Virus record (IMG/VR): IMGVR_UViG_3300045988_109438
Source: a virus
Direction: 5' to 3' (one strand)
DNA: 64,000 bases
A program made the translations under genes and the position numbers. The notes beneath the pieces were generated by a model. The model made no database searches. It was not told where the DNA came from and was given only the letters and a program-made list of their open reading frames with translations. Positions 1-64,000 of this stretch are shown piece by piece; the first letter of the stretch is position 1; every line of letters starts with the position of its first letter.

Positions 1-6
1 GCTTTT

Positions 7-3000
7 ATGCATGCTCTTGATAAAGTAAGGGAAGATAGGATGAAGGAAGCAGAAGATGATATAAAAGAGTCACCGCTTACGGAGTCTGTATCGGATGAAG
101 ATTATGAGGCTGCTATGGATAATCCTATTATGGTTCCGGCCGTAAGGCAGTCTATAATTGATAAACTATATACAGGTAATGCCGATCTTCTTACTGCGAG
201 AGAAAAAGATGTGTATGATAAATATAAACAAGATTTTGATGATTATGTATCGTCTTTGGGTGACAGTCCTGTTAATCTCATAAAATCATTATCTGAGAAG
301 GCTGATAGGCTTACAAGTCCGAGATCTGTGTATGAGGATAATAAAGCTATTATTGATATGGCTAAATCCAATTTGGAACCAGATCAAAGGAAGGAACTTG
401 ATGATGCTATTTCTTCGTATGTTGATATAATGAACAGACGGGATAAAGGGGAGAAGGTTGACGAAGATGAGCTTGCCGATTCGGTATTTACCATAGAAGA
501 TCTTGGCCAGGTTGGAAACATCACAGATCTCCTTCCTTATATCGAACAAAACAGGATTATTGATAAAGGTCGTATTTCCGAATCTACGTTAAGTAATTTT
601 GGAGAGGATGATGTTAATATAGATTCTCTTGTAAATGAATTAGACGAATCTGACAATACACCGGGAGCTAACATAGATAGCGTCCAGAATCCAGAGACGT
701 TGATGGTAAGAAGAATCTCCAATGACGGCAATGAAAGGTATGAAATTGCAGGTCTTAGAGCTGATAAATTTATATCTTCTATAAAATCATTGGTTCCTAT
801 TCAAATAAGCTCTGAAACGAACGCTAATGGCACTAAAAGGTATTCTCTTAACATAGGTGGAGAAACGGCTACCGTGATAGAACTGCCTTATCATGCGAGA
901 TGGTCTATAGACAAAGAATCGGCTCGTGTTCTTAACCGTTACACAGATGTGTCTATTCAGGACGTGGGTAATTCATATTCTTTGGTTTATAAGCGTCTTG
1001 ATTCAGACGAATTGGTTCCGTACAGAACAGGTGTTGGATTCGGAGAGAATGAAGTAGATAAAATAGATCAGGAAGCATTATCTTCTTTGAAGAAAGGAGA
1101 TAAGGTTAATCTTGAGATAGATGCAAATGATACCTATAATCAGTCTCTTTTTGCCGAATACAATGATGCTGTTCAGTCCGGTGATAAAAAAAGAATAGAA
1201 TCTGCTGAAAATAAGCTGGTATCCAATATGGTTATCAAGGTTATGAGTGGAAACAGATTCGTTTCTGTTGTAAAAGCTGACACAGGAGGCATAGATGGTA
1301 TAAGTAAGATAAGAAGAACGGCTTTTAACAAGTGGAAGAAGGACGCCGGCCGGTCGGCCACCATCAACGTCGGCACGCATGTTGTTGCCCAGACCCTTCC
1401 TGGAAGACCGGTGTTTAACATGAGAGTAAACGGTCAAGGATATGGTCAGGTAGAAAATCTCCCTATTACCGAAAAAGGAGCTGAAAAAGTATCTGATGTC
1501 GGATATGTATTAAATGGCAAAGTCGTGCTTAAGAACGGATCTAAATACACAGGCTTCCCATTTGCTTATTCTATATTAAATGACAAGGGGAATAATTACA
1601 AAAATGTAAGAGTTCCGGTAGTTGTCATCAAAGGCAAAAACGGTCTTAATTATCTTTTTCCGGTTAGTCTACGTTCTGTGGAATCAGAGGAAGGAAAGAA
1701 ATGGATTTCTTTTATAGATATGCTGCTTGAATCAGGTGACTCTGAATTGTTACAGATGGGTCAAGATGATATACAAGATCTTAATGCGTATCTAACCAAG
1801 TTAGGCCTTGATCCGGCTTCGTATCAAGTATCGTATTTGAATCCTATTTCAGGGCTTAGAAAAGCTCGTGAGGCTATAGAAAAATTATCTACGGTTCCTG
1901 ATGTTGTTAAATGGGTAGAAGATGAAAGCAGGAATGTGAAAGACATTGTGATGTCTGAAGTAGAATCTGGAATAGATTTCGAAGGTGAGATGTTTGTCGC
2001 TCCTAAGATCAGGATTCAGTTTGGTAAATCATCTTCCAGACCTAAATCACTTATAGAAGATGATCTCCCTTTCTCCGATGAGGGTAAGACCGTTACTTCC
2101 AAGGAAGATGTGGATATTTACGAAGATGAAATGCCAGAGGAAGACCCTGTCCGGGGGACTCGGCCGGCGCCACCAGCCCAGCCGGCTCCTGCGGCACAAG
2201 CTACGCAGTCCTTACATGGCAAGAAGCGCACCTCCAGAAAAAACTTCTCTCTTATGTTAAACGAAATAGAATCTCATATAGAAAAAGAAGGATTGCCGTC
2301 TTATGCTAATATTTTTGATTTTATAGCAAGGAAGATTGTAGGAGGTGATTTGAGGTTTCTTCGTGAGAGAGGTAATCCTAAAAGCCTTAAGGAAGAAATG
2401 GGATTAGAACCTAAAGGAACAGTAGGTGATAAAATATCCACTCCTTCTAAAAAGGGAGGTAAGACCTTAGAAGAATATGTTTCTTGGCTTCGTTCTCAAA
2501 CAGATCAGGTGGTGGTTGATTATGTTGGTCCAAGATCTGACGAACAAATTATATCAGAGTTGAAAAACTTTTTGAAATATATTAATTTTGTTCCAAGCAA
2601 GGCTTTGAATTATTCTCTTAGAGTCAATGGCATGGATGCCCTAAAAGAATATGGCACAAAAGAGGAAGTAGAAAAAATGGAATCTGATATCAATAGTTTG
2701 GTTTCTAAAGTTTTGCCTACGGTGGATAATAAAACTGTAGAAGATGTTTCTACTGCAATAAAATCAAACAACTTGCCTGCCATATGGGAGCCCGTGGAAA
2801 GCCTTGATATGACAAACGAGGAAAAAATAGAGTTTTTGAATAACGTAGCAGATTTCCTTAGCGGCATACCAGAGTATGATGCTGTCGTGGAGTCTATAGA
2901 GTCAGAATCAGATAATATTTTAAATGATGGAAAAGAAGGAAGTGCAGAAGGCGGTGCAGTACGCACTGAGGAAGATGGCGATAAAAAGGGAGATGGAGAA

Positions 3001-3852
3001 GGCAAAGGACAATCCAGAACAAATGTCGAAGTTGAAAGAAATGTCGAATTACCTGGATCTGAAGAAGGAAGAGTAGATAACTATAGGAAGAACGGAGATA
3101 AGTTCTCTGACATTGCTGAAGTTACTTTATGGCTACTTAGAAGGGCTGCCGGCATAACCTCTATCCCGGAAGGAGAAGAGGTTTATGTAGAGGGAGATGA
3201 GGTTAATAGTATTATGACCGATATGGAATCAAGGTATGGTATAGACACCATCAATCACTCGCATACGACTAAGGCTATAAGGGACCTTAACGGCGTATCA
3301 GGTTATAAAGTAGAATACGGCTTAACCTTTTTGACATACGATCCTTTTATTAGAATATCCAATCTAAGGAAAGGATCTAAGGCTGCGAAAGACGAACCTC
3401 GTATATCCGAAGAGTCGCTTACTCACATATCAAGGGTGACAACCCCTTATTTCCTGTACGGCGGCGATGAAGCATATACATCTGTTCCGGCTAAGGTAGA
3501 ACCTATACCGGAGAAGATAATGGGTCGTAATGGCATTAAATTTGGTATGAGTGTAGTCGAGTTAACCAAATTAGGGTACAAAAAAGCTGGTGGAAACTGG
3601 ATATATAAATTTTATATGAACTCAGGTGTGTATGATTTGTATAATATCAGTACCGGTGAAGCGTTTAGGGCAAAACCGGATCTTGGAGTTAAGATAAGTT
3701 CCAGTGCATTCATCCGCTCTTTATCTCAATCTGGTAGAAAAATACAAAATATGATGAGTAACATGAGTCAGGAAGAGATAGATAGGAATAAGAATCTCGT
3801 AGAAGGTTCTGATAATTCGGATTCGATAAATGAGTTAAATAAAGAGTGTTGA
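7..3852 (+). CDS. large virion/structural-type protein, 5'-truncated by window edge (>=1281 aa); contains low-complexity PAPPAQPAPAAQ linker
   Basis: Uninterrupted 3.8 kb ORF; size and position next to other giant ORFs typical of phage virion modules; no recognisable catalytic motif. Confidence 0.5.
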   Translation: MHALDKVREDRMKEAEDDIKESPLTESVSDEDYEAAMDNPIMVPAVRQSIIDKLYTGNADLLTAREKDVYDKYKQDFDDYVSSLGDSPVNLIKSLSEKADRLTSPRSVYEDNKAIIDMAKSNLEPDQRKELDDAISSYVDIMNRRDKGEKVDEDELADSVFTIEDLGQVGNITDLLPYIEQNRIIDKGRISESTLSNFGEDDVNIDSLVNELDESDNTPGANIDSVQNPETLMVRRISNDGNERYEIAGLRADKFISSIKSLVPIQISSETNANGTKRYSLNIGGETATVIELPYHARWSIDKESARVLNRYTDVSIQDVGNSYSLVYKRLDSDELVPYRTGVGFGENEVDKIDQEALSSLKKGDKVNLEIDANDTYNQSLFAEYNDAVQSGDKKRIESAENKLVSNMVIKVMSGNRFVSVVKADTGGIDGISKIRRTAFNKWKKDAGRSATINVGTHVVAQTLPGRPVFNMRVNGQGYGQVENLPITEKGAEKVSDVGYVLNGKVVLKNGSKYTGFPFAYSILNDKGNNYKNVRVPVVVIKGKNGLNYLFPVSLRSVESEEGKKWISFIDMLLESGDSELLQMGQDDIQDLNAYLTKLGLDPASYQVSYLNPISGLRKAREAIEKLSTVPDVVKWVEDESRNVKDIVMSEVESGIDFEGEMFVAPKIRIQFGKSSSRPKSLIEDDLPFSDEGKTVTSKEDVDIYEDEMPEEDPVRGTRPAPPAQPAPAAQATQSLHGKKRTSRKNFSLMLNEIESHIEKEGLPSYANIFDFIARKIVGGDLRFLRERGNPKSLKEEMGLEPKGTVGDKISTPSKKGGKTLEEYVSWLRSQTDQVVVDYVGPRSDEQIISELKNFLKYINFVPSKALNYSLRVNGMDALKEYGTKEEVEKMESDINSLVSKVLPTVDNKTVEDVSTAIKSNNLPAIWEPVESLDMTNEEKIEFLNNVADFLSGIPEYDAVVESIESESDNILNDGKEGSAEGGAVRTEEDGDKKGDGEGKGQSRTNVEVERNVELPGSEEGRVDNYRKNGDKFSDIAEVTLWLLRRAAGITSIPEGEEVYVEGDEVNSIMTDMESRYGIDTINHSHTTKAIRDLNGVSGYKVEYGLTFLTYDPFIRISNLRKGSKAAKDEPRISEESLTHISRVTTPYFLYGGDEAYTSVPAKVEPIPEKIMGRNGIKFGMSVVELTKLGYKKAGGNWIYKFYMNSGVYDLYNISTGEAFRAKPDLGVKISSSAFIRSLSQSGRKIQNMMSNMSQEEIDRNKNLVEGSDNSDSINELNKEC

Positions 3853-3854
3853 GT

Positions 3855-4385
3855 ATGAGAAGGAGATTTTTTAATGCTGCGGATAATTTCGTGGGAGGAT
3901 GTTATAATAAGTTATCTAATGAAGATATAAAAAGGCTTGGAGGAAAAAGACCTTATGTATGTCAGTTTAATAAAATTCATATACATATAGGGCCTGTATT
4001 AAAAGATCATGATTCCGATGTTAGTTACATAATGTTTAATAGTAATTGGAATTATGGTGGTTATGAATCTATGGTTTATCATCATAGCAATAATGGTATT
4101 TTTATATTAGGTGAAAACAAAATTGGTAATATAGAAGACCATATACAAGATCTAACATATTGGTACGAATATGATCCAAGCATTAATGAAAATTATTGTT
4201 ATTTTTATTATGAGGCTAATAACAGCGGAAATGCTATCAAGTTGAATGGTGAGTTTGGTAGTACCAGTACTGTTTTCAACATTCCCAGCTTGGAAGTCAC
4301 CACTCTTCGTGATGGCAGTTTGAGTTTTCCGGAGATTTATATAGAAGGAGTTTGGGATCCGTCATTGTATAAATCAGTTTTATAA
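3855..4385 (+). CDS. hypothetical protein (Asn/Tyr-rich)
   Basis: ORF immediately downstream of giant gene; ATG at 3855 preferred over GTG at 3846. Confidence 0.45.
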   Translation: MRRRFFNAADNFVGGCYNKLSNEDIKRLGGKRPYVCQFNKIHIHIGPVLKDHDSDVSYIMFNSNWNYGGYESMVYHHSNNGIFILGENKIGNIEDHIQDLTYWYEYDPSINENYCYFYYEANNSGNAIKLNGEFGSTSTVFNIPSLEVTTLRDGSLSFPEIYIEGVWDPSLYKSVL

Positions 4386-4411
4386 TTAACTTTGCAAAAA
4401 AGTTAATTATT

Positions 4412-6670
4412 ATGGGTGTCAAATGTCAGATAGAAAAGAAGGAAAATAAAATAGAACGGGTTGAGGCTCCTAACGGTGAGCCTTCCGTTCTTTACGAAAG
4501 TGCTTTAAAAGTATTAGGAAACAGCGAGCGGGCTCTTCAGGTATGGGCTAAGGCTTACACTCCTGGTTTTTTGTCGTATTACGGTCATTGGAATAACCCG
4601 GCTCCAGGGGAGATGTTTAATACCGATCCTAATGGCGAACCTCTTTTAGAAGATGTGCTGTCGTATATGAAGCGTCAGGCTTATTTTTCCGATCCCTTAA
4701 CGGCTCAGGACATTAAGGATGTAAGGGATTTCCTTTTGTCTACTCATTATTTTTTCAATGCGTCTTCATTGTCTAATGCTATTCTCTTCGATTTTTATGT
4801 AGATGGCAGTTTGATACTGAATGAGCAGAAATTAAGGAGATCTGGTTTGTATGATGAAACAGAAATAAGTCGTATTTTATCCGATCCTTCTGTTTTAAAC
4901 GAGGTTTCGACTTCCATGAGAAAGTTAATAGATTCTTCTATTAACGAACATGATAGGGAAAAAGATAATTATTTTATGTCTATTGACTATCAGTATGGTC
5001 CTATTGTTTACAAGGAGGGAGTGTTTAACCAATTTGGTAAAAAGGTACCATATAATCCTTCTGAGCTTTATTATGCTATGCGTAAAACAGTAGCCGGCAT
5101 AAAAAACTTTTCTGAATTTTCATCTGCTTTTGAATCGTTGAGAAATTCATATCCTGAACTGGTTGAGAAATTCGTTTCTGATAAAGAATTTGCCGAATCT
5201 ATGTTTGATGAGTTCTCATCTACGAATAAGATTCCGGTAATAAACATAGAAGGGGATGATGTGGTAGAAGGCGAGAGAAGATCCTTGTCTAAGCTACAAG
5301 ATCTGTCTTATTACAATCCCGGCAAAATAGAGTTCCTAAGAGCTCGTATATCAGCTTATTTACATAGGGCTAATGCCGACACCGAATCCGATTTAAGAAG
5401 CATGATATGGGATATAGAAGAGGCTTGTACGTGGTTTGGCATAGATATAATAGGGACATCGGAAACTTATGATGGCACAGAAGAATCTTTGAATAAGATA
5501 GATAATTTGATGCTGGATCTTGATATTTATGTGGCCAGGCATAATGATGTAAATTATGCTCCAACGCTGGCATCTTCTATAGATGATGTTCTTGGTGATA
5601 GCACAGATTATTATTTTGGATTATTACCGGAGTATATGGATAATTTGAATATCGTTTATTCTGAATCCGATATAGACCCAGTAGAAGCGTTTGAGAAACA
5701 TTCATTGCTTAAGGTAGGAGATAATCTATATCAAAGGATCAGCAAAGATGATCTTAACGAGATGTATCAAATATCAACAGTGTTAGCCAAGCACAACCTA
5801 ACTCATTTTTCTACTAAAATATATCCTGAATCTTGTTTTAAGAACGGCGTTTTGGATAAAGAGAAAGTACGGAACGTAGATAATAATACGCTCATGGATT
5901 CCATTAAAAAATACGTCAGATCGTTCATGGATTCTCAGAACACGGAGGACATGATAATGACCAGGATGGCGTTTGGACACCCGGCGGTACTTGACGTTCC
6001 TTACGTGGATGTGGATCGGGAGTATAGTCGATACATGAACAAAAAACAAGATAGCGAAAACCCATTATCCTTATTCGATTTATACCAATCTTACCTTGAC
6101 AACAAACTCCATAAAACAAAATTATATGATAATGCCTATAAGTATCTTGACTTCAAACCTGGTCCATCTTTGGGCCTTATTTCTGATGATCCTGATATTT
6201 TGAAATCAATAGAATTATCTTTATCTGGAAAAGACAGGTTGATGTTGTTTGATTATAGCATGACCAGTACCGACCCTTCTTTATCAGAATTGTTTTATTT
6301 GGAGAAGTATGACTCTTCGTATGCCGGGAATGATTTTGAACACTATTTTTACACCAGGCACCCGTATCTGTTAAAAGAAAAATCGGGCCCTAATATCGTA
6401 GAGCAAGATGGTGTTATAACAGCCGAAGGTATTTATGATAATTTTATAAGAGTAGGTAATAAGATATGGTCTAAAGTAAGCGAGAGTAGTTCCGGCTCTA
6501 TCTACCAAAATCTGACAGGAACCGAATCGGAGGTGAAATACGATTCTACTCAGAAGGCTAAGACGGTAGAAACCGATTACGCTCCATACCAAAACAGATC
6601 TGGCTTGACGCAAGACATGACCGTAAGCAAGTCTGAATTGGATGACCTTAACAAATTAGAATGCAGGTAA
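4412..6670 (+). CDS. large hypothetical protein (752 aa), probable virion-associated
   Basis: Long uninterrupted ORF, same strand/operon as giant genes. Confidence 0.55.
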   Translation: MGVKCQIEKKENKIERVEAPNGEPSVLYESALKVLGNSERALQVWAKAYTPGFLSYYGHWNNPAPGEMFNTDPNGEPLLEDVLSYMKRQAYFSDPLTAQDIKDVRDFLLSTHYFFNASSLSNAILFDFYVDGSLILNEQKLRRSGLYDETEISRILSDPSVLNEVSTSMRKLIDSSINEHDREKDNYFMSIDYQYGPIVYKEGVFNQFGKKVPYNPSELYYAMRKTVAGIKNFSEFSSAFESLRNSYPELVEKFVSDKEFAESMFDEFSSTNKIPVINIEGDDVVEGERRSLSKLQDLSYYNPGKIEFLRARISAYLHRANADTESDLRSMIWDIEEACTWFGIDIIGTSETYDGTEESLNKIDNLMLDLDIYVARHNDVNYAPTLASSIDDVLGDSTDYYFGLLPEYMDNLNIVYSESDIDPVEAFEKHSLLKVGDNLYQRISKDDLNEMYQISTVLAKHNLTHFSTKIYPESCFKNGVLDKEKVRNVDNNTLMDSIKKYVRSFMDSQNTEDMIMTRMAFGHPAVLDVPYVDVDREYSRYMNKKQDSENPLSLFDLYQSYLDNKLHKTKLYDNAYKYLDFKPGPSLGLISDDPDILKSIELSLSGKDRLMLFDYSMTSTDPSLSELFYLEKYDSSYAGNDFEHYFYTRHPYLLKEKSGPNIVEQDGVITAEGIYDNFIRVGNKIWSKVSESSSGSIYQNLTGTESEVKYDSTQKAKTVETDYAPYQNRSGLTQDMTVSKSELDDLNKLECR

Positions 6671-7357
6671 TTTTTGTATATATATATAGTTTTTTCATAG
6701 TTATAATTTGGGAAGTGAGGCTTGTGAAAGTCTCACTTTTCTCATATATATACGTATATCAATAACATATAAGAAAAGTTAGATTTTCATTGTTTATGGA
6801 TTATTTTTGTTAAGTTTGCGATATTAGTTTCAGGAAGGGATTATGGGAATAAGGAAAAAGTAAGAACCGAACGTAACTAATAACAGTAGGAAATGAGAAT
6901 CAGTACCATCAAACGTAACAACAGCATTCATCTTATGTATAAAAACATTATGAATGATTTAGGTCAATTAAGAACTGTAGTTTCAAAATCCTATATTTAT
7001 AATCTGATACAAAATCAAACCGGATTAAGTATCAGAACTATATCCCATGTCTTGAATCACACAAAAGAACAGGATACAGATTCTTTGTGAAAAGCATACA
7101 TTTTCATACATTTGTGTGTTCTTTAGTTTTTAGATTTAAGTTTTTCATGGTATTAGTTTAGATTAGTGTAGATCAGGGTTCGCAGTGATGCGGGCCCTGG
7201 TTTGATTTAAAAAGTATTAAAATATTTGCTATTTAAGATCCTGTTCCTATCTTTGTTCCAGAAACAATGAACAACGAGATCCCGCCTCTGGTTGTTTGAT
7301 GTTGAAAGATATTTTTGGCTCATTAGGGTTTGTCATAGTGGGATCTGACATTCTCTT

Positions 7358-7555
7358 TTGGGCCTATTTTTTTTTATTATGTGTAATAGTATTATTTTAA
7401 AATTAGAAGATATATCTTCTATCAAGAGGTATTTTGAGTTTATCTTGTCTCAAACAGAAAAAGGCGAAAAGTTTCCCATTAAACTTGATGATGTTTTCGC
7501 TCTTGTGTATAGTAGAAAGGATAAGGCCGTTAGAGCACTTATAGATAGCGATTAA
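7358..7555 (+). CDS. N-terminal fragment of Bro-N/Rha-like antirepressor domain, terminated by TAA in-frame with downstream ORF
   Basis: Sequence ...KLDDVFALVYSRKDKAVRALIDSD continues in same frame after a single TAA into ...DYKVFPLNGG...YMLSVS; the Bro-N/Rha-type DNA-binding domain appears to span the stop. Confidence 0.35.
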   Translation: MGLFFFIMCNSIILKLEDISSIKRYFEFILSQTEKGEKFPIKLDDVFALVYSRKDKAVRALIDSD

Positions 7556-7558
7556 TTC

Positions 7559-8239
7559 ATGCAAGATATTGATTATAAGGTTTTCCCCCTAAATGGGGGA
7601 AACTCAAATGGTGGTAGACCCTCTATGGTCTACATGTTGTCTGTATCATGCTTAGAATATTTTATAGCCAGAAAAGTTAGATCGGTTTTTGAGGTTTATA
7701 GAAGTGTATTTCATGGATGTGTTTATAATGAAAAAAGAAAATTAATACCTGATTTCTCCAATCCGGCAGAGGCAGCAAGAGCATGGGCCGATCAGTATGA
7801 AGCTGCTCAGAGAGCTATAGCTGAAAAATCTCAGGCAGAGGCAGAGAAGCAACAAGCCTTGAAAACAATAGAAGAACATAAGCCCGATGTAGAATTTGCC
7901 GAGTCTTTTAGGAAAGTAGACCATAACAATATGTGGCTGATTCGTGATATTGCAAAGAAGTTAGAGCAGAATGGCGTTATTATAGCCGAAAAGAATCTTC
8001 GCTCATTCCTTGAAGAGGCTAAGTTTATATTTAGGAACGGTCTTGGCAAATGGGAGTTGTACAGTAATGTAGTGGCTAAAGGATACGGTGTGTATAGATC
8101 ATATTTTGTAGACAAGTATTCTGGAGAAAGGGTTAATCAACAAACTATCTACATGACTGGTGCCGGATATGAAGTGACCCTCAATGGCATAAAAGGAAAA
8201 CTTAAAAATGTATTTTTAAAATATGGTAAATTTTCTTGA
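7559..8239 (+). CDS. phage antirepressor, KilAC (ANT) C-terminal domain
   Basis: C-terminal region MWLIRDIAKKLEQNGVIIAEKNLRSFLEEAKFIFRNGLGKWELYSNVVAKGYGVYRS...TIYMTGAGYEVTL matches the KilAC/ANT domain pattern. Confidence 0.6.
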   Translation: MQDIDYKVFPLNGGNSNGGRPSMVYMLSVSCLEYFIARKVRSVFEVYRSVFHGCVYNEKRKLIPDFSNPAEAARAWADQYEAAQRAIAEKSQAEAEKQQALKTIEEHKPDVEFAESFRKVDHNNMWLIRDIAKKLEQNGVIIAEKNLRSFLEEAKFIFRNGLGKWELYSNVVAKGYGVYRSYFVDKYSGERVNQQTIYMTGAGYEVTLNGIKGKLKNVFLKYGKFS

Positions 8240-8250
8240 GTTTATTTATA

Positions 8251-8290
8251 GGTAGTGTTTTAAAAGAATAAAAAACACTACCTTTTTTTG
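8251..8290 (+). terminator. rho-independent terminator (11-bp perfect stem GGTAGTGTTTT/AAAACACTACC + T7)
   Basis: Inverted repeat followed by TTTTTTTG directly after stop of 7559..8239. Confidence 0.7.
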
Positions 8291-8415
8291 TTTCTGTCTT
8301 TTCTGAAAATACTTCTCTTCTATAGGAAATAAACACACCCATATTCCACCCTGCAATCATGATCTTTGTTACGTGCTTCATGCACGTATGTTTAACAATT
8401 AAATACTATAAAATT

Positions 8416-9423
8416 ATGGGTGGTGATAAAATCGTCCTTTTAGATGGAGCCGGGGCTAACGGTGGTGGTGCAGCCACTAACGGTCTTCTTTCAATGATTC
8501 CCGGCATGTTTGCTAATTTGATAGGTGGTAATAAAATGGATCCGAATCTGGTGGCGGCTTTGATGAACGGTCGTAACAACCAGGACGGTTTCGGTGGGGC
8601 TAACGGTTGGTGGCTCTGGATAATTGTTTTGTTCTGGCTGTGGGGTGGACGCGGCTTCGGTAACGGTTTTGGAAATGGCGGTGATTGTTGTGCCAATGGT
8701 TTGCCGGCTCAGTTGAATAACGATTACGGTCGTGAACTTTTGATGCAGGCAATTCAAGGTAATCGTAGCGCCATAGATCAGATTGCTTCTGCTTTGAACT
8801 GTTCTACTACTCAACTTCAAAACGCTATCTGCAACGTACAGGGTGCCATTGATAAAGTAGCTGGTCAGGTAGGTATGACTTCTCAGGCTGTTATCAACGC
8901 AGTTCAACAACAAGGTTGTGAAATAGGAAATCAAATCAGCTCTTGCTGCTGCAATCTGAGTTCGTTGATCAATCAAAGCACTTGCCAGACTCAGGGAATG
9001 ATTACTCAGCAAGGTTTTGATAACCAGCTTCGCACGTTGGAACAAACCAATATCTTGCAGAACGGTCTCAACCAAGGTCTGGCTAACAATCGTGAGCAAG
9101 CTACAAGCCAATTCAATATCTTGTCTGCGAAACTTGACGCCCAAACCGTTATGATCAACGACAAATTCTGTCAGTTGGAAATGAGGGAGATGCAGAACAC
9201 TATTGCTCAACTTCGTGAAGAAAAAGCGGCTTTGACAGCTTCGGCATTATCTCAGCAACAAACCCAGAATATCGTTGGTCAATTACGCCCGACGGCCGTC
9301 CCGGCCTACCCCTCTTGTTCTCCTTACCAGGCTTATACTTGGGGACAGGTATTCGGAGGAGGTTGCTGCAATAACGGATGTGGATGTAACAACGGATGTT
9401 GCAATAACAACGCTGCTGTCTGA
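8416..9423 (+). CDS. Gly/Gln/Asn-rich protein with one Trp-rich TM helix and Cys-rich C-terminus (GGGCCNNGCGCNNGCCNNN)
   Basis: ORF with ATG at 8416; WWLWIIVLFWLWGG hydrophobic segment; poly-Q/N coiled-coil-like middle; terminal CC/CxC repeats. Confidence 0.5.
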   Translation: MGGDKIVLLDGAGANGGGAATNGLLSMIPGMFANLIGGNKMDPNLVAALMNGRNNQDGFGGANGWWLWIIVLFWLWGGRGFGNGFGNGGDCCANGLPAQLNNDYGRELLMQAIQGNRSAIDQIASALNCSTTQLQNAICNVQGAIDKVAGQVGMTSQAVINAVQQQGCEIGNQISSCCCNLSSLINQSTCQTQGMITQQGFDNQLRTLEQTNILQNGLNQGLANNREQATSQFNILSAKLDAQTVMINDKFCQLEMREMQNTIAQLREEKAALTASALSQQQTQNIVGQLRPTAVPAYPSCSPYQAYTWGQVFGGGCCNNGCGCNNGCCNNNAAV

Positions 9424-9446
9424 TTTTATTAAGAGAGGAGGCTAAT

Positions 9447-9860
9447 ATGGCTTGTGTTTCTAAAATAGGATCGTTGTATGAGATGGTTACGAAGAATGTT
9501 ATTGTCAGTACGACAAATACAGTCTTCGGTATTAACCCACGGGCTTGGATCGCCCTTCCGTGTGAGGGTCTTATCCTTCTTAAGATAAGGCAAGTAGTCC
9601 CCACAGCCGGAAGTGCTCTACCGGTACAGATTGCGGTCCCGGCAAACAGCACAGTTTCAACAGTAGGATCCGACACCTGTTGCCCGGTTACAGGAGTGAA
9701 TGTCGTGAACCCTATTAACGTAGCTGTCACGGGTGCTGCTATGGTAAATGGCACAGAACGCCTTCTGTACTTCAATAAAGTTCGTGGCGTGTTAAGATTA
9801 ATGGATTGTTGTGTTCCAGTAGCGGCAGCCCAGGCGTCTGAAGTTAAAGCAGGTAAATGA
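9447..9860 (+). CDS. hypothetical protein (Cys-containing, beta-rich)
   Basis: Strong Shine-Dalgarno AGAGGAGG 6 nt upstream of ATG; antisense ORF 9200..9775 considered spurious. Confidence 0.5.
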   Translation: MACVSKIGSLYEMVTKNVIVSTTNTVFGINPRAWIALPCEGLILLKIRQVVPTAGSALPVQIAVPANSTVSTVGSDTCCPVTGVNVVNPINVAVTGAAMVNGTERLLYFNKVRGVLRLMDCCVPVAAAQASEVKAGK

Positions 9861-9910
9861 TTTCAGTAGGGTGATGAATATCATCACCCTATTTTCACCT
9901 AACTAATATT

Positions 9911-10405
9911 TTGATCATGTTTTCAGATTTGAAGAAAGGGTTTCAGGTACATACCCTTGATACTAATACAGTACCTAAATACGAATTGGGAAAGGTAGTA
10001 GCCGTATCCGAACCCAGGTATCTTCCTCCTCAGCCAGGTCAGTATCAGGCGATGCAGACCCGCGTGGTGGATCTGACGGTAGAGCTCACTGGCGAAACCA
10101 AGACCTATACGGTCCCGGAATCCCAGAATGTGGCTAAGGCTATGGGCATAACATTATCTACCAGCATAGATCCGATTATGAACGAACTGAATGCTATAAA
10201 AAACACCAGTCAAGACATAATAAACAGCGTAGATGCCCATCGTGCCAAGATAGAGGCTTGTGAATCTATATTAGAAGGCATCAATCCGGCATTCAAACAA
10301 ACGAGAGAGCAGGATCGTAAAATAGCTGGTATAGAAAATAAGGTGAATGACCTTACTGATTCATTCGAAGATTTAAAGAAGTTAATTGTAGAACGTTTGA
10401 AATAA
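9911..10405 (+). CDS. hypothetical protein
   Basis: ORF in operon context. Confidence 0.45.
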   Translation: MIMFSDLKKGFQVHTLDTNTVPKYELGKVVAVSEPRYLPPQPGQYQAMQTRVVDLTVELTGETKTYTVPESQNVAKAMGITLSTSIDPIMNELNAIKNTSQDIINSVDAHRAKIEACESILEGINPAFKQTREQDRKIAGIENKVNDLTDSFEDLKKLIVERLK

Positions 10406-10412
10406 GTATAAT

Positions 10413-10781
10413 ATGATAGTATATGATTTAAATTCAGGACACAGAGAATATCCTGGATATGACGAGATAGAAGACAGACGAGGTGGAGGCAGAGGCAGAA
10501 GCCGGCGTTCTGATGGGACGTACATGGGGTACGGTGGTGGTATTTACGACCATTACGGTATGCATGAGAAGATGAAGGAAATGGAAGAGCGAGAAAACGA
10601 GCTGGAAGAAAGGGAAAGAAGGCTCGAAGAGCGCGAACGTCGTCATGAAATGGAGGACCGGGAATACCGGAGGATGGGTTACGAATCCTACCCGACCGAT
10701 TACTATGGAGACGACAGATACTACGGTGACGGACCTCAGATGCGTAGAGGTCGCGGACGTGGCAGAGGTCGTTCTTATTGA
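10413..10781 (+). CDS. Arg/Glu/Tyr-rich low-complexity protein (RGG/RGRGRGR boxes, ERERRLEERERR coiled coil)
   Basis: Compositional; encoded by GC-rich patch. Confidence 0.5.
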   Translation: MIVYDLNSGHREYPGYDEIEDRRGGGRGRSRRSDGTYMGYGGGIYDHYGMHEKMKEMEERENELEERERRLEERERRHEMEDREYRRMGYESYPTDYYGDDRYYGDGPQMRRGRGRGRGRSY

Positions 10782-10874
10782 GGAGCAGACGCAGAGGATC
10801 CAGCTTATCAGAAATATGTAGATACTTACGGCTACCATTTTTCTAATGCTCTTGCTGATGAGGCGGTAAAGAAG

Positions 10875-11168
10875 ATGGTCAACGTCGATGGATCCAAGAG
10901 GATCTGGAAGCAGCCGGAAATAAAAGATATTTTTGAAAAGTGCGGAGCGAAGAAGCCGGATAAAGCGACATGGGGCGATGTCCAATATGTCTTTGCAATG
11001 TACTATTCGGATGGTTTTCCGAAGGTCTTCAAATGTGAGAACGAGTTGGTGAAAGCTACGTTAATGTATTTGGATGATCCGGATGCTCCCGAAGGAGTAG
11101 CCTTTATAAGATGGCTTGCCGTGCAAGATTACCTCGGCGAAAAAATAAACTGGAAGGATCTGACCTGA
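10875..11168 (+). CDS. hypothetical protein
   Basis: ORF, followed by terminator. Confidence 0.45.
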   Translation: MVNVDGSKRIWKQPEIKDIFEKCGAKKPDKATWGDVQYVFAMYYSDGFPKVFKCENELVKATLMYLDDPDAPEGVAFIRWLAVQDYLGEKINWKDLT

Positions 11169-11272
11169 GATCCAGATCCAGGTCCTTCCGGTGGTGCGGG
11201 AGCCATAGTAAAAAATATGATTCCCGCATTCCCGTTTTTCCCGTTTGGAAAAAAAAGAATAAAAATGTTATA

Positions 11273-11312
11273 CCGGTCGGCGGGCAATAGAATACCCGTG
11301 GCCGGTTTGTTT
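11273..11312 (+). terminator. rho-independent terminator (GC-rich stem CCGGTCGGCGGG/CCCGTGGCCGG + T-rich tail)
   Basis: Imperfect GC hairpin followed by TTTGTTT...TTTTTTTT. Confidence 0.5.
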
Positions 11313-11465
11313 CACATAACTTTTTTTTGACATGAATATAGCACACGAATCTAAATCGAATAAAACCCCATTGTATTTAATAGGAGAAGGTGATTATATA
11401 CAACTTTACACCACAAATATATCAAATTGTTTTTATATATAAATAATAATTCTTACATTTGTGTC

Positions 11466-12689
11466 ATGAGATTAATTGAACAACATACGATCAAGCCAAG
11501 TTCTGTTTATTATAATGAACTTTATGACCTATTGCATAAGTGTAAAAACTTATACAATAAAGGATTGTATGTTGTTAGGCAACACTATTTTCAATACAAG
11601 GATGACAATACCGTAAAATACAAATATCTTAACTACTATTCTCTTGAAAAGAAACTAAGAGCAGAAAATGATGTTGACTATCGTGCTTTACCAACACCAG
11701 TTGCTCAACAAGTGTTGATGATGGTTGATAGAAACTTTAAATCTTTCTTCAATCTTCTAAATAAAAGGAATAGAGGTGAGTATTCCGAATTTGTTAGAAT
11801 ACCTAAGTATCTTAACAAAGATGGTTTGTTTCCTGCTGTTTTTACAACAAATGCTTTTTCTCAAAAATGGATAAAGCAAGGCGTTGTTAAGTTACCAAAA
11901 CAATTTTCCTTTACAACAAGGACTAACAAACAAAATATCCAACAACTTAGATTCATTCCTAAGAATGGGTATATTGTTCTTGAAATAGTTTACAACAAGA
12001 AGGAAAAAGATCTTATGTTAGATAATGGAAATTATCTTGGTATCGACATAGGATTGGATAATTTAGCATCTTGTGTTTCAAACACCGGTTCTTGTTTTAT
12101 TATCAATGGTAGACCACTGAAGTCTATCAACCAGTATTATAACAAAAGGTTAGCATTCTTAAAATCTAAGTTAAAAGATAATAAACATACTTCAAAACAA
12201 ATAAGGTCATTAACAAACAAAAGGAATAACAAGATCAAAGACTATCTTCATAAGGCAAGTAGGATATTGGTTAATCACGTAGTTTTCAATGGTATTAATA
12301 CGATCATAATCGGTCATAACAAATGCTGGAAACAAGAGATCAATATCGGAAAACGAAATAATCAGAACTTTGTATCTATTCCTTTTAATGTATTTATCTC
12401 AATGATATCTTATAAAGCAACATTAGAAGGTATTAATGTTAAGATTGTTGAAGAATCTTATACTTCAAAATGTAGCTTTTTGGATAATGAACGGATTTGT
12501 AAACATGAATCTTACAAAGGAAGAAGGATCAAACGAGGATTGTTTAAAACCTCGTTTGGTAAGATCATCAATGCTGATATCAATGGTGCATTTAACATCA
12601 TTAGAAAATCAGAAAAAGAATCCTTTGATGTAACGATGTTACTAAAAGGTAGAGGGTTTTGGTGGAACCCGGTACGGATTTCCGTATAA
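11466..12689 (+). mobile_element. tnpB: TnpB-like RNA-guided nuclease (IS200/IS605 OrfB family), stand-alone, copy A
   Basis: RuvC-I IDIGLDNLAS, RuvC-II EESYTSK, RuvC-III NADINGAFNI; no TnpA nearby; zinc-finger reduced to C-x7-C. Confidence 0.8.
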
Positions 12690-12886
12690 ATATGTATTAC
12701 TTTACGCTTTTGGTGTAAAGTAATACATAATCACCTAGGAGAGTTGATTGGCGTACCGAATACGGTTATGGACTCAGCATTGCATGAACTGAAAGATAGA
12801 ATAGACAAAGACCCTAAATATAAAGATGTTAAAAATTGGCTCGAATCTTTACCCAAGATCTGAACCTATTTTTTTTCAATACCGGG

Positions 12887-12920
12887 CCCGATGCGATTTT
12901 AACGTATCGGGTTTTTATTT
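12887..12920 (+). terminator. rho-independent terminator downstream of tnpB A (may coincide with IS right end / omega-RNA 3' region)
   Basis: Stem CCCGATGCG/CGTATCGGG followed by TTTTTATTTT. Confidence 0.55.
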
Positions 12921-12991
12921 TAATTCATATTGTTTTATTTTAAATCTAATTAATTCATGAATGTCGTACTTTTGTTGAAAAAGTATTTTTT

Positions 12992-13219
12992 ATGGAAAAT
13001 AAGGAAGATTACGTTGGTTACGAAGATCAAGAACTGTGTAACCGGTATTACAAAGAGGCTGAAGCCATGAGGCAAAAGCAGGACTGGTCTCGGCTTAGGG
13101 CTGTCCCTGCTCCGGCCAAGGGAACGCCATCGCCCGGCTGGGGTCAGCTTGGACGTGGAAATGATGTCCGTGTTAAGTACGTTAGCATCAATTCAGGATT
13201 AGGAGGGGACAGATTATGA
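12992..13219 (+). CDS. hypothetical small protein
   Basis: ORF; ATGA overlap with next ORF. Confidence 0.35.
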   Translation: MENKEDYVGYEDQELCNRYYKEAEAMRQKQDWSRLRAVPAPAKGTPSPGWGQLGRGNDVRVKYVSINSGLGGDRL

Positions 13220-13431
13220 CTGTAGAAGAATTGGCTAATAAAAGATACAGTGGCGAATTTGTTTTCATGCTTGGTCATTTGGAAGGTATAACAAGATTCG
13301 TTTTTGAATGTTTTGATCCCAGACCTGATCACGAAGGTAAAAATACTTATATGGTTTCCTATTTTGATAAGGGACTTCGTAGAAGAGATGTGGTAGATGT
13401 GCCATGTTATATGAATGTTTTAGCAAAATAA
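13216..13431 (+). CDS. hypothetical small protein
   Basis: ORF translationally coupled to previous. Confidence 0.35.
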   Translation: MTVEELANKRYSGEFVFMLGHLEGITRFVFECFDPRPDHEGKNTYMVSYFDKGLRRRDVVDVPCYMNVLAK

Positions 13432-13451
13432 ATTAAAATATTGTAAATATC

Positions 13452-14087
13452 GTGGTTAGAATCGCATATTTCGGAACCGATGGCTGCCCCGGTCATCACG
13501 TTATTCCAATACGAGGTAAATTCACAGAAGAGGATATTAAGGTAATAGAATCTGTAGATTGTGATGATTTCTATAAGGTGTTTGACGTTATGCGTTTTAA
13601 GATAGCTGAGTTTAAAGGATGGACGATATTGGGAATCCCGGCAAGCTTAGACGATCATAGACTTGGAAGCAAAACCGTTATCTTCATAGAAGGTAAAGCT
13701 AACGAAGCTGATTTTATAGAAGTCACACAAGAGTATTCTTTTCTTAAAAATAAGGTAAAGAAACTTGCCGAATTGTATCATGATGGAGAATGGCTTGCGA
13801 CTGGTAAATTGAATCAAGATCCGCCTACTAACAAGGAGCGGTTTCAATTCACGTTAGACAAGGATGATATTATTAACATGATTAGGGGAGTCGATTTAGA
13901 TCCTTATTCTGATGTGGCGAATGAAATGGAGAAAATCGGATTGGGATCATCATCTGATTCTTCATATGAGGGTCCCATATGGTCTTGGTTTGTTAACAAA
14001 GTAGAACTTTGGCAGAAGAATAATGTATGGGATAGTTTCTCCGCTGAGTTTTTGTGGGGTTTGTATTGTAGGATAAAGAAAGTATAG
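13452..14087 (+). CDS. hypothetical protein
   Basis: ORF in accessory operon. Confidence 0.5.
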   Translation: MVRIAYFGTDGCPGHHVIPIRGKFTEEDIKVIESVDCDDFYKVFDVMRFKIAEFKGWTILGIPASLDDHRLGSKTVIFIEGKANEADFIEVTQEYSFLKNKVKKLAELYHDGEWLATGKLNQDPPTNKERFQFTLDKDDIINMIRGVDLDPYSDVANEMEKIGLGSSSDSSYEGPIWSWFVNKVELWQKNNVWDSFSAEFLWGLYCRIKKV

Positions 14088-14195
14088 TAACAATTAATTT
14101 AAAACAAATCATGGAATTAAAAGATTTTAAAGATGTGGTTAGAGTAATGACAAAAGAAGAGTTCGAATCAGCAATCAACGAAGATATTAAATTCG

Positions 14196-14975
14196 TTGAA
14201 AGATTTAAGCATTTTTTTTAAACATGATGATGCTACGAGGATAATAGAACACGTAAAGTCAGTGTTAGAAGCATCAGTAGATTACTTCTATCCTAATCAT
14301 CCTGAAGTAGAATTTGAAAAAGATTTTAATATACAATACGATGTCAATAATATCTTGAACAAATACGGCCACACCGAAATGGGTCTGTATAAAATACAGC
14401 TCTATGTAGAGAAGATTTTGGGTAGTATTCAAAACAAGAAGCCTGTAGACGTGGGAGAAGTCTCTGACGGATACCACACTTTCAATGAATTGTATCGGTA
14501 TAGCATGTTGTATAACGCTGCCTTCTTTAATCTATTAGCCAGAAGCGGACAGGTTGAAGTTTGCAAATCAAGGAGACACAGCGACGGAGAAAAATGCTTC
14601 GGTTCTGATGATTGGTTTATTGTGATGGCGATCCTGCCTACCGGTCAGGTATCTAATCACTATGAAAGCAAATACTGGGATTTGTTTGATGTTCCTGAAA
14701 GAGAAACCGCTTTCGAATACGATGGCCATACACCAAATGAAGCTGCCGACAGACTTAAAAAGTATCTCAAACTGCCTCGTCGTGGCATGACATTCGAACA
14801 GGCTTTAGAACGGCTTAAATTAGGTCGTAAGATAAAAAGAATCGATTGGGGTAAAAAGTATATCTGTATGTTTGACGTAAATATATTGATGGTAGATACA
14901 GGTCAAAAAGTAGCATCAAATTGGAATCCAACCGAACATGATATTATGTCTAATGACTGGGAGATTGCGGGATGA
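14196..14975 (+). CDS. two-domain protein with C-terminal DUF2829 (Tad2-like, Thoeris anti-defense family) domain
   Basis: C-terminus MTFEQALERLKLGRKIKRIDWGKKYICMFD...NWNPTEHDIMSNDWEI fits DUF2829 pattern (M-F-x-A-L-x-x-L-K-x-G-x-K-v-x-R-x-x-W ... W-x-P-x-x-x-D-x-x-x-x-D-W-E-I); N-terminal ~190 aa domain unassigned; possible N-terminal extension from ATG 14111 via T8 run. Confidence 0.6.
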   Translation: MKDLSIFFKHDDATRIIEHVKSVLEASVDYFYPNHPEVEFEKDFNIQYDVNNILNKYGHTEMGLYKIQLYVEKILGSIQNKKPVDVGEVSDGYHTFNELYRYSMLYNAAFFNLLARSGQVEVCKSRRHSDGEKCFGSDDWFIVMAILPTGQVSNHYESKYWDLFDVPERETAFEYDGHTPNEAADRLKKYLKLPRRGMTFEQALERLKLGRKIKRIDWGKKYICMFDVNILMVDTGQKVASNWNPTEHDIMSNDWEIAG

Positions 14976-15247
14976 GTTTGTTTGTATGTTCAAAATGTGG
15001 CTGTATAGATAATACAGCCACATCATATTACTGGGCTCTTATAAGACCTTGTAAGAATCGTATTTACGATAAGTCGCTAAAGGGATATGAAGGCAAGCCT
15101 CTTTGTTCTGAATGTGCCGCTATTGAATATAGTAAGGGAGGCGAAGTGGTGGTAGTTCCTGGAACGTGGCACGGTAAGTTCAAGAAAGAATGGCCTACTG
15201 AAGAAGAAAAGAAACATATTGGTAAAAACGGAATATTAAATTTATAG
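14972..15247 (+). CDS. zinc-ribbon protein (CxxC...CxxC)
   Basis: CSKCGC...CSEC pairs; ATGA overlap with upstream gene. Confidence 0.5.
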   Translation: MSLFVCSKCGCIDNTATSYYWALIRPCKNRIYDKSLKGYEGKPLCSECAAIEYSKGGEVVVVPGTWHGKFKKEWPTEEEKKHIGKNGILNL

Positions 15248-15249
15248 TC

Positions 15250-15555
15250 ATGTGCAATAAAGAAATCGTGATATGCGCTGCCATCTGGGTGCAGGACGGC
15301 AAGAAGCGTCCCTATCAGCCCACCAATATACCATCCGGAACCGTGTTCTGTGGATTGAGACACCCCTCTATACTATCTCAACTTGCGGCATACGGTATAG
15401 CCCATAAAAACCGCAGTGTTCAAGGATTTTTGACAAGCAAGAATCGGTTTTTAACAAGAGAGGAAGCGTCTGAACTTGTTAGAAACAATAATCAGGAGAT
15501 GGTGGTAGATAGGAATGCCATTAGAGAACAGTTGTATTCAGAAGATTTGTATTAA
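15250..15555 (+). CDS. hypothetical protein
   Basis: ORF. Confidence 0.45.
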   Translation: MCNKEIVICAAIWVQDGKKRPYQPTNIPSGTVFCGLRHPSILSQLAAYGIAHKNRSVQGFLTSKNRFLTREEASELVRNNNQEMVVDRNAIREQLYSEDLY

Positions 15556-15572
15556 CTAAAAAATAAAACAAT

Positions 15573-15923
15573 ATGGGATTTATAATCAGAAAGTCAATCA
15601 TTTATAATATGATGGACGGCAATCAATTAAATTATGAATTTGACAACAGGGATTTAGATCATATCACATTTAAAGGTGATGGTAAAGAACCTTTTTCATT
15701 TAACAGAGTCCTTGTTGAAAATTTAATTGAGACATTTGAGACTATGCAAGATATATACTCTGATAATTACGGAATTAAGGTTTATACCGGTAATTGCATA
15801 ATTCAACTGAATGTAAATCCAAAGAACTTAAGTGAATCCTTTTTTGACGTATATGATAGAGATGGGATGAAATTGATATATAGCATACAAAATAGTATCT
15901 TGAAAGAAATGTTTGTCATATGA
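15573..15923 (+). CDS. hypothetical protein
   Basis: ORF. Confidence 0.45.
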   Translation: MGFIIRKSIIYNMMDGNQLNYEFDNRDLDHITFKGDGKEPFSFNRVLVENLIETFETMQDIYSDNYGIKVYTGNCIIQLNVNPKNLSESFFDVYDRDGMKLIYSIQNSILKEMFVI

Positions 15924-16237
15924 TTACTAAACAAGATATACAAGCAGCAGCATCGTATATTTTCCGAAGCAGTTTTGTCTCGGAGGACCAGGCAAGGAAA
16001 GCAATGGTAAAAGCCGGCAATAACGCTACCAAGATCCTCGTCAAGACCTTTAGAGGCAAGTTGTTCAAGAAAGCTTTTGAAAGAGCCCGTAGAGGAAAGG
16101 ATATCAGTTCTTTTGAAAGACAGGAAAAAGAAAGTGGTTTCAATTTTCTACATAATCCTAATAATGGTCGTATGCAAAGCGGTCATATTATAATAGATGG
16201 AATTGGTCTGTTTAAACAAATAATTCATGAAAGGTAA
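15920..16237 (+). CDS. hypothetical basic protein
   Basis: ORF overlapping previous stop. Confidence 0.45.
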   Translation: MITKQDIQAAASYIFRSSFVSEDQARKAMVKAGNNATKILVKTFRGKLFKKAFERARRGKDISSFERQEKESGFNFLHNPNNGRMQSGHIIIDGIGLFKQIIHER

Positions 16238-16400
16238 AAAAGTTGATATTCGTTTAGGCAGAGGTCTGGCGAATCAGATTAAGATAAACAAAACCATTCC
16301 AGTGTCTCATAAACCAAAAGAAGAACGTCGAATGATGTTTATTTGTGGTGATGATATTGCTTCTCTTATAAAGCGGTTTGAAAACGAATCAAAGTAATAT

Positions 16401-16434
16401 AAAGTCGGACATGTGTCTTGTCCGACTTTTTTTA
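16401..16434 (+). terminator. rho-independent terminator closing the accessory operon (AAGTCGGAC/GTCCGACTT + T7)
   Basis: Perfect 9-bp stem, 9-nt loop, TTTTTTT. Confidence 0.7.
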
Positions 16435-16446
16435 TATATTTGTGGC

Positions 16447-16770
16447 ATGGCAAGAGGTTATTATTGGATACCACAAACAGATGAAACGTTAAATGGCAGA
16501 AGCTATTACGTGGCTAAGATAGTAGGAGATATCACGTTTGATACTAAACGAAAAAGAATCGTATTTCAAGCTGATAGGTATTTCCCTGTAGGATCTGTTT
16601 TCCATTTTACGCACAATTGCTTCAATTATATCATAACTTGCCGACTTCGTAAGCCGGGGCTTTGGTTTGAAGCCAGGAGAGAGGATTCGGGCCCTATTTG
16701 CCCTGAAGATATTGAGCGCTTTGAATCGGGAAGGTTTATACACCGAGATGGGTACATGCATTACATATAA
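16447..16770 (+). CDS. hypothetical protein
   Basis: ORF starting MARGYYW after terminator; followed by hairpin+T-run at 16824..16860. Confidence 0.35.
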   Translation: MARGYYWIPQTDETLNGRSYYVAKIVGDITFDTKRKRIVFQADRYFPVGSVFHFTHNCFNYIITCRLRKPGLWFEARREDSGPICPEDIERFESGRFIHRDGYMHYI

Positions 16771-16913
16771 GCTGAACTTGACGATTTTTCGTCAGATTAT
16801 AATTTTTTTTTCATATTATTTTTAAGCCATCAGACTGAGAAGTTAGGTGGCTTTATTTTTTATGATATGCTTTATTTTTAACTACCTTTGTCTCATAACA
16901 AAAATGTTTTATC

Positions 16914-19900
16914 ATGGTATCAACGTGTATTATTAAAAGAGATAATAAAAAGAAAGTTGTTTCTGTCTCTACCAGATCAGGGGACAGGTCTATGTTGTTT
17001 GATAAGATAGCATCTATTCCTCTTATGGAGAACAGGGAACGGGCTACTACTGTTTTTAAAACCGTATTTTCTAATAAGTTCTTAAAGGATTTTGGCGACT
17101 GGAGAAAGAGAGTGCCTATCAACAAACCGGCTTATAATAAGGTTAAATCCAACATTGATCTTATTCCGGAAGCTTATAGAGAAAGGGTACTGGATAAGGC
17201 TTCTAAGATGAGCAACCCTATTCTTGTGTCAAAATCAGATGCACCTTATGGAATCCGAGAATCGGGCTTTGGATTCTACAGCCAAGATCTGGGTGATAAT
17301 ATTATGTTGGTGGATGCTATGGTTCCGTCAAGTATTTCCGTACCGGAAGGACCTGGAATAGACGCCGGGCAGTATTTACAAGATGCTATATCTTCGGACT
17401 TCACTCCCGTATCTATGGTACAGGATAAGGGTGTTAATTATATGGTTATAAAAGACGGTCTTAAGATATTTAGCCCAGAAGAGTTACCACAGACAGATTC
17501 TAATCCTGTGGGTGTAACGTATCATACTGGAGAGCCTCGTTTGTTTTTCATGAACGATCGTAGTCAATTATTTGAAGATTACGGAGAAGCTCTTCGCTCT
17601 GGAGGGAATGATATTAGAATAGGATTCTTATCCGGCACCGTTCAAGAATCTGCCGTGGATGGCGTGGCAGACATTACTTACAAGGCTGGAAAGTATGTTC
17701 TTAATAACCCCAAGTCTTTTATACCGGTCATGACCGCTTCTGCTTCTACTTCTTTATCAACAAAAGGTGGTATAATTAACTACCTTATAAAGAAAGGTCT
17801 TTTGTCCGGATCCAAGATATTCGATCCGGAAACAAGAAGCTATTATATTACAGGAGAAGGACATACAGGACAAATTAGACTTTTCAATTCAGCCTTATCC
17901 TACACTGAGCTCCGTAATCATTTTGGTTCCGATGTTTCCATGAACGACCAGGGTATGATAACCATAAATTCATTGGATAATAGTAAGGTAACTATGAGAC
18001 TCGCCACCGGAGGAACAGAAAGAGTTAGCAAGGAGCAGATAAAGAGCGATCTTAAGTCTGGAAGATACAATGAATTGGATGCTAAATACGATCACTTTGA
18101 TGCGCTTGTAGTTTCATTTATATTAGAAGACAATGATCTTTATGCTGATACTAAAGCTAAGATAGTATCGGATTATAGCCAAGAGGAACGTAATCAACGA
18201 AATTCTATTGTTGAGATACTGAAAACGCTGGGCGTTAGTGTCGTTGGCATGACCGATTATATAGAGAAGTACCAAACTAAATACGGACACGAACCTTCTG
18301 CTAAGGCATTGGCGGATATTGCCAATAACGTAATAGCAGTCGGTGAAGATGCTACTTTGTCTGACTTAGTAGAAGAAACAGCACACTTTCTCGTAGAGGC
18401 GTACAGAGATCAGAATGCTGTTGAATCTGTTTTGCAAGATGTAGAAGGCACTGAAGAATGGAATCAGTATGCAGGTCAGTATTATAATACATACGGTAAG
18501 GTATATGAAGGCTCTGAACTTGATAATGCTGTTAGGAGAGAAATTCTTGGAAAGATCCTCGCCAGGGAGATGCAGACCGGCACAGCACAGGCGCCGGTAG
18601 AGCCCACCTCCTTCCTGGGGCGCGTCCGGCAGCTTTTCTCTGGAATCGTAAGCTGGCTTAAATCAGCTTTATCAACCCAAAGACAAGATTTGAATAACGT
18701 TATTAAAAACATTCGTGATCTTGCCATTACTGACATAGATAAAGGATTTGACACCTCTCTGTTAAAGGATAATGACTTTACATTATACTCCCTTTCTTCT
18801 ATGAACAAGAACAAGTTTCTTGAGTCTAAGATCCTGGCATTAAGGAAAACATTAAGAGACTTACGTCAGATAAGCTCTGATAGGGCTGTAACTACGTCTA
18901 TGGCCCTTGCTCAGCTTAAGACCATAGAAGATAAGATAAATAAGGTAGAGACCGAAATAGACAAGAATGAGATGGCGGCTGCCATGAACAGCATGATCTC
19001 TACAGCCGAAGCTCAGGTCAGATACTTAAGCAATGTGGTGAACACCATCCTTCATGGTGATACCAAAGACGGTAAGCTTCACTTCAATACCAATGATCGA
19101 AAGAACGTAGATATTATCAACAATCAGGTTCTTCCGATCATGAACGATCTTCGAGGATATATCCGTAACAGAAGTACCGAATTTGATGAACGTGAAAAGC
19201 AGGATTATACAAATAGGATCAATACCGTCATTGCCGACATCAATGGTATTCAGTCTGATATTAAATCAGTACAAGACCTTGATGAAAGTACGTTGCTTGA
19301 TAAGTTAATGAACGAACTTCATGTGCCGGCAGATAAGGTAAAGAGAGTAAAAGAATTTTTCGACAAGGTTCAACACGATGTTTCTTGGATAAGTAGGTGG
19401 TTCGGTATATTAGAGCATTCTTCCAGTCCGTTCAATAACGCTCTTGGAGCTATGATTGCCAAAGACAATTACAATGCGATGGTGAATGCCCAGCCCGCCA
19501 TATCCGATTTCCTGGCATATGCGAAAAAGCATGGTTTTAACAAATCTGAATTTGAAAAACTGCTTCAGAAAGTAGACGGCAAAACTTCTAATTACCTTCG
19601 TAGTGCTCTTGATATGGCTAAATACGATCGTAATAAGAAGCTGGCGCAGATGCGAGCGTTTGCGACTGCCATGAACATAGAGATATCAGAAGAAGAAATT
19701 GGTGATGTGGTTGACAATAACCGTAATTACGTATTTAAAAGAGAAGTAGTTGACAAGGATGGAAATACGGTTACTGAAAACGCTAAATTCAAACCATCGT
19801 CTGATAGGGTTAATACCGATATTTTTACCATCGAGCAGGAAAAGATCTATACAGAGCAGATGGAAAAGTGGGATGCTGAAAATTCGGAACTGGAATTTAG

Positions 19901-22900
19901 CGAAAGTTATGCCACAAGAATGGAATCCATATACAAAAAGGCTGAAGAAGAATTAGGGTATCCGGTTTCTCAAACAACCAAAGAATACCTTAATGCCCTA
20001 TCCCGGCAAAAACGGATATTGAGGCAGCCTTTTATTGATAGCGGTGGTAATTTTGATGAAGTTGCCTATTTTAAAAGCAGCAATTACGAAGAAGAAGGAC
20101 TGCTTCGTAAACAACGTAAAGAAGCAGCTTCAGAATACATATATGTAGGAACCAGGAGAGTGGAAAAAACCGGCGACCAACTTAAGATGGCCAAAGAAAT
20201 ACAAGCTATAAATGAAGTTTGGAGAAAAGAATCAAATAATGTTACCAATGCCGTATCAGAATCGTTTTTGCAAAAATTAAGAACGATTCAGAGCGAGTCG
20301 GGAGGAGAAGCTGCGCTGAAGACACTTATGTTGGGAGGTCACCTGTCGTTCAATGATCGGTTTTGGAATGAAGTAGAATCGGAACAGTCGGCGCGTACCG
20401 AATCAAATAACAAGGCTTCGTATCTTAAAATGGCGCATGATATCATTAGTTCTACGACAAGTGATAGAGATGCGACTGACGTGGATTCGATTGTGAAAGA
20501 TATAGAAAAAAATAAGGCCATTATCAAGGAAATAATCGGAAACAACCGAGATGTGGCTGATATCGGAGAAATTAACGAAGCGACATTTACCTCATCTGAA
20601 AGAGATGCTTTTAGGGCCGCATCTGAAGCTATTGAAGCTGATTACGCTATCTTAATAGATTATGCTAAGATGGTGGGTCTTGAAGATATTGATAAGTACC
20701 TTACTAAAAGCAGTAAGGCCGAAAACGAAGTAAATCAGTCTTATTTAAATGCTCTTGCTGACTCCAAGGAAGTGGAATGGAAGTTCGTACAACGTCATAC
20801 TACGGCGAAGAAAGCAAAAAGGATTCAGGCTTTAAGGGATAAGCTGTTTAAGGCTGCTGATAACCGATATCTGTTTACCGTATCTGAAACCAACTACCTG
20901 TCAGAAAAGCTTGGTATAAGCAAAGAATTAGACGGTAGAGATTTTAGGAATGCTGTCAATACTAAGATGGCCAGCTTGTTTTTAAATAACACAAGAGAAT
21001 CAGGTATAGAAGAGGCTAATGCTATTGTTAATGAATTTGCCAGAAGTCAAGTCTTTTCATATTACAAACGCATGACTCCTACCGGATATGCGGCTATGCT
21101 TGGTAAAATAGGTCGAGGTGAGATAGACGTGGCACAGATGGTTAAAGACGTACAGAACGGGACATCCACACAAGATTATGGTATGAATATATCGTACCTG
21201 TCTTTCGACCCTGCAAGAGCGTGGGTGGCTGAATCTGAAGCTGAAAATAGCGGTCGTAACCCAGATTATGTAAAAGATCATGGGTATGGTTATCGTATGC
21301 CCAAGAAGAGCCTGTATCGTGATGAATCGTATTTCAATGACTTCGGCATTAGATATGATGCTGATGGTAATGAGATTGCTACTAAAAACGTAGAGCAATG
21401 GAATATGATTCAAAAACTTAAGGAAATAAAAAGACAATCCCTTTCCTTATACAAAGAGCAGAGCCCCAATTTGTATGCTATTCCACAGATATCCAAACAA
21501 GATATAGAACGTATGGAGGGATTGGGTATCAACTTCAAAAATACGGTTCGTAATTTTGTATCAGATCTCTGTCTGGACAGAGTAGACGATTCTCTATACG
21601 GTAAAACCAGACAAGGGGAAGTATATGATCCAGAAGATAGGATTAGGTCTATACCTAAATACTACATATATGAATTAGAGAACCAAGATGACGTATCTCA
21701 TGATTTTGGTTATTCTTATTCGATGCTTATGATGCAATCATCGTTATACAACGAAAAGCAGAAGTCTATAGAGCTTGCCCAAGGACTGGAGCAGATGTTA
21801 CTGAATAAGCAATTTGAAGGCGGTAAGAAAGCTGAGGCAACTCAAGCATACCAGATGTTTAGAGACTTCTTTAATGACCATTATTATGGCATTAGGATGA
21901 ACACCAAGAAACTTACGGTTAACATCGGTGGATACACGATAGATCTTACAAGAATTATGATGGCCGTTGAAAGATTTATGTCGGTCATGAACTTAGCGCT
22001 GTCTCCGTTTGTGGCAGCTACCGGCGCCCTGACAGGTCATATCAACCTCATCATGGAATCTGCCGTAGGACAGTATATAAGCAAAGACTCCCTTAAATAC
22101 GCATCGGCTGAGTTTTCACGTCTTGCGCCATCTTGTATAGCAGAAACCGGAGACATAGATAGGAAAAGCAAATTATATGTCATAGGTGAGAGAATGGGGA
22201 TATTCAATATCCGAAATCGTATGTATGGTGCCGGATACAATAGAGCGGCCAGGACCTTAATGCGTTCGCCTATGTATGCTTTTATGGAAATCCTGAACTA
22301 CCCTCTTGATCCGCAGGTTATGATTGCTACTATGGACAATGTTCGTTATTACAAAGGCCGGTTCTACACGTTCCAAGATTTCAAGATGGAAAAAGAACGC
22401 AATAAAGAACAGAGTACCATAAAAAGAGAATGGAATGCATTAAAAGATCGTACTTTATGGAGTATGGTAGACGTCGTGGATGGAAAGGTGGTTGTAAAGC
22501 CGGGATCGGGTGTTACTGTTGAGGAAGTTGAAACCCAGATGGCTATAACCAGGAATCAAGTCCGTAGCTTGTCGCAGATATGTAACGGATCTTTGAATGA
22601 AGAAAACCGAACTGCCGCATCGCGCAACTGGATAGCCAGGTTCATGACCGCCCACCGAGGCTGGCTGGTGCTGGCAGCTCAGCGTCTGTGGAAAAGACGT
22701 GGCTTCAATTTCCAGACAATGCAAGAAGAGGAAGGGTTGTCAATTACGTTAAAGAATATGATAGCCAAAACATTTAGCCTGGCTTCCGAGTCTGGTATGA
22801 AAAACATCATAGATGCCTGGAACGAAAATAAAGACAATATGAATGAGGTAGAAAAAACTAATCTCAAACGCCTCAGTGTCTATGCCGGCACGTTCCTTAT

Positions 22901-23336
22901 CATGCAGGCCGTATCTATGCTTCTTGCCGGATGGCGTGATGATGATGAAAACGAAGAAAGTTGGCTTACTCAATTTGGATCCTATGTCGGATTCAGAACC
23001 ATAAACGAAATAGCTTCACAGATGCCGTTTATTATGGAGCTTAACGTGGTAGATATCATTAACGATCCGTTTGTTATGGGGCGAAAACTGAAGGATCTTA
23101 CCGATCTTAGGAATTATTCACTTGATAAAGTAACATCCGGTGCATACAAGGGAGAGTCTAAGTTATTTAGGCAACTCGCCAAACAGACGTTTATCAAACA
23201 ATGGTATAATATCAAGACGCCGGAAGACGTAGCGCGCGCCTATAATTGGTGGCAGCAGACGAACAACAAGTCAATGATGTTCTTCATCGGCGCTACTCCT
23301 GATTCGGAAGGAGACGATGACGTTAGTTACAAATAG
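16914..23336 (+). CDS. giant virion protein (2140 aa); C-terminal region with hydrophobic helices - tape-measure/ejection-protein candidate
   Basis: 6.4 kb uninterrupted ORF; coiled-coil rich middle; predicted TM-like segments near residues ~1700-1950; no DxDGD RNAP motif found. Confidence 0.7.
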   Translation: MVSTCIIKRDNKKKVVSVSTRSGDRSMLFDKIASIPLMENRERATTVFKTVFSNKFLKDFGDWRKRVPINKPAYNKVKSNIDLIPEAYRERVLDKASKMSNPILVSKSDAPYGIRESGFGFYSQDLGDNIMLVDAMVPSSISVPEGPGIDAGQYLQDAISSDFTPVSMVQDKGVNYMVIKDGLKIFSPEELPQTDSNPVGVTYHTGEPRLFFMNDRSQLFEDYGEALRSGGNDIRIGFLSGTVQESAVDGVADITYKAGKYVLNNPKSFIPVMTASASTSLSTKGGIINYLIKKGLLSGSKIFDPETRSYYITGEGHTGQIRLFNSALSYTELRNHFGSDVSMNDQGMITINSLDNSKVTMRLATGGTERVSKEQIKSDLKSGRYNELDAKYDHFDALVVSFILEDNDLYADTKAKIVSDYSQEERNQRNSIVEILKTLGVSVVGMTDYIEKYQTKYGHEPSAKALADIANNVIAVGEDATLSDLVEETAHFLVEAYRDQNAVESVLQDVEGTEEWNQYAGQYYNTYGKVYEGSELDNAVRREILGKILAREMQTGTAQAPVEPTSFLGRVRQLFSGIVSWLKSALSTQRQDLNNVIKNIRDLAITDIDKGFDTSLLKDNDFTLYSLSSMNKNKFLESKILALRKTLRDLRQISSDRAVTTSMALAQLKTIEDKINKVETEIDKNEMAAAMNSMISTAEAQVRYLSNVVNTILHGDTKDGKLHFNTNDRKNVDIINNQVLPIMNDLRGYIRNRSTEFDEREKQDYTNRINTVIADINGIQSDIKSVQDLDESTLLDKLMNELHVPADKVKRVKEFFDKVQHDVSWISRWFGILEHSSSPFNNALGAMIAKDNYNAMVNAQPAISDFLAYAKKHGFNKSEFEKLLQKVDGKTSNYLRSALDMAKYDRNKKLAQMRAFATAMNIEISEEEIGDVVDNNRNYVFKREVVDKDGNTVTENAKFKPSSDRVNTDIFTIEQEKIYTEQMEKWDAENSELEFSESYATRMESIYKKAEEELGYPVSQTTKEYLNALSRQKRILRQPFIDSGGNFDEVAYFKSSNYEEEGLLRKQRKEAASEYIYVGTRRVEKTGDQLKMAKEIQAINEVWRKESNNVTNAVSESFLQKLRTIQSESGGEAALKTLMLGGHLSFNDRFWNEVESEQSARTESNNKASYLKMAHDIISSTTSDRDATDVDSIVKDIEKNKAIIKEIIGNNRDVADIGEINEATFTSSERDAFRAASEAIEADYAILIDYAKMVGLEDIDKYLTKSSKAENEVNQSYLNALADSKEVEWKFVQRHTTAKKAKRIQALRDKLFKAADNRYLFTVSETNYLSEKLGISKELDGRDFRNAVNTKMASLFLNNTRESGIEEANAIVNEFARSQVFSYYKRMTPTGYAAMLGKIGRGEIDVAQMVKDVQNGTSTQDYGMNISYLSFDPARAWVAESEAENSGRNPDYVKDHGYGYRMPKKSLYRDESYFNDFGIRYDADGNEIATKNVEQWNMIQKLKEIKRQSLSLYKEQSPNLYAIPQISKQDIERMEGLGINFKNTVRNFVSDLCLDRVDDSLYGKTRQGEVYDPEDRIRSIPKYYIYELENQDDVSHDFGYSYSMLMMQSSLYNEKQKSIELAQGLEQMLLNKQFEGGKKAEATQAYQMFRDFFNDHYYGIRMNTKKLTVNIGGYTIDLTRIMMAVERFMSVMNLALSPFVAATGALTGHINLIMESAVGQYISKDSLKYASAEFSRLAPSCIAETGDIDRKSKLYVIGERMGIFNIRNRMYGAGYNRAARTLMRSPMYAFMEILNYPLDPQVMIATMDNVRYYKGRFYTFQDFKMEKERNKEQSTIKREWNALKDRTLWSMVDVVDGKVVVKPGSGVTVEEVETQMAITRNQVRSLSQICNGSLNEENRTAASRNWIARFMTAHRGWLVLAAQRLWKRRGFNFQTMQEEEGLSITLKNMIAKTFSLASESGMKNIIDAWNENKDNMNEVEKTNLKRLSVYAGTFLIMQAVSMLLAGWRDDDENEESWLTQFGSYVGFRTINEIASQMPFIMELNVVDIINDPFVMGRKLKDLTDLRNYSLDKVTSGAYKGESKLFRQLAKQTFIKQWYNIKTPEDVARAYNWWQQTNNKSMMFFIGATPDSEGDDDVSYK

Positions 23337-23550
23337 ACGAAGAATATCGGACTTGCATTGTTTTTGTATGATTCCAATATGTTATATTAGCATCGTCAAA
23401 GAGTAGATTGTACGTTTTTTTGTTCTTACTTGAAAGATTATGTAGGTTTAATTTTTTCTGAAATTGTTTTCTTACCGGTTCTCAGTCAGAGATGATAGAG
23501 AACCGGTTTCTTTTATGTTGTCAATTATTGCTATCTTGCAAACAAAAATC

Positions 23551-23949
23551 ATGAGACGAAGATTTCAAATAGGGATGGGGGTAAATCCCTCGCTTATAAT
23601 CAATAAAGGCATATACATCCAACATGTAGATGGAGGATTATATACAAAAGAAAATTGGTCTAATAAAGGATATTCCAATGATCTATGCAATGGAATAGCT
23701 CTTGTAGATAAAGTGTGTTTTGTTATAGCCACCGAATATATTGGCACATTTAGTTGGGGTAAGGATGGAGAAATAGACAATATATTTGCACAAGATAGTT
23801 CTCATATGGGAACTATTAAAAAGGATTATTGGGGGCGTGAAAATCAGAATGCGTATCTTGAATATGATACCAGTAATACAGATTACGCTTTTAATAAAGC
23901 TAATAGCTATGGTAATTATATACAAGTTTACACCTGTAATATTAGTTAA
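23551..23949 (+). CDS. hypothetical protein (convergent with tnpB B, 8-nt overlap)
   Basis: ORF with ATG at 23551 (MRRRFQIG...). Confidence 0.4.
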   Translation: MRRRFQIGMGVNPSLIINKGIYIQHVDGGLYTKENWSNKGYSNDLCNGIALVDKVCFVIATEYIGTFSWGKDGEIDNIFAQDSSHMGTIKKDYWGRENQNAYLEYDTSNTDYAFNKANSYGNYIQVYTCNIS

Positions 23950-25153
23950 TAAATTTCTTAACCGGGTTATACCCAAACCCTGTATAGGGTGGCATTACTG
24001 CATCCCCTTTTACTTTTCTCATAATATTATAACTTCCGTTGACATCAGCGTTTAACAACACACCGTCTTTTGTCCTAAAGATTCCTCTTTTCAACCTTTT
24101 ACCAACGTAAGTATTATGATGACATACTTTCTCCAAATCATAAGAACTGCATTTTGACGTATGAGACTCATTTACTACAAAGAATCTTAGTCCTTGTCTT
24201 TCTGATTTGTACTTTAACATTGATATAAAATCACCAAATGGGATAAAAACAAAATTCTGGTTGCTTCTCTTACCTATATTAACTTCCTGTTTCCATCCGT
24301 CATTATGACCTACTATCAATGTAGTTATATTATCTTCAACACAAATATCTATGATTTTTTTACTTGCTTTATGAAGATAATCCCTTACCTTGCTATTTCT
24401 TTTTCTTGTTAAAGACGCTAACCGTCTCGAATTTTTCTTGCCATTTACTTTCTCCAATTTACTTTGTAAAAACGAACGTTTCTTATTATAATATTGATTG
24501 ATGGATTTCAATTTTCTTCCATCTATCAATACCGGTTTGTTACTAACGTTAGTAACAACAGAAGCAAGGTTATTAACACCTAAGTCTATAGACATTATCC
24601 TATTGTTGTCAACTTTCTGTTCTTTACAACAAGATTCGTAAACTAATTCAATAACATAACATCCTTGTCTTGGTATTATCCTAACTTGTTTAACACTACC
24701 TTCTTCACACTTTGTTTTTAAGGGAGGTAGTCCTTCTTTCTTAGGGAAATAAATATATTCACCTCTATGCCGTATTTGGGCATAAGAATAGTTAAAAACA
24801 TTCCTGCCCTTTACCTTGTCCTTGTACTTAGGGAACTTAGGACATCCTGTGAATTTCTTGTTATCCCTTTTCCAAGCCTTAATAGAAGAGAAATAAGATT
24901 TTAGATTCTTATCTAATCCCATCAATATCTGTTGTGAAGAAGATCCACTTAATGCCCTGAAATCAGGATTGTTTTCAGATACCATTTTCTTGTTAAGATC
25001 CGTACATCTAATCCACTTTCCTGTATTAAGGAACTCTTGTTTGATAACATAAAGTCCAGCATTATACAGGTTCTTTGACAAGAAACAGATACGATCTAAC
25101 ATCTTATATCTCCTATCACCTTGGGTAATTATATGTTGTTCTACCAAATACAT
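23942..25153 (-). mobile_element. tnpB: TnpB-like nuclease (IS605 OrfB family), copy B
   Basis: SIDLGVNNLAS, NESHTSK, NADVNGSYNI; shares LKSINQYYNK block with copy A. Confidence 0.8.
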
Positions 25154-25157
25154 GCTG

Positions 25158-25194
25158 CAAATATAAATAGAATATTTTAAATACGCTATTTATA
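25158..25194 (-). repeat. perfect 11-bp inverted repeat AATATAAATAG...CTATTTATATT between lipoprotein gene and tnpB B
   Basis: Read directly; could be terminator or IS left-end subterminal hairpin. Confidence 0.5.
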
Positions 25195-25419
25195 TTTTAC
25201 GATCTTAACAGAATCTCCGATATTGTATTCCCCTTGGTGTCCAACGAATTTTATAAACCTATTATTTTTAAATATTGAAACTCTTCCGTCTTCACCATAA
25301 TACATCACATATCCATCCTGTAAAGGACATAGATCATATATAACCCATCCTTCATTAACCTGATCATCATGCGAACATGATGATAACACAAGTGCCATCA
25401 ATAAAACAAAATACCTCAT
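25186..25419 (-). CDS. small lipoprotein (signal peptide MRYFVLLMALVLSSC lipobox)
   Basis: Hydrophobic N-terminus followed by L-S-S-C; start at internal Met preferred. Confidence 0.5.
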   Translation of the reverse strand: MRYFVLLMALVLSSCSHDDQVNEGWVIYDLCPLQDGYVMYYGEDGRVSIFKNNRFIKFVGHQGEYNIGDSVKIVKYK

Positions 25420-25497
25420 ATTGTTTTCAAAATAAAAATTTGTAATCATCATAGTACAGCTCGGAAAGAACATCTTCTACGTACCCATCTAAGTAAT

Positions 25498-26211
25498 TCA
25501 TGATCGTTCCTCCTTATTTTTAGATTCTGCCTCTTCGAGTATGCTAATTACCTTATCGACAATATTCGAATCAGACATTTTCTCAATAAAAACATCCATC
25601 GCCTTAGTTATGTCATTGGCTTCTTTTTCCTCAAGAGCTATTTCCCCACCGGTAATAGCATCAGATAATGATGTAGATAAGTGTCTTATCTTATCAATGC
25701 TCATAAACGTAAATGGATTACCACCTTGACCCCCACCCATTTCTTTCATGATCTGATATCCACCTGAGATAAGTCTGCCTGATGTCGTGGCCAAGGAGGA
25801 TACGATTCGGGACAGTACCGCCGCTTCCGTCCACTCCTCGGACACACCCCTCGACCACACGGCTGCCCTTATAGCGCCGGCCAGGTCGTCTATGTATGGC
25901 ATGAGGCAATCCTCCATCGCTTGTGTTATATCAGCTATAACCTCACTACGCTCTTTATTTATGTAGTAGATAGAAGCATTGTACCTCTTTATCTCTTTGT
26001 CCATATCATTTAAAAGACGCTTGATATTGTGCTTATACATAGGACTGGTTTTAATTATTTCCTTTAGTTTAAGAATGTAATTATAAGCCTGGTCGTTTAC
26101 GAATAACGTCATGGTCTCAACCGTTGAATGAAGCGTGTTAAGACTGTTAAGAATCTTATCGAAATTGTTTATCAAATAAGCTTTCCTGGCTTTTGCCGCG
26201 TAATTAATCAT
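25498..26211 (-). CDS. hypothetical protein
   Basis: ORF. Confidence 0.5.
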   Translation of the reverse strand: MINYAAKARKAYLINNFDKILNSLNTLHSTVETMTLFVNDQAYNYILKLKEIIKTSPMYKHNIKRLLNDMDKEIKRYNASIYYINKERSEVIADITQAMEDCLMPYIDDLAGAIRAAVWSRGVSEEWTEAAVLSRIVSSLATTSGRLISGGYQIMKEMGGGQGGNPFTFMSIDKIRHLSTSLSDAITGGEIALEEKEANDITKAMDVFIEKMSDSNIVDKVISILEEAESKNKEERS

Positions 26212-26734
26212 CGCATTTAAATTTTAGATTTTCAAGTTCATTCAATTGTTTCTTAGTAGACTCGATCAGGTACGCTCTCCGTTCCTCTGCATGTTTTAAA
26301 GCTTCTTCTTTGCTCTCAAAAGCATCCATTCCTATTTCATAAGGAGTGAACCTATCAGGGATGTTGGCTAACAAAAGACCGCCGTACTCTTCTATTTTAG
26401 CTTTTACTTTTCTTATTATACCGTCTCTCAGGCACGCATCCGTAACCCATATAAATCTATCACATTCTTCTAATTCCCTTTCGTACAATTCATACCATTT
26501 CGGCTTAGGGAATCTTAATGTGAATCTAATTTCGGTATCTTTCTCTAAGACATTAATATCATACGCCTCCGGCCACAGTTCTTTTATACTGTCTTCGTCT
26601 TCAGCATACGCCACCAATACAAATGAATTACTGGATTCTGCGCTACACCAATACGGGTATTTTATAGGCCATTTGACTGGACGGTAATCATTGTCACAGT
26701 CATCCTTTCTAATGTGAAATCTTGCTCTGATCAT
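26204..26734 (-). CDS. hypothetical protein
   Basis: ORF. Confidence 0.5.
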   Translation of the reverse strand: MIRARFHIRKDDCDNDYRPVKWPIKYPYWCSAESSNSFVLVAYAEDEDSIKELWPEAYDINVLEKDTEIRFTLRFPKPKWYELYERELEECDRFIWVTDACLRDGIIRKVKAKIEEYGGLLLANIPDRFTPYEIGMDAFESKEEALKHAEERRAYLIESTKKQLNELENLKFKCDD

Positions 26735-26735
26735 A

Positions 26736-27044
26736 TTATTCTACTTTTTTGATTTCGCTCAAATCGTCTTCATACACCAAATAAGATCCTCTTCCAGGTC
26801 TTCCTTCTTTATTGGGTGCCTGGATCGTAAATATAACTGTTCCAGTACTCATGATTTGAACGCTCTTGAAGAAACCAACAAGAGATTCTTTCGAACGTTT
26901 GTAAAGAACGCTCACTTTATCTCCCTTCTTGAATCCATAAACAGAATCGAAATAATCCTTTTTAATTCTTTCAATATTACTTCTGTGTTTGTCCATTGCT
27001 TCAAACTCGTCGTCTAACAGACGAATCATTTGTTCTTTTGTCAT
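26736..27044 (-). CDS. hypothetical protein
   Basis: ORF. Confidence 0.45.
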   Translation of the reverse strand: MTKEQMIRLLDDEFEAMDKHRSNIERIKKDYFDSVYGFKKGDKVSVLYKRSKESLVGFFKSVQIMSTGTVIFTIQAPNKEGRPGRGSYLVYEDDLSEIKKVE

Positions 27045-27598
27045 TTCTTTTCCTCCTTATTCAATGGTATTAATCCTTTTCCGTGCTTATCATACCACAG
27101 CATAGCTATACAATTCCACGCACATTGTGCAAGATGAAAACACCCTGTATCTGAGTCTATTCTTTCTCCTTTCATGTATTCCATTAGGTGTCGAAATATT
27201 GCAGCACGATACCGTTCAATGCCATTGTCAAGATTCTGCCAAGTATTAGGACCGTACTTTTTGGCTCCGGCATGATAGACTTTTACAATGTCCTCAATCT
27301 CTTCCATTGGAAGCAAATCCCATCGTAGTTTATCATCAATGATGTCATTTTTCACCGATTTGTTTTCTATGGGGTCTTTGGTAAGAATAATATCCATAAT
27401 ATCCGTTTCTATGACGAACGTCTCCCCATTACAACAAACCTCAGCATATTTATCATTTACTTCTATGTCTGATACTGCCTCCGCTATAGCTCCTTTGGCT
27501 ATTTTAAATTCTGCACTGATTATATCATCTTTCAATATGCGAAAAATAGATCCTTTTGGATAAAGGATATTTTTAGTATTATCATCCATCTTTTCCAT
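27041..27598 (-). CDS. MazG-like dATP/dGTP pyrophosphohydrolase-domain protein
   Basis: RWDLLPMEEIEDIVKVYHAGAKKYGPNTWQNLDNGIERYRAAIFRHL resembles phage dNTP pyrophosphohydrolase N-terminal domain (RWDLLP...KYG..NW...R...RH). Confidence 0.5.
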   Translation of the reverse strand: MEKMDDNTKNILYPKGSIFRILKDDIISAEFKIAKGAIAEAVSDIEVNDKYAEVCCNGETFVIETDIMDIILTKDPIENKSVKNDIIDDKLRWDLLPMEEIEDIVKVYHAGAKKYGPNTWQNLDNGIERYRAAIFRHLMEYMKGERIDSDTGCFHLAQCAWNCIAMLWYDKHGKGLIPLNKEEKK

Positions 27599-27650
27599 TG
27601 CTTTATCGTTGTTTTACCTCATTTCGATAGCAATATAATCCATCTTCGTC

Positions 27651-27938
27651 TTATACCCTATCATTTCTGTTTTTCTCAAAATACTGTTTTACGGCTTCAA
27701 TCGCCTTATCGTCATCAAAAGCCTCTACAAACCCCTCATAGAATCTATTTCGCTCCATAGAGAACGTATTGCTTCCATCCGGAATGGTTCTGAACACAAC
27801 TACCTTCTCTCCATCTACGTTCGTTCCTATGATGTTGTTATGGAGAATAATAGAATACCGCCCAGAGTTTTTGTTCTGGACGACACTATGTTCGAGATTG
27901 TAGAGTCTAAGTAGTTCTCTTATTTCTTTTACTCCCAT
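27651..27938 (-). CDS. hypothetical protein
   Basis: ORF. Confidence 0.45.
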   Translation of the reverse strand: MGVKEIRELLRLYNLEHSVVQNKNSGRYSIILHNNIIGTNVDGEKVVVFRTIPDGSNTFSMERNRFYEGFVEAFDDDKAIEAVKQYFEKNRNDRV

Positions 27939-27980
27939 GTTATGAAAAATATTAAATTCAATAAAATCTATTATGTTTCT

Positions 27981-29237
27981 TTATAAGTTTCCGGATATAT
28001 TCATTTTGTAAAATACATTCGTAATCCTTACCGGGTTAAACAATAACCCTCTATCGATTATCCTACGAATTGATTCACAGGAATCACCGACTACTTTTCT
28101 CATAATGTTTAATGCTCCATTTATGTCTGCATTTATGAGTTTTCCTACCGAGGATTGAAACAATCCTCGGTTCTTCCTCTTTCCTAAATAGTTTTCATGT
28201 TTTCCTATCTTCTCAAATGCTAATGAATCACATTTTGAAGTATATGACTCTTCATGAATAACTATTTCAATACCAGCTAATTCACATTTATATTCTAAGT
28301 AACTCACCAATCTCGCAAAAGGGATTTGTGTGAATTTCTGGTTATTCCTTTTTCCCATATTCACATTCTGTTTCCATCCCTTGTTATAGCCTACAACTAA
28401 TTTTGTTATCTTAGAATCGACAAGCAAATCAACTATCTTTCTACTGATTTTATGAAAGACATCTTCTATGTACTGTTCCCTATCATAATATAATTTCTTT
28501 ATTCGCTTTGTTATTCCTTTTATCTTTTGTAAATCCTTGATACTATTTAATTTAGCAAGTGTTTTATTAAATAATTGATTGTATGATTTAACAAATTTAC
28601 CACTAAACAAAACAGTAAAATCCTCACTTACTAATGTTGCAAGATTATCAATCCCTAAATCGATTGAAGCAACTTTCTCTTCCCTACATTTAGATACTCC
28701 AGTATCTTTTACCTCATAAATGATTTCTATTTTATATCCACACGCTAATGGTTTTATTCTAATCTGTTTGAAATCTTTTATCAAATCAGAATACTTTTCA
28801 TATTGAGGAATACTTATTGAAATATCTTTTGATAGGATTATTTTTCCATCTTTTATTTTGCAACTCTGATTCGTGTAATACAAATTAAATTCAGATCCTC
28901 TTTTTCTATAACTTGGAAGGCCTGGTTTTTCCCTATACTTATTATAATTTTTCTTGTAATCTTGGACCGATTTGTAGTAACCTTTAATGTTTTTATCAAG
29001 AATACGAAGAATTTGTTGTGAACATTGCGCCTTTAATAATTTGTAATTAATATCTCCATCCAAATTCTTGGTATTTTTCATGATAGCATCAAGTTCAAAA
29101 TAGGACAACCACTTATCTTCTTTAGAAAGTGTTTCTCTGAAAATATACAATGCCTGATTGTACAAGTTGTTGCTAATCTTGCATAAAGATGATATATTTT
29201 CATTTTGTCCTATGTTAAACTTATATACTAATCTCAT
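27981..29237 (-). mobile_element. tnpB: TnpB-like nuclease, copy C (most divergent; zinc-finger cysteines largely lost)
   Basis: SIDLGIDNLAT, EESYTSK, NADINGALNI; only one Cys where CxxC...CxxC expected; embedded between early genes with ~40 nt spacers. Confidence 0.75.
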
Positions 29238-29343
29238 GATTTTTAATACATTAAATGCTATTTACAAACCATACATCTAAGATACATATTCCATTTATAT
29301 TACAGAATAGAATCAATTATTTTTAATGTTATTTTACATTATA

Positions 29344-30060
29344 TTATTTTACGTTTTTAGAAGTTACAGCCTCTTCTCCCCATTTCTTTACATATATAGA
29401 TCTCATCATGTTCATTAAATTAGAGAAAGAAGAGATGGTTCCCATCTCTATGCAGAATGCAAGATTAGACTGTAGGGTTTCAAGTTCTTTCAACTGCTCC
29501 TGTGTAGCCCTATTTCTTATCATGCTTTCATGCTCATTAAATACAATCCAATTTAAGCCTTTAGCCATCTTGGAGTAATCGGCATCCGGAAATCTTGATA
29601 TAGCTCTTGATAGGACATTGTATTTATCACCTGCCTCTATTCGGTTTAAGATAAGCTTATCTGTTAACCACGTAACAACCTCAGCATACAACATAGGGTT
29701 TAGTTCCATAGCTACAAGCACCCATATATATGGATTACACATAGTTCTCCTATTCTCTCCTCTACCCATTGTCTTATAAGCTCCCATTTTTTTCATCACT
29801 TTTATAAGTGACTCTTTTTCAACAGATTGTATAAAACCAGGAAATCCTGATTCTATCTTATATCCTTGTTTTTCAAGGATATAGTAAACACGTTCCGCAC
29901 TCTCCTTATTAGATAGGATATTCTCTATTCTCTTTTCATTCCACCCCATCTCAACCCTCTTCTTCGTATAGGCTTCCTGAAGGTCTGTTAAGGACATAAA
30001 CGAAGTTTTAGTGTCCTGCTTAATTATTACGCCAAATAATTCTCGGTCTTTTGATACCAT
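29344..30060 (-). CDS. KilA-N domain protein
   Basis: GRGENRRTMCNPYIWVLVAMELNPMLYAEVVTWL resembles KilA-N/APSES core. Confidence 0.55.
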   Translation of the reverse strand: MVSKDRELFGVIIKQDTKTSFMSLTDLQEAYTKKRVEMGWNEKRIENILSNKESAERVYYILEKQGYKIESGFPGFIQSVEKESLIKVMKKMGAYKTMGRGENRRTMCNPYIWVLVAMELNPMLYAEVVTWLTDKLILNRIEAGDKYNVLSRAISRFPDADYSKMAKGLNWIVFNEHESMIRNRATQEQLKELETLQSNLAFCIEMGTISSFSNLMNMMRSIYVKKWGEEAVTSKNVK

Positions 30061-30176
30061 TGTAACATTTGTTTTCATAAAATATAACACATAAAAAAAT
30101 AATACGATACAAAAATATGTATCGTATTATATCTATACAAATATATTGTGTTAAATTTTATGGTTGTATTTTTATA

Positions 30177-30539
30177 TTATGCGCCTATGGCTGCCTCTAA
30201 ATTTCCTATAATATCAGTTTCTATCTCATCGATTTTATCATCAATGGTTGAAACCGCATTCTCTAAATCCCCTACAATACTTTCCATATCATCAACAACC
30301 GCCTCCATATTAGCTACAGCCTCATCTGATTGATAATATCTTTCTGTATCTTGTAACGACTCCGGCATATTGTCTCTTGCTTCTGTCTCCTCGTCTAAAA
30401 TCATATCAACATCATCCTTGGCTGAATCCAGATTATGCCTGACCTCTGACAGCTTTGATTTGATAAACTCAAGATCTGTTTTATGCTTTTCCAAATTGGA
30501 AATAATATCCTCTATTTTCTTACGTCTTTTGCTGTTCAT
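30177..30539 (-). CDS. acidic coiled-coil protein
   Basis: ORF overlapping helicase start by 4 nt. Confidence 0.4.
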   Translation of the reverse strand: MNSKRRKKIEDIISNLEKHKTDLEFIKSKLSEVRHNLDSAKDDVDMILDEETEARDNMPESLQDTERYYQSDEAVANMEAVVDDMESIVGDLENAVSTIDDKIDEIETDIIGNLEAAIGA

Positions 30540-31960
30540 GCTTTTATCCTATTATAATATTCGATAATCTTTTCTTTCCTATCTCCCGGTTTTACCGCCA
30601 TATTCTCAGCCAAGAACCTAAAATACGACACCGGTATGTCCTTGAATCTAATTCCTTCATATTTTCCAAACCACATTATTATACTGTCAAGATCGTCTTC
30701 TCTCCTACCATCTCCATTCACAGATTTAATCGAGGCTGCCCGACGAAGGATCTCGTCTTTGGTAATAATATCACCCATCCTTATATTAGACAGAAGTTGA
30801 TCGCCGGCAAACATACACCAGCCCTTAGAAGGGAATTGCTCGATTGTCAGGTCTTCTATCCGACCAAAGCGCCTCATGTTGTCGCAGCAGTCAACTATCA
30901 GCGCCTCTTTCTTGTCAGGATGGATGCGGACGCACCTGCCGAGCACCTGGTAATATGTTGAATATGAGAATGTTGGTCGTCCAAACATCACACAATCAAG
31001 TTCGGGAAAATCAAATCCGGTAGCAAGCGTTGAATAATTAAAAACCACCTTCAACTTACCTTCTTTGAAATCGGATATGATTTGCTCTCTTTTCTTTTTG
31101 GTTGTTAGCGATGTTACGACACCGGTTATGGCTCCCATCCTGGCATTCATGAACTCTGATATTCTATTACATGATTCGATAGAATCCATGCAAACCAAAA
31201 TAGCTTTACGCTCGTTCATAAGTTGAAGAAGGCGCTTGTAGATAGAGTTGTTTAAGCCGTTTCGTACAATACTTTCTTTAATAGATTCGTTGGTGTATTC
31301 AGCTCCGGTACTGTTTAACATCAGAGCCGATTCATCAAACGACCATCGTTCGTACTTAAGAGGGCACCAAAATCCCTGAGAAGTTAGCTCTTGTATTTGA
31401 GTCACATGAACTATCTTCTTAAAGAAATTATGCTCGTCTTTCGTCAGCATATTAAGTTTGCTGTAGTTTCCTTCCAGCATGGAGCTGTAGGTCCGGAGGC
31501 GGCAGGGCGTGGCGGTGAAGCCCAGCACCTTCGCCTCTGGGAACCTGTTCATAAACTCCATAAATTCAGAACCTTCTTCAGGAGAATATCCTGAATGACA
31601 TTCGTCTATCAATAAGGTATCTATCCCTATATCCTTCAACCTCGCTACATCTTTCTTTATGCTCTTTAATGTTGCATAAGTCATAGCCGACAGCTCCTTT
31701 ATACCACATGAAGCAGAATATATAGTAGGTTTAGAACCGAATGATACGGCCTTTGCATAATTCTGCTCCAGAATCTCTTTTGAGGGCTGTAATACTAATG
31801 TCGGTCTATTTATTTCATGTGCTATCTTGGATATCAGAAGGCTCTTTCCACATCCGCATGGGGCTACGATTATGCCAGGCTTCTTAGATCTTCCTGTAAG
31901 AAACTTAAGCCCGGCATCTACTGCCTCTTTTTGGTAAGGTCTAAGTTCAAAGCCCATCAC
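30536..31960 (-). CDS. SF2 DEAD/DEAH-box DNA helicase with C-terminal DUF3820-like (FGKYxG...F..L) tail
   Basis: Motif I APCGCGKS, motif II LIDECH, motif III GFTATP, motif VI GRCVR; C-term MWFGKYEGIRFKDIPVSYFRFL. Confidence 0.8.
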   Translation of the reverse strand: MMGFELRPYQKEAVDAGLKFLTGRSKKPGIIVAPCGCGKSLLISKIAHEINRPTLVLQPSKEILEQNYAKAVSFGSKPTIYSASCGIKELSAMTYATLKSIKKDVARLKDIGIDTLLIDECHSGYSPEEGSEFMEFMNRFPEAKVLGFTATPCRLRTYSSMLEGNYSKLNMLTKDEHNFFKKIVHVTQIQELTSQGFWCPLKYERWSFDESALMLNSTGAEYTNESIKESIVRNGLNNSIYKRLLQLMNERKAILVCMDSIESCNRISEFMNARMGAITGVVTSLTTKKKREQIISDFKEGKLKVVFNYSTLATGFDFPELDCVMFGRPTFSYSTYYQVLGRCVRIHPDKKEALIVDCCDNMRRFGRIEDLTIEQFPSKGWCMFAGDQLLSNIRMGDIITKDEILRRAASIKSVNGDGRREDDLDSIIMWFGKYEGIRFKDIPVSYFRFLAENMAVKPGDRKEKIIEYYNRIKA

Positions 31961-32333
31961 AATCTATTATATTATTTTTTGAAAGTTCTATTATCGCCTC
32001 TTTCAACATCTCCCTTGCTTTATTCTCATTATCTTCAAACAGGCATACACTGCATGTAGCACCTTTGGAGGGGTAGTCTCTGTAGGCTTCTGCTCTTTCT
32101 ACAACGTACTCACAACAATAGTCGTGACTCATGTCTTTTGCTATACTTATAAAATGATCTTCTCCATCCATCAACACACAATATTCAGCATCGTTTTCGC
32201 ATGCAATAACACCTTTGTTTTTTAAAATGGATAGCACTTTGTTTCCAAAAAGTCCAATATAGACCCATATATCTTTCCCTGCATTTTTGTAAAAAATATC
32301 CATTCCTTCTTTGATTGTGACTTTCTTTTCCAT
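31947..32333 (-). CDS. hypothetical protein
   Basis: ORF. Confidence 0.45.
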   Translation of the reverse strand: MEKKVTIKEGMDIFYKNAGKDIWVYIGLFGNKVLSILKNKGVIACENDAEYCVLMDGEDHFISIAKDMSHDYCCEYVVERAEAYRDYPSKGATCSVCLFEDNENKAREMLKEAIIELSKNNIIDCDGL

Positions 32334-32339
32334 AATCCC

Positions 32340-32663
32340 TTATTTTATATCAGTAATTAAAACATATATTTTAGCAATATCTTCAAGACTCACAGAAGAA
32401 CGTATATATAGTTTTTCTTCGTACTCATATAGAGCGTACCCTTCTTTTACGTCTAATATCTTAATCACATGCTTGCCTCTTTCAAATGGATCCTCAAAGT
32501 AGTTCTTATGTTCGTATCTTTGACCGACTTTTATTTTGTCAGTTTTCTTCTTCATCTTATAACGATCTACTGCTCTACCTGTTTTTATGAAAGCTGTCGT
32601 GAGTAAGTATAATAAAACTAAATACAAAAGGATCGCTACTCCACATATTAGATCTTCTTTCAT
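32340..32663 (-). CDS. small membrane protein (N-terminal TM helix)
   Basis: ICGVAILLYLVLLYLLTTAFI. Confidence 0.45.
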   Translation of the reverse strand: MKEDLICGVAILLYLVLLYLLTTAFIKTGRAVDRYKMKKKTDKIKVGQRYEHKNYFEDPFERGKHVIKILDVKEGYALYEYEEKLYIRSSVSLEDIAKIYVLITDIK

Positions 32664-32833
32664 TGGACTCCCTTTAAGTAGTTAAACCATATATCCTCCA
32701 GCTTCTCCTGAAGCTCAAATGCTTTCTTAAAATTCCCGCATCTTACAGCAACGTCTCTCATGTATGTCAAGTTTATAACTTCCGGATCTTGCCGGTATTT
32801 TGTTCTTAACTTTTGAACATCCTCGTATTTCAT
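32660..32833 (-). CDS. 57-aa ORF (MKYEDVQKLRTKYRQDPEVINLTYMRDVAVRCGNFKKAFELQEKLEDIWFNYLKGVQ), not in ORF track (<60 aa)
   Basis: Fills 166-nt gap; ATGA overlap with downstream gene start. Confidence 0.3.
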   Translation of the reverse strand: MKYEDVQKLRTKYRQDPEVINLTYMRDVAVRCGNFKKAFELQEKLEDIWFNYLKGVQ

Positions 32834-33849
32834 CGCTTTATCTTTTTAGACGGATCCCAATCTGAAGAGAAAGGGCATTCGTTTTTGTTATGTAATCCAA
32901 AGTCACAATAATAACACAGTGCCGACGGGCAGGGTAGCTTGTTTTGCGAAACAGGCTGGCTTAGGGTGGCACGCCGCTTGCTATACCTGGCTCCTTCTGC
33001 TCCCTGGATGTACGCTTGAAATGATTTTACACTATTATCTTCAAAATCATACATTTTAGATAAAGTGTCATTTAGCATCTCTATAGATTTTGTTTTACGT
33101 TCCTCATCCACCTTAACCTTTTGGTACTGCCTGGTTCTGGTAAAGAAATAGATGTTCATATCTGGTAGAACCCCACCATATTTTCTATAGATGTAAAACG
33201 AATATATAGGATGCTGTAAATTCGTTTCCAACTTCTTAGAATCAAAAACCTTATTCCCTGATTTCCAATCTATGACATAATGGTGAATTACGTTCTTGCT
33301 CTTTATAGCCAGATGAAGGTCTACTGATCCTACTATGTACACATGGGTATGAATTACCCCATTTATGTCAACTGGCTTAGGAAGGCGGTACGGTAGCACA
33401 AAATCTTCTTCGACTCCAACTATAGCGCCGTGTCTGATAAGTTTCTCACAAGGATTAAGATCACTATCAGCTATCATAAACCTATTGCCGTCTTTTTTAA
33501 ACAGATCCACAATCCAAGCAAGAAGCTCCCCAGATTGTTTCATGGCTATCATCATATTTTCCGGTGATTGCCAAGGTATGTCTTCTTGGTAAGCATAGTA
33601 ACTTATTGCTTCTCCAAGGTCTTTGCCAGAAGGCTGCCTTCCGTTCTTGAAGAAGTATTCCAGTGTCTTATGAATAACCGTACCATAAGACGTAGCTTCT
33701 TGTTTTTCTGTAGACCTTTTGCCCTCTACGTAAGTCTTATACCATTTCATTGGACAAGTAAGAAACGTATCTATCTGGGAATAAGAAATGGCAAGACGTT
33801 TCACACCATTAAACTCCTTATATAGCAAATGCGTTTCCGGGACCATCAT
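32830..33849 (-). CDS. PD-(D/E)XK nuclease, Cas4/RecB-like with C-terminal Cys cluster
   Basis: GSVDLH...VIDWKSGNK (D...D/ExK-like with KSG), C-terminal CPSALCYYCDF...C cysteines typical of Cas4-type Fe-S nucleases. Confidence 0.7.
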   Translation of the reverse strand: MMVPETHLLYKEFNGVKRLAISYSQIDTFLTCPMKWYKTYVEGKRSTEKQEATSYGTVIHKTLEYFFKNGRQPSGKDLGEAISYYAYQEDIPWQSPENMMIAMKQSGELLAWIVDLFKKDGNRFMIADSDLNPCEKLIRHGAIVGVEEDFVLPYRLPKPVDINGVIHTHVYIVGSVDLHLAIKSKNVIHHYVIDWKSGNKVFDSKKLETNLQHPIYSFYIYRKYGGVLPDMNIYFFTRTRQYQKVKVDEERKTKSIEMLNDTLSKMYDFEDNSVKSFQAYIQGAEGARYSKRRATLSQPVSQNKLPCPSALCYYCDFGLHNKNECPFSSDWDPSKKIKR

Positions 33850-34205
33850 AAGCTATCGTCTTTAAATCCTTCTGGGTAATATACAACATATTTCTTGCCA
33901 TCCTCCGGCGTCATGGCGAATTGCATGTAGTTATTACGATTACGATGTTTGCCATCCAATCCTCGTTTCCAATACAGTATCCCGTCTATATCCACATAAG
34001 ATCGGCCTCGGTCGGCTCTAACTACGTCCGTGTGCAGCAGATACCCGTCGGAAGACACGATCCACACTTTATCCCCTTTGTTTAAATAGGATATTCTTTT
34101 TCTTACAACAACCTTTTTCTTATTATCTAATGCAAATTCCTCATCAGTCATACTCTTCATCCTCCTCTTCTTCTGTTTCAAAATCAATTCCATAACACTG
34201 ATCAT
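33846..34205 (-). CDS. hypothetical protein
   Basis: ORF. Confidence 0.45.
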   Translation of the reverse strand: MISVMELILKQKKRRMKSMTDEEFALDNKKKVVVRKRISYLNKGDKVWIVSSDGYLLHTDVVRADRGRSYVDIDGILYWKRGLDGKHRNRNNYMQFAMTPEDGKKYVVYYPEGFKDDSL

Positions 34206-34358
34206 AATGCTTGGTCAGTTCTTCTGGTTCTAAATCTTGTCCAAAATCCATGTTAAAAATATTGTAATTAGTAAAGCACTGTCCCTGCCGGCAGGAAATC
34301 TATAAATGCTGCTTTTGCTTCTTCAATTAGGCCCAAGTGTAACCTTGGGCCATTGTAT

Positions 34359-36059
34359 TTATTTTTTGTCATCTCCTTTTAACTTCTTTAAAGTATCTGC
34401 AATCGGAAGCTGATCAATGATTCCCAATGCCGGAGCAACGGCCTTAACAACATTGTTAAGGAAATTACCGGTGCTGTTCTGACCGCCGTCAAATACCGTG
34501 ATATTTCCGAGATTGATGTGCTCGAACGCCTTAACCTGTTCTCCAGCAATTTCTTTCCACTGATTAACCATCTTGTACTGGATGGCGATCTGAGGATTGG
34601 ATTCTGCTGCTTCCACCATAGCCTTAAATCCGTCGGCTTCTGCCATCAACGACTTTTTCTTACCTTCGGCTTCCGCTTCCAGCTTCATCTGAATAGCTTT
34701 TGCTTCCGCCTCTGCTTTTGCCAAATGTGCTGCTGCTTCAGCATCGGCCCGGCGTTTGATCTTCTCGGCCTCGGCATCAGCTTGCAACATAGCCTCCTGC
34801 TTCTGAATTTCAGCCGGCACAATCTTTTCAGCTTTAAGCGCAGCTTGAACCTTCTTAGCTTTAGCTTCTTCCACTTCTTTATCAGCAAGCTCTTTTGCCG
34901 TTTTCACAGCCGCTTCCGATTTAACTTTCTCTTCTCCGGCTTTCTTTTCTGATTGAGCTTTGATAACCTGCAATTCTGATTCTGATACAGCAACCTCTTT
35001 CTGGGCATTGTTGTAGCCTACAGAAGCATTTTTCTCAGCCTCAGCTTTCTTAATCTGAGCTTCAGAGTCTTGTATTGCTATAGCTGCTTGTTTGTCAGCT
35101 TCAGCTTTATTCTTTCCAACTTCTTCCATTCTTTCGGCTTCAGCTTTGTTTACTTCAAGTTCCGCCTTAGATCTTGCAATCGCTGATTCCTTGTCAGCCA
35201 AAGTCTTTGCTATAGCCGCAGCCCTATCTCTATCGGCTTGAGCTACACCGATCTGTTTTTCTTTATCGGTTAAAGCCAAAGCTACTTCTTTTTCTTTCTT
35301 TGTTTCAGCTACTACCGTTTCTTTTTCTTTTTCAGTATAGGCAATTTGAATCTCTTGCTCTTTTTGGGTATTAGCTACAGCCGTTTCTTTTTCCTTCTGT
35401 TGTACAGCAATCTTAATAGCACCCAGCTTTTCCTGTTCTTCGATATTAGCCTGTGCTTCGTTCAGAGCCTTGCTTTCAGCCTCTTTACCAAGATTCATGA
35501 TGTAGCCGGCTTCATCTCTGATGTCACTGATGTTAATGTTCAAAAGATAAAGACCCAATTTATTAAGTTCGTTATCAATGTTTTTTCTTGCCTTATCCAA
35601 AAACTCATCCCTATCAGAATTAAGTTTTTCGATTGTCATTTCGGCAATAATCAAACGCATCTGACCGTAAACGATGTCTGTAATAAGATTTTCAGTAGAT
35701 TCGGTATCCATCCCCAAAAGTCTTTCTGCTGCATTTTGCATGATTTCAGGATTTGTACTGATAGCTACTGTAATAGTTGTAGGCACATCTACTCTAATAT
35801 TCTGAGATGACAAAGCACCGGTAAGCCTACAATCTATTTGCATAGGCTCCATAGATAAAATATCATAGCTTTGGATAATAGGCAACACGAATGCTGCTCC
35901 ACCATGATATAATTTCGCCGATTTCTTCTCTCCACCTGTCTTACCATAAACGACCAAGACCTGATTAGGCTTACATCTACGATACCTTGATAAGACTCCG
36001 ATGATTGTCAAAATAATCACTACAGCTAAGATGGCCGACACGTACATAATTGTTGTCAT
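34359..36059 (-). CDS. flotillin-like SPFH/band-7 protein
   Basis: N-terminal TM helix, SPFH domain, long AEAEK/KAEAE flotillin-repeat coiled coil. Confidence 0.8.
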   Translation of the reverse strand: MTTIMYVSAILAVVIILTIIGVLSRYRRCKPNQVLVVYGKTGGEKKSAKLYHGGAAFVLPIIQSYDILSMEPMQIDCRLTGALSSQNIRVDVPTTITVAISTNPEIMQNAAERLLGMDTESTENLITDIVYGQMRLIIAEMTIEKLNSDRDEFLDKARKNIDNELNKLGLYLLNINISDIRDEAGYIMNLGKEAESKALNEAQANIEEQEKLGAIKIAVQQKEKETAVANTQKEQEIQIAYTEKEKETVVAETKKEKEVALALTDKEKQIGVAQADRDRAAAIAKTLADKESAIARSKAELEVNKAEAERMEEVGKNKAEADKQAAIAIQDSEAQIKKAEAEKNASVGYNNAQKEVAVSESELQVIKAQSEKKAGEEKVKSEAAVKTAKELADKEVEEAKAKKVQAALKAEKIVPAEIQKQEAMLQADAEAEKIKRRADAEAAAHLAKAEAEAKAIQMKLEAEAEGKKKSLMAEADGFKAMVEAAESNPQIAIQYKMVNQWKEIAGEQVKAFEHINLGNITVFDGGQNSTGNFLNNVVKAVAPALGIIDQLPIADTLKKLKGDDKK

Positions 36060-36090
36060 AACTTTTAAAATTTAATTGTTGATAAAAAAA

Positions 36091-36585
36091 TTAGATAATT
36101 AATTCTCCTTCTTCGTATTTTATATTCACCTTGTCACCGTTTTTGTAAGTTTTTCCAGACAAGCATCTTACTCTCATTTGCTCCTGTCTTCCATTTTTCG
36201 AAATATTTACCATATAATGATTCTTCCCTGATCTAAACACTATCTCCACCTCTCTGCCATTTAAATCTTCCGGACATTCGTACACCATTTCTTGCTTTAA
36301 CTTAAGAAGTAACTTATATACGTAAAACAAAACGATAAAGAAAAACGACCCTATCACAACCCCTACTAAATGGGAACCCGAAAAGTAGGTAGTCCAGCTA
36401 TATCCAAGAATAAAATGTGTTATGCCCTTGAATGATATGATGTCCGACAAAGACATACTTAAATCAGAAGCATCATCAATATCAATATCCGTATCCAGAT
36501 CAGATCCTAATATCGACAACAAAAACTGTATAACAAAAGCAAATGACGCTATTAAAGCCATGCATAAAATTATGTCACTTCCCAT
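36091..36585 (-). CDS. NfeD-like membrane protein (short form, C-terminal OB-fold)
   Basis: TM helices + C-terminal GREVEIVFRSGKNHYMVNISKNGRQEQMRVRCLSGKTYKNGDKVNIKYEEGELII; immediately upstream of flotillin as in bacterial nfeD-floT operons. Confidence 0.65.
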   Translation of the reverse strand: MGSDIILCMALIASFAFVIQFLLSILGSDLDTDIDIDDASDLSMSLSDIISFKGITHFILGYSWTTYFSGSHLVGVVIGSFFFIVLFYVYKLLLKLKQEMVYECPEDLNGREVEIVFRSGKNHYMVNISKNGRQEQMRVRCLSGKTYKNGDKVNIKYEEGELII

Positions 36586-36826
36586 ATCCTTCTGTTATTA
36601 TTTTGTAAACAAGATCAGTCATATCTTTGATGGTCTCCATATCATAATCATTAATAACAATATTGAATTTTTGTTCCACCATCATTTCCAGTTCAATTTG
36701 ATCGATAGAATCTAATCCAAGTTCTTTAAACGTCACATCTTCTTCATGAACTATATCTATTTCCGAATTAAGAAACTGAGTAATAATTATATCCTCTATT
36801 ATCTTTCTGATTCTTACTTTTTCCAT
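36575..36826 (-). CDS. acyl carrier protein-like (83 aa)
   Basis: LGLDSIDQIELEMMVE - DSx phosphopantetheine-attachment motif, acidic helical protein of ACP size. Confidence 0.6.
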   Translation of the reverse strand: MEKVRIRKIIEDIIITQFLNSEIDIVHEEDVTFKELGLDSIDQIELEMMVEQKFNIVINDYDMETIKDMTDLVYKIITEGYGK

Positions 36827-37527
36827 TGCTTTCTAATTTTGTTAAATAAATACGTTTTTATGTTTTTCAATCGCTCTTTGTCTGTTTCAGAACTTCCGGT
36901 AAACAAATAATCCGGATTGCCTTTAGCCGGCGGCGTAGGCAATTTAGATACGGCAAACAACCAATCCATTTCCTTATTCTTCTTAAACTCCAAATAAGGC
37001 TCGGTAGCGATCTTAAATTTTTCAGCTATTAAGTCAAAGAGCTTTGAATTTTTAAGGTTCATATGGACCGAAAAGGCCTGAGAAGGCGGTTTCCATATGA
37101 AGTTACATAAGCTCATTGTATAATCTCCTGACTCTGCTATATAAGATTCCGTTACCTGAAGTATGACCTCTTTCTTGAATGAGGTGTTACCCATAAACCA
37201 ACACAACCTGGATTCCGCTTCTTTTCTGCTGACACCTATGTCTTTTGAATACGATTCGTACATTCCTATCATAATCTTCAACGTTTCCAGAACCTCGTCT
37301 GTCATCTCCGGTGTCTCTATATAATTCACAAAAGACGTTCCTTTGTTGGTCAATCTCATCACGCCTGATTTTAATTTCTCAACCAGGCCAAGCTCTATAT
37401 ACCTCCCAGCATCTTTTTCCAGCATGGCTTCGATCATAACCGTATCCTTCTGTCTTATAGCAAGAAGATTAGCCAGATCATTAGGAGTCATGTCTGATGC
37501 TGCAAGTTGTCTGAAATTGATGTACAT
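36814..37527 (-). CDS. hypothetical protein
   Basis: ORF. Confidence 0.45.
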   Translation of the reverse strand: MYINFRQLAASDMTPNDLANLLAIRQKDTVMIEAMLEKDAGRYIELGLVEKLKSGVMRLTNKGTSFVNYIETPEMTDEVLETLKIMIGMYESYSKDIGVSRKEAESRLCWFMGNTSFKKEVILQVTESYIAESGDYTMSLCNFIWKPPSQAFSVHMNLKNSKLFDLIAEKFKIATEPYLEFKKNKEMDWLFAVSKLPTPPAKGNPDYLFTGSSETDKERLKNIKTYLFNKIRKQWKK

Positions 37528-37529
37528 GC

Positions 37530-37739
37530 CTAATCAGCTTTAATAAAAATAACATCCTTACCATCCTCCCTCTCTACGTGATTACACGGGCCTGCGACTA
37601 CATCTACCGACCCGCATGTAATGTGGTCATTAAATATACATCCTTCACATCCTAAGTCTGGCTCTGGAGCATCCACACATTTTAATCTCACAAGTCCGGC
37701 ATCAAACACTTCTCCTACTTTAAATTCCTTCTTTTCCAT
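37530..37739 (-). CDS. small Cys-rich protein with CEGCIFND motif (paralog of 63622..63882)
   Basis: Shared CEGCIFND + flanking Cys with second ORF. Confidence 0.45.
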   Translation of the reverse strand: MEKKEFKVGEVFDAGLVRLKCVDAPEPDLGCEGCIFNDHITCGSVDVVAGPCNHVEREDGKDVIFIKAD

Positions 37740-37754
37740 ATTTCCTCCTTGTTT

Positions 37755-38357
37755 TTAACTGTTGTACCCTTCTTTGATAATCGAATTTCTACCGGTAGAC
37801 ACCGACTGACGGAGATCATCATGTACAGAATCTACCGTAGAATACTTGTTTCTGGTTGTAAAAATAACTTCCAGCATCTCCTTGTAATCACCTAAAGCCA
37901 CTTCGTATCTTGGATCCACTTTGGCTTTTCTTTCAGCCTCGGCATTACTTTTAGCCAGCTCTCGGTCGAGAAGGTCTTCTTTGATCCGGTCAGCAATCAT
38001 ATCAAGTTCTTTTTTTATAACTTCTCCTGCTGCCCGAAGTTGACCTTCTACGTCGCCAAGCTGATCTTGGACGGTTCCTATTTCTTTCTTTAGGCGATCG
38101 TATTCGTTAATCATACCCATATCACCTGCATAGCCGGAAAAGTCCTTGATTATTCTGGTTCCTTCTTTAAGGAGTTCAATAACTCGTCTTTTACGTTCTC
38201 TGCTTATTAAAGACGGAAGACGATAATTCATATCCGCCACCGCCTTATCATGTATGGAGTTGATTAAAAACATCTCTCTTTCATCCCCTGCAAACTCAGT
38301 AAGAACCAAAAGGAACTTACTTATCAGGTATTCGTTTTCTTCTACTGTTAGTCTCAT
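37755..38357 (-). CDS. hypothetical coiled-coil protein
   Basis: ORF. Confidence 0.45.
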   Translation of the reverse strand: MRLTVEENEYLISKFLLVLTEFAGDEREMFLINSIHDKAVADMNYRLPSLISRERKRRVIELLKEGTRIIKDFSGYAGDMGMINEYDRLKKEIGTVQDQLGDVEGQLRAAGEVIKKELDMIADRIKEDLLDRELAKSNAEAERKAKVDPRYEVALGDYKEMLEVIFTTRNKYSTVDSVHDDLRQSVSTGRNSIIKEGYNS

Positions 38358-38372
38358 GGTTCTTATTTTTTT

Positions 38373-39506
38373 TTAATACAATGACTGTTCTTCCTTTGTC
38401 TCTTGTTCTTGATCTTGATTGTTCGTAACGTCTTCCACAGTATAGAGCTTGGGCGGCGTCGGCGGCTGGTTGGGGTTCACGAACTTCGTCCCGCCCTCCC
38501 CGTACATCCATCCATGTCCCGGCAGTATCTCTGGGTGGATTGTATTAGTAAGCTCTTCCATACTAACTTGCCTTACCTTCAGTATATGATGAAACACCAG
38601 TCCGGCTGTCCTGAATGATGTTTTGTTTTCAGTTTTAAACCTATCAAGAGTCTGATACCAATCTTTCCCAAATATCATATACTTATCCAGCCCGTACCTA
38701 CGAGGATTGTGCAAGCCTATCATTAACGTACATAACTGACCCAGCGTATCAGACTGGTAAAAATCAGAAAGACGCGGAGGCTGCTCTTGTGGGCTTTTTA
38801 TCCTTCCTTCTATTTCTCTGTTGAATTGGGATATGATGAGGAAAAATATGTTTTTATATACTAATTTAGCTTCGTTCATAACCGCCACCAAATCATCTAT
38901 AGCCGACTTAGGATCTAATCCCATTCTTTTTATCAAAGCAATATGATCGACTTTAAATATTATAAGACGTTTGTCTTTATGTTTGGTAGCTATATGATAC
39001 ACAGCCGCCTCAAACTCTTTTACCGTACACGGAGCATCGATGTATATTATATTATTTCTGATTTCACCTTGAAGGATTTCAAACATCCTCATCTCTTCTA
39101 CTGTATTAGAATCTTGCCTTCTTAATATTTCAGGAGCCCGCTTTTTCATATCCTGGCTCATTCTGCGAAGAAGAAGATCTTGAGGATTCATTTCGAACTC
39201 GCAATTAACAAGAAAATAATCTTCTGCTTGCGGGTTGATCATCGGATTCATCACATTTTCCAATATCTTTTGGGCCACATACGATTTACCTACAGATGGC
39301 CGGGCTCCTATGGCAATAGCATGCTGAGGGAAAATACCTCCAAGCAAAGCCTCATCAATATAATCGTATCCGGTTTTAGCGGGGATAAGCTCTCCCCGCC
39401 TGTATTTCAAGATATTCTCATACGCCTCTTCCATAACTTGTTTAGAGGTCTTGAATATCCTTCTTATATCTATCCTATTTGCTATCTCCTCTTGCATTTT
39501 TGTCAC
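38373..39506 (-). CDS. DnaB-like replicative helicase (RecA-fold C-terminal domain)
   Basis: Walker A GARPSVGKS, Walker B region, ISQFNRE (SQLNR-like) motif. Confidence 0.75.
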   Translation of the reverse strand: MTKMQEEIANRIDIRRIFKTSKQVMEEAYENILKYRRGELIPAKTGYDYIDEALLGGIFPQHAIAIGARPSVGKSYVAQKILENVMNPMINPQAEDYFLVNCEFEMNPQDLLLRRMSQDMKKRAPEILRRQDSNTVEEMRMFEILQGEIRNNIIYIDAPCTVKEFEAAVYHIATKHKDKRLIIFKVDHIALIKRMGLDPKSAIDDLVAVMNEAKLVYKNIFFLIISQFNREIEGRIKSPQEQPPRLSDFYQSDTLGQLCTLMIGLHNPRRYGLDKYMIFGKDWYQTLDRFKTENKTSFRTAGLVFHHILKVRQVSMEELTNTIHPEILPGHGWMYGEGGTKFVNPNQPPTPPKLYTVEDVTNNQDQEQETKEEQSLY

Positions 39507-39753
39507 CTTTCGTATCCGACTTGGATCCCCTATTAGCTTTTACTGATTTATACCTAAGACCGTTCTTGGTATGAGAACAATCCTTGCCTTTCCTCCAGCC
39601 CTTGCCCTTCTTCTTGTCCGTTTCGTAGTTTTTACGACCAAGCTCCCGGCGTTTGGCTTTCTGTTCCGGTCTGGCATTTATCTCCTTGTCCTTTTTAGCC
39701 TTTTTCTTCCTGGCTTCTGGATGAGTCCTGTAGTACTCTGTTGATCTGCCCAT
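39475..39753 (-). CDS. highly basic Lys/Arg-rich small protein
   Basis: ORF overlapping dnaB-like start by 32 nt. Confidence 0.35.
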   Translation of the reverse strand: MGRSTEYYRTHPEARKKKAKKDKEINARPEQKAKRRELGRKNYETDKKKGKGWRKGKDCSHTKNGLRYKSVKANRGSKSDTKGDKNARGDSK

Positions 39754-39805
39754 GTGCTTATATTTTTTTTGATTAATAATAGCACAAAGATAGGCAATTC
39801 GCGCC

Positions 39806-40372
39806 CTATTTCAACCTGCCGTAGCTCATATCAGGATCACACCAGACATACCCATCTTTCTCATCATGGAGATACTCAGGACATCCTCTACATGCGCTAC
39901 TTCCTGACACTATTTGATTGTTCTTATTAGGGCACTTATCTCCAGGCTTATGCCATTCTATTCTCGAACCTGATCGTTCTTTGTTTACATGACAGAACTG
40001 AAAGACTTTTCCCATCGTCTTCTCGCCAAACATACCTATATGTGTGTACTCTTCCGGTATAGATAGAAATTCAGATAAATCTTTATACATCCTTTCCCGT
40101 TCCTCCGGCGTAGACCATAATCTGTCAAGTTCGGCATGGACTCTTATCTTAAGAGACCTCAGTGATGGCCCCGCAAGCCGGCCTTTAGCTTTTCCCTTAT
40201 TCGGCCCTGATTCATGAACACCGACATAAGCGTTGCATGGTTTGCACATCATAACCATCCCTAAGCCTTTTCTGCTATATATTTTATCGGCATTTACCAG
40301 CTCAGTTTCTCTTCCGCAATAAGGACAAATTTCGCCTCTTAAAACCCGTTGTTGGCGCTCATTAAGTTCCAT
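39806..40372 (-). CDS. zinc-ribbon protein
   Basis: CPYCG...CKPC, CRGC. Confidence 0.45.
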   Translation of the reverse strand: MELNERQQRVLRGEICPYCGRETELVNADKIYSRKGLGMVMMCKPCNAYVGVHESGPNKGKAKGRLAGPSLRSLKIRVHAELDRLWSTPEERERMYKDLSEFLSIPEEYTHIGMFGEKTMGKVFQFCHVNKERSGSRIEWHKPGDKCPNKNNQIVSGSSACRGCPEYLHDEKDGYVWCDPDMSYGRLK

Positions 40373-40614
40373 ACCCTATTCTTTTGTTTTTCTTTAAACT
40401 TTTCATACAAACTGCTTTCAGTTTCCATTTCTGAGATCTCTACCTCTACGTCCTCTCTTTTGAAAATTACTTTCTTGGCTGTCGGATACGCACATTTAGA
40501 GATACGAATAGCATTACGAATAGCGTAAACAAAATACGTTTCTGGTGACGATTCGATCACCACTACCTCATTTAAAGTATTTTTATAATTTTCCATATTA
40601 TCTGCTTGCTTCAA
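40339..40614 (-). CDS. hypothetical protein
   Basis: ORF. Confidence 0.4.
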   Translation of the reverse strand: MKQADNMENYKNTLNEVVVIESSPETYFVYAIRNAIRISKCAYPTAKKVIFKREDVEVEISEMETESSLYEKFKEKQKNRVWNLMSANNGF

Positions 40615-40951
40615 TTATATAACCCGGATGATCTTCACACGCCTCTTTGTATTTGATAAGAAACTTAAGAAATGAATCATAAGACCCCCATCCGTTTTCT
40701 GGTTCGTATCTCAAAAGACTCTTTCTCTTGGAGATCATAATATATATACCTTTTGTGAGTATCTTCACCATCTCCTTAGTATCTATTTCCCTGCCCAATT
40801 CTTCCGGTCTCCAAACATAATCGTATAGTGTTTCTTTGTTTTCTGATACGAATATTTTTTGTGCCATCTTGTTCATGTTGTGGGTGATGTTTGCAACCCA
40901 TTTACGATCCTCTTCTTTCTTCTTGCTCTTAATATAAACGTCCAGGCTCAT
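40598..40951 (-). CDS. hypothetical protein
   Basis: ORF. Confidence 0.4.
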   Translation of the reverse strand: MSLDVYIKSKKKEEDRKWVANITHNMNKMAQKIFVSENKETLYDYVWRPEELGREIDTKEMVKILTKGIYIMISKRKSLLRYEPENGWGSYDSFLKFLIKYKEACEDHPGYIIEASR

Positions 40952-41942
40952 AATATTTCTCTTTTACTTTGTTATTAATTATCAAATCTGCCACATCATC
41001 TCCGTCCCCTACATTCTCAACACTCTGAAGATAGTCCGATACTTTTATCCTTGACTTCATCATCATCCCATCTATCTTTTTACTCCATGTGTCAAATGCT
41101 TGTCCTTTGTCCGGAAAAGCTACAGTCTTTCTATCTTTTAAAACATCTATCACTTCCGGTCTTAAGTTCTGCAACCCACCGGTAGCTACAAACAACTCAT
41201 CTGGTTTATTCACGGCGCATATAATAGCCGTCTTTTCTGACTCCACCAAATTAACTACCTTATCTGGATACTGGCTTAGAAGATGTTCTCCAAACAGGCA
41301 TTGTCTAAACAAGAAGTCTCTTGCATGCAACGAGTGATAAAACATGACATGAGGTCGCTCATTGTCACCGTCTTTTTCCTTCACTCTTTTTACATCAATC
41401 TCATTCCCCTGGCTGTCGGTCTTTATATAAAAATCCATAATCTTGCCGGTTCTGCATACAAAGTCCTTATCTATCTGCCAGAATATACAACACCCTTTCC
41501 ATCCCCATAAGTCCATTGTTCCAACATGATACCTTCTAAATACGTCAGATACCCTTTCTTTTCCCCATAGAGACGATAAAAATCTAAATACGGTGTTTCT
41601 ATCGTCTGGAACTACAGTCCTCTCAAACTCGCTAAAAGGTATGTAATTTACAACGTCAGGATTTACAGGAGGACGATAAGCTCTTATGCACTTATTTCCC
41701 GAAATCCAAAGATCTTTGTCACCTACATCCTTGCCGGTAGGTCGTTTATCATAACCGCAAGTTCGTTCATGATCGCATCTTCCAAACTCATTGCCAACGA
41801 CCTGACCGGTCGCCACATCAATATAAGGGGTAAGGCACCGGCTTTTCCCGCAAGCCGGGCAGGTTAGCTTCAGTCGGCTCCTGCCAGGCCTGCGGTCAAG
41901 TTGAAACCGAGGTACGTTTTCGTATTTTCTAAAATCAAGCAT
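40929..41942 (-). CDS. putative DNA primase (N-terminal zinc-binding CPACG...CDHERTCG, TOPRIM-like LVESEKTAIICAV...FPDKG)
   Basis: Zinc motif plus E...DxG acidic motifs; position upstream of DnaB-like helicase. Confidence 0.5.
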   Translation of the reverse strand: MLDFRKYENVPRFQLDRRPGRSRLKLTCPACGKSRCLTPYIDVATGQVVGNEFGRCDHERTCGYDKRPTGKDVGDKDLWISGNKCIRAYRPPVNPDVVNYIPFSEFERTVVPDDRNTVFRFLSSLWGKERVSDVFRRYHVGTMDLWGWKGCCIFWQIDKDFVCRTGKIMDFYIKTDSQGNEIDVKRVKEKDGDNERPHVMFYHSLHARDFLFRQCLFGEHLLSQYPDKVVNLVESEKTAIICAVNKPDELFVATGGLQNLRPEVIDVLKDRKTVAFPDKGQAFDTWSKKIDGMMMKSRIKVSDYLQSVENVGDGDDVADLIINNKVKEKYYEPGRLY

Positions 41943-41964
41943 CCTTAGCTCCTCTCATTGCTTT

Positions 41965-43293
41965 TTATATCATGAACCTTTTAGATATTTCCTCTGCAAT
42001 ATCATATACAACCGTATGATCCTCTTCATTGTATGGTTTATTGATATTCAACACTCCTTTTCTCACTTTGAATTTCTTATCTTTTCTAAGGTGATTCAAC
42101 ATACCTTGTTGGAACACACAGTCCGCCTTTTCAAGTGCTACACTGTCTTCTGTCCATTCTTTCAGCGTATATCCTTTACTGCTCGTGCTTTTTGGAGAAA
42201 AGTTCATAATACGTGCATCAATGCCATACCATGCTTTAACCATTCTTCTTTCAGCTTCCAATTGGAATGCATATGATTCCCATATTCCTCCCGATTTAAA
42301 GTCAAGAATGACCACTTCTTCTTTTTCCACTTCTCTTACTTCCTTCTTCGGATCACCTTTTTTGAACTGTCCGGTAGCCCTTTGATACACGGCTCCAAAA
42401 TAACCTTCTTCTTTGTATTTGAATGTCATTTTAACCATCGCATCAATAGGTGTTGCTACAAGGTAATCCTCTAAAGAAAGGATTCTTTCTATCATCATCG
42501 GTTTCACCTTGTAATCAGAACAGAATTTGGCAAACTTCATGACCCTGACAATCATATCGTCAAGATCATCTATGCTATTAAAGAACCGATCAAGATTTTT
42601 CTTAGATATCTTCAGCTTGCCTTCTTGCACTGTCTTAATCACAAAGCTTCGATTTAAGACCATATCTCTACCTGTTAGGTACAATCCGTATAAGTAGTGC
42701 ATGATCGTTCCCTTATCGGCTTCATACTGCGCTACCTCTTCTGGATTGCGACCAAGCATCTTTATCTCTTGCTTCCATTCCTGAAGTGCTGTCTTATCAT
42801 CTACATACCCATCTTTGATTAAAGTTGTTACCGAAGCATATATCTTAGCCGTCCCATCATCCATCTTTCTTACATAAAAACGATTATCGTCTAATGTCAA
42901 TCTTACGAATTTGGGGGTCTCAATCTTCTTTAACTCATCACAGATATAAAACGGCTCTAATGTTTCCTGATTTTCTGTAAACGGATTCGAATCTTCTTCT
43001 CCAGGGTTAGGAGCGGCTTCCTCCGCCTGAGCTTCCGGTTCCTCCTTCTGGACCGGCTCTGGCTCAGGCGCCGGCTCTTTAACTACTGGAACCTGTCCGC
43101 CTCTTTCTGCTATGTCTCTGTTCTTTATTAAAGACATAACCTCCTTCTTCAACTGCTCTGGTGTTTGGTTAGGATCTGACACCGACATCACAACATCGTT
43201 CATTCTAAACAACGTATTTCCCTCTCCTTTCACCATAGGTACAAACCCTAAATCTATTAATATTTTAATCTTTTCTTCTATCATACCTATCAA
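41965..43293 (-). CDS. putative PD-(D/E)XK-type nuclease (ILDFKSGG motif) with acidic Pro/Glu-rich linker
   Basis: EEVVILDFKSG resembles ExK motif of RecB/lambda-exo family; weak. Confidence 0.4.
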   Translation of the reverse strand: MIGMIEEKIKILIDLGFVPMVKGEGNTLFRMNDVVMSVSDPNQTPEQLKKEVMSLIKNRDIAERGGQVPVVKEPAPEPEPVQKEEPEAQAEEAAPNPGEEDSNPFTENQETLEPFYICDELKKIETPKFVRLTLDDNRFYVRKMDDGTAKIYASVTTLIKDGYVDDKTALQEWKQEIKMLGRNPEEVAQYEADKGTIMHYLYGLYLTGRDMVLNRSFVIKTVQEGKLKISKKNLDRFFNSIDDLDDMIVRVMKFAKFCSDYKVKPMMIERILSLEDYLVATPIDAMVKMTFKYKEEGYFGAVYQRATGQFKKGDPKKEVREVEKEEVVILDFKSGGIWESYAFQLEAERRMVKAWYGIDARIMNFSPKSTSSKGYTLKEWTEDSVALEKADCVFQQGMLNHLRKDKKFKVRKGVLNINKPYNEEDHTVVYDIAEEISKRFMI

Positions 43294-43783
43294 TTATTTC
43301 AATAATCAACCTACCTCTTTCCTTGATCATTCCTCTGCTTTCCATATCCAGTACCTTCTTTACCGCATACTTCCACACAAAAGGAAATTCTGTTTCAAGT
43401 TTATCAAATTCCATCCGGTCAAGATACATGTCGAATACCGTATGCTCCGATTCATGAAGGAAAACTATATTATCCCTGCAAGTAGCAACTGACTTATATA
43501 TCCTTTTCGGAAGTATGTGACAGACGTTACATACTGTAGGAAAATGAATAGCCTTACCGGTCATAGACATCCGACTATTATTTAACTCTTCCAGCATAAG
43601 ACGAAAAAACCCGGATAAATCCGGGTTCTCTAACTTTTTCTTCTTGCTGCTGTTTTTAATGGATGTAATTCTGTCTTTTTTCTTCGGAGTCAACTCTTTA
43701 CTCTTGCAAGCCTGGCATAAGCCATGACTTCTTATCATCACTTTTCGTCCGCATCTTTCGCAGACGTACAATTTCTTTTCCAC
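43265..43783 (-). CDS. HNH endonuclease with N-terminal zinc ribbon
   Basis: CERCGRK...CQAC and CNVCHILPKR...NIVFLHESEH (H-N-H). Confidence 0.5.
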   Translation of the reverse strand: MEKKLYVCERCGRKVMIRSHGLCQACKSKELTPKKKDRITSIKNSSKKKKLENPDLSGFFRLMLEELNNSRMSMTGKAIHFPTVCNVCHILPKRIYKSVATCRDNIVFLHESEHTVFDMYLDRMEFDKLETEFPFVWKYAVKKVLDMESRGMIKERGRLIIEIIDRYDRRKD

Positions 43784-43968
43784 TCTCTATATTTCAATAC
43801 AAGTGATATAATTGAAAAGGATACTGCCGTTAAAGATAACGTATATGGTAAGTTCATTAACCATCTCGGTACTTCTTCGGTCTTAATCACTATCAACAAA
43901 GTAGCACCTGCTACTACCAATAATACAATTGCCGTCGCAAGTGCTACACGGGAAACAACATCACTCAT
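43738..43968 (-). CDS. small two-TM membrane protein
   Basis: Two hydrophobic helices; short overlaps with both neighbours. Confidence 0.4.
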   Translation of the reverse strand: MSDVVSRVALATAIVLLVVAGATLLIVIKTEEVPRWLMNLPYTLSLTAVSFSIISLVLKYREWKRNCTSAKDADEK

Positions 43969-44431
43969 CAGTTTTCTTTTCTCCCAATTTTTCTACACCT
44001 TTTTGCAGATCGTATTTAAACACTTCAATGATCTTTGTTTCAGCAATAGACTCGCAATTCCAGTCTCCCAACGTACCCTGCATACCTTTAGTCAACACAG
44101 CTTCGGCGTCTTTAGGATTGCCGGCTTGGACATACATATAGCATGGCGTTTTCTTTTCTTTACCTTTCTTTTCATCCAGTGTAATGTAATTCACCTTGCA
44201 CTTATACCAGTACTCAGCTTCTCCGTTGAAAAAGATTTCTGACACTTTAATAGGGTTAATTTTTACAACCTCGAAAGAATTGTACAAATCCTTAAAGATC
44301 TCCAACGATCTTGATTCTGCCTCTGTATAAGACAAGGCATCCACCAAATACTTTTCAGTTACTTTCTTTTTTTTGCCGTTCTCGATATTATCAATCTCGG
44401 CTTTTACCGTAATTTCAAACCAGCGATTCAT
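43961..44431 (-). CDS. hypothetical protein
   Basis: ORF. Confidence 0.45.
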   Translation of the reverse strand: MNRWFEITVKAEIDNIENGKKKKVTEKYLVDALSYTEAESRSLEIFKDLYNSFEVVKINPIKVSEIFFNGEAEYWYKCKVNYITLDEKKGKEKKTPCYMYVQAGNPKDAEAVLTKGMQGTLGDWNCESIAETKIIEVFKYDLQKGVEKLGEKKTDE

Positions 44432-44442
44432 TGTATTAATAT

Positions 44443-47400
44443 TTAATTAGTTGATTTCTTTCCTTTTTCTATACTGTTTTTAAATCTTTCAGAACACCAC
44501 TGCAAAACATCCATCATCATCATCTCATTATTAGATAAGATACCTTTTATAACTAAAGCCAGTTGACGAGGAGACATACGCTGACTCATATCAAACCTAC
44601 ATTCTTCTTCGTTTACTATCGTGATCACAAAATATTTGCAACCTTCTAAATGTATCAAGGCTTCAGCCATAGCCTCTTTAATCTTTTCTTCTTCCTCTTT
44701 CATGTTTCTTACTTTTCGGACAAAGATATGTCTTTTGTTGCTTAATAAGAAACAAAATGATTTAATGTAAATTAATTTTCTTCCGGGTCAACACCGATAG
44801 ACATATTGTATCTTTTCCTGATAAAGACTTCTGTTTCTTCATTAAACGGGTAGGCTTCTTTCAAGAAAGCCATAGCCCGCTCCGCATCTTTATCTGCTAT
44901 CTCAATATATCTCTCGAAAGTCATGCAAAGGTCGATGTTGTACGCACGCTCCTGTTTTATCTTGTCCACGTATTTCAACACTCGGCTTCTTATGTTGTTG
45001 GCTTCCTCTACCGTCTTATTAAATGATCCTATTTTTTCTGATTCAGGATCATTGTTTTCTTTGTTAACTCTTTCAAATTCTTCATTGGTGTATCCTACGC
45101 AACCCTCTACTGCCGGCACGACGCCCTCGTTTATGACGTTTAACCTCTCATAAGATCGGTTTAAATACTTTGAATTCACTTTAAAAGCCCTGGACCCGAC
45201 CAGTAAATTCGCCACCTCTGTAGCGTCCTCTATCTTTCTAAATCCTACACCTATGTCTTTAATGACAAATATCGGAACCCCGCAATCCGGGTACACAACT
45301 TCCTTTTCGTTCTTTATATTCCAATTTTTAGCTTCAATTGGAATACCCTTACCAGCAAGCTCTTTGTCTATATACAGACTTATCTCTTCGTCTGTCAATG
45401 CCACAATCTCATCTCTGCTTAAATCAAAAACTGTTTTCATTTCTTTTTATTTATTAAATTAAACAATCTACCTCTTTGTTCAGGCTCCGTATATTCTACC
45501 CATATATCGGCTGCCACATTTCTAAGAAATTCCATAAAGTCATGATGATCCCTGTATTCAATAGAATCGACTTTTCTCACAAAACTTAGGATTTCCTTTA
45601 ACATCTTATTGTTTTCTTCAAGAAGCTCTCTGTCGGTCATAACCTTTCAAATTTTCTTCTTAATTTATTCATTCTTCTATTTTCTTTAAAACAAGGAAAT
45701 GGCTTATCTTTTACCGATAAATAACCATCTTGAATACAGTCGCTTATAGCTTTAGAGGATAGTATTTTTACTAATTTTGTACCCGATCTATCATTAGGAT
45801 CGTCAAGTCCTAAAACGTTTTGCATTCCGGTATTAGACCTCGCCTCTACGAATTAAATAACATTCTCCTTTTTTATTAGGATGCTTCTTAAACGGATCTT
45901 TTGGCAAATATATGTATTCATACTTATCAGTACATTTTTTTTGTTTCTCCAAATTGGATGAAGTGTTTTTCCTTTTTTGTCTCATAACTCTAACTTTTAA
46001 AAATGAATAATTAATTGAGTATATAATTACCTAAGGTAATAGATCATCCAAATAAGCCCATGATTCCATTTCATCTAATCTGCATAAAATACATCCTGGA
46101 CGGCTGGATATAAAAGTTCTGTTCTCTTCCAATATACCCATAATTGGATTCTTTGATCCTATTGTTGATTTCTTAGGGAGAAACACAATAAAACGGTGGC
46201 AATCTGGAATTACTGTTATAGAATGCCATACGCTGTTAATGCGCCACTCTGCACCAGCTTTAAAAAGAGGAACAGCATATTCTATATCTTGTTTCATGTC
46301 TTATTATTGTTTAATTAATTTAAATATTTTTAGTTTTGAAATTATTTAATATGCTTATCGGCTGGATTGATTATCAATCCATCGTCACATGAAGGGAATG
46401 ATATGTTAGATTCTCCATTATCAAGATTAGTCAGTTTAACCGTTCCAGCATATTCATCATCCACAAAAAACAATTGACCCGAAGAAACCACAAACCTGCA
46501 TTGATATGCATTCATCATTGCTCCAAGCTGTCTAATCTTAGTTTTAATCTCTAAAAGTTGAGCGTTGTTGATTATATTCTTATTCATATTTTATTAAAGT
46601 TTATCTATTATTTTGTCACCCATTTCCTGCCATTCATCACTCACGCTTATAACCAATCCTATGACAGTGAATGATAATAACAACGTAAAAATAAGCCATA
46701 ACAGAAAGCAGATAAAAACACATACACACCTCATGATTTTTTTAGTTGTTAGATAAAAGCAAAATCGGTTCATTTGACCCCGCAATTGCTTTTATTTGTT
46801 CTGGATTGATAAAACTCTTAACTTGTTCGCTTATATTACAAATGGACTTGATCATATCAACGAATAATTTCGAGGTACATTCGTTACACTCCACTTCCAT
46901 TACCTGTTTATATCTATTGTATGATATGCTCGTTACACAATTCAGCCAGTGCGCATAGGTTCCTTTTTCTGTATTTAACCTGCTGTATTCTACTTTTGTC
47001 TCTCCATTTCCATATTCAATTACTCTTTTTAGAAATGGTTTTGCATAAACACTAAAACCGAAAGGTTGGGCGTTTAAGGCATCTAAAACGGGAAGTTCCA
47101 TCCCTCCATTCTCCATTTTCATCGCCTCCTGTCCATTCCTTAGAGGGGTTAGGGACAATATTTCCGTTTTTGTCATATGAAAACGTGCAATTCGTTTCCA
47201 GTTGATACTTAATAACAGGCACTTCTTCTACTATTTTATAACTCAAACATCTCTTCAGAACTTCCCTGATTTGACTTTCCAAATCAGAAAGTGCTATACT
47301 ATTGAAATATCCTTCGTTGCCTAATCTGTTTGTAGGTAATTTGATCCCATAAGAATGAATCTTGTCCACATCTTCTTTTGACAAGGTAGTGGTAAACACT

Positions 47401-48478
47401 CCTTCTTTGGTGACATTCACTTTAGCAGTTACAGACAAACTGTTATTAGCGTTCTTTTCCGTTATATTTAGTGTTGTTAATGCTGCCATAATCAGATCTT
47501 TTTAAAATCAATTCGAATAAATATAATACATTCCTGCTTCATATACCTTATGTACATCAGGGTCATTCTTGTCTTCCGGTTCCAATTCACTCTCTTCACA
47601 AGTATAATCCCATTCAGAGTTGTAGTACATATCCTCGTCTGTTTTCTCCAAGGAACAATCTTTCATTAGATTCATATTTTCTCCCCATACTGCAACTTCT
47701 TGTCGTTGCTCTTCTTCTGTCATAAGGGATATTTTGTCTTTTAATTCTTTCCAGGTCATGATTTCTAAAATATGATCAATAATTCATTCTACATCAAAAA
47801 GTTGATCTAACACCAATAATTCTGCATCCATATCTTCATCTTTCGGGAAACGAACTTTTATGTTTCCGAACTTAGATGTCTTAAACAAGATGTAGGGGTT
47901 CATGTCTTCGGCGGTCACCGGCTTATATTCCTTAACTTCCGACATCTTGAGATACCAGTCGCCTATTTTTACAAATCCGGAGAAGACAGAACACAGATGC
48001 GCTTTTACAGACTGTATCTCCTTTTTATCTTTGAAAGGTATAATTTCGTCCTTTCCCCTTATCCTGATTGACAGAAAAGGACGAATGTTATCTGTTTCAT
48101 TTTGGAACTTGAAGCCTGTTATAGCTTGCTTGGGGATTCTTCTTCCCATTAATATAAAATAGCTCATTGTGATAAGTGATTTTGTTTTATGTTAGGTAAG
48201 TAATTTGTAATAACATCAAGTGATATCCATAACTCTGGCTCTATGCTGTTTTTTATTCTATCACTGAAAAGAGAATTATCATCACAATCACAATGAGAGA
48301 TTGTGATATAACAATCTTGATAATCCCACCAATGAGCCGATTTAAAATCGTCTCCTCCATTCCAAAACCCTATTCTTATACCTCTTGGGTTGAAATCTTC
48401 ATCTATCCAACTTGGGTGATAAGCCAACACTTCTTCTCCCTCTGAAGGTTTTTCCTCTTTGTATTTCTTCCAGTCCAT
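44443..48478 (-). other. cluster of ~14 small minus-strand early ORFs (60-220 aa) of unknown function, tightly packed/overlapping
   Basis: Contiguous ORF chain in ORF track (44443..44703, 44772..45440, 45437..45640, 45637..45825, 46031..46297, 46342..46587, 46594..46785, 46742..47176, 47052..47489, 47508..47759, 47784..48167, 48164..48478). Confidence 0.4.
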
Positions 48479-48489
48479 TTCACTTTTAA

Positions 48490-49287
48490 TTAGTTAGATA
48501 CAAATATACAAGTTTTACTAAGATACCCTTCTGTCATCTCTATAAAGTTCACACAATCTAATTTGCTTAACTTGTAAATCAATGCCGGATTGTGTACTAT
48601 GGCTATAATTTGTGTTTGTGGTTTATGGAATGACAATACATTATAAATTTGCATTATGTTGTCAATGTCAAGATTCCTATCTGGCTCATCCATGAGAACC
48701 GTGTATTCAAAACTGCTTTCTGTTAATGTTATGCGGTTTCTTTCATAATACTTCAACAGGTTATCAATTCTTTTAATCCAAAACGCATTTGATTTTTTCT
48801 TGTATTCTACAAGATCTTGTATTGGAAACGTATAATCCTTTTGACCGAACATTAAATTGAAAAGTGATTCCAATGATAACACCACTTTCTCTCCATAAGA
48901 TCTTCGAATATTATTCACATACAAATCTAAGTTGCTGATGTTTTTCAATACGCTATCTCGATTCATCTCCGCCGATGGCAATAAACGGAATACTTTCCCT
49001 GCATAATCGGATGATATGTCAATCCCATCAAGAACCTTGTCATCATCATCAAATATAGGTGGAAAATCCAGCGCCTCAGCCGGCATTTCAGAGCACATGG
49101 ACTTCTCGCATAACGCATACATTGATATGATGTTAAGCAAAGTTGATTTTCCACTACCGTTTTTACCTATAATTACATTCACTCCTGGCTTGAAAATAAA
49201 TTCTTTACCATTTTCAAACGCTTCTATGTCCGAAGCATATTCAAATGGAGTTTTTGTATTGTCTTTTATTTTTACTGATGTTATCAT
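48490..49287 (-). CDS. ABC-type (RecF/SMC-like, AAA_21-type) ATPase
   Basis: Walker A GKNGSGKST, signature-like SYGEKVVLSL, Walker B VLMDEPD, H-loop IVHNP. Confidence 0.65.
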   Translation of the reverse strand: MITSVKIKDNTKTPFEYASDIEAFENGKEFIFKPGVNVIIGKNGSGKSTLLNIISMYALCEKSMCSEMPAEALDFPPIFDDDDKVLDGIDISSDYAGKVFRLLPSAEMNRDSVLKNISNLDLYVNNIRRSYGEKVVLSLESLFNLMFGQKDYTFPIQDLVEYKKKSNAFWIKRIDNLLKYYERNRITLTESSFEYTVLMDEPDRNLDIDNIMQIYNVLSFHKPQTQIIAIVHNPALIYKLSKLDCVNFIEMTEGYLSKTCIFVSN

Positions 49288-49298
49288 TGTAATCCTTT

Positions 49299-50153
49299 TT
49301 AAAAATCAATTACCGCCCGAACCATGTCTCCGATGTGCTTGTTGCCGGTGCCCGTGAGGCCACTGGAGAAGACCACGTACCACGCGACGGCCTGGCTGCT
49401 CTCAGTACTGGACCAATACCACGTCGAGGAGAGGGGAGATGCCGAAACATAAGTGAATGCTTTGTTTAGTTCGTCCATATAATGGGCCATTAAATTTAAT
49501 TGACCAAGAGATGGTATATACTCGCCATCTTCCAGCAGATTTCTCAATTTTGGATTTCTGGTTACAAGGCGTTCCGTATTGCCGCGTCCGTCAATGTCAA
49601 ACAGCGCATCACATTCACGTTCGTAATATGTTCCACTTCCGGATTCTTCACGGCTATCATCGTCAAGCAATTGTATGATATCATGCTCCGTCAGTGAGAT
49701 TGCAAATGACATGTATCTGTGCTTCAACCCAATGTATCGTACACAATCTTTGGAGTTATCGCCGGTAAACGGCTCTGCATGTCCGTCTTTGTAGATTATA
49801 TACAGTCCGTCAGTTGACTCTTTCTTATCCTCTTCGGATGGTACTCTGTTTTCACATGTACATTTCTCACTTTTGGATCTTACGATTATATTCAACTCAT
49901 TTAATACATGATTCCTGATGACGCTCTCGCACGCTTTTCTTACAAAATCATGATCTCTTCGTTTGAGTTCATCATTCACCATGCATCTGATCCAGTTTTC
50001 TATCTGGTTGTCACCTCCATATGTATTAACCATGTACCGTTTTACGTGTTTCTCCAATAACGGCTCTATGTTTTTGATTATATCTTCTTTGGTAAGGTGA
50101 AGTTCATTTAATATACAGTTCCTTACTGCCTTGTATTCTTTACTTGTGCTCAT
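49299..50153 (-). CDS. protein with C-terminal DUF1566 (Lcl-like) domain
   Basis: TWYWSSTESSQAVAWYVVFSSGLTGTGNKHIGDMVRAV matches DUF1566 core (yWSS...aw.v.f..G...nk....vR.V). Confidence 0.45.
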   Translation of the reverse strand: MSTSKEYKAVRNCILNELHLTKEDIIKNIEPLLEKHVKRYMVNTYGGDNQIENWIRCMVNDELKRRDHDFVRKACESVIRNHVLNELNIIVRSKSEKCTCENRVPSEEDKKESTDGLYIIYKDGHAEPFTGDNSKDCVRYIGLKHRYMSFAISLTEHDIIQLLDDDSREESGSGTYYERECDALFDIDGRGNTERLVTRNPKLRNLLEDGEYIPSLGQLNLMAHYMDELNKAFTYVSASPLSSTWYWSSTESSQAVAWYVVFSSGLTGTGNKHIGDMVRAVIDF

Positions 50154-50164
50154 GATATGCCCAT

Positions 50165-50632
50165 TTAATACTGTGAATCATATTTTCTTTCTCTCCCGCT
50201 GTCTTCCCCTATAGGATTATCCCATCCGTATTTTACAGCCGTAGCTTTAAATAGAGGTAGCCCGTAAAATCCATAATCATCCTCATCCCAGTCTTCAAGA
50301 CCTTCTTCCAGGATGTAGTTCCACATCATTACACATTCAAACATTAAACTGGCTGATATTCCTCTCTGATTTAATGCCTTTTCAAAACCGAATCTTACAT
50401 CTTCTTCAAGCTGTTTCAAAACATTCTCCCTGGTAAATTCAACTACAGTACTGTTCCACCTTTCTTCGTTATTGTATTCTTCGTTCGGCTCCATACCGAA
50501 ATCCTTTATCATGTTATATGGGATAAATTTAGCCAGTCTGTTAAAATCTCTACCGTCTAAACATTTTGATTCTAATTCTTTAAGTTGTTCTAATGTTTTC
50601 ATAAGCAATTTTGTTTTATAGGTTAATCCCAT
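50165..50632 (-). CDS. hypothetical acidic protein
   Basis: ORF. Confidence 0.45.
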   Translation of the reverse strand: MGLTYKTKLLMKTLEQLKELESKCLDGRDFNRLAKFIPYNMIKDFGMEPNEEYNNEERWNSTVVEFTRENVLKQLEEDVRFGFEKALNQRGISASLMFECVMMWNYILEEGLEDWDEDDYGFYGLPLFKATAVKYGWDNPIGEDSGRERKYDSQY

Positions 50633-51285
50633 CCTCCAGTAGTGTACAAAGATACATCTTCCTCCTCTACGTTTACACCTTTAATAGCCTGTAGAAGTTT
50701 TTTCTTTGTCTCCCGGCACATATTGTAACCATATCCTTTATACCGATATGAGCGCTCCCATGTACTTACTGGGAAAGGAATATTTTCGTCAATAACCAGC
50801 CTCTTCATATGAAGATGTTCGAAGAATTTCTCATGATAGAGTAGTTTGTACTCGTATGCTACTATACTTGCAGATGAGAATGGAAAATAATCATCTTCCT
50901 TTTCTTCGTATTTAGGCTCCTTATAGTAAGCCATTTTTGCCACAGTAAAGTCAAAGCTCCTAAGAATCTCTTCTGGTTTACCGAACTCTGACTCTATGAA
51001 CTCTACCCATACTTTTTCTCCCTCTTTCTGGAACGCGCATACCTTCTTATTTCTATATTTAAATTTCCATCCTTCTTTCTGATGTTTTTCATCATTGAAC
51101 AAATCAACAGCCTCCTGAAAATCGCTTTCACTTTCAAAGAAAATATCAATGTCTTTTACTCTTTCTCCGGAAAGGATATTTTTAAAACATCCACCAGCTA
51201 TGAATCCTTTGTGGCCTTCCATATACTTGTCAAGCCATCTTATTTGCCAGAAATTATCTGGAGTATCTATTACAAAATTATTCAT
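50623..51285 (-). CDS. nucleotidyltransferase, CCA-adding-enzyme/poly(A)-polymerase head-domain-like (Pol beta superfamily)
   Basis: GFIAGGCFKNILSGERVKDIDIFF (GG...DxD) and LRSFDFTVAKMAY (RDFTxNA-like third carboxylate motif). Confidence 0.6.
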   Translation of the reverse strand: MNNFVIDTPDNFWQIRWLDKYMEGHKGFIAGGCFKNILSGERVKDIDIFFESESDFQEAVDLFNDEKHQKEGWKFKYRNKKVCAFQKEGEKVWVEFIESEFGKPEEILRSFDFTVAKMAYYKEPKYEEKEDDYFPFSSASIVAYEYKLLYHEKFFEHLHMKRLVIDENIPFPVSTWERSYRYKGYGYNMCRETKKKLLQAIKGVNVEEEDVSLYTTGGWD

Positions 51286-51654
51286 ATTGCTTATGTTTTG
51301 CCGTTACCAAGCGAGATAAAAATTCCGCTTCACAATAATACAATGAGTGTAATTACTCAGGTCGATTCCGTTGTCCGTAAATGCATCCAGGACCCGTTTT
51401 TCCACGTATTTGAGTTTTACTGTTATCCCCTTCTTAAACACTTCTATTAACTTCTCATTGCACTCAATAGGCCCAATAAGACAGTATCTATTCGAAGGAC
51501 TGTCTGATATACAATATGTCTGACATCCTAACATGTTGCTTAAAATATCCTCATTCATGTTTTTATGATTTTAATATGATGTTTATAAACGTCGAAACTG
51601 ATAGTGATTACGCCGTATTTACATCGCTGATTTTGCTCCTTGATTTACTTGTTT

Positions 51655-52392
51655 TCATTTTTCTGGATTTTCAGTAGTTCCTAAAAGACATTCATTACCC
51701 TCAAAATGAATACAATAATCCCATAATGTTCCATTGGAACATTCGTACTTATAAGGCAATCCATTATAATCGTCCACAATTTCCCTTGCAAACAAACTGA
51801 TATTCCATTTTTTATTTCCTTCTTTTCTTACCAGCACTTTGTCAAACGGCTTAAAATCATATTTCGGCTCTTCTTTAATCCCGAAGAAGCGTTTCAGATA
51901 TTCTTTTGCTTTAGGATTTTCGCTTTTCTTTAACGCTTTAATCATCTTCTGTTTTTCCGAATCTGTTGCAAGTCTATAACATTCTATGTGGTTTTCGTGT
52001 GCAGCAATATTATCCGATATATTAAGACTTGTTCCCGCTGCAAGACTCGCATACAAAGATGTTAAATATTTCCCATTAGTATTTAAGATAAAAATAAAAT
52101 TTCCTTCTTCGTTGCTTAACACATCTCCATCTTTAAATGTAGTATATTCCGGGACTTCAAGAAGGAGGCGATTTTCGCTGCTAAATGCTTTTCCTGTAGC
52201 AGAAAACCAATCTGCCGATACAGAAATAGAATGAATTACAACCAATAACGGACAAATTGACGAATTGTCTTCATATACTATTTCTGCTCTATTTCGTCCT
52301 TTCTCTGTCACAATCTGACCTACTCTTTCCCCTATGTTTATTTTTTTTGCCGTTTCTAAATCAAACGGGATTGTTACCATTTTATATTCCAT
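51655..52392 (-). CDS. hypothetical protein, tandem paralog 1
   Basis: Shares IPFDLxTAxKI, DFKPFxxVLVR, W...LF.R, YEC, C..EGNE.LLGT with adjacent gene. Confidence 0.5.
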   Translation of the reverse strand: MEYKMVTIPFDLETAKKINIGERVGQIVTEKGRNRAEIVYEDNSSICPLLVVIHSISVSADWFSATGKAFSSENRLLLEVPEYTTFKDGDVLSNEEGNFIFILNTNGKYLTSLYASLAAGTSLNISDNIAAHENHIECYRLATDSEKQKMIKALKKSENPKAKEYLKRFFGIKEEPKYDFKPFDKVLVRKEGNKKWNISLFAREIVDDYNGLPYKYECSNGTLWDYCIHFEGNECLLGTTENPEK

Positions 52393-52396
52393 AATC

Positions 52397-53188
52397 TTAT
52401 TTGTTTTTATTGGTTCCTAAAAGATGTTCGTTCCCTTCGTATGGGATACACTGACTAAATGTTACGCCTCCTAAACATTCATATTTGTCATCTATTTCTG
52501 ATCTTCTGGAGAATAAATGCAATTTCCACCTCTCTTGGTTGGTTCTTCTCACCAACACTCGTTCAAATGGTTTGAAGTCACGTTTCGGCATCTCATCTAA
52601 TAGATACTCATATTCACTTAAATATCGTTTTATTATATCTATTTTTCTACTGTCTTCGACTTTTATAATCTTTTCTGCTAAAAATTTCTTCTCTTCTTCT
52701 ATAGCCTTTCTTACATGCCGTTTTTTATCTTCATCATACACATCAGTCCATAATCCGCTATGATCAAACTTAATATCTCCAGATGTTACCATTCCACATA
52801 TACTTCCCATTACCCCTTTGGTAATAAGTCCATCATATATAAATTGACATCCTTTAGTGCTTGTTAATACATCTCCTTTCTTAAAATACGCTCCAGCCTC
52901 TACCCTCAATTCCAGAGTGGTGCCGCCAATAATACAACCTTCCGTGTTGGCATATATAGCACTTATCCCATATCCATCTTTTTTTACAAAAAGCAAATTA
53001 TAAGGACCTGCACAGTCTTTCGACTCATATACAAATTCTATTTCAATATTATCAATTAATACCGAACCTTCTATTTCTCCGCTTTTAATTTTTCTCGCCG
53101 TATTTAAATCAAACGGAATAATAATTGCATTTTCCATATTTTTCTTGTTTTTAGTTGTTATAAAATAAGATGGGTTACTTACGCCCAT
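52397..53188 (-). CDS. hypothetical protein, tandem paralog 2
   Basis: As above. Confidence 0.5.
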   Translation of the reverse strand: MGVSNPSYFITTKNKKNMENAIIIPFDLNTARKIKSGEIEGSVLIDNIEIEFVYESKDCAGPYNLLFVKKDGYGISAIYANTEGCIIGGTTLELRVEAGAYFKKGDVLTSTKGCQFIYDGLITKGVMGSICGMVTSGDIKFDHSGLWTDVYDEDKKRHVRKAIEEEKKFLAEKIIKVEDSRKIDIIKRYLSEYEYLLDEMPKRDFKPFERVLVRRTNQERWKLHLFSRRSEIDDKYECLGGVTFSQCIPYEGNEHLLGTNKNK

Positions 53189-54243
53189 CCCAGTTGCTTT
53201 GCAATACTTTCCATCTCACTATACGCAATACGATGACATCCGGCTGTCAGTATATCGTTTTCATACCGGTTTATGCTCCACTTATTGCCACCCACGTCCT
53301 CTACCAGGCCATGCCGGAACTGGCCTCCCCGGTGCAACAGTGACACCATCTGCCACATCCTTCTGGCTTCTTCTATCCCGATTTTTATTTGTTTGCTCGT
53401 TTCAATAATTCCCCCTTTTATGCGCATCCAAGCATTTACGTCAGCACAATCAATAAAATAATATGAATGCAAGAAATTAAGTTCTCCCGACTTCCATTTT
53501 TCTAATTTTTCATAAAAATCCTTACGAAATTTGTCTAATTCTTCTTCCCTTGCCCTTCGCTTTTTTTCCTGTTTTGCTTCTATATTTATTCTATATTTTT
53601 CAACTCTTTCCCGATATTTCAACCAAGTTCCTTCACCACAAACTTCATCTACAATCACAATAACGGTTCCAAGGACTTCCAGTGCTTGATGATTCAATAA
53701 TATCTGGAAAACACGTTTCAACTCACGGACATGTTCACGTTTAATCTTATCTGATTTCCATGATAATTCATGGTTAGTTCCAAGCCATTCGTTTGCGCTC
53801 TTTTTAAGAAGACGCCGGGGAGTCCCCATATCGAAGAACTCAATATAATCCATCAGATTTTTAAAATTCCCCCAAACATCCCGATAAGACAATTCGGTTC
53901 TGGCTTTCTTGTATTTTTCAATAGCATCTTTAATACATTCCAACATATTGGTAACAAAGAGCATGTTACCGATACAATATGATATATTACATTCAACATA
54001 GAACACCTTTGAGCCAGTTGGTATTGCTTCACGAACATAATATTGATGCCTGCTTGTAGTAAAAGAATAGTATGTATCATTAATCAAATACGCCTTTTCT
54101 CCACGCTTGTTTCGCACGATTCTTCCGACCTCAAAATGTCTTCCATAGGAGTAAATACTTTCACCTTCAAAATAGAAATTACTACCATTTGCAGATTCTT
54201 GCTTTTCGTTTGCCCACAAGTGAGCGACCATTGAATTGTTCAT
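53179..54243 (-). CDS. hypothetical protein (354 aa)
   Basis: ORF. Confidence 0.5.
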   Translation of the reverse strand: MNNSMVAHLWANEKQESANGSNFYFEGESIYSYGRHFEVGRIVRNKRGEKAYLINDTYYSFTTSRHQYYVREAIPTGSKVFYVECNISYCIGNMLFVTNMLECIKDAIEKYKKARTELSYRDVWGNFKNLMDYIEFFDMGTPRRLLKKSANEWLGTNHELSWKSDKIKREHVRELKRVFQILLNHQALEVLGTVIVIVDEVCGEGTWLKYRERVEKYRINIEAKQEKKRRAREEELDKFRKDFYEKLEKWKSGELNFLHSYYFIDCADVNAWMRIKGGIIETSKQIKIGIEEARRMWQMVSLLHRGGQFRHGLVEDVGGNKWSINRYENDILTAGCHRIAYSEMESIAKQLGWA

Positions 54244-55018
54244 ATAAATATCTTTTTAATTGTTTAACTTACCTTTATCATATGACATTCTTTTTTCGTA
54301 TTTTTCAATACGTTCGATTATCATATCGCAGAAGACTTGCCCATCTTTTTCGGAACCTCTGAAGTAACCGATCATCTTCAGGATATTCCCGTTAAACTCA
54401 TGGACAAACTTGTTATAATAATGTTCACCCATAACTTTCCCGTATTTTCCCATAAACAAATCCTTGTCTAACGACTCATCCTTGAAACAACGGTTGTAAT
54501 CCCATCTTACAATACGAAACAATGTTTCAAAATCCAATCTTTCCATATCCTGTATTTTATTTAAGCTCAAACTTAATACCTTCCGGCAACTGAGAGCGGT
54601 CTACCTTATTCACAAAATCATCAAACTCTTCCTGTGTGATTTTTTTCTCCATAACCGTTCCAGTATAAAATCACTCATGGTATTGGCATGTTCTCTAAGA
54701 TCATACCAGTCCATTTCTTCAATATCCCAAGGTCTATTCTCCTTTATATGTGGATAGAATACGTTTGTGTCCCCTATCTCCAAATTAATCAACTCATCTA
54801 TTATCGATTCCGGTTTGCCAACAATGAAATACCAATGCGTCGAAATCTCTTCTTTATCAAATTCTTCCCATTCATTATTCCAAAACTCTTTTGATGTCAT
54901 GGATGGGCACTCACTCATTAACTTCTCCCAAGCCTTCTTATCTTTGTTTCTAGACCAATAGACTTCTCTGTTTTGCTCTGTAATAGGAATTTTTATTATT
55001 TTCATATCTGTATAGGTT

Positions 55019-55432
55019 TTAAAAGAAACTCCAACAAAATGTTACGATAAATCCTCCCACTCCGTATTCAGCAAGTTGCTTAAACGATTCTATCCCATTG
55101 CAATAACAAAAAACATCATCATTGTCATCATCGTTGATGCTCAATGATAGTTTTATTGTCTTTCTTTGTTCATCTCCTGTCTCTTTCCGTACAATCTGAC
55201 ATTCTACGTATTCAGGCTCCTTCCCTGTTCTTTCTACAAATTCATGAAATCTTAAATCAATTTCATGTTTGACTTCTTCAATGTTGGATATTATCACCTC
55301 GTTTTCACAATTCGAGCAAATAGCATGCATGAAAGATCCATCAAAATAATCTATTATTTTTCCGGTATTCGGATTTACTATGGCTTCACAGGCAACATTT
55401 GTTCCACCACATCTTGTACATATATATCCCAT
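55019..55432 (-). CDS. zinc-ribbon protein
   Basis: CTRCGG...C and CSNCEN. Confidence 0.4.
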   Translation of the reverse strand: MGYICTRCGGTNVACEAIVNPNTGKIIDYFDGSFMHAICSNCENEVIISNIEEVKHEIDLRFHEFVERTGKEPEYVECQIVRKETGDEQRKTIKLSLSINDDDNDDVFCYCNGIESFKQLAEYGVGGFIVTFCWSFF

Positions 55433-55576
55433 AATTATCTGTTTTTAAAATGTTCAACAATTTCATCTACTGTAGCATTACGCCACGCAGAGCAGGCCGC
55501 GTCTCCTCTGAACCGGAACTCTTCGCGCTTTACCCACCTGTCTCCTGCGGCGTCCGTCACTATCAGCCATTACAAC

Positions 55577-56386
55577 CTATTCTTCTAAGCCATTCTCTAT
55601 CATGACTTCCTTTATCAATTCATCTGTCTCCTCGTAACATCCCCAGCAAGAATCAACCTCTTCCCATTCTTCGCAATCTTCATCCTCTCTTGATTCGTCT
55701 TTGTATTTCTTGGTAAATGCTACCTTCTTTTCAAGAACGTACCCTTTTACATCTCCCCACATCCACATACCTATGGACTTTACTTCATTATCTATAATTT
55801 TGGCACAATCTTCTTTCCAGTCTCCTTCTTTGTTGCAGACTTCATTATCATATTTTTCTTTTGTAACGTATGCTATCCCTTTTATATAATCACCTTGATT
55901 ATAACCCCTTGTCGACCACTCTATAGCTACCACATCTTTTCCATATTTGGATATGATATCTAACAGGTCTTCATCATCCAGATCCTCTATTAATTCTCCT
56001 CTGCAATCAAAGTCCTTCAAATCACCTGGTGAAAACTCTTGACCTATATATAGACTTGTCTTATGTTTCAACTCCCATACATTGCCACCTCTGTTGTATG
56101 TGAATGAGATCCCATTCGCTTCCCCTTTCTTTAAATATTTTACAATGTCTTTCTGTTCTATATGCTTCATTACAATAGCATCAATAACATCTCTAAGATC
56201 ATGCTTGTTATCGTAGAAGAAAGTTTTCCAATTGCATTCATCATGTAATCGATGTGTATCTGAGTATTCAAAAAAGAATGACCCAAACAAACCCCAATTA
56301 GTTATAGGACATTCTGAATCACGGCAATAATACACTTTAATGCGATAATCGCCTACTTCTTTTGTTGTAATAAGATCGTCTTCCAT
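55577..56386 (-). CDS. hypothetical protein with strongly acidic Cys-containing C-terminus
   Basis: ORF. Confidence 0.45.
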   Translation of the reverse strand: MEDDLITTKEVGDYRIKVYYCRDSECPITNWGLFGSFFFEYSDTHRLHDECNWKTFFYDNKHDLRDVIDAIVMKHIEQKDIVKYLKKGEANGISFTYNRGGNVWELKHKTSLYIGQEFSPGDLKDFDCRGELIEDLDDEDLLDIISKYGKDVVAIEWSTRGYNQGDYIKGIAYVTKEKYDNEVCNKEGDWKEDCAKIIDNEVKSIGMWMWGDVKGYVLEKKVAFTKKYKDESREDEDCEEWEEVDSCWGCYEETDELIKEVMIENGLEE

Positions 56387-58939
56387 GTCTTTATATTTTA
56401 AATAGTTCTTAATTTTTCTTCGATAAATGCATCTATTTCATCATAGTATGATCCATCAAAATCACAATTCCCATATTCCTCTGCAAACTCTTTAGCCCAC
56501 CCTTGAATGATGTCAAATGCCTCTTCCCTGCTACATTCTTTTAATCCCGTTTGCTTTAGCTATGGGAGTATGTCAAAGAGTGAATACTATATATCTAACA
56601 CCATAACTGTTATGTTTGTATGATACTAAGAAACCCTCATAACGAGCAAAATCAATTGCTATCTGTTCATGTACCATACGAATCGTGTTACCGTTAGGCG
56701 ATACATCGGTTTCTCGAATATGCTTGTCGCAAATAAAACTTGCATATCCATACGCCTTAATTAGACGAGAGATTTTACTAATAAATTCGTCCTTACTAAA
56801 TGGTGCTTCTTGCGCTATTTCCATACGCAATTTTTCTGCTGCTGTCATAATATTAATTTATTATTCTACATCAATTATTCCATACTCTGCCACTTCCAAC
56901 ACATCCTGTACTATTTCCGGATAGTCAGTTGTATCTAACGAAGCATCTTGTACGTATGCTTCTGCTAATTTCTTGGCTTCTTCAAACGATTCGGCTTGTA
57001 TATATAAGTCAAGCGTCAATGAAAACGGGTATAACATAGCTAATCGGTTATTCTGTAATAATAATCAAGTTCTTCTCCCTTAAAGTTGCTCATGGCATAC
57101 TCGTCAGCTTCTCGCCACAACCGGTCATACAATGCAGCCAGTTCACGATTGCTTTCATAATGCTGCCAGATTTTATGATTCAATACGAGCGTTAATTCCG
57201 TGAAGAACTTATAATCGTCTTTCCATTCATTGAACGCACGTCTGTAGGTATCTTTGACACCTACTATACCATACTTGTCGGCTATACTAAAATCTTCCCA
57301 AAAGGTAGTCAGTAGGTTATAGCCCACTTCTTTCATAAATTCTTTGAATGTCATAAACTATTATTTTAGGTATATAATTATCTTATCTTATCAATGACCT
57401 CTCTCTTGAACTCGTAATATTCATATATGCGACCTTTATAATCAGCCACCATTTCTTAAAATTACTTCTGCTTCTTCTGCGCTGTTAAGTTTTAATTCGT
57501 TTCCCATTTTATGTATTGTTTTCGCCGTTCACTATCTGATTAATGTATGGCCCTGGCCACGAACAGCCAGGCTGGCCTCATGGCAGGACGGGCGCCTCCT
57601 TACCCTGGCTGCTCTGCCCACTCCCTGTATCCTACGTTAAAACCAATAGGATCATACCTTTTGATCATAGTACCATAATTCTCTCTACCGCAATACCTGT
57701 TCTTTCCTCCAATGATCCATGCCTCATCGTCTCTATCTGGAGATATGGAGTTAAGAAACTTCTCATAATCTTTTCTACTCTTTCCCATCTTTGTCTTGAT
57801 TTAAGCAATAGTTAATAAAATAAGCAACCTGTTCATTTTCCCCTGTATTATCAAAATCACCTAAAGTCATATCATCATAGTCCAGCAGAACCATACGAAA
57901 ATCGTTTTTTTTGACATACACCTCCGTTAAAAACATAGGAATCCCAGCAATTTCTATTATCACCGGAAACTGATCATCAAAGTCAAACGCATTATTATCT
58001 TCTCCCCATTTTTTAAATTTTAGCTTTATACTTCCACCATTCTCCACTAATGCCTCTTTGATGTACTTTAATCTTTTTGCATTCAGATCAATCTCTGCTT
58101 TTTCTATTTCTTTGTACAATTCATTCAGATCCATATTCCACTATATTTATATTGTCAAATTTTTCTTTTATAATATCCAAAGCACCGCACTCGTTTGTTA
58201 CCATAACATACTTTCCCGGCTTCATTCCTTTATTCTCCTTATCTTTAAATTGTTATTCCCACAGTATTCCTTCAGCCAACTATCCGTTAGATAACGATTA
58301 ACTCTATCGTATTTCTTTTTCGGACCCTTGCTCCAGAATTTCCATTCGTTTGTGATATTGTACCCATATTTATCAAACCAATAGATATAATACACTACGT
58401 TACCATATAAATCCACTCTTTTTCTTTCCTGTATGACTACCTCATAAGGTATCTCCTTGTCTCTTTTTCCCATCTTTGTCCTCCTTCCTTGAATAAAAAA
58501 AACGGCGCCTATCTTCGCAGACCAGTGCCGGTAACTAACTTACATGGAAAACTACTTAACCTCAACTAATTCTACAGAGCTGTAGAATTTAGTGAAGCTA
58601 CCAACAAATTCTCTTATATTTTTATATTCTTCTGGTCGTTTTCTGTTACCATCTTTTATATAATTCACCCACAGTCTATCCTCTATGTTCTTAATCGCAT
58701 TCTCTATCGTAAATTCGTCGCTGACGCTCATTAAACACGAAGACCCGGTTTTCTTATGTGGTTTATATATCCTTGAAAAAGACCACATTTTTATTCTATC
58801 ATATATATATCCGTTGTTGGGATAAACGAATCCTATCCGGCTGTCACCTTCTTTAGCGTAAAACACACCTGGCTCCTTCCCGCCCTTTCTATATACTACA
58901 AATCCTTTTTCTTTTAGGATATTAACCACTTTATCTAAT

Positions 58940-59413
58940 TTATTTTCTACGTTCATTTTCATGCAAAAATTTAAAAACGACCCTCATTATAGTTGCGGAG
59001 TTCTCTACCTTAACCCACTCATGAGCTACTGCTCTAAGTACAGACGTTTCATATGTTGGGACATTGTCTTCTTCAACCACCTTACAAGAAGCCAGAACTC
59101 CTTCAGTCGGCTTTAGTCCACGGTCATGCAGCTCGCAGAGACCGTCTGGCCGGCGGAACACGCACCACCCGTCTTTCTCTGTTGGCTGGATCATCGCTAT
59201 TGGTCTTTCTTTCACTGCAAGATACCCCACCATCCACATTGTCTCTTTTAGCCTGTCAGCATATCCTGCATCTATGATAGCTTCCATGTCCTTTGGTGTA
59301 CCAATACAAGGAACCTTACACATGTTCTTGCATTTATCACATGTACAAGGCTGCTCCCATCTATTATGATCTATGCCAACCAATCTCTTTATCCGTTCTA
59401 CTTCCTCTTTCAT
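58940..59413 (-). CDS. Cys-rich protein (CTCDKCKNMC...C; possible CxxCxxCC metal-binding domain)
   Basis: Cys spacing only. Confidence 0.35.
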   Translation of the reverse strand: MKEEVERIKRLVGIDHNRWEQPCTCDKCKNMCKVPCIGTPKDMEAIIDAGYADRLKETMWMVGYLAVKERPIAMIQPTEKDGWCVFRRPDGLCELHDRGLKPTEGVLASCKVVEEDNVPTYETSVLRAVAHEWVKVENSATIMRVVFKFLHENERRK

Positions 59414-60615
59414 ATTATACTGTCTCTGTTAGTTTTTCATAATACAACTTCATTTCCGGTGAAGCGTATTCCATGAACGCTTCGAATAAGCGAGGCACCT
59501 CTATTATCATATTCACATTACAACCTTCTGCCTGTGAAAGCGATTCAAGATCATTACTGTATGAACATGTTACATGAGCTCCTATATTAAACACATGTAA
59601 ATCTAATCTTGCATATTCCATACATAAATCTAACGCTTTAAACAAGTTCTCTACCTCAATCTCCTGAAATAGGTCTATAAACATTCTTAAATCCATCATT
59701 TTATCACCCTTTCCACGTGTTTAATTAATACTACTGCTATTCCCTTACCGGTTTTTATCGCACATTCCGACCCTTTTATCCATTCTACACACCCTACATA
59801 CTTTTCCGTAGCATGAAATCTGGGATTGTATTTTCCAGATGTACTGAACTCTACCGTATCCCCTACCTTCAAATCATCAAAAGCAATAGACCATGTGGTC
59901 CAAATTCTATCATGTCTCCCAGGCTGAATGGCTCCGATTACGCCTTTTTTACGACCGTTTTTTATCGCCCTTAGTATTATCTTTCTATCACCTTCGATAA
60001 GGCTGCAAAAGCGCCCGTAAAAGGTCAAATCAACCTGTTTTCCTCCTATTTCTTCTCTTATTTTTGTTATTCTGTTCATTTTCTGATTTTGTTTTATTTT
60101 TTTCTTTGTTTTTTCTATCTTCTATAGAAGATGATAATAACATTATCTTTTCTATGTTACTTTTTGACTGTAAAAAAGAATCGCATTTCATTACTACTAC
60201 CACCTTCTTAAGCTCCCCATTATCGTATAGCGATACACGCATCATGTTTTGCGCCTCGTCCACTATCAGACCTGGAGTAGTCTTAGCCATTTTACGTAGC
60301 TTGTTATACTCCGGTCTTTCCATTTCCTCTGTTTATTACTCTATAGTATTTATCCTTATCCCCTTCTTTCAACTTCTCCAGATAGAAAATTCCATCATGT
60401 AAATGAGACAAACAAAACCTGTATCCGTATTTCTGTACTCTTCTTACATGATCTCGCAGTCTTATCTCTTCACTTTTGTCTTGTACTTTGATCTTAATAC
60501 TGTCTCCTTCTTTGATTGTGTATAAAATAGTTTGAATCTCTTCTTTTTTCATCTTATAAAATATTTTAACGGCAGCACCTATACTCACGCACCACTACTG
60601 CCTTATGTTTAACAA

Positions 60616-61425
60616 TTAAATACTTAACTCTTCAATGGTCAAGCCTTTTTCTTTTGCCCACTTTAGCATCGCGCATAATTCTGTTTCTGACTTATATTTC
60701 GGATCACGCCACGCCCATCCGAATTTATCCAGGACATGATGATATAATTCGTCGGCCTTTGCCGTGTAAATGTCTTTGAATAAATGCTCCGAACCTTCTG
60801 GTATAAGCATCTCTGTTGTTGCAAAATCGGAATACGACAAACATCCGTAAGCATATTCTGTTATTTCACTCCACGCTTCTCCGGCTTTAAATCCAAATTC
60901 TTTTACAAAAGCCAAAGTTAGATACATATTTAATAATATTGTTACATCATATCCCGAATCTGACTTTCTTTCTATTATTTTCTTTTCAAATTCCTTTAAA
61001 TCTTCAGGCCCTAAAAAGATGTATCCTGATACCGACCGGCAATTAGCCTCCGCATACTTCTTGCATTTATCATCATTGGCAATCTTACCAATGTTAGATA
61101 ACATCTTTTGCCTCCATTCATCACAAAACTCTACCCTTACATCCATCCAATCAGTACCATAATTGCGATCTTTTGGATGTCCGACCGATATTACCTTTAT
61201 GTTATTCACACCATATTCATAAAGGCGTTCGCCCACCTTATTCGCCCATTCCTGTACAAAAGGAATAAACTTATTGTAATAAGAATCAAAATCAAAATCC
61301 GATTCCTCCTCATATTCTGGCATCTCTTCATAATCCTGTTCAAAGAAATGACGAGGATCTGCTATTGTTTCGTAGAAACTTACGTTAATGAAACAAAACT
61401 CGTTGGTTGTCGTTTTTAATATCAT
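60616..61425 (-). CDS. hypothetical protein (269 aa)
   Basis: ORF. Confidence 0.45.
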   Translation of the reverse strand: MILKTTTNEFCFINVSFYETIADPRHFFEQDYEEMPEYEEESDFDFDSYYNKFIPFVQEWANKVGERLYEYGVNNIKVISVGHPKDRNYGTDWMDVRVEFCDEWRQKMLSNIGKIANDDKCKKYAEANCRSVSGYIFLGPEDLKEFEKKIIERKSDSGYDVTILLNMYLTLAFVKEFGFKAGEAWSEITEYAYGCLSYSDFATTEMLIPEGSEHLFKDIYTAKADELYHHVLDKFGWAWRDPKYKSETELCAMLKWAKEKGLTIEELSI

Positions 61426-62049
61426 AACTTTTTGTATTTACGTACATTTTTCTTGCCATAGAATCTACACATGGCACGAATCTGACTATAAAATACTTTT
61501 GTCCTCCTGGCCTCAAAGTATTTAAACATTTCTTCATTCTTTGTTTCCCAAACGTAATCCGTTTGGGAACTCATGCGATCTTTCTCCTTGCGTGAATAAT
61601 GGTAATATGATACCACAACACGTTTCATACCATTCTTTACAGGTACGATATTTACGTCTATACTATTCTCTGTCATATTATTATTGTTTTATGCATTATA
61701 CAAATACAAAGAGCGCATACCTTCACAGGCCGGCGCTCCTTTCAATAAAAATGAAAAAACTAATATTACATAAACATATTGTTTTCTACTCTTTATTACA
61801 ATACTTTTGTTCCGCAATTATTATATCTTCCGTACTCTTTTTTCGTATCATTCAAGATTTCAAAAACCATCTTCTTGTGATCTTCGTTTGGTAACCTATC
61901 CTTAACAGCCGATATTACGCCCGCTATAGACGTAAAGCCTGAATCTGTTATTGAACACAGCAACACGCCTCTGTCGGCTCCGGTGCTTATTGCTGACGCC
62001 TTTATAATATCATTCTTATATATTCTCATAACTTTTTTGTTTTATTGTT

Positions 62050-62146
62050 TGTGAGATGCCCAGAATCGAACCAGGACCGGCACATACGCACCGGCACGCC
62101 GCGTCATCCCCCTCTATGATGCAGAAATAGGCATGCCTATCCTCAC
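62050..62146 (-). ncRNA. tRNA-like GC-rich element #1 (97 nt): terminal 7-bp helix GTGAGGA/ATCTCAC, canonical-looking T-arm CCTGG-TTCGATT-CTGGG; not a clean cloverleaf
   Basis: Read on minus strand; intergenic; shares 3' 26 nt with element #2 and CATAGAGGGGGA block with element #3. Confidence 0.35.
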
Positions 62147-63307
62147 GAACCGACATGCCAAAACCCAAAACTTAATTTGATGAATAAAATAGATTAACAA
62201 AAATACTATTCTAATTCTTTTATAATGTCTTTTACGATATTTAGCCTCACCTCCTTCGTTTCTGGACTAATACAGCCAAACCATCCATATATCCTCCATT
62301 CTTCTTCTGGTTCTGTAGCCATACTTTTCTTTTCCTCCAATTCCGGGAAATATGTTTTCACCAGTTCATCTAAATATAACCCATAAATGGATTCTATTTT
62401 TTTAGGAGTACTGAAAAACTTAAATACTATATTTCTCAACATGACGCATATATAATCCCCATTCTCTGACCTTTCGATCTCCTCATATACCTTTTTCCAA
62501 ATGAATAATCGCTCTTCTTTTGTAAACATATCTTTCTTTATTTTTATGGTATTATTTGACTGTATGCAGACTTTTCCATGTACACAACACTATGTTCCCG
62601 TCCAAGTATTTTCTTTGCTGCTTCTTTCTTTATCGCGCAATATCTCCCTGTACGATACGGATTCTTTTGATCTGATCCATCCTCGACTTCGATAATAAAA
62701 CAACCTCCGTCATCTATTATCTTTTTGCAATTGTCACATATTTCTCCCGTGCATATATGATGCGGCGCCTGCCCTTTGATGTTATTCCCTAATAAAGCAA
62801 TCCCCATCTCTTCACCGCATACTATGCATAGTTCTATGGATGGATTCAACCCATGCTCTGGATGCAATACAATACCATCTTTCATTTTCTATCCTCCTTT
62901 ATTAATTCTATTATAAACTTTTTACCTTGTTCCCACAATGGCAGCCCTTCTTTTACTGTGTATGCCACTGTTTCCCTCTCTCCTATTAATCGCACGGCAA
63001 TCTCTCTTGCTTTCAAGTCATCCTCCTCATGCGATTTGTTTATTAAATCATAGGCACATGATTCCACCTTTTGCCTTTCGATTATTATCGAACCCATTAA
63101 CTCGCTTATATGCGATCCTAAAAACGATAAGACATTAATAGCTTTCCCAATATCATTTGAAATAGCACTTGCTAAATACATCTTATCCATATACTCCGGC
63201 AAAGCCTCGTATGCCGTTTCTATGTTTTTATACTGATTTTCGTTTACCTCCCTTTTAATCAGTTCTTCAAATTCTTCTTTTAACATGTTCTTCCCTATTT
63301 TAATGTT

Positions 63308-63395
63308 GTGTGAGATCGCCGGAATCGAACCAGCCTACCGCACCATGAATCCCATAAAGCAAATGATCCGATCTTCGCAGACGGGGGCATTCTGT
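63308..63395 (-). ncRNA. tRNA-like GC-rich element #2: T-arm GCTGG-TTCGATT-CCGGC followed by GATCTCAC(ACA); 5' partner imperfect
   Basis: Intergenic; 12-nt identity GAATCGAACCAG (plus strand) with element #1. Confidence 0.3.
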
Positions 63396-63563
63396 CTAAA
63401 GCATAAGAAAATTAATGAAGAAATTTTTCTCACTTACACCATAGCATCTAAAATAGCTATCAGCACTATTTCTATGACAAACATAATAGAAAATATCTTA
63501 AATGCCTTTTTCATATCGCTATCTCCTCCTTTTTATTTTTTTTAGTTCCACAATAAACTGTTC

Positions 63564-63662
63564 CGGCTCTGCTCCGAACTACGTTCCACCTACAACCGCA
63601 GGCCTTAGCCCAAGGCGCCGCCTACTCCCCCTCTATGGCAGCCTGTTCGTACCTACAAAGCC
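63564..63662 (-). ncRNA. GC-rich structured element #3 (99 nt): 7-bp terminal helix GGCTTTG/CAGAGCC, U8-A9, D-arm-like GGTA/TGCC, conserved CATAGAGGGGGA block
   Basis: Intergenic/overlapping 3' end of 63622..63882; shares 12-nt TCCCCCTCTATG (plus strand) with element #1. Confidence 0.3.
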
Positions 63663-63882
63663 AGTCTCCATCTACACAACTAACACTACGCGATAATAAA
63701 CATTTATTCTTATAACAATCATTAAAAATACACCCCTCACAACTGTAATCCTTAACTTCTACACAGCTAACTACCTTAGCATATACTATACCATCACTAC
63801 CTTCTATTCCTTTCACCCCAAAAATAGAACCTTCTTCCTCCTTACTCAAATCTAAGTCAGGCGCAAAATCATATACGTTCAT
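63622..63882 (-). CDS. small Cys-rich protein with CEGCIFND motif (paralog of 37530..37739)
   Basis: Shared motif. Confidence 0.45.
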   Translation of the reverse strand: MNVYDFAPDLDLSKEEEGSIFGVKGIEGSDGIVYAKVVSCVEVKDYSCEGCIFNDCYKNKCLLSRSVSCVDGDWLCRYEQAAIEGE

Positions 63883-64000
63883 GTTGTTTATATTTTAATT
63901 GTTAAACATTTCACTTACTACCAGCCTATGGAATGATGTTTTAAAACGCTATCATACTTTATTTTGTTGGAAAACCTACAGAATACTGTTTTAAAACGCT

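What the first reader, a model, noticed from the sequence alone, without database searches (positions are those of the whole stretch)
62050..63662. Family of GC-rich intergenic elements with tRNA-like T-arm and acceptor-like termini that do not fold as canonical tRNAs
Three ~90-100-nt GC-rich islands sit between minus-strand genes in an otherwise AT-rich region. #1 and #2 share a near-identical 26-nt 3' block on the minus strand (GG-TTCGATTC-[CT]GG[GC]-[CG]ATCTCACA), i.e. a textbook T-stem/T-loop plus 3' acceptor strand. #1 and #3 share a 12-nt block (CATAGAGGGGGA on minus) at equivalent positions plus GCGGCG, and each has a 7-bp terminal helix; #3 also has U8-A9 and a GGTA/TGCC D-arm-like pair. 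None gives a clean anticodon arm by eye, and the 5' acceptor strands of #1/#2 need bulges. They could be unusual phage tRNAs or suppressors, decayed pseudo-tRNAs, att-like remnants (a phage attP typically carries a tRNA 3' end), or a novel structured ncRNA. A related GC-rich hairpin (CCTGGC-TGTTCGTG-GCCAGG on minus) occurs at 57540..57620. None encodes CCA, and a CCA-adding-enzyme-like gene is present at 50623..51285.
Basis: seen in the sequence. Interest (0 to 1): 0.65.

Follow-up and report, generated by a model that had tools for sequence, protein, structure and literature searches.

The report
tRNA-derived modules between phage early genes
Two of the three GC-rich spacers end in a conserved hairpin copied from the T-arm of a tRNA; they are not tRNA genes but selected tRNA-derived RNA modules in the early operon of an epsilon crAss-like gut phage, most plausibly RNA-processing signals, which is untested.

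Summary
The sequence observations hold. The window is 93% identical to the right end of epsilon crAss-like phage crAssE-Sib, and the islands recur in more than 190 related gut-phage contigs. None is a tRNA gene: ARAGORN and Rfam find nothing, although the lineage's six real tRNAs are found. The T-arm hairpin is real: 98.5% of cells pair, four of five pairs change on both sides, and the loop varies only at positions 59/60. Its many G-U pairs work only on the gene-sense strand, so it acts as RNA. A third copy just outside the window (el0) descends from the phage's own tRNA-Cys, keeps acceptor stem and T-arm, and has a scrambled anticodon region; #1 is homologous to it with a 52-nt insertion. These spacers vary less than codon positions 1 and 2. 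Best reading: tRNA "top-half" mimics, like plant-mitochondrial t-elements, that direct RNase P/Z cleavage of early transcripts. That function is inferred.

The parts
62059..62075 (-). el1 T-arm hairpin CCUGG-UUCGAUU-CUGGG
   Evidence: Stem covaries across copies and relatives and the loop is invariant. Its two G-U pairs work only on the minus-strand RNA.
62050..62058 (-). el1 acceptor-3'-like tail CAUCUCACA
   Evidence: Nearly invariant in 179 instances. Can pair 5 of 7 with UGGGUUU at 62161-62167, the position homologous to the el0 acceptor 5' strand. No covariation was seen.
62030..62049 (-). A/C-rich leader without a Shine-Dalgarno sequence (AACAAUAAAAC...) running to the ATG of ORF 61796-62029; gene-cassette breakpoint
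   Evidence: Different genes follow this point in different phages. The same leader type follows el0 and the 57.5-kb hairpin.
62076..62095 (-). el1 hairpin H3 GCCGGUGC-GUAU-GUGCCGGU, part of a 52-nt insertion relative to el0
   Evidence: Changes are mostly G-C/G-U/A-U transitions that keep pairing; 3 of 41 gap-free variants have a C-A mismatch at one pair, and two variants lack the hairpin altogether. It lies at the variable-arm position in the alignment with el0.
62105..62121 (-). el1 hairpin H2 CAUC-AUAGAGGGG-GAUG, carrying the 12-mer shared with #3
   Evidence: The length of the G-run varies between contigs.
62130..62159 (-). el1 hairpin S1 GGCAUGUC...GGCAUGCC (8 bp), homologous to the central arm of el0
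   Evidence: Of five variant types in the stem, four keep pairing and one unique sequence (1 of 43) breaks the terminal pair (G-C to A-C). Diversity pi = 0.010. Homology to el0 is shown.
62160..62205 (-). Nearly invariant AU-rich 5' flank of el1, including UGGGUUU, the candidate acceptor 5' strand
   Evidence: pi = 0.005, the lowest in the region.
63318..63334 (-). el2 T-arm hairpin GCUGG-UUCGAUU-CCGGC
   Evidence: A G-C to A-U double change is seen in L116.
63309..63317 (-). el2 acceptor-3'-like tail GAUCUCACA
   Evidence: Unchanged in 185 of 190 instances. Complementary over 6 bp to GUGAGA at 63428-63433, but without covariation.
63287..63308 (-). Leader running to the ATG of ORF 62882-63286; cassette breakpoint after ...CAUUAAAA
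   Evidence: The 134-aa gene is present or absent exactly at this point.
63354..63392 (-). el2 hairpin P1 (9 bp, C-C mismatch, 4 bp, GCGA loop) plus U-rich tract; terminator-like
   Evidence: Compensatory pairs A-U/G-C (27/16), U-A/C-G (43/5) and C-G/A-U. Its core 12-mer recurs in a canonical terminator at 58495-58531. The window's own copy has two pair-breaking changes.
63393..63433 (-). Invariant AU-rich stretch starting at GUGAGA, which overlaps the end of the peptide ORF
63434..63514 (-). 26-aa hydrophobic ORF (MKKAFKIFSIMFVIEIVLIAILDAMV) between #3 and #2
   Evidence: Conservation is the same at all three codon positions.
63558..63656 (-). #3 (el3) conserved structured core with three hairpins; no T-arm; overlaps the last 12 codons of ORF 63622-63882
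   Evidence: Almost invariant in 73 unique variants, while the upstream coding sequence varies. pi = 0.015.

Best explanation
The T-arm-bearing spacers (#1 and #2 in the window, plus a third copy, el0, about 1.9 kb upstream and outside the window) are tRNA-derived RNA modules. They are transcribed as part of the sense-strand early transcripts of an epsilon crAss-like phage. Selection has kept the 'top half' of a tRNA: a T-arm with a canonical T-loop and an acceptor-like 3' strand with no encoded CCA. The D-arm and anticodon half has been lost, scrambled or replaced by extra hairpins. The most likely function is that of plant-mitochondrial t-elements or the MALAT1 mascRNA. In that model the mimic is recognised by the tRNA-maturation enzymes: RNase P at its 5' side, RNase Z after the discriminator base, and possibly the CCA-adding enzyme, TruB and TrmA. 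The long early transcript would then be cut at gene boundaries, releasing downstream mRNAs with short A/C-rich leaders that lack a Shine-Dalgarno sequence, and possibly a small stable tRNA-like RNA. Shown: the elements are real, conserved, of tRNA descent, fold on the RNA sense strand, and are not tRNA genes. Inferred: transcription, cleavage, and the enzymes involved. #3 is a separate conserved structured element of unknown role. The 5' half of #2 is a terminator-type hairpin.
For: T-arm: 27 distinct variants from three paralogous sites give 98.5% of cells paired, 4 of 5 pairs with changes on both sides, and 0 of 500 shuffles reaching the covariation score. Loop positions 54-58 are fixed, apart from one variant among about 50 el0 instances that reads C at position 55; otherwise only 59/60 vary, as in real tRNAs. 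28 of 135 stem cells are G-U, which would be A-C mismatches on the other strand, so the fold belongs to the sense RNA. tRNA descent: el0 keeps the acceptor strands of the phage's tRNA-Cys with one base pair deleted from both strands (GGCUUGU/ACAAGCC becomes GGUUGU/GCAACC), the discriminator U and the trailer CUAAA. ARAGORN calls el0 and #1 only at a relaxed threshold. The el0 anticodon-arm region is hypervariable without compensation, while acceptor and T-arm are fixed. #1 aligns with el0 across both halves, with a 52-nt insertion at the variable-arm position. Selection: diversity is 0.005-0.015 in the spacers, against 0.015-0.035 at codon positions 1/2 and 0.05-0.09 at position 3. In 73-80 loci chosen through a neighbouring protein, not through the motif, T-arm and tail are nearly invariant. 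Position: each module ends 20-37 nt before a start codon and directly after a stop codon or hairpin. All six real tRNAs of the lineage also lack encoded CCA, and the phage carries a nucleotidyltransferase-like gene. Precedent: t-elements were found through the same GGTTCRANYCC motif and mark mRNA ends cut by RNase P/Z (PMC1920247). The crAss-like phage phi14:2 makes abundant early non-coding RNA from intergenic regions.
Against: There are no transcript or cleavage data. The acceptor-like closing helix is weak in #1 (5 of 7 pairs) and distant in #2 (125 nt). It shows no covariation: variants that lose GUGAG or change CUCAC are not compensated. P1 in #2 looks like a terminator placed upstream of the T-arm, so the module might be transcribed little unless there is read-through. 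The modules are confined to one tight clade: the only more distant relative examined (57% protein identity, L125) lacks them, and crAssE-Sib is the only matching record among 50,697 GenBank phage records. Folding energies are not exceptional.
Confidence: 0.38

Rival explanations
1. The modules are stand-alone small tRNA-like non-coding RNAs. They would work in trans, for example as partners or substrates of the phage's own RNA-handling proteins (Ro60-related Rsr, polynucleotide kinase/phosphatase, nucleotidyltransferase), or as decoys for host enzymes or defences that bind tRNA.
For: crAssE-Sib encodes Rsr, a polynucleotide kinase/phosphatase and a putative polyA/CCA-adding enzyme. Bacterial Y RNAs mimic tRNA, and YrlB also has a possible T-arm (PMC4201824). 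Whole spacers, not only the T-arm, are conserved. The hypervariable el0 'anticodon' region could reflect an arms race.
Against: No Rfam YrlA hit in any element, even at E<=10. No GNCGAAN0-1G motif, although the motif is also absent from the phage's own YrlA-like candidate, so this is weak evidence. The arm order is tRNA-like, not YrlA-like. A separate YrlA-like candidate already sits next to rsr, about 75 kb away. No promoter or terminator delimits a small RNA.
Confidence: 0.2
2. The modules are recombination by-products. Duplicated 3' ends of phage tRNA genes mark the junctions of shuffled gene cassettes, and the shared block persists as a recombination hot spot rather than for an RNA function.
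For: The two blocks are direct repeats flanking a 1.25-kb segment of variable gene content. Insertions and deletions of whole genes occur right after the tail. el0 copies the tRNA-Cys trailer, which points to duplication at the DNA level.
Against: Stem covariation with an invariant T-loop across paralogues, and variation only at positions 59/60, point to selection on an RNA fold. Conservation exceeds that of coding positions. Breakpoints lie in the A-rich leader 12-15 nt after the block, with only 8-nt microhomology. No integrase is nearby, and no host tRNA carries this 3' end.
Confidence: 0.15
3. The hairpins are transcription or regulatory signals, such as terminators, anti-terminators, binding sites for a phage or host protein, or promoters for the virion RNA polymerase. 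On this view the resemblance to a T-arm is inherited but functionally incidental.
For: Hairpins with U-rich tails (P1, S1) precede the modules, giving a terminator-then-restart layout. Early transcription in crAss-like phages uses a virion RNA polymerase whose promoters are unknown. The AU-rich flanks are nearly invariant.
Against: The block occurs only twice in the 151-kb relative. No U-tract follows the T-arm. The G-U pairs exclude a template-strand DNA hairpin of the N4 type. The sigma-70 and terminator scans are at background level.
Confidence: 0.12
4. They are functional but unusual decoding tRNAs, for example suppressors.
For: A T-arm plus an acceptor-like tail. ARAGORN at an 80% threshold reports 'tRNA-Ile(gat)' for el0 and 'tRNA-?' for #1.
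Against: No call at default settings in the window or in about 120 loci where the real tRNAs are found. No Rfam tRNA hit. tRNAscan-SE found only six tRNAs in crAssE-Sib (PMC11054128). There is no U33, no D-arm and no 7-nt anticodon loop, and the el0 anticodon region varies freely. Long ORFs read normally in genetic code 11.
Confidence: 0.02

Closest known systems
Plant-mitochondrial t-elements (tRNA-like processing signals; Forner et al. 2007, PMC1920247)
   Same: Non-canonical tRNA-like structures that retain the GGTTCRANYCC T-arm motif and an acceptor-like stem. They lie at mRNA boundaries, derive from tRNA genes, and encode no CCA.
   Different: For t-elements, cleavage by RNase P/Z has been mapped experimentally; here it is inferred. 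These elements are in a phage early operon. #1 carries two extra hairpins, #2 is fused to a terminator-like hairpin, and the closing helices are weaker.
MALAT1 mascRNA / MEN-beta tRNA-like 3'-end modules (from my own knowledge)
   Same: An element of about 61 nt with a tRNA-like top half and a degenerate anticodon arm, lying at the end of a long structured non-coding region. el0 follows a ~550-nt structured spacer.
   Different: Those are eukaryotic nuclear RNAs. There is no sequence relationship, and processing is untested here.
YrlA/YrlB bacterial and phage Y RNAs (Rfam RF02553; PMC4201824)
   Same: tRNA mimics with a T-arm, found in genomes that encode Ro60/Rsr, as this phage lineage does.
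   Different: There is no RF02553 hit, the arm order differs, the elements are not adjacent to rsr, and no Rsr-binding motif is present. A separate YrlA-like candidate lies beside rsr.
Canonical phage tRNA genes (for example the Met-Gln-Arg-Cys cluster of the same phage)
   Same: Same T-loop sequence (UUCGAUU, as in tRNA-Cys and tRNA-Arg), no encoded CCA, and el0 shares the tRNA-Cys acceptor and trailer.
   Different: No D-arm, no anticodon arm, and not detected by tRNA finders.

Membership tests
Canonical tRNA gene | Detected by tRNA finders or the Rfam RF00005 model | tested here: not met
   ARAGORN finds 0 in the window and none at these sites in about 120 loci, where it does find the Met/Gln/Arg/Cys cluster. 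Rfam finds nothing at gathering score or at E<=10. tRNAscan-SE on crAssE-Sib reports six tRNAs only (PMC11054128).
Canonical tRNA gene | 5-bp T-stem with a 7-nt T-loop U54 U55 C56 R57 A58 | tested here: met
   98.5% of cells paired and 4 of 5 pairs covary. With one exception among about 50 el0 instances (C at position 55), the loop varies only at positions 59/60.
Canonical tRNA gene | 7-bp acceptor stem joining the 5' and 3' ends | tested here: inconclusive
   el0 has 6-7 bp, inherited from tRNA-Cys with a co-deleted pair. #1 pairs at 5 of 7 positions. #2 has 6 bp but 125 nt away. There is no covariation, and uncompensated variants exist.
Canonical tRNA gene | D-arm, and an anticodon arm with a 7-nt loop and U33 | tested here: not met
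   el0 lacks U33 and its anticodon-stem 5' strand varies without compensation. #1 and #2 have no such arm.
t-element-like tRNA mimic used as an RNA-processing signal | GGTTCRANYCC motif within a non-canonical tRNA-like fold | tested here: met
   el2 and el0 read GGTTCGATTCC. el1 reads GGTTCGATTCT, one mismatch, and CC in some variants.
t-element-like tRNA mimic used as an RNA-processing signal | Located at boundaries between coding units on the sense strand | tested here: met
   Each module ends 20-37 nt upstream of a start codon and follows a stop codon or hairpin. The G-U pairs fix the strand.
t-element-like tRNA mimic used as an RNA-processing signal | Transcript ends coincide with the element ends; cleavage by RNase P/RNase Z | not testable with these tools
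   No transcriptome or biochemical data are available.
YrlA / Y RNA | RF02553 match, adjacency to rsr, and the Rsr-binding motif GNCGAAN0-1G | tested here: not met
   No hit in the elements. No motif, though the motif is also absent from the YrlA-like candidate itself. rsr lies about 75 kb away, with its own YrlA-like candidate beside it (28.5 bits, below the gathering score of 69).
attP / duplicated 3' end of a host tRNA | Identity to the 3' end of a host tRNA gene, with an integrase nearby | tested here: not met
   The genome-contig scan gave 2 hits, neither a tRNA: one chance match in a coding sequence and one contig of the phage itself. No integrase is annotated in the region.
tmRNA (standard or permuted) | Detection by ARAGORN or Rfam tmRNA models | tested here: not met
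   The only trace is a 9.9-bit T-arm fragment match at E=4.5.
Intrinsic terminator (hairpin P1 of #2 only) | GC-rich hairpin followed by a U-tract | tested here: inconclusive
   The covarying hairpin is followed by AUUUGCUUUAU. It is a paralogue of the canonical terminator at 58495-58531. The simple scan did not call it on the minus strand.

The most novel reading that the evidence does not exclude
An epsilon crAss-like phage uses tRNA-derived 'top-half' mimics to punctuate its early transcripts, as mitochondria do with tRNAs. Host RNase P and RNase Z would cut the early RNA at these modules, yielding mRNAs that lack a Shine-Dalgarno sequence and small tRNA-like RNAs. Those small RNAs might be extended with CCA by the phage's own nucleotidyltransferase and handled by its Rsr/Y-RNA system. 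To my knowledge this would be the first t-element-type processing system described in a bacteriophage.
Probability: 0.25. Interest if true: 0.7.

Novelty: new variant of a known kind. Interest (0 to 1): 0.45.

Why it matters
Epsilon crAss-like phages are abundant in the human gut, and their early gene expression is unknown. If these modules are processing signals, they would show how a phage borrows the host's tRNA-maturation enzymes to organise early mRNAs. They would also give a sequence handle (GGTTCGATTC plus tail) for finding such sites in metatranscriptomes. For annotation, the result shows that these spacers are selected RNA elements, not tRNA genes or junk, and that at least one ORF annotated in the relative (crAssE-Sib CDS 556..843) probably lies inside a structured non-coding region.

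Tried and rejected
1. Rfam at gathering score and at E<=10 on the window, on the crAssE-Sib left end and on its right end gave nothing relevant.
2. Host-tRNA/att idea: a scan of 185,579 species genomes found no tRNA with this 3' end.
3. Genome-wide promoter idea: the block occurs only twice in 151 kb.
4. N4-type template-strand DNA hairpin promoter: rejected, because the G-U pairs fit only the sense strand.
5. GUGAG/CUCAC as the acceptor stem: no covariation, and variants are uncompensated.
6. A D-arm-like hairpin formed by the 14-nt palindrome ATAGGCATGCCTAT: one variant breaks it while fitting S1, so S1 is preferred.
7. Y-RNA membership: no motif and no model hit.
8. Distant homologues for covariation. 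Neighbours of the 113-aa ORF gave one distant phage (L125, 24% GC) without such elements. The profile-based locus search returned only relatives at 93% identity or more.
9. Sigma-70 promoter and terminator scans were at background level.
10. The 2140-aa ORF had no sequence match to any solved structure. Its identity as the virion RNA polymerase rests on the published HHpred result for crAssE-Sib.
11. ARAGORN in mitochondrial mode, which allows tRNAs without a D-arm, gave only noise.
Full report
**What the window is.** The minus strand of 56-64 kb carries a run of small ORFs. The stretch 61800-64000 is 93% identical to the right end of phage crAssE-Sib (OR575929, 151 kb, human gut). That phage is a published epsilon crAss-like phage (Epsilonunovirus) with a phi14:2-like virion RNA polymerase. 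Related prophage-like sequences occur in Parabacteroides, and tRNAscan-SE reported six tRNAs (PMC11054128). The region of the finding is the start of the leftward early-type gene block next to the genome end.

**Checking the observation.**
- The three GC-rich islands are real.
- The 23-nt block GGTTCGATTCYGGSSATYTCACA occurs twice, at 62050-62072 and 63309-63331, against 0.01 expected.
- CATAGAGGGGGA occurs at 62107-62118 and 63626-63637.
- ARAGORN finds no tRNA or tmRNA in the 64 kb.
- Rfam finds nothing at gathering score, nor at E<=10 in 57-64 kb.
- Single-sequence folding energies are no better than shuffled controls.

**Conservation.**
- The block was found in more than 118 IMG/VR contigs of 80-250 kb, usually as two copies 850-1250 nt apart.
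- Eighty further loci, selected through the neighbouring 113-aa protein and so not biased towards the motif, carry the same elements.
- In those loci the T-arm, the tail, the AU-rich flanks and the core of #3 are almost invariant, while the flanking ORFs vary.
- Nucleotide diversity is 0.005-0.015 in the spacers, 0.015-0.035 at codon positions 1/2 and 0.05-0.09 at position 3.
- The spacers are therefore under purifying selection and are not decaying.

**Anatomy of #2 (63287-63433).**
- GAAUGCUCC-C-AUCU-GCGA-AGAU-C-GGAGCAUUU is a long hairpin with a GNRA loop.
- It has three pairs with changes on both sides: A-U/G-C in 27/16 sequences, U-A/C-G in 43/5, and C-G/A-U in 48/1.
- It is followed by UUUGCUUUAU.
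- Its core 12-mer recurs in a textbook terminator at 58495-58531, which has a T8 tail, and in a terminator of a distant phage.
- The window's own copy has two pair-breaking substitutions.
- After a polymorphic linker come the T-arm (63318-63334), the tail GAUCUCACA, and an A/C-rich leader.

**Anatomy of #1 (62030-62205).**
- It begins with an invariant AU-rich flank.
- Next is hairpin S1 (GGCAUGUC/GGCAUGCC). Four of the five variant types in its stem keep pairing; one unique sequence breaks the terminal pair.
- Then come H2 (CAUC-AUAGAGGGG-GAUG) and H3 (GCCGGUGC-GUAU-GUGCCGGU).
- It ends with the T-arm (62059-62075), the tail CAUCUCACA and a leader.

**Anatomy of #3 (63558-63656).**
- #3 has three hairpins and no T-arm.
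- It overlaps the last codons of ORF 63622-63882.
- It shares with #1 only the loop motif and GCGGCG.
- Its long terminal helix is only partly maintained, and the CGAAC/GUUCG helix is peculiar to this window.
- The hairpin at 57549-57577 has no T-loop and is far more variable.

**The T-arm is a real, selected hairpin.**
- Twenty-seven distinct variants from three paralogous sites give 98.5% of cells paired.
- Four of the five pairs have changes on both sides: U-A/C-G/G-C, C-G/U-A (two pairs) and G-C/A-U.
- None of 500 shuffles reaches the covariation score, and sliding the register destroys the signal.
- Loop positions 54-58 (UUCGA) are fixed apart from one rare variant, and otherwise only 59/60 vary, which is the tRNA rule.
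- 28 of 135 stem cells are G-U, which would be A-C mismatches on the other strand. The structure therefore belongs to the sense-strand RNA, not to a template-strand DNA hairpin.

**tRNA descent.**
- The whole crAssE-Sib genome has only two copies of the block, but it has a third T-loop element, el0, at 576..506.
- Contigs L127 and L128 show that el0 lies 1.9 kb upstream of #2 on the same strand, just beyond the window end.
- el0 matches the phage's own tRNA-Cys. The acceptor strands are GGUUGU/GCAACC against GGCUUGU/ACAAGCC, that is, one base pair deleted from both strands. It also has the same T-loop, discriminator U and 3' trailer CUAAA.
- ARAGORN calls el0 ('tRNA-Ile', without U33) and #1 ('tRNA-?') only at an 80% threshold.
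- Across 35 unique el0 variants the acceptor and T-arm are fixed or compensated, whereas the anticodon-arm region is hypervariable without compensation.
- #1 aligns with el0 over both halves (UUGGnUUnUnGCAU..., UUCGUnnAGGAUAGGnAUGC, T-arm, GCAnC), with a 52-nt insertion (H2 and H3) at the variable-arm position.
- In the homologous place #1 offers UGGGUUU opposite CAUCUCA (5 of 7 pairs). #2 offers GUGAGA opposite UCUCAC (6 bp), but 125 nt away.
- Neither helix shows covariation, and a few variants break them without compensation. I treat these closing helices as plausible, not shown.

**Rivals tested.**
- Host-tRNA/att remnant: no tRNA in 185,579 species genomes carries this 3' end. The two hits are a chance match in a coding sequence and a copy of the phage itself binned into a Veillonella MAG.
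- Y RNA: the lineage encodes Ro60-related Rsr, but a separate sub-threshold YrlA candidate (28.5 bits) sits beside rsr with tRNA-Tyr and tRNA-Lys. The elements themselves have no YrlA hit, a different arm order and no GNCGAAN0-1G motif.
- Promoter: there are only two copies per genome, and the strand argument excludes an N4-type hairpin.
- Decoding tRNA: excluded, as above.
- Recombination scar: whole genes are gained or lost directly after the tail/leader, so the modules do sit at cassette junctions. Covariation and strong conservation argue that this is not their only reason for existing.

**Most likely mechanism (inferred).** What selection preserves is the part of a tRNA read by RNase P, RNase Z, the CCA-adding enzyme and TruB/TrmA. 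The modules sit at gene boundaries 20-37 nt before start codons, several of which lack a Shine-Dalgarno sequence and instead have the recurrent AAACAAUA-type leader. All six real tRNAs of the phage also lack an encoded CCA, so the RNase Z and CCA pathway must operate during infection. A nucleotidyltransferase-like gene is present.

This is the layout of plant-mitochondrial t-elements, which were discovered through the same GGTTCRANYCC motif and define mRNA ends through RNase P/Z (PMC1920247). crAss-like phage phi14:2 also accumulates early non-coding RNA from intergenic regions.

I give this mechanism about 0.38. The descriptive claim, that these are tRNA-derived, selected, sense-strand RNA modules and not tRNA genes, I hold at about 0.85.

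**Weak points.** There are no expression data, and the closing helices are weak. A terminator-like hairpin lies upstream of the T-arm in #2. The modules are restricted to one tight clade: they are absent from L125, the one more distant relative examined (57% protein identity), and crAssE-Sib is the only GenBank phage record that matches.

**Verdict.** The finding is real and partly correctly interpreted. It is a new variant of a known kind (tRNA-like cis elements and mimics) in an understudied and abundant phage group. Interest is moderate.

Noticed in passing
window 63434-63514 (-): A 26-aa hydrophobic ORF (MKKAFKIFSIMFVIEIVLIAILDAMV) with a strong Shine-Dalgarno sequence lies between #3 and #2. 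All three codon positions are equally conserved. It could be a small membrane peptide or a type-I-toxin-like gene with structured untranslated regions.
   Followed up: partly
window 58495-58531 (-); L125:2650-2700: A canonical terminator whose hairpin core GTCTGCGAAGAT is identical to that of the #2 hairpin. A GTCTGTGAAGAT version sits in a terminator of a distant 24%-GC phage.
   Followed up: partly
window 63937-64000 (-); L001:660-800: Tandem repeats of about 50 nt starting AGCGTTTTAAAACA lie upstream of the first early ORF, at the edge of an ~850-nt repeat-rich non-coding region next to the genome end. They are candidate early promoters or operators.
   Followed up: no
L122:500-1040 (-) (crAssE-Sib left end; outside the window): A non-coding region of about 550 nt ends in el0 and contains a stem with two compensatory changes (AGUACG/CGUACU to AUCACG/CGUGAU). 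The annotated CDS 556..843 inside it is not called in related contigs. This may be a large structured RNA with a tRNA-like 3' module.
   Followed up: partly
L123:22601-22705 (crAssE-Sib 72601-72705; outside the window): A sub-threshold YrlA (Y RNA-like) match of 28.5 bits, E=0.006, lies directly upstream of tRNA-Tyr, tRNA-Lys and a Ro60-related (Rsr) gene.
   Followed up: partly
window 62030-62049, 61677-61700, 63883-63900, 57440-57470 (-): Several early ORFs are preceded by A/C-rich leaders of the AAACAAUA type with no Shine-Dalgarno sequence, while neighbouring ORFs have strong AGGAGG. The operon therefore has two kinds of translation start region.
   Followed up: no
window 62107-62118 and 63626-63637 (-): The G-run in CATAGAGGGGGA varies from G3 to G8 between contigs. 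In #3 it lies in the last codons of ORF 63622-63882, so its length changes the C-terminus and the stop codon.
   Followed up: no
window 63622-63882 (-) and L001:2711-3136: ORF86 has a longer paralogue that is inserted directly after #1 in crAssE-Sib. ORF86 appears truncated where #3 begins, which suggests that #3 was inserted into, or replaced, the 3' part of such a gene.
   Followed up: no
L121 (NZ_DXLG01000138.1): A 3.9-kb contig binned into a Veillonella MAG is a fragment of this phage. This is probably a binning artefact, since published data point to Parabacteroides as host.
   Followed up: no
window 62127-62140: A perfect 14-nt palindrome, ATAGGCATGCCTAT, lies inside hairpin S1 of #1.
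   Followed up: partly
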